Source of the DNA: Promethearchaeota archaeon
GTDB taxonomy: Archaea > Asgardarchaeota > Lokiarchaeia > Sigyniarchaeales > SOKP01
Reading direction: 5' to 3'
Assembly (NCBI GenBank): GCA_019058365.1
Contig: JAHPZE010000052.1
Coordinates: 1-13,808, forward strand
Length of the DNA: 13,808 bases
Shown: piece by piece, positions 1 through 13,808 of the stretch
How the letters are laid out: the number at the start of each line of letters is the position of its first letter
Numbering within the stretch: the first letter of the stretch is position 1
Notes under the pieces: generated by a model
The model's input: the letters and a program-made list of their open reading frames with translations, nothing else
What the model was told of the DNA's origin: nothing
The model's database searches: none
Translations under genes and position numbers: made by a program

Positions 1-1
1 T

Positions 2-53
2 ATAAAAAGTCAATGTTCAATAGGATTTAGAGATCTACTTCCTTTGGTACTGT
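2..53. repeat. Left copy of a 52-bp perfect inverted repeat at the window ends; probable IS/MITE terminus
   Basis: ATAAAAAGTCAATGTTCAATAGGATTTAGAGATCTACTTCCTTTGGTACTGT is the exact reverse complement of 13757-13808. The inner end reads 5'-CAGTACC on the minus strand, resembling ISH3-family termini (inference). Confidence 0.9.
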
Positions 54-185
54 ATTATTAAAAAATTAGATGAGAATATTATAACTAAATGCATTTTAAA
101 ATTCTAACCTATACTTTTTTAGATTTTGTTTCATACCTTCTAATAAAATAACTTTATCAAAAAAGAACATTTTAGAGAATGAACA

Positions 186-557
186 ATGAAAAATAACAAT
201 AAATATTCTATTGATCTTGAAGTAAAATTTAAACCTTTAGAGATTATTAATATTCCACAATTAATTGAAAACTGTAATAAAGAATGGCAGAATATATCAC
301 TTTGTAATGTTAACGATTCTATTGTCAGATTAGCAGTTGTGAAAGGAGAATTTCATTGGCATAAGCATGAAAAAGAAGATGAATTCTTTTTCGTTATTGA
401 TGGATTATTTTTAATTGATTTGGAAAAAAGAACAATTGAATTAAGACCAAAACAAGGCTTTACTGTACCCAAAGGAGTAATGCATAGAACAAGAGCTCCT
501 ACTCGTACTTCAGTATTAGTGATAGAAAAAAATACGATAAAACCAGTGGGAGATTAA
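186..557 (+). CDS. Cupin domain protein (cupin_2 / mannose-6-phosphate isomerase-like)
   Basis: Cupin motif 1 GEFHWHKHEKEDEFFFVIDG and motif 2 GFTVPKGVMHRT; 123 aa. Confidence 0.9.
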   Translation: MKNNNKYSIDLEVKFKPLEIINIPQLIENCNKEWQNISLCNVNDSIVRLAVVKGEFHWHKHEKEDEFFFVIDGLFLIDLEKRTIELRPKQGFTVPKGVMHRTRAPTRTSVLVIEKNTIKPVGD

Positions 558-563
558 AAGAAA

Positions 564-1628
564 TCAAAATAAAAGTGGATTTGTTATGCCAAGATATTTT
601 TCAATTACATCTAAAATTTCTTCTTTAGTCCCAATATAACCAAAAAGTTGGTGCTTCGCTTTTCCATGAGTGGTATTTTCGATTGTTTTAAATTGATTTA
701 ATTGAAGCTCAATTTCTCCATAATTCAAGATTGGTTTTTCTGGTGATTCTGAATTATATGATTGAATGACTCCAATCTCTGCTTCGGGGTGATCTCTTGC
801 AATATCAAAACACTCATTTTGAGTTCTTGGAATGTCGTTTGAAAGCTTAACTAAAAATCCATAATCTTCACTATTGGGCATTTTTAACACATATCCTATT
901 TTGGCGGGTCTTGAGAAATCAATATCTTCTGGTCTAATAGCTAACTTATACACATCATCCACATCAATTTTATATGCTATATAATTTTCCTCTACTTTCA
1001 ATCGATCAGATGGAATAGTTCTGAAGTAAGAAATAGGTTTTGGATCGAATTTAGTGGGTACCAATACTGTTCCAGGGTTATCGGGACCACCACTGATAAT
1101 ATTTGCTAAACTCCAACCATTGACTTTAAGATGTGGTCTATAAAACACACAATCATCTAAGAATTCTATACCACAATAAGGTACATTAGTTTCATAGGGT
1201 TCCTTTAGTAATTTAAACTGCCGTGTAATTTCTCCTTGATACCCTTGTTTAGTCATATAATTGAAAACAAAAGTCTGGCTCGAAACTGTACAAGACGTAT
1301 CCGAACTTGCTAATATCTCATAATGTGCTGGATCTAAACCTTTAGGGGCCTCCCATTCACCCCAATTCTCAGGATCTTTATAAAAGAAATCTCTTTCTGG
1401 ACTAATCCAGTATCTATCTCCTCCAATCGCTCTGTTTCTTGTTTCAATAATTTTTTTAAGATTAGAATTCACCCATAATAAATTATAAGAATCATCTTGA
1501 GGAAAGAGTGCTAAAAGTCGACCCCCATATTCAGAGATTATAGCTGTACCTTCTCCAGAAACTAATTCTATCAGTTTTGTTTCATTTTCAAGTAATGTGA
1601 TTAAAGTTTCTTTAGTATAATAATTCAT
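564..1628 (-). CDS. Conserved hypothetical protein, DUF6786/DUF4380-like (probable galactose-mutarotase-like beta-sandwich)
   Basis: 354-aa ORF with YGGRLL, LLWVN, GGDRYWISPE and C-terminal YGEIE segments typical of these families; family name recalled, not searched. Confidence 0.6.
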   Translation of the reverse strand: MNYYTKETLITLLENETKLIELVSGEGTAIISEYGGRLLALFPQDDSYNLLWVNSNLKKIIETRNRAIGGDRYWISPERDFFYKDPENWGEWEAPKGLDPAHYEILASSDTSCTVSSQTFVFNYMTKQGYQGEITRQFKLLKEPYETNVPYCGIEFLDDCVFYRPHLKVNGWSLANIISGGPDNPGTVLVPTKFDPKPISYFRTIPSDRLKVEENYIAYKIDVDDVYKLAIRPEDIDFSRPAKIGYVLKMPNSEDYGFLVKLSNDIPRTQNECFDIARDHPEAEIGVIQSYNSESPEKPILNYGEIELQLNQFKTIENTTHGKAKHQLFGYIGTKEEILDVIEKYLGITNPLLF

Positions 1629-2053
1629 ATTTAACTCTAATGATTAGTAGTTTAAATTTATAATTTTTAAAAAAAAGGATGTCTTGCTTCTTACCTACAT
1701 TTTGAAGTATTATAGATTCAATTTAAAAAATACTATTTCTTGGTACATTAGATAATTTAAGAAATATTATTGCCCTGATATGTTCTTAAATGGTTTGAAT
1801 CAATTATTAACGGAAATAGCAAATGTTAGAGGTAGGATTATGGAAAAGATTTCAAGAGATAAAATTTGCAATAGAAATATTAAAAGTTTAGAAAGCGATT
1901 GTGTAATTCTTGAAATAGGCTTATTATTTCTTGTAAATAAAGAAATATTAAGAAATAATCATCAGATCCAACATTAATGTTAAATATTTACTTATCATCT
2001 ATTTCTATACTATCAATGTAAATGAAAGTTTATTCAATTTTTGTTAAAATTCT

Positions 2054-3226
2054 ATGAAATTAATAATTAAGGCAAAAATACGAATTTTAATAATTGTTAG
2101 TCTTCTATTCGCGTTCTCACCAATAATTAACAATTGGCTGAAATTTAATGCGGAAAATGATGAAAAAAGTTCAGAAAATAATGATGTTATTAATGTAGAT
2201 ACTGAAAATTTGAAAGGCTCAGAAATCTCAGAAAGAATTCTTATTATTGGTAATTCTGGTTGGCTCGATTTTAAAAATGATAGCCATTGTACAGGTTCAG
2301 GTACTTATCATGACCCTTATATGATAAAAAACTTGGTAATAGATGGCGAGGGTTCGGGGAGTTGTATCTGGATTGAAAGTTCCAACGTACATTTTAAAAT
2401 TGAGAACTGTAGATTGTACAATGCGGGAGAACATTATGCAGGAATCTTTTTATCTGGTGTTGAAAATTCTCGAATAATTCATAATGATTGTTCATCTAAT
2501 ACTATGGGAATACATTTAGTGGAGTGTAATTACAATACTATTTTGGGTAATTTTTTCAATAGCAATGAGTGTGGGATAGATTTATCTGATTGTTATAACA
2601 ACACCATTTCAGAAAACATAGCAAATTATAACACTTATTCTGGAATGTTTTTAACTAGTTGTGATAATAACGTCATTTCAGGGAACACTGCAAAGAATAA
2701 CTCTTATTGGGGGATTTGTTTAGATAGGAGTAATTATAATAAAATTTCTGGAAATGTTGCATCTAATAATGAGATTGGGATGTATTTTCTGAAATTTATC
2801 AATTTCTACTTGTTTGTTGGATGCCACGATAATAATATCTCGGGGAATATCGTAAATAGCAATAATAGGTATGGGATGTGTTTTTCTCCTAGTTGCTTTA
2901 ATAATAATATATATCTTAATTGCTTTACTAATAATTTAATCCATGCTTATGATGAGGGAGAGAATAACTATTGGGATAATGGAGTTAAGGGAAATTTTTG
3001 GAGTGATTATACTGGTTTGGATGAAGAGGGAGATGGTATTGGTGATACTCCTTATAATATTAACGGTTCCGCGGGAAGTAAAGATTACTATCCATTAATG
3101 AAATGTCCAATTCCAGCTCAAAAAAGCCCTTTTGAAACACTTATCTTAATTACGATTATTAGTGGAGGAGCTGTGATAGGTTTAGCAACGGTCCTATTAA
3201 TTATAAGAAAAAGGAAAAGAATATGA
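2054..3226 (+). CDS. Secreted, C-terminally membrane-anchored right-handed parallel beta-helix protein (NosD/CASH repeats)
   Basis: N-terminal signal peptide; GSGTYHDPYMIKNLVIDG cap; repeated GIxLxxxxxNxIxxNxxxxN units; NYWDNGVKGNFWSDYxGxDxxGDGIGDTPY...DYYPL tail; TM helix followed by RKRKR. Confidence 0.9.
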   Translation: MKLIIKAKIRILIIVSLLFAFSPIINNWLKFNAENDEKSSENNDVINVDTENLKGSEISERILIIGNSGWLDFKNDSHCTGSGTYHDPYMIKNLVIDGEGSGSCIWIESSNVHFKIENCRLYNAGEHYAGIFLSGVENSRIIHNDCSSNTMGIHLVECNYNTILGNFFNSNECGIDLSDCYNNTISENIANYNTYSGMFLTSCDNNVISGNTAKNNSYWGICLDRSNYNKISGNVASNNEIGMYFLKFINFYLFVGCHDNNISGNIVNSNNRYGMCFSPSCFNNNIYLNCFTNNLIHAYDEGENNYWDNGVKGNFWSDYTGLDEEGDGIGDTPYNINGSAGSKDYYPLMKCPIPAQKSPFETLILITIISGGAVIGLATVLLIIRKRKRI

Positions 3227-3455
3227 TAATTCAGTTTTAGATGCCTATTTTTTTTGGATGTTCTTCTCCTTAATTTATGACTAACTTGATTAATCCCTAA
3301 TATCAAATGTAATATAATCTTAAAAAAATTGAGACTCGTTTTTCTTAAATATTTTCTTTACCTTCGTAGCTAATATTAAAAATTTAGATTAGTCTTAGCG
3401 AAAGATTTTTAATATTTTAAATTAAATTGAATAATACTAAATTAGACGTGATTTT

Positions 3456-3824
3456 ATGCCAAAAATTGAACATTTTGAAATCAATGCAGATGATCCAATA
3501 AGAGCAAAAAGCTTTTATGAAAAAATTTTTGAGTGGAAAATCGAAAAATGGAAAGGGCCTTTGGAATATTGGACAATAGAAGCGGGGAAAGAAGATGAAG
3601 AAGGAATTAATGGGGGTTTGCAGAAAAGAGAAAAACCTAGTGATCAAATATTTAATTATATTTCCGTATCCAACGTAGATGATTATAAAAACAAAATTGA
3701 ACAATCTGGTGGTACCATTGAAAGTCCAAAAATTACTGTACCGGGAGTAGGTTATTTCTATTTGTTTAAGGACACTGAAGGAAATAAACTGGGTATTATG
3801 GAACATGACGAAAATGCAAAATAA
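3456..3824 (+). CDS. VOC family (glyoxalase/bleomycin-resistance-like) protein
   Basis: HFEINADDPIRAKSFYEKIFEW, GINGGL, VPGVGYFYLFKDTEGNKLGI motifs; GTGA RBS upstream of ATG. Confidence 0.95.
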   Translation: MPKIEHFEINADDPIRAKSFYEKIFEWKIEKWKGPLEYWTIEAGKEDEEGINGGLQKREKPSDQIFNYISVSNVDDYKNKIEQSGGTIESPKITVPGVGYFYLFKDTEGNKLGIMEHDENAK

Positions 3825-3830
3825 ACTGGC

Positions 3831-3848
3831 TTTTTTTATTCTTTTTTT
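3831..3848 (+). terminator. Archaeal oligo-T terminator after the VOC gene
   Basis: Two T7 runs directly after the stop codon. Confidence 0.55.
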
Positions 3849-3984
3849 ATTATTAATTCAAAAAAATTTAATGTAATTAAAAACACTAAAAGGGAACCTA
3901 GTTAGGTGTTATTTACACTGAAATTAAAGGGAGTATAAAAAACTCTCCTCTTCATTATGGAATGGAAAAGAAATCAATAAACAT

Positions 3985-4010
3985 AAAAAAAAGATAAAAA
4001 ATTAAAAAAA
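3985..4010 (-). terminator. Oligo-T terminator(s) after the small-ORF cluster
   Basis: Three T6-T8 runs on the minus strand just after the stop at 4019. Confidence 0.55.
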
Positions 4011-4018
4011 TCATTACT

Positions 4019-4117
4019 CTATCGACCGCAATCCTTACAAATCGCTCTCGAATCCGTAAAATCGAGCTTTATCTCTTTACCGCATTTCATACAATTTATT
4101 CTTATTCTTTTTTTCAT
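4019..4117 (-). CDS. 32-aa zinc-ribbon microprotein (CxxCG-x13-CxxCG), not in the ORF track
   Basis: Manual translation MKKRIRINCMKCGKEIKLDFTDSRAICKDCGR*; GAGGG RBS upstream; T-runs downstream; paralog 160 bp upstream with synonymous differences. Confidence 0.8.
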   Translation of the reverse strand: MKKRIRINCMKCGKEIKLDFTDSRAICKDCGR

Positions 4118-4130
4118 AACAATCCCTCTT

Positions 4131-4274
4131 TTAATTAAAAATCAAAATTTCTTGTAGTTCTTGGGTTATGCTCAATTTGATTTTTTCGACACTTCCTACA
4201 AAGTGCCCTCGAGCCGTAAAATCCAGTTTTATTTCTTTACCGCATTTTCTACAGTTTATTATTATTTTAGCCAT
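4131..4274 (-). pseudogene. Frameshifted paralog of the zinc-ribbon microprotein
   Basis: Frame 0 gives MAKIIINCRKCGKEIKLDFTARGHFVGSVEKIKLSITQELQEILIFN*. One base is missing near 4213 relative to the paralog; the -1 frame continues SRALCRKCRKNQIEHNPRTTRNFDF* (stop 4135-4137), restoring the second CxxC. GTGA RBS upstream. Confidence 0.75.
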
Positions 4275-4314
4275 ATTTTTCACTTAATTTTTTAATAAAT
4301 AGGAAAAAATAGTT

Positions 4315-4413
4315 TTAATAGGAAATGTATCGTGAATGACAACTTCCTACATCATTCATAATAATTATTAATCTCGTCTTTTTCTTCATTCTTTTAACTC
4401 GCATTTTCACCAT
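4315..4413 (-). CDS. Putative 29-32 aa basic peptide, not in the ORF track
   Basis: (MVK)MRVKRMKKKTRLIIIMNDVGSCHSRYISY*; GGAGG at 4418-4414 lies 9 nt before the ATG at 4404; sits 20 bp after the previous stop on the same strand. Confidence 0.45.
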   Translation of the reverse strand: MVKMRVKRMKKKTRLIIIMNDVGSCHSRYISY

Positions 4414-4433
4414 CCTCCAATATCAAACTTTTA

Positions 4434-4670
4434 TTATCGATTATATGTCAGTCCCCTATAAACGATAGAGTCGACTTTATTTTTCACATTATTGATATTA
4501 ATTCTCCCCTGGTGTTGTTTAGCGTATTTTCTAAGTTTGAATTTAACTTTAATTCGCTCTGGTTCTTCCTTAACAATCTCTGCTTTTTCCTCAACTAAAG
4601 GAATAATTATAGAGAGACTTTCATTCTCATTCTCTAATTTTTCGAACACTTGAACCATTTTTTTTATCAC
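4434..4670 (-). CDS. Small hypothetical protein (74-78 aa; likely start ATG at 4658)
   Basis: Acidic N-half, basic C-half, double TAA stop; GTGA RBS before ATG 4658; BRE/TATA about 45-60 bp upstream. Confidence 0.65.
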   Translation of the reverse strand: MIKKMVQVFEKLENENESLSIIIPLVEEKAEIVKEEPERIKVKFKLRKYAKQHQGRININNVKNKVDSIVYRGLTYNR

Positions 4671-4711
4671 TTTTTTTTATTTTTTCTTAAGATCAATTAA
4701 ACTATCTATTC

Positions 4712-4725
4712 ATATATAGTTTCTT
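4712..4725 (-). promoter_or_regulatory. Putative BRE-TATA promoter for the small-ORF cluster
   Basis: Minus strand reads AAGAAA-CTATATAT. Confidence 0.5.
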
Positions 4726-4734
4726 GCTTCGTAC

Positions 4735-4768
4735 TTCACTCGGAGTTCATGCTTTACTCCGAAGTGAA
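4735..4768. promoter_or_regulatory. Palindromic putative operator between divergent promoters
   Basis: TTCACT-CGGAGT n9 ACTCCG-A-AGTGAA: 12-bp arms with one bulge, GC-rich in an AT-rich spacer. Confidence 0.65.
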
Positions 4769-4802
4769 AAGCTTAAAAAGTTAGAAGATAATAATATAAA
4801 TA
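4766..4802 (+). promoter_or_regulatory. Putative BRE-TATA element(s) for the wHTH-TPR operon
   Basis: GAAAAG-CTTAAAAA at 4766-4779 and TATAAATA at 4795-4802, about 33 nt before ATG 4836. Confidence 0.45.
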
Positions 4803-4835
4803 ACGAAATAAGATCTTATAGGACTGTATTTTATT

Positions 4836-7796
4836 ATGAGTAGATCAGACGGAGTTTTATATCCTCCTGGTGAGATATTAAACCCCATCATGGGGAAGAC
4901 CGATTTTGAATATGTTATATTATGGATGCTTAGTAATAATGACATTTGCGAGTGGTCAGATTTCACTGCTGAAATTAGTGAATCAACCTTATCTGGTAAT
5001 TTGAATAAATTGATGAGCAAGGGTTATATTAAAAAGCCTGAAAAAGGGAAATATGTAATTACATCACAAGGGCAAGATCGATACACTGAATTAGTTTATT
5101 TCAAAGAATCAGGAGAAACATTATTGTATCCACCAAAAGCAATACTCAAGACAAGGAATTATGATCATTGGATTTTATGGATGCTTTGTAATAATCCTTC
5201 ATGTAAATGGTCCGATTTTAAACAGACACCCTTATCAATCAACCAATCCTCCTTATCTAATACACTCAATTCATTGTTAAATGATGGTTTTATTGCTAGA
5301 GAAAATAAAGAATATGTTAAAACACAATTAGGTGAAATAGAGTATTTTAGAATATTAAAATCGTATGATTTAGACCGTCAAACTATATTAGAGCAAGAAA
5401 GTAAGAGAATTGAAGAAATTACAGAAAAAACTAGTATATTCTTTAAGAAATATAAAATAGAAGATGATGAGTTAAAATTTCGGTATCTGGATAACATTCT
5501 GAAATTGTCTTATTCTAAAATTGAATCGATGCTAAGAGAAGAGGAAGATTTTAATAAAGTTTTGTTGTACTTTTCGATTAATCATCCTGATCATTATCCC
5601 GAATTTATTTCAGTTGAAAAATTTTCAAAAAGATACAATATAGATATAAAAACATTAGATTTTCTTATAATGAGAATTGTAGATAATGAGTTTTTTGGTA
5701 TAAAATTTTTTAAATTGGAGGATGAACAAGGAGGAACTTATTATTTTCAAAAGAATGAAATCGTCGAAAAAATACTTAATGCAATTGTAGAAAAACATAT
5801 TACAAAATTCACATATTTAAATAAATTTCATGAAACTACAACAACAGACGTGGGATGGCTATTAGAAATAATTTTAAACGATATTTGCAGTAATTTATTC
5901 AATGAACATCTAAAACCCTCATTAAAATCATTTTTACCTGAATATATTAAATATTTAGCGTATAAAATTGAGACAGAGAAAAAATTAGTTGATATTGAAG
6001 CTAAATTAGCAGGATTTATATGGAGAAATGTCAATGAAGGATTCCAAGCTTTTGATCCTTCAGACATGCCTATAACTGGAGAAGAGGATGAATTATATTA
6101 TACAATGGATAGCAGCACTTTCAATGTATTAGATATTGTGGTTTTGTCTAAATTTTTTTATTTAAACACGAGTGAAGTTCAGGAGACCTATAGTTTGAAT
6201 AAAATAGATATTTATAATAAAATAATAAAAAATTTGTATAGAAATAAAGTTTCTAAAGCAAGGGAACTTTCGCAAAATATTACCACTAAAATAAAAACCA
6301 TAAATCAATTAATAATGAAGGATATTATAGCTACAGCAGAGAATAATTTTAATAATTCAATTAAAATTACTAATGGAATTATTGATAAATATCCAAATGA
6401 ATTTATTGGATACTTATTACAATCTATCACTTACTTATTGATGGATAATTATGAAAAATCTTTAGAGATCATTGAGAATGCACTAAAAGTAACACCTAAT
6501 GTTCTCTTAATCTGCCAAAAAGCACAGATTTTAATGAGAACATCTCAAGGAGCAAATGCATTAGATTATATTAATGACGCATTATCTCAGTATCCAGATA
6601 ATTCTTCATTATTAAAAACAAAATACTTAATTTATATTACTTATTGGATGGCACTAGTAAAGGATTATAATGAACCTCTTGATATTATAAATCAATTAAC
6701 CAATTTGAATCAAAAGGATCAAGAGATTTTACTCTTAAAAAGTCTTTATTATTGTCTGATCAATAAATATAAAGAAGCAAAGCGTTTAATAATAAATGAA
6801 ATTGATTTTAATAATTTTAAAAAAAATCCCAGAATTGATACAATTGCTTACTTTATTTTGGTTTATTCTTATTTAGCACGCGGTAAATTTGATAAAGCTT
6901 TAGAAATTGCAAATTTAGTTTTAACAATATATCCCGAACATCCTACTTCATTTTTTACAAAAGCCTTAGTAATTGGATACAATTTGATTTATAGATTTAC
7001 ATTTAAGGACCCAAATATTGATGCTTTTACTGAATTGATAACATCTACTCTCTCTTTTGAAAAAATTAATTATAATAAAACAATTTATCTTTTATTCCAA
7101 TCACAAGTTTTAAATGGGCTTGGAAAATACGATGAAAGCATTAATTCTATTGATACTGCTATTGAAATAGTCCCGACATTGAATTATCTATATGCTAGGA
7201 AGGCATACTTATTAATAACATCTAAGAAAGAATCTCAAGCATTAAGTTTAATTAATGAATTGTTAGAAAGTCGTCAACCATTGAAGTATAGCCTATTGAA
7301 ACAAAAATCTTATGTCCAAATCGTTCTAAAACAATACGATGAAGGATTGAAGACTGTTAATGAAGCAATTGAACTATATCCCCACGATAACGATTTTATC
7401 AATAACAAAGCCATGATCTTAGGCTATTTAGGAAGAAGAGAGGAAGCTATTGAAACTGCTGAACACCTAATAAGCCTTAATCCAAAATGTGGAAATTCTT
7501 ATGATACATATGGTGAAGTTTTAATGGCTCTTAAAGAATACGAAAAAGCTATTGAAAAATTTAAAGAAGCTTTAACCCTTGAACCCACTGGATGGTTTGC
7601 CTATGAAACTTGTTTAAAAATGGGACAATGTTTTAAGGAGCTTGGAAATATTGAAAAAGCTCTTGAATATTATGAGAAAGGAGAAAAATTGACAGAAAAG
7701 ATGCATCCTAGTTACAGGAATAATTATCTAGAGAAAACAGAGAAATTAATTTCTGAAGCTAAAATATTACTTAGAGAATCAAAAAACAGTGAATAA
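4836..7796 (+). CDS. Large regulator: two tandem N-terminal winged-helix domains plus a C-terminal TPR array
   Basis: Internal repeat LYPP...ILWMLxNN..CxWSDF...IxxSxLSxxLNxL...GxI...YVxTxxG occurs twice in the first ~175 aa; many TPR units in the C-half (e.g. YDTYGEVLMALKEYEKAIEKFKEALTLEP). Confidence 0.85.
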   Translation: MSRSDGVLYPPGEILNPIMGKTDFEYVILWMLSNNDICEWSDFTAEISESTLSGNLNKLMSKGYIKKPEKGKYVITSQGQDRYTELVYFKESGETLLYPPKAILKTRNYDHWILWMLCNNPSCKWSDFKQTPLSINQSSLSNTLNSLLNDGFIARENKEYVKTQLGEIEYFRILKSYDLDRQTILEQESKRIEEITEKTSIFFKKYKIEDDELKFRYLDNILKLSYSKIESMLREEEDFNKVLLYFSINHPDHYPEFISVEKFSKRYNIDIKTLDFLIMRIVDNEFFGIKFFKLEDEQGGTYYFQKNEIVEKILNAIVEKHITKFTYLNKFHETTTTDVGWLLEIILNDICSNLFNEHLKPSLKSFLPEYIKYLAYKIETEKKLVDIEAKLAGFIWRNVNEGFQAFDPSDMPITGEEDELYYTMDSSTFNVLDIVVLSKFFYLNTSEVQETYSLNKIDIYNKIIKNLYRNKVSKARELSQNITTKIKTINQLIMKDIIATAENNFNNSIKITNGIIDKYPNEFIGYLLQSITYLLMDNYEKSLEIIENALKVTPNVLLICQKAQILMRTSQGANALDYINDALSQYPDNSSLLKTKYLIYITYWMALVKDYNEPLDIINQLTNLNQKDQEILLLKSLYYCLINKYKEAKRLIINEIDFNNFKKNPRIDTIAYFILVYSYLARGKFDKALEIANLVLTIYPEHPTSFFTKALVIGYNLIYRFTFKDPNIDAFTELITSTLSFEKINYNKTIYLLFQSQVLNGLGKYDESINSIDTAIEIVPTLNYLYARKAYLLITSKKESQALSLINELLESRQPLKYSLLKQKSYVQIVLKQYDEGLKTVNEAIELYPHDNDFINNKAMILGYLGRREEAIETAEHLISLNPKCGNSYDTYGEVLMALKEYEKAIEKFKEALTLEPTGWFAYETCLKMGQCFKELGNIEKALEYYEKGEKLTEKMHPSYRNNYLEKTEKLISEAKILLRESKNSE

Positions 7797-7810
7797 TCCA
7801 AATAAAAAAT

Positions 7811-8482
7811 GTGATCTTAATGGATTACAGATTTGTAAAAGCATTTGAGTTTAATTTTAATTTTGGAACACTTTTATCAGTTGATTTCAGCACGTGTTCT
7901 GAAGCTTCAGACTTAATTAACCTTACTGAAGAAATATTTAATGAAATTAGAGATTGTATTAATGTTCGAGGCATTCCCAATCTAATATGGTTTAAAGGAA
8001 TAACTAACTCTGTAAATCCTTCAAATTTTACATTGATTACAAAAATGATTAGAGCGGTATATCCAAAACAAAAAATTGGTATTTATTTGAATTGTGGAAT
8101 TTTTCAAGATGAGGAGTTTCGAAACGTTTTTCATGGGTGCGACTTGGTTGCTATTAATCTCAATACCGTTGAGCACTTTCAATTTTCAAAAATTAATACT
8201 TGTCCTGAATTTATTAATTCTAAAGCCGTATTAGAAGGAATAATAGAATTTAGTAAAAATTTCAAGGGTAAATTAGGCATTTATACTTTGTTTTTAAAAG
8301 ATGTTAATGATAGCATTAAGAATGTAGAAAGATTAAAAGAATTCTTATTGCGCGTCATGCCAGATCATTATTCTGTTAGTAATTATATGTTAAATGGCTT
8401 TGAACCCGTTTCGACAGATTTTAAAGAAGGAGTTAAAGAAATCTTGAAAGATCTTCCTTTCAAGGTTATTTATATGTTCTAA
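7811..8482 (+). CDS. Degenerate radical-SAM-fold protein (COG0731/TYW1-like) lacking the CxxxCxxC motif; likely start ATG 7820
   Basis: IGIYLNCGIFQDEEFR...CDLVAINLNT...FSKIN...VLEGIIEFSKNFKGKL...LFLKDVNDS...MPD is colinear with the recalled COG0731 pattern (VAVLTNGSLL..EVR..ADLV.PSLDA..F..INRP..IIEGL..F...Y.G.I..E.ML..G.NDS...PD). Only one Cys remains at the cluster-motif position. Confidence 0.75.
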   Translation: MILMDYRFVKAFEFNFNFGTLLSVDFSTCSEASDLINLTEEIFNEIRDCINVRGIPNLIWFKGITNSVNPSNFTLITKMIRAVYPKQKIGIYLNCGIFQDEEFRNVFHGCDLVAINLNTVEHFQFSKINTCPEFINSKAVLEGIIEFSKNFKGKLGIYTLFLKDVNDSIKNVERLKEFLLRVMPDHYSVSNYMLNGFEPVSTDFKEGVKEILKDLPFKVIYMF

Positions 8483-8518
8483 TTCATAGTTGTCTTTAAC
8501 CCAGCTCAATTAAATTGT

Positions 8519-8989
8519 TTAACATGGTTCAAATTTGAAACCACAACACTCACATAGATTTTCAAGATTTTTAATGTATTTTAACATTGAATTGTACCAT
8601 TTGTCCAATAATTTTTTTAACTGGATTTTAATTGTATCCATATTTTTAGCATTATACACATAAAGATATCCTTGTTTTTTAGAATCTATTAACCCTTTCG
8701 CATTAGTATATTCTTTCATTGATATCGAACTGCGTTTAACAAATTTTAACATAGATAGCACTTGAAGAGCTCTTTGAATTGAACTTCTGTCCATCTCTAA
8801 TGTGAGTGCTACTTCAGATGTCCTAACATCTTTATTCTTCAATAAATGACAAAATACTTTAGACTCAGTACTGTTTAAACCTAATATACATTTAAACAAT
8901 TGTTCACTGGAAAATTCCGCTTTATTATTTAAAATCTGGTCAATTTTCTCAAATTCTTTTAACTTTTTATTAATTACTTCCATTGGCAA
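8519..8989 (-). CDS. HTH transcriptional regulator (COG3355/TrmB-like) with Cys-rich C-terminus
   Basis: LFKCILGLNSTESKVF...TSEVALTLEMDRSSIQRALQVL...GYLYVY...LDKWY; tail CECCGFKFEPC. Confidence 0.85.
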   Translation of the reverse strand: MPMEVINKKLKEFEKIDQILNNKAEFSSEQLFKCILGLNSTESKVFCHLLKNKDVRTSEVALTLEMDRSSIQRALQVLSMLKFVKRSSISMKEYTNAKGLIDSKKQGYLYVYNAKNMDTIKIQLKKLLDKWYNSMLKYIKNLENLCECCGFKFEPC

Positions 8990-9043
8990 TCAATACAAAT
9001 TAATATAAAAAATTTAAAGAAAAAAGGAATTAATTTAATAATT

Positions 9044-9451
9044 TCATTTTTTTAATTTTTCTAATACTTTCTTCATTCCTTCATAGTTTATTGCTCCAAC
9101 AATTTGATTTATAACCTCGTCATTTTTAATAAATAAGGTTGTAGGAATTCCTGTTATTCCATACTTCATCGCTAAAGCGTTATTTTCATCAACATTAACC
9201 TTTATAAAAATAAAATCGCTTTGAAATTCTCCTTGAAGTTTCTTAAAAATTGGAGCAAAAAACATGCAAGGTCCACACCATACAGCCCAAAAATCTATAA
9301 TAATTATTTTATCAGGATAATCCTTCAATAATTTATTAAATTCTTCAGAAGAATGTATCTCTATTACATGTTCTGGCATCGTTTGATGTTTTAATAAAGT
9401 TTCAGCTTTTTTCATTCTTAACCTTTCTAGGTCCTTATCTGCTTCTTGCAT
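9044..9451 (-). CDS. trxA: Thioredoxin
   Basis: DFWAVWCGPC active site, KVNVDEN, YGITGIPT cis-Pro loop; archaeal-type N-terminal DxDLERLRxKK extension. Confidence 0.95.
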   Translation of the reverse strand: MQEADKDLERLRMKKAETLLKHQTMPEHVIEIHSSEEFNKLLKDYPDKIIIIDFWAVWCGPCMFFAPIFKKLQGEFQSDFIFIKVNVDENNALAMKYGITGIPTTLFIKNDEVINQIVGAINYEGMKKVLEKLKK

Positions 9452-9482
9452 TTATGTTTCACATTAAATTATTCTTTTTTTA

Positions 9483-9570
9483 AGTTGTGTGATTTTTCTT
9501 CACAACTCTCTAATACTATAATATTCGATAGTATATTTAAAGGTGATTATTGTGTGAAAAATTTCACTAC
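9483..9570 (-). promoter_or_regulatory. Thioredoxin promoter: TATA box flanked by two related palindromic sites
   Basis: TTTAAATA at 9541-9534 (minus); TTGTGTGA-TTTTTC-TTCACAAC (9485-9506) and TTGTGTGA-AAAAT-TTCACTAC (9550-9570). Confidence 0.65.
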
Positions 9571-9613
9571 TTCTTCTATAAGATAAGTTATACTCTTTAG
9601 CAAGATCCTATAA

Positions 9614-9949
9614 TTATGAAATTAGAACTAAAGAAAACATTAAAAAATATAATACGACATTTTCTATAATCAATTCTATGGTAACTATAATAAGAATAAT
9701 AACTATTGATTCATGAATGTTCTGTTTAAACACAGTTTTGAACAATATAAGTCCAAGGCAAATGTTCAATGTGAAAGAGACCATCATTAAATAAAGAGAG
9801 AAATTATACGATTCATAAGGATTAGAAAAATTGATGTCTAAAAAGAATTCGATCAATATAGTTAAGTTTATTATCAAAGAGAGCGTTATAATTTTCCAAC
9901 AAATAGTAAAAAGTAATGGTTTGAATTTGGATAGACGTGAAAAACTAAT
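9614..9949 (-). CDS. Small multi-TM membrane protein, possibly 5'-truncated (frame open to 9949; first usable start TTG 9877)
   Basis: Three hydrophobic segments with polar linkers (PLLFTICWKIITLSLIINLTILIEFF; FSLYLMMVSFTLNICLGLILF; SIVIILIIVTIELIIENVVLYFLM); overlaps the plus-strand ORF at 9831. Confidence 0.45.
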   Translation of the reverse strand: MSFSRLSKFKPLLFTICWKIITLSLIINLTILIEFFLDINFSNPYESYNFSLYLMMVSFTLNICLGLILFKTVFKQNIHESIVIILIIVTIELIIENVVLYFLMFSLVLIS

Positions 9950-10139
9950 TCATGCTTTTGATTATCTGCTTGAGCAAAATTATATTAAAATCAAGAAAAA
10001 AACAAGTAAGTTCCATATTGTTAAATTAAATGAAAAGGATAATCCCGATTTCAAATTATTTCGTGAAATTGTTCAGGAATTTTGGACTTCTCCGCAACAA
10101 GAAAAAAATAATGTAAAATCATGGAGGGATTTAAAATAA
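9831..10139 (+). CDS. Small winged-helix protein (5' end uncertain)
   Basis: REKLIHAFDYLLEQNYIKIKKKTSKFHIVKLNEKDNP fits recognition helix, wing and LNxxNP tail; overlaps the next gene by 19 bp. Confidence 0.6.
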   Translation: MMSKKNSINIVKFIIKESVIIFQQIVKSNGLNLDRREKLIHAFDYLLEQNYIKIKKKTSKFHIVKLNEKDNPDFKLFREIVQEFWTSPQQEKNNVKSWRDLK

Positions 10140-11005
10140 ATAATCACCATAAAAGCTTACCTGAGATAGATTTCAAAAAGACTGAGAATATTACCAAATT
10201 TTTCAGTATAATAAAAAAAGAATATTTTACGAATTTATTTAGAATACTGATTCTATTAGTGTTTCTATCTCTAATTTATATAATCTACTATACTATTTTC
10301 CCGCAATTATTAATTCCTAATGTGAGATTTCCTTTGGATCAAATAGTTTTTTGGAGTTTTTTCTTGTTTTATTTATTTATTTATTTTTTTCAGTTAACTT
10401 CTATTAAATTCTCTCCTGCATTAATCAAATTTCTTAATAAAGAACTTAGTATCTTAGGTTTTCAAGTTCATAGAAAATACAAAACAGGGTTATTTTTTTC
10501 CTTATTTAATAGTCTCACAGTTATTATTTTTATCTTAATTAGTATGTTGATTACCTATTCTACAAATTATATTATAACATCTCTAATTGTAAGGTTGATT
10601 GTTGTTTATTTTTTTTCAAGTACTATAATTCCAATTCTTCGTGGGATATTACATGATAAATTTATCATTAAGTTAAAGGCACCCTATTTTATACAATTTG
10701 AATTACAATTCAAATTGATAAAACCTATAGAAGTTGAATCACAGATGATCAGGATTTATATGACATCAAATAAATTAGGAATCAAATCCAATCAATATAG
10801 TGCTAACAGTTTTTTAGAGATCTCCAATAAAAGATGGCTTCCTAGAAAAGGTAGACTAAAATTGCCGAATTTTCTTTCAAACTCCAATTTATATTTTTAT
10901 GAATATTCAACAATTATAAATTTTAAAGAACAATTTTTAAACATTGTTTCAGCAGTTAGAGAATGGGACATACAGTTGAAATTAAGAGGCAAAATAAATG
11001 TTTAA
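10121..11005 (+). CDS. Hypothetical integral membrane protein (about 4 TM helices plus soluble C-terminal domain)
   Basis: 294-aa ORF with four long hydrophobic segments in residues ~40-175. Confidence 0.75.
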   Translation: MEGFKINNHHKSLPEIDFKKTENITKFFSIIKKEYFTNLFRILILLVFLSLIYIIYYTIFPQLLIPNVRFPLDQIVFWSFFLFYLFIYFFQLTSIKFSPALIKFLNKELSILGFQVHRKYKTGLFFSLFNSLTVIIFILISMLITYSTNYIITSLIVRLIVVYFFSSTIIPILRGILHDKFIIKLKAPYFIQFELQFKLIKPIEVESQMIRIYMTSNKLGIKSNQYSANSFLEISNKRWLPRKGRLKLPNFLSNSNLYFYEYSTIINFKEQFLNIVSAVREWDIQLKLRGKINV

Positions 11006-11178
11006 ATAAGATTTTTAAGAGAGAATAAAAGAGTATACTATTAGTCCCTTAATTTGAATATTAATTGAGGATTATGTTTTTTTTATGTTTTTACTTATGA
11101 TTTTCAATCTGAAAATTATCTTTGTCCTCTTCTACAAGTATCGAAATAAGTATTTCAAGAAGATTAGAAGATAGCACT

Positions 11179-12117
11179 TTATATTTTGAAATTGTCTTCT
11201 TCATAAATTTTTATTTGTTTTAGTCGTGAAGCTTTTCTTCGAGATGATACTGTAATTTGAAAATCTAAATCTTTTTTAAAGATATCAGCTCCTCTTGCTA
11301 TTTCCTTAGCAATATCTTCCATTATAGAATCTTCTTTAATAATAGCTCCGTTAAACATTGGTATTTCTGAATATTTTTCAATCAAATCCTCTGTTAATTC
11401 TTTTGGTAAAACATCAGATCTGTCTTTAAATGCCACAGTGATCCTTTCTTCTAATTTTATATAAATTTCCCTCTTACTAAATTGACAATCAACACATTTA
11501 GAACTTCGATTTTTAAAAATATTTAATATTATTAACCCAGTGATAAATTTGAAGTTTCTTTTTAAAATATCATTAATATCTCTATTATCAGGATCATTGA
11601 TGTATTGTTGAATATATTTCCCAGCATTAGTATATAATTTACAGAAAAATAAAGCCCGATGAAAATAGGCTGGAACTATGCAAAATATTCTCGTAAACCA
11701 GAAATGTGTGATTCCTATTGGTGGGTTTTCACGAAAAAAATAATAAGCAACTCTCCCATCTCTTTCTGTATGTAAAGTAGATTCTTTTTTAAGCATATTC
11801 AAATATGTTGAAGTCGTAGAGCGAGCAATCTCTTTAAAATATCTTTTATATTCTTTCTCTACTTCGCCTGTAGTAATTTTGTTCTTTCCTTCTAAGTAGT
11901 ATTGCAAAATTATTCCTAAAATACGGCTTTCGTGAAGGCGACCTGTTTTTATCTGTTGTTCTTCTGCTTCATCTTCTCTAATTTGATATAAATATGCAAT
12001 TTCTGGAGCATAATCTTGAATAACTTTATCTATAAATTTAAGTTCGGGATCTTCTTCTATCTCTACTGATTTAGTGCTTTCTATTATTAATTCTTCAATT
12101 TTAGATTTTTCAGACAA
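11179..12117 (-). CDS. Winged-helix regulator with a Cys-containing C-terminal domain
   Basis: ITTGEVEKEYKRYFKEIARSTTSTYLNMLKKESTLHTERDGRVAYYFF is a wHTH pattern; later RIFC, FFC and KCVDCQF; TTG start. Confidence 0.75.
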   Translation of the reverse strand: MSEKSKIEELIIESTKSVEIEEDPELKFIDKVIQDYAPEIAYLYQIREDEAEEQQIKTGRLHESRILGIILQYYLEGKNKITTGEVEKEYKRYFKEIARSTTSTYLNMLKKESTLHTERDGRVAYYFFRENPPIGITHFWFTRIFCIVPAYFHRALFFCKLYTNAGKYIQQYINDPDNRDINDILKRNFKFITGLIILNIFKNRSSKCVDCQFSKREIYIKLEERITVAFKDRSDVLPKELTEDLIEKYSEIPMFNGAIIKEDSIMEDIAKEIARGADIFKKDLDFQITVSSRRKASRLKQIKIYEEDNFKI

Positions 12118-12329
12118 TTTAAAAAACTCTTTTAGTTAATTATTTTATTTATTTATTAAATCCTGTTCTTAGGTGGGTTTTCATGTATTCTCTTCATTAA
12201 CAATAAAAAGAATTCCATTCTTTGTTATTATCTTGTAAAAACTTGATTTTCTATTAGCTAAATCTAATTAGATTTTCAATTCATAAATAGAGTTTTAATT
12301 CGCACTTGATGTGAATTATGAACTTTGAT

Positions 12330-12640
12330 TGAAGTCTGAAAATTAATTGTATATAAAGAGGAGACTAAGCTTTCTAAGATAATAAGAAAATTTGGGATTA
12401 CTAAAAAATAATTTAATGATTTTTACGTACAAGTTATTAATTTTTTTCCTGAATACAAAGAACTGGATCAGCAAAAACAGGTTGTCCAATTAATTTCTAA
12501 GTTCTCTTTGCATTTTAATTTAGGAATTCCATTCTATTATCAAGTAAAGAAAATTTTGATAAAATAAAGCTTATAAAACGAATTGATCTAATATAACTTA
12601 AATTATTATGTAATTTCAACTTATTTTATCTCTCTTTAGT
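12330..12640 (+). pseudogene. Decayed coding remnant, possibly of a Lokiarchaeia TFIIB/cyclin-fold-like gene
   Basis: Frame 12340-12567: KLIVYKEETKLSKIIRKFGITKK*FNDFYVQVINFFPEYKELDQQKQVVQLISKFSLHFNLGIPFYYQVKKILIK*; protein-like, one internal TAA at 12409, no start. Family from recollection only. Confidence 0.5.
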
Positions 12641-12708
12641 ATTCCCTCCTCCATGGTGCCCCCCTGACTACTTTGATAAAAAGAAAGATTGATAGATTGA
12701 TTTAATTA

Positions 12709-13518
12709 TTATTTTTTCTGAATATCTTTCATTTTTTTATCCAGATTACTTGAAGCTTCAGTATGACTCTTTCCATGTACTAGTGTGTCTGTTCCATAGT
12801 CTGAACTCGCTAATACACTTGCTCCAGCTGCGCTAATTGTTGCTGTTCCCGCTTGTACTCCTGCTCCGATAGCCTTTCTCTTCTCTACTACAATATCGAA
12901 GAATGTTATTGTTGGAATGAGTTGGGTTCGTATAAGTGCTTTTGAATAAGGAATATCTCGCTCAGATCTACTCGCATAATATCTCCATCCATGGCCATAT
13001 TTGGCAAATGCAGTTAATGCCTTCAATTCTTCATCAGGTTCCTTTTTATTCATGCAAACTAAGCGAACATCATTATAGAGTTGCTTTTTTATATCTGGCT
13101 TTAAAAGTGTATGCTTTTTACCCTGATTTTTTATGATTCCTTGTTTTTCTAAGCTCTCCCATAAAGCTTGTTCTGTGTAACCCTTCTTCTTATATTTATC
13201 TCGGAACCATTTTACCCAATCAACGACAGATTGAGTTGTTTCTCCTTTCTTACCTTTAAAATCCTTGATAATATCTAGATATTCATCCAAGAGTGGATGT
13301 CCTGCAGAGCTTTCATCAATAACTCTTATATGAACTGGATCCTTTTTTGCTCCCGAATCAAATAATTCAATTTTTCCTCTCAATCTTAAATCTGTAAGAA
13401 CTGTACTTGGACACCAATTTTTAAGTCCCATCCCAGATCCTCCCAAAGGTAACTTCCCATTTTTCTTTAAGATTAAGAGTAGATGTTTTTCTCCCGTTAA
13501 CATAATAAAATTCTCCAT
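12709..13518 (-). CDS. GOLPH3/Vps74 (GPP34) family protein
   Basis: LTGEKHLLLIL, VLTDLRLRGKI, RVIDESSAGHPLLDEYLDII, VVDWV, LWESLEKQGII match the GPP34 pattern; small-residue-rich C-terminal tail. Confidence 0.8.
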   Translation of the reverse strand: MENFIMLTGEKHLLLILKKNGKLPLGGSGMGLKNWCPSTVLTDLRLRGKIELFDSGAKKDPVHIRVIDESSAGHPLLDEYLDIIKDFKGKKGETTQSVVDWVKWFRDKYKKKGYTEQALWESLEKQGIIKNQGKKHTLLKPDIKKQLYNDVRLVCMNKKEPDEELKALTAFAKYGHGWRYYASRSERDIPYSKALIRTQLIPTITFFDIVVEKRKAIGAGVQAGTATISAAGASVLASSDYGTDTLVHGKSHTEASSNLDKKMKDIQKK

Positions 13519-13756
13519 TTATGATAGTTAATAACAAGAAAAAATTGTAAAAAACCTTTCTATTTTACTACGTTATTTATATCATCAAATGAAAATACCA
13601 AACTCTTATTCTATTATGTTTTTAAAACAATTTCTCCCATTATCTAATTCTCGCTTTGAGTTTAATTTAAGGTGTTTTGGAATAGAATTGGACAGGTTTT
13701 TACAAAAAAGTCTGAAACTAATAATTGATATCTAAAGATCTTTCAGTTTAACAATA

Positions 13757-13808
13757 ACAGTACCAAAGGAAGTAGATCTCTAAATCCTATTGAACATTGA
13801 CTTTTTAT
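13757..13808. repeat. Right copy of the 52-bp terminal inverted repeat; probable IS/MITE terminus
   Basis: Exact reverse complement of 2-53; CAGTACCAAAGGAAG starts at 13758 after an AT-rich flank. Confidence 0.9.

Follow-up and report, generated by a model that had tools for sequence, protein, structure and literature searches.

The window, the whole 13,808-nucleotide stretch of DNA analysed here, carries two divergent sets of genes. On the plus strand lie a 986-aa winged-helix/TPR regulator (4836-7796) and a cluster-less radical-SAM-fold protein of 220-223 aa (7811-8482), spaced 14 bp apart as originally predicted, given the GTG start of the second ORF; several homologs of the latter begin at an ATG equivalent to position 7820 rather than at the GTG. 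On the minus strand, protein A (4434-4658, 74 aa), whose start lies 177 bp from that of the regulator, is followed by peptide B (4315-4404; 29 aa, or 32 aa from an ATG at 4413) and by two zinc-ribbon micro-genes, the frameshifted ZF2 (4131-4274) and the 32-aa ZF1 (4019-4117). The original prediction had described four tiny leftward ORFs, and all are present with SD-like motifs (GTGA, GGAGG or GAGGG), but only two are peptide-like, the others being zinc ribbons, one of them broken. The T-rich tract said to end this unit was found after ZF1 (3976-4010, minus strand), and this oligo-T run is likely an archaeal terminator. Adjacent to it lies a conserved 3' element (3926-3969, minus strand), TTTTCCATTCC followed by a GGGnGAG-N7-CTCnCCC stem that is degenerate in the window. 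All 21 copies of this element occupy the micro-gene strand, 89.9% of cells are paired with one covarying pair, and in Rfam it came near no gathering score; it may be an RNA hairpin or a DNA dyad.

Neighbourhood comparison revealed the module to be present and conserved among relatives. The regulator family is expanded in one Lokiarchaeia family, itself known from metagenome assemblies, where it occurs in 31 of 40 genomes with 1-10 paralogous receptors per genome, against two weak matches in the 160 other Asgard genomes searched; the cassette is found almost exclusively in that family. A divergent micro-gene operon (A, B, zinc ribbons) faces 62 of 92 regulator homologs, the remaining 30 having no adjacent A or B gene, and a reverse search with the A profile recovered a divergent regulator at 17 of 20 loci, among them each of the five loci considered new to the training set. 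The expectations that homologs would keep the divergent small ORFs and the Cys-less radical-SAM gene were thus both borne out, the latter gene following 28 of 34 full-length orthologs. Collectively, these data demonstrate that the regulator, the micro-gene operon and the cluster-less radical-SAM protein form a real conserved module. A title and abstract search of the literature returned nothing on this Asgard cassette, which is apparently a previously undescribed gene switch. An IMG/VR search with two patterns returned no viral copies, and four window proteins had no match among the PADLOC profiles of known anti-phage defence systems. Record titles naming other Asgard phyla look unreliable, since a genome titled Hermodarchaeota (L007) has the same A protein as a same-genus genome (L112).

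The predicted conservation of the small ORFs also extends to coding constraint. For A, B and ZF1, dN/dS was 0.16, 0.16 and 0.10, as opposed to 0.24-1.6 in the other five reading frames, mostly with stops, which indicates at the codon level that all three are under purifying selection. Protein A, with 55 homologs opposite regulators, has a conserved M-x-Q start and a conserved C-terminal ~30 aa around a charged middle, and among the genomes searched it was found in the one Lokiarchaeia family only. Peptide B combines a basic N-terminus, an I-I-I-x-N core whose Asn is invariant in 32 alignment rows, and an aromatic tail. The supposed 47-aa peptide gene is instead a zinc-ribbon copy with one nucleotide deleted; relatives carry the intact 46-aa CxxC..CxxC form. 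The deletion lies near 4213, where the base is present in a relative's contig, and it recurs in a second sample of the same study (X2), on an identical contig that has no gaps and a depth of 5.5. Because that contig spans the site, an assembly error is unlikely; support for the frameshift comes from X2, the probable source run giving no cover there. Likewise, the 32-aa ORF is not peptide-like and corresponds to ZF1, with two CxxC motifs and weak zinc-ribbon profile matches below cut-off. ZF1 and ZF2 are tandem paralogs in a direct repeat with 160-nt spacing, and they are not Rpo12/P (24 and 29 bits versus a cut-off of 89; Rpo12 itself is encoded on contig C35 of this genome). In sequence features (two CxxC(G) motifs, length below 70 aa) they resemble haloarchaeal one-domain zinc-finger micro-proteins, for which regulatory roles are reported (PMC6562870, PMC2253796), and differ from these in being tandem paralogs within a micro-gene operon.

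Predicted promoters flank the intergenic region on both sides, with a leftward BRE-TATA (CTATATAT, 4712-4726, minus strand) for the micro-gene operon, conserved in all subfamilies, a rightward BRE-TATA-like element (4766-4779, plus strand) for the regulator, and a second TATA-like run near 4796-4803 on the rightward side. The original prediction had placed back-to-back TATA elements around a single palindromic operator; TATA-like boxes on both sides and an inverted repeat with 7-bp arms (4740-4762) are present, but the repeat is rejected as the operator, since among the loci fetched its exact form recurs only in three copies of the window. What relatives conserve is a dyad offset from it (4731-4748), which together with a looser second dyad at 4749-4767 constitutes the predicted operator (4731-4767). 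Its consensus is a tandem GAACTTC-N4-GAAGTTC dyad, to which dyad 1 of the window has two mismatches, and a position profile of 64 promoters has its symmetry peak at the dyad centre. The distance from dyad to leftward TATA is fixed at 11 bp in all length classes, whichever gene lies leftward, so an operator is kept at homolog loci, although it differs from the palindrome first named. In archaea, a site beside the BRE is characteristic of activators. It is highly probable that the regulator binds these dyads and controls both the leftward transcript and its own promoter; the tandem winged helices would occupy both dyads, which lie between BRE/TATA boxes set back to back, and would probably activate the micro-genes.

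Other members have the same promoter geometry in front of genes of unrelated kinds, namely a wHTH/CxxC gene, small GTPases and an AbrB-like gene, and TATA-plus-dyad matches in this genome also precede an MFS and an oxidoreductase-like gene, although the matrix used for these matches includes the TATA and was scored against shuffles, so that the background is understated. A dyad-only genome scan gave 221 matches versus 223 in shuffles, and we therefore claim no regulon. Within the window, a weaker TATA-plus-dyad copy (12283-12337) lies upstream of a 312-aa wHTH/CxxC gene (11179-12117, minus strand) that in seven loci of relatives stands directly opposite a regulator; this copy rests on synteny because its score of 13.2 falls inside the shuffled range. 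Such breadth suggests that the micro-genes may be outputs only, with the regulator, with or without the dead barrel, sensing a metabolite, metal or redox state and switching on whatever lies leftward. The presence of glyoxalase, thioredoxin and hydrolases among the neighbours and the conservation of Cys96 and Cys131 of the dead barrel in closer homologs are consistent with this. We consider it rather unlikely, as it leaves unexplained why A and B types match regulator clades across old duplications and why A turned up in no family other than the one with the regulator.

Pfam and AF2 models (mean pLDDT 83.6 and 84.6) place two winged helices at aa ~9-90 and ~98-176 of the regulator and a TPR solenoid at aa ~426-984. 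In the models, a helical linker follows the second winged helix and a helical bundle precedes the solenoid, and between them secondary structure suggests that aa ~257-306 form a probable third winged-helix-like unit. The first two domains match MarR/PadR-type folds such as BldR (3f3x) and AphA (1yg2) with Z about 10 and rmsd about 2 Å over 67-77 aa (2.0 Å over 70-77 aa for these two), a comparison that barely covers aa 180-410. Like MarR/PadR-type regulators, this protein is predicted to use dyad operators; unlike them, it joins tandem winged helices and a TPR solenoid in a single chain. A Foldseek search with aa 1-410 gave no match at E <= 0.001, and ESM Atlas feature searches with A and with regulator aa 176-410 gave scores all under 0.9. 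For the solenoid, the best Foldseek matches were the TPRs of APC/C (Cdc27/Cdc16), OGT/SPINDLY and TTC7B (E about 1e-10, 11-17% identity), a generic TPR likeness for which we claim no orthology, and these proteins have no DNA-binding module. Long TPR solenoids of APC/C and OGT hold peptides and tiny subunits. Two acidic TPR positions facing the groove, D890 and E894, are conserved in 100% and 95% of 88 proteins; they are retained also in homologs without adjacent A or B, and the patch may therefore be structural or bind something else. Co-folding of regulator aa 176-986 with protein A scored 0.00 with the partner fold uncertain, and we count this result neither for nor against an interaction.

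The proposed architectural analogy to divergent Rgg/SHP pairs holds, in that an HTH-TPR regulator stands opposite small genes. As in RRNPP(A) systems, especially Rgg/SHP and PrgX/PrgQ, an N-terminal DNA-binding domain and TPRs accompany an adjacent small gene, with several paralogous receptor-peptide sets per genome and clade-specific peptides (PMC10075063, PMC12700828). RRNPP receptors span 250-500 aa and have an adjacent propeptide of 10-100 aa (PMC10075063). A and B fall within that propeptide range and the regulator bears TPRs; at 986 aa, it lies outside the receptor range. The TPR-bearing family members have 630-1013 aa, two or three winged helices and roughly 13 or more TPR units, whereas RRNPP receptors have one HTH and 5-9 TPRs; TPR-less members of ~460 aa and cassettes with ~836-aa and ~846-aa regulators also exist. 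Generic long TPRs fill the solenoid matches listed, and no RRNPP receptor is among them, a listing that does not speak against homology to the five-TPR RRNPP core. Neither A nor B has a SEC-like or SHP-like basic-plus-hydrophobic signal profile by a hydropathy proxy (leaderless exceptions are known): the longest apolar run is at most 5 residues, and the best 12-residue hydropathy is 1.96 for A (n=51) and 1.44 for B (n=31). Judged on receptor length and the missing signal sequences, the regulator does not qualify as an RRNPP member, and the cassette further departs from that family in its several micro-gene classes, radical-SAM-fold partner and archaeal promoters.

A and B types are specific to each regulator clade, the types remain distinct between paralogs of a single genome, and the B tails vary by clade on a constant core. 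Distances between peptides rise with those between their regulators (Mantel r 0.57-0.78), as expected from the co-inheritance of linked genes plus saturation, and for B the partial r was 0.46 with the C-terminal TPR versus 0.10 with the wHTH part, a weak signal. These tails and the multiple receptors per genome would suit signalling of the Rgg/SHP kind, in which a leaderless B or a fragment of A is exported, re-enters and binds the TPRs in positive feedback. Leaderless and PptAB-exported RRNPP peptides are known (PMC12700828), and one MFS family lies in the locus of 25 of 70 regulators, counted over related genomes and clustered cassettes; the 4.74-Mb genome has 5 copies of it at 3 sites, and the estimated chance expectation is about 1%. 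In ~836-aa cassettes this MFS immediately follows the micro-genes, and its enrichment favours export. We nevertheless regard such signalling as unlikely, given the receptor length, the absence of a signal profile, the clustered counting and the lack of a conserved peptidase or importer in the loci inspected.

The window's radical-SAM-fold protein retains homology to the radical-SAM core, and its CxxxCxxC and GGE-type motifs are absent. It is 37% identical over its full length (E 4e-51) to an intact sister-cassette enzyme that passes PF04055; the single 18-aa gap removes CxxxCxxC, and the GGE-type glutamate is also lost. Both motifs are deleted or replaced in 34 of 34 clade members, and in trees (quick searches, SH-aLRT support only) the cluster-less forms make one clade nested among the intact enzymes, clearly pointing to a single-origin radical-SAM pseudoenzyme whose cluster loop was lost once. 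A 315-aa housekeeping paralog of these genomes, probably COG0731/UPF0026-like, forms the outgroup (E 7e-28 to the intact cassette enzyme) and is the likely source of the cassette enzymes, which differ from it in missing a ~75-aa C-terminal part and, in the window form, the cluster loop.

Intact CxxxCxxC enzymes directly follow ~846-aa regulators, sometimes in two copies, and together with the aromatic-rich peptide tails and the MFS linkage this raises the idea of a RiPP-like cassette, in which the intact enzyme would act on A or B, the MFS would carry the modified product out of the cell, and the window would hold a degenerate version. We find this improbable. In the window no cluster motif marks an active maturase with an RRE or SPASM/twitch domain, and the intact enzyme is 238 aa with the core domain alone detected, no SPASM or RRE match in a profile search and only weak generic viperin matches in PADLOC. 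The enzyme gene is co-oriented with the regulator and not with the peptides, A and B persist where the enzyme is dead or missing, B tails of similar type accompany both live and dead forms, and the dead protein is 50-90% identical across most relatives, unlike a decaying gene.

The explanation we favour, held tentatively and at somewhat under even confidence, is a divergent switch that is adjusted within the cell, its own micro-proteins acting on the TPR solenoid. Cognate A and/or B, made in the cytoplasm, would bind the solenoid and tune the regulator, and the radical-SAM-fold protein would serve as a non-catalytic partner or ligand-binding subunit, its chemistry lost once and the protein kept. 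We infer expression, DNA binding, the sign of regulation and all protein-protein contacts. This feedback reading draws on the frequency with which regulators and A/B face each other in both search directions, the fixed dyad-TATA spacing, the matching of peptide types to regulator clades, with the co-varying distances as weak evidence, and the conserved groove-facing acidic pair in a solenoid resembling those of APC/C and OGT; the absence of a signal-like segment in A or B argues for an intracellular setting. Against it stand the homologs without A or B, B-like peptides found away from regulators, the TPR-less members and the nearby MFS. A bolder account, which we also think unlikely, is independently evolved archaeal peptide communication, in which each receptor subfamily reads its own leaderless, MFS-exported peptide and the radical-SAM protein went from a peptide-acting enzyme to a catalytically dead co-receptor.

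Quorum sensing in archaea has been described as largely unexplored (PMC13464002), and no archaeal TPR-peptide regulator was found in the literature searched. The cassette supplies a receptor, an operator, two candidate peptide classes, matched paralog sets that can control for specificity, and both live and dead radical-SAM versions, making a direct test possible. Should signalling prove absent, the cassette still contributes a radical-SAM pseudoenzyme of clear single origin and conserved micro-protein families, likely missed by gene callers, in close relatives of eukaryotes.

In the 986-aa regulator (4836-7796, + strand), Pfam detects winged-helix (wHTH) domains at aa 28-84 and aa 113-157, along with numerous TPRs. 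Structure comparison of AlphaFold models matched the two winged helices to MarR/PadR-type folds (Z about 10), and the models place a third unit, of helix-helix-hairpin form, at roughly aa 257-306, then a helical bundle, a disordered linker and, from about aa 426, a TPR solenoid that most resembles long TPRs of a generic kind (APC/C, OGT, TTC7B). The window, an entire contig, belongs to a 4.74 Mb genome (completeness 100, contamination 6.6; nearest relatives, Promethearchaeota (Lokiarchaeia) assemblies) that encodes four paralogs of 986, 836, 640 and 637 aa. The regulator family was found in 34/36 same-genus genomes (2-10 matches each) and in 31 of 40 genomes of the taxonomic family, versus two weak matches in 160 other Asgard genomes searched. 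Every one of 88 complete members has D890, and E894 is 95% conserved, both at groove-facing TPR positions; because D-T-x-G is also a frequent TPR pattern, this conservation is no more than suggestive. Members of ~460 aa (L207-L210) lack TPRs and comprise the N-terminal module alone.

Opposite the regulator, a series of micro-genes with SD-plus-oligo-A starts is kept across relatives. A is about 60-95 aa long, opens with M-x-Q and has a C-terminal block specific to each clade; B, of 20-29 aa, is built around an I-I-I-x-N core; zinc ribbons (ZF1, ZF2) make up the rest, singly or as two genes. As originally predicted, divergent small ORFs are conserved beside regulator homologs, with A or B opposite 62/92 regulators (30/40, 23/30 and 9/22 by length class), a pattern-based lower bound covering regulators with enough upstream sequence. 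Pooled pairwise dN/dS was 0.16 (A), 0.16 (B) and 0.10 (ZF1), from non-independent pairs with pS near saturation for A; all three genes show third-position excess and mostly closed alternative frames. An A profile search hit 17/25 genomes of the family versus 0/125 others, with a divergent regulator at 17/20 retrieved loci, and the types of A and B track regulator clades, not genomes. The 47-aa ORF originally noticed is in truth ZF2 that has lost 1 nt near 4213, a deletion which recurs in a contig from another sample.

The repertoire varies among loci. B-like peptides occur without any nearby TPR regulator in this genome (L175, G000:C46:211195-211278) and at L198, L199, L200 and L173:11357-11428, either opposite a 239-aa ArsR-like gene (MFS 3 kb away) or before a bactofilin-like or ATC-hydrolase-like gene. 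Tandem arrays hold two or three different A-type genes (L050:4418-5740, L030:4840-5784, L101, L106). Two more micro-gene classes occur as well, one encoding a basic peptide of 22-27 aa with the core CYVYYA, the other a Cys-rich peptide of 27-29 aa. At L006:5741-5821 an A start is naturally fused to a B core, apparently through deletion, giving a single 27-aa peptide. Opposite ~634-aa regulators (L049, L053, L055, L062), M-x-Q A-like genes carry a C-terminal hydrophobic segment that probably spans the membrane.

RRNPP systems are recognized by small peptide size, adjacency, TPRs, receptor length and a secretion signal (PMC10075063). The cassette shares the small adjacent genes and TPR receptor but differs in receptor length and in its absent secretion signal, no signal-like hydrophobic segment being found in A or B. 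By these criteria it is not an RRNPP member, though it may work like one. That the micro-genes encode a leaderless exported peptide signal appears rather unlikely. Our literature search found no paper describing the cassette.

The original prediction of a conserved Cys-less radical-SAM gene was borne out: a radical-SAM-fold gene (7811-8482, + strand, in the window) follows 28/34 complete 980-1010-aa regulators. The window protein is 37% identical to an intact 238-aa enzyme encoded after ~846-aa regulator paralogs, with a single 18-aa gap across CxxxCxxC. In a quick tree rooted on a 315-aa housekeeping paralog, the 34 cluster-less proteins all fall together (SH-aLRT 99) within the diversity of the intact enzymes from cassettes, which points to one loss of the cluster followed by retention of the protein. 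Since many cassettes go without this gene, it is accessory; a RiPP-like cassette, with intact enzymes at some loci, is improbable. At 8519-9451 (- strand), genes for thioredoxin and for a TrmB-like HTH protein whose tail is Cys-rich converge on the cluster-less gene in most close relatives.

The palindrome at 4740-4762, put forward as the operator, proved private to the window genome in the set of loci compared. When 64 promoters were lined up at their leftward TATA, a dyad emerged instead, GAACTTC-N4-GAAGTTC, beginning 11 bp beyond that TATA, then a looser second dyad and the rightward BRE-TATA; the predicted operator dyads in the window are 4731-4748 and 4749-4767. Because this geometry is unchanged where another gene replaces the micro-genes, the leftward promoter is likely the regulator's target, and because the dyad adjoins the BRE, we infer activation. 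That the micro-genes are mere outputs of the regulator is unlikely. A 312-aa wHTH/CxxC protein (encoded in the window at 11179-12117, - strand) stands in for them at seven relative loci, sometimes followed by a zinc-ribbon gene, and small GTPase-like genes occupy the regulated side of some 630-830-aa regulators (L041, L065, L071, L050, L187). TATA-plus-dyad sites elsewhere in the genome (C52:27141, C39:52866, C22:22552), before an aldehyde-oxidoreductase-like gene and two MFS genes, form a possible regulon against an incompletely controlled background.

Downstream of the micro-genes, a TTTTCCATTCC motif and GC-rich stem occur in 21 cases, always on the micro-gene strand. Pairing reaches 89.9% in the stem, where one pair covaries; because this pair partly follows clades, RNA structure and DNA dyad both stand as readings. 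One MFS family lies within the locus of 25/70 regulators (relatives not being independent), versus only three sites in the window genome. Synteny with two relative loci (L005, L058) suggests that the window runs on at its right end into contig C22, on which an MFS gene, the 3' element, a zinc ribbon, B and A accompany the 836-aa paralog. The window's ends (2-62 and 13747-13808, ~62 bases each) are inverted copies of each other at 97% identity; a small repeat element may lie at each of the two assembly breaks.

What the sequences demonstrate is the conservation of the parts, their linkage, the selection on the micro-genes and the history of the radical-SAM enzyme. The best-supported reading, which we hold tentatively, is a divergent switch tuned inside the cell. 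Here micro-genes and regulator would both be expressed, the regulator would bind and control the micro-gene transcript from the divergent promoter, A and/or B would bind and tune the regulator intracellularly, and the cluster-less radical-SAM-fold protein would act as its accessory partner.

Follow-up and report, generated by a model that had tools for sequence, protein, structure and literature searches.

Few enzyme superfamilies are larger than that of the radical S-adenosylmethionine (SAM) enzymes, whose members are as a rule taken to be Fe-S radical enzymes. The locus described here lies on a 13,808-nt contig of a Promethearchaeota archaeon (JAHPZE010000052.1; hereafter "the window", meaning the whole stretch of DNA that was analyzed), and it raises the question of what a radical SAM protein becomes when its cluster site has disappeared. 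The initial annotation had read one gene of the window as an intact radical SAM pseudoenzyme with the Fe-S motif excised, and had proposed that its product was repurposed as a subunit for a regulator. A relic in decay, an enzyme with a new chemistry, a metal-binding or redox protein, and a subunit of the neighboring regulator-like protein are all conceivable identities for such a gene, and each makes contact with different parts of the evidence.

The gene itself is real. An uninterrupted plus-strand ORF occupies 7811-8482 in a window of 28% G+C and would encode 223 amino acids (aa) if read from GTG 7811; with 220 open codons at this G+C content and 87 homolog clusters, a random ORF is impossible. 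Translation most likely begins at ATG 7820 (M-D-Y-R...), giving a protein of 220 aa, because this is the length of 62 of the 87 homolog clusters, because model positions 1-220 fall on 7820-8479 in the genome search, and because the upstream bases ATGTGATCTTA are near-identical across most orthologous loci. With the start placed there, GTG 7811 would belong to an SD-like GTGAT, situated 5-6 nt upstream of the ATG and retained in nearly all orthologous loci, rather than serve as the initiation codon. Of the initial description of an intact ORF with a ribosome-binding site, the open frame stands and the binding site is borne out by this conserved element, but the start moves by 9 nt. The gap between the end of the TPR gene (7796) and the ATG is 23 nt, which agrees with the initial placement of the ORF close behind that gene. 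Residues are numbered throughout from V1 at 7811 (Table 1).

Table 1. Coordinates of the cluster-less gene, its altered sites, and associated features of the window.
Feature	Position	Strand	Description
32-aa CxxC...CxxC zinc-ribbon microprotein gene	4019..4117	-	Divergent from the partner gene; position conserved in many core-clade loci
Partner gene, 986-aa wHTH-TPR protein	4836..7796	+	Two N-terminal winged helices, conserved middle, C-terminal TPR array
Conserved ATGTGATCTTA element with SD-like GTGAT	7809..7819	+	Abuts the ATG; inside the 23-nt gap after the TPR stop
Cluster-less radical SAM-fold protein gene	7820..8482	+	220 aa; listed ORF starts at GTG 7811; stop codon 8480-8482
Short loop S27-D34 replacing the CxxxCxxC [4Fe-4S] loop	7889..7912	+	Lone Cys C30, not conserved
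K62-G-I-T-N-S67, end of beta-2	7994..8011	+	At the place of the GxGEP ("GGE") SAM-amino-binding motif; motif lost
N94-C95, end of beta-3	8090..8095	+	N invariant family-wide; C95 new in the cluster-less clade, G/A in relatives
T130-C131, loop after beta-4	8198..8203	+	T130 at the Arg (R-P/H) position of relatives; C131 newly fixed

At the 3' end, a hairpin with an 11-bp stem and a T-rich tail (8440-8467) falls within the last codons of the cluster-less gene. It can form a stem-loop on either strand, between this gene and a convergent TrmB-like gene (8519-8989), and may be a terminator shared by the two. The TrmB/Lrs14-like regulator gene and a thioredoxin gene (together 8519-9451, minus strand) lie directly downstream in this convergent orientation in 18 of 38 related loci, all of them closer relatives.

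The predicted fold of the protein is that of the radical SAM superfamily. An AlphaFold2 model based on a 30-sequence alignment (pLDDT 87.4, pTM 0.85) has strands and helices ordered as in a beta/alpha barrel, and every top Foldseek match to it was a radical SAM enzyme: PFL-AE (8fo0/3c8f; E 4e-7, TMq 0.71), together with SuiB, NifB, viperin, and RlmN. VIA-align 2, run against 48,161 chains, likewise placed PFL-AE first (3c8f_A; Z 16.6, rmsd 2.9 over 202 residues), and its best 40 matches were all radical SAM enzymes. Sequence comparison by itself hardly detects the relationship. The Pfam Radical_SAM profile (PF04055) scored 14.2 bits against a gathering threshold of 29.5 (E 0.051), with a match restricted to profile positions 30-159 that begins past the Cys motif. 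No NCBIfam family was matched and no equivalog threshold reached; PDB searches by sequence only, with either the protein or its family profile, gave a best radical SAM match of just E 0.32. Matches in the ESM Atlas, used as leads only, comprised the protein's own cluster, unnamed bacterial clusters, and radical SAM clusters. Judged from the model, the protein has the partial (beta/alpha)6 TIM-barrel core of the superfamily, and the initial view that a partial radical SAM barrel is retained is upheld by the agreement of AlphaFold2, Foldseek, and VIA-align 2. A split gene with its cluster-bearing N-terminus encoded elsewhere was considered and ruled out, as the protein aligns to its relatives from residue 1, with beta-1 and the N-terminal hairpin present and just an internal loop missing.

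Searched by profile, 1.84 billion representatives yielded 1,405 relatives of the cluster-less protein. Those nearest to it that carry CxxxCxxC are approximately 238 aa long and align to the window's protein end to end, and the profile of this Asgard COG0731-like radical SAM family (A3) matches the cluster-less protein at E 2.8e-43; sequence comparison thereby points to descent from this small family. Genomes elsewhere in the genus and family contain cluster-bearing 238-aa paralogs. None was found in the window's own genome, where the next-closest proteins, 315 and 265 aa long, are radical SAM proteins of the ordinary kind. The nearest intact relative there is the 315-aa protein (locus L039:1174-3570, contig C16), a member of a widespread FGPVPSRRLG...CxxxCxxC family whose gene adjoins NifU-like and Mrp/ApbC-like Fe-S assembly genes. 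A winged helix in the C-terminal extension (~100 residues) of this ~310-aa family, which serves as outgroup below, was also considered and rejected, the match being sub-threshold (TBPIP winged helix, E 0.012).

Alignment of 43 cluster-less members with 35 cluster-bearing relatives (78 sequences) locates the loss precisely. After beta-1 (VDF-STCSEASDL-INLTEEIF), the cluster-less protein is 18-19 residues shorter than its nearest cluster-bearing relatives, and the deleted block, K-T-C-x-F-N-C-x-Y-C-x-x-G-x-T-T-x-x, takes away the whole CxxxCxxC loop through one gap. The 19 columns of the cluster loop are missing in 41-43 of the 43 cluster-less members and are present, with three Cys, in all 35 relatives, so that the single Cys and shortened loop noticed initially correspond to a deletion exactly spanning the cluster block. 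Similarly, KGITNS does occupy the GxGEP position of relatives, as the initial annotation had claimed. In these columns relatives have G (35/35), E (32/35), and P (32/35), as against G14/T11/N11, D25/N7/E7, and S21 in the cluster-less clade. A third element is the R-P/H pair after beta-4, with R in 27 of 35 relatives; its Arg aligns to the I-G-R-G position of viperin-like structures, a residue that presumably contacts SAM. The cluster-less clade is variable at this site (K24, A5, and T4 of 43) and has C131 as the next residue in 41 of 43. No invariant three-Cys set replaces the lost motif among cluster-less members. With these losses, the protein is excluded as a canonical radical SAM enzyme, and the absence of all three SAM-binding elements tested makes radical SAM chemistry very unlikely. 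With an apparently catalytic ancestor and its catalytic and cofactor residues gone, it would be classed as a pseudoenzyme.

The order of events was reconstructed from a maximum-likelihood tree in which the ~310-aa family served to root 52 rows; a quick tree of 78 rows agrees with it. Cluster-less members form a clade nested in the A3 family with support of 100/99, on a long stem of 0.45 substitutions per site, a length to which the GGE columns kept in the tree contribute (gaps were treated as missing data). Its sister is a cluster-bearing, TPR-adjacent clade (support 93/88), and one change suffices to explain TPR adjacency on the tree. Read from alignment and tree, the cluster loop was lost in one ancient deletion. 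The initial annotation had called for a search for other Cys-less orthologs, and these turned out to be the rule: CxxxCxxC occurs in 0 of the 87 homolog clusters, which reach down to 38% identity, and in 0 of the 43 aligned members, the loss falling on one branch.

Genes that have lost their catalytic motifs may simply be decaying, and a strain-specific radical SAM pseudogene would account both for the missing motifs and for a Pfam score under threshold. However, the cluster-less gene is under purifying selection like its neighbors: against ten orthologs, dN/dS is 0.15-0.20, as compared with 0.16-0.20 for the wHTH-TPR gene, 0.10-0.24 for the TrmB-like gene, and 0.10-0.34 for the thioredoxin gene. 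The gene is intact in all 87 clusters, occurs in 18 of the 21 further genomes sampled from the window's genus, and shows 28 invariant columns in the 30-sequence alignment of its family; the tree has a single ancient loss with conservation thereafter. A decaying relic is accordingly barely conceivable, strain-specific decay being ruled out by the intact clusters, the dN/dS values, the genus-wide presence, and the tree, and the initial judgment that this is not a decaying gene holds.

Among 301 Asgard genomes sampled, full-length cluster-less copies were confined to two genera of one GTDB family. Some metagenome-assembled genome (MAG) records that carry the gene are labeled Thor-, Hod-, or Hermodarchaeota, at odds with this one-family distribution. 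One copy comes from a record filed as "uncultured Desulfobacteraceae bacterium" (L033; CAZFSF010000187.1); its protein is identical to that of a locus filed as "uncultured archaeon" (L034), with the same TPR gene upstream, and the bacterial label is probably a binning error rather than a sign of gene transfer.

The most constant feature of the gene's surroundings is its partner. A ~990-aa wHTH-TPR gene lies immediately upstream on the same strand in 37 of the 38 cluster-less copies whose loci were read, a count among related genomes that partly reflects shared ancestry; the lone exception is a copy starting at a contig end. Adjacency persists where both proteins are just 38%-40% identical to those of the window, and the two genes are apparently co-transcribed. 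The partner matches two winged-helix families in Pfam (HTH_34, MarR) and a long TPR array, and is best conserved in its N-terminal 470 residues. From these winged-helix matches, we infer that it is a transcription regulator. Its middle region (172-470) was modeled by AlphaFold2 with a pLDDT of 75 as a helix-helix-helix-hairpin unit followed by long helices, and contains what looks like a third winged helix; Foldseek returned nothing for this region at E <= 1e-3, with weak winged-helix matches, and the ESM Atlas held nothing usable for it. No fused wHTH-TPR/barrel protein was present among the longer proteins searched, which is weak evidence against a physical complex.

The sister clade extends the partnership back in time. 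In this TPR-linked subset of the 238-aa paralogs (L078, L080, L085, L089, and L090), the intact radical SAM gene directly follows an 843-871-aa wHTH-TPR paralog of 36%-44% identity. Since the sister clade keeps the cluster and yet follows such a paralog, the partnership is older than the loss of the Fe-S site, and conservation followed that single loss. The initial claim of linkage to a regulator gains support on both counts, from the 37 of 38 adjacent copies and from the sister clade. The sister operons (L080:3413-8309, L085:6558-11351, and L089:3757-8526) consist of a wHTH-TPR gene, an intact 238-aa radical SAM gene, an ATC_hydrolase-like gene, and a DJ-1/PfpI or second radical SAM gene; in L078 the third gene encodes a metallo-beta-lactamase (MBL). 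These operons represent an uncharacterized pathway headed by a regulator-like gene. Other 238-aa members adjoin nitroreductase-family genes instead. On one 461-kb contig (G204 contig C28; loci L036 and L085), three wHTH-TPR/radical SAM modules, two of them cluster-less and the third intact, share a 30-kb stretch (~292-320 kb), a local expansion of the module family.

What the barrel now does must be sought in the residues that replaced its active site. Kept family-wide are the Asn of T-N-G (78/78 sequences), the N-D after beta-5, and the Pro before beta-6, and newly fixed in the cluster-less clade are Q87, Y92, C95, N116, N118, C131, Y158, S188, S190, and Y192. Going by strand positions in the model, most of the newly fixed residues would map to the C-terminal ends of strands beta-3 to beta-6, or close by, and to the loop that follows beta-4, all parts of the old active-site face. 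A further residue, W60, occurs in 43 of 43 members of the cluster-less clade, in 10 of 10 of the TPR-linked cluster-bearing clade, and in 4 of 25 sequences elsewhere; being common to both TPR-linked clades and rare otherwise, it is a candidate contact with the partner.

We consider it fairly probable that the cluster-less protein is a bound, non-radical subunit of the wHTH-TPR protein, with a pocket that senses a ligand and tunes the regulator. Under this proposal, a barrel derived from a ~238-aa COG0731-like radical SAM enzyme would have abandoned radical chemistry and would act bound to the wHTH-TPR protein, as the second gene product of a two-gene unit. The remodeled polar pocket that now occupies the old active-site face (Q87, Y92, N94, C95, N116, N118, C131, Y158, S188, S190, and Y192) would recognize a small ligand, perhaps akin to the ancestral substrate or product, and binding would modulate the DNA binding of the regulator, in the manner of enzyme-derived co-regulators such as DhaQ with DhaS. 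The non-catalytic ligand-binding or adaptor role suggested initially is likewise an inference.

Ligand sensing and a new enzyme activity would nonetheless account equally well for a strongly conserved polar pocket. The barrel could be a neofunctionalized enzyme whose Asn/Cys/Ser/Tyr pocket performs cluster-independent catalysis, its enzymatic output being co-transcribed with the regulator. Approximately ten pocket positions are invariant only in the cluster-less clade, which is beyond the needs of a passive scaffold; the long stem of the clade followed by strong conservation would fit a functional shift, and the wHTH-TPR genes of sister modules head operons that encode true enzymes (radical SAM, ATC_hydrolase-like, and DJ-1/PfpI). 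We regard this as unlikely, however, given that Pfam, NCBIfam, and the PDB yielded no match to any non-radical enzyme family, that no acid/base or metal triad is recognizable, and that none of the sister operon's other enzymes is encoded here, leaving the barrel alone with the regulator.

The Cys residues of the pocket bear on yet another reading. C95 (35/43) and C131 (41/43) are the only newly fixed Cys of the cluster-less clade, both on the former active-site face by strand position, and divergent members have CxC or CCC at 129-131. C110, at the start of strand beta-4, is an ancestral Cys and, by strand polarity, would sit on the far barrel face, away from the active site. C95 and C131, joined by C129 in the divergent subclade, could bind a metal, form a redox disulfide, or complete an Fe-S site together with the partner or with four-Cys microproteins, so that the protein would sense thiols or metals or would retain residual Fe-S chemistry with a cluster supplied in trans. 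Genes for a thioredoxin and a Cys-rich TrmB-like regulator are adjacent in the 18 of 38 loci mentioned above, and CxxC...CxxC microprotein genes face the partner gene. Against this, the core clade has just two fixed Cys and no conserved His, the SAM-binding elements tested are all lost, the thioredoxin neighborhood is confined to close relatives and missing at more distant loci, and the divergent cluster-less subclade lacks the microproteins. We therefore consider a metal or redox site of this kind decidedly improbable.

The microprotein genes are a recurrent feature of the partner gene's upstream side. The 32-aa microprotein of the window has tblastn matches in more than 20 loci, and a pattern scan found a four-Cys ORF upstream of 22 partner genes. 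A second tiny gene (4131-4283, minus strand), also divergent and upstream of the wHTH-TPR gene, encodes ~49 aa elsewhere; the window's copy is seemingly frameshifted past ...KLDFT and has lost its second CxxC. Neither the cluster-bearing sister modules nor the loci of the divergent cluster-less subclade yielded any such tiny gene. A different, 68-aa four-Cys ORF (HCPECNC...SCPGCE) lies divergently before shorter (~840-aa) wHTH-TPR paralogs of three loci that also carry the longer form (L006:12362-12568, L007:4823-5029, and L031:8629-8838; all minus strand), and the wHTH-TPR regulator family seems to be habitually paired with small Cys-rich genes.

Returning to the regulator-bound subunit, a more elaborate form of the proposal can be put forward tentatively, as a possibility rather than an expectation. 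The wHTH-TPR protein and the dead barrel may constitute an Asgard-specific two-protein transcription switch in which the old active site serves as receptor for a small molecule or for the adjacent zinc-ribbon microprotein, and which evolved from a sister system that couples this regulator family with an active radical SAM pathway. If this were true, the locus would be a traceable case of an enzyme becoming a sensor of its own former chemistry.

The case matters in several ways. A conserved branch has kept the radical SAM barrel and dropped both the cluster and the SAM sites, and its living sister remains intact with the same kind of partner. For the study of pseudoenzyme evolution, this offers one dated loss, a burst of change, and subsequent conservation; for Asgard biology, it points to a family of regulators, specific to the lineage, in which a protein may serve as co-factor. 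Pairs of active and dead modules provide a natural experiment on what wHTH-TPR proteins sense. With regard to annotation, JGI names some orthologs "wyosine synthetase" or "RlmN", and public records have "hypothetical protein"; the enzyme names are not to be trusted, as the loss of the cluster and SAM motifs leaves them unjustified.

Our literature search yielded no publication on radical SAM pseudoenzymes or partner proteins that lack the cluster in this way, or on the Asgard pair, and comparison is best made with the closest relatives. The ~238-aa Asgard A3 proteins, COG0731-like and uncharacterized, share with the cluster-less protein an N-terminal M-x-Y-K-F/Y-V/L-K and a C-terminal L-P-F-x-V-x-Y-x-F, but differ in keeping C-x3-C-x2-C (35/35), GxGEP, and the Arg, and in passing the Pfam Radical_SAM threshold. 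Their TPR-linked subclade has the gene partner family and W60 in common with the cluster-less clade, whereas its genes belong to operons of three to four genes with ATC_hydrolase-like and DJ-1/PfpI or MBL genes. The solved structures nearest in sequence to the sister family are viperin-like (E 1e-9), NifB (1e-5), and TYW1 (9e-5), with MoaA in the same group. PFL-AE (3c8f, 8fo0), a minimal radical SAM core, is the best whole-chain structural match, of similar size and without auxiliary domains; identity is 14%, however, and PFL-AE binds [4Fe-4S] and SAM, for which the window's protein lacks both sites.

Departure from CxxxCxxC does not by itself imply loss of the cluster. Reviews describe ThiC, Elp3, and HmdB, radical SAM enzymes whose motifs are non-canonical but which nevertheless bind Fe/S (PMC2996862). 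They resemble the cluster-less protein in this departure, but have an alternative Cys motif and, where tested, use Fe/S and SAM, whereas the window's protein has neither a three-Cys set nor the SAM motifs.

On the side of the partner only, RRNPP-type regulators (Rgg, PlcR, and NprR) are similar in combining a DNA-binding domain with a TPR array and in having small genes adjacent, a resemblance that does not imply homology. The partner differs in having winged helices rather than an XRE-type HTH, in being three times longer, and in having a barrel subunit alongside. For the pair as a whole, the nearest analogy lies in DhaQ-DhaS. DhaQ is a paralog of a kinase subunit. In Lactococcus lactis, dihydroxyacetone-binding DhaQ acts as co-activator, or macromolecular inducer, of the transcription factor DhaS (PMC4325133). 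The likeness is a working analogy only, that of a metabolite-binding protein encoded with a DNA-binding regulator; what the two systems have in common is the encoding with a DNA-binding regulator, seen here in the near-constant adjacency, the 23-nt gap, and the conserved SD-like element. The folds and families are unrelated, those of the Lactococcus proteins being TetR and DhaK-like.
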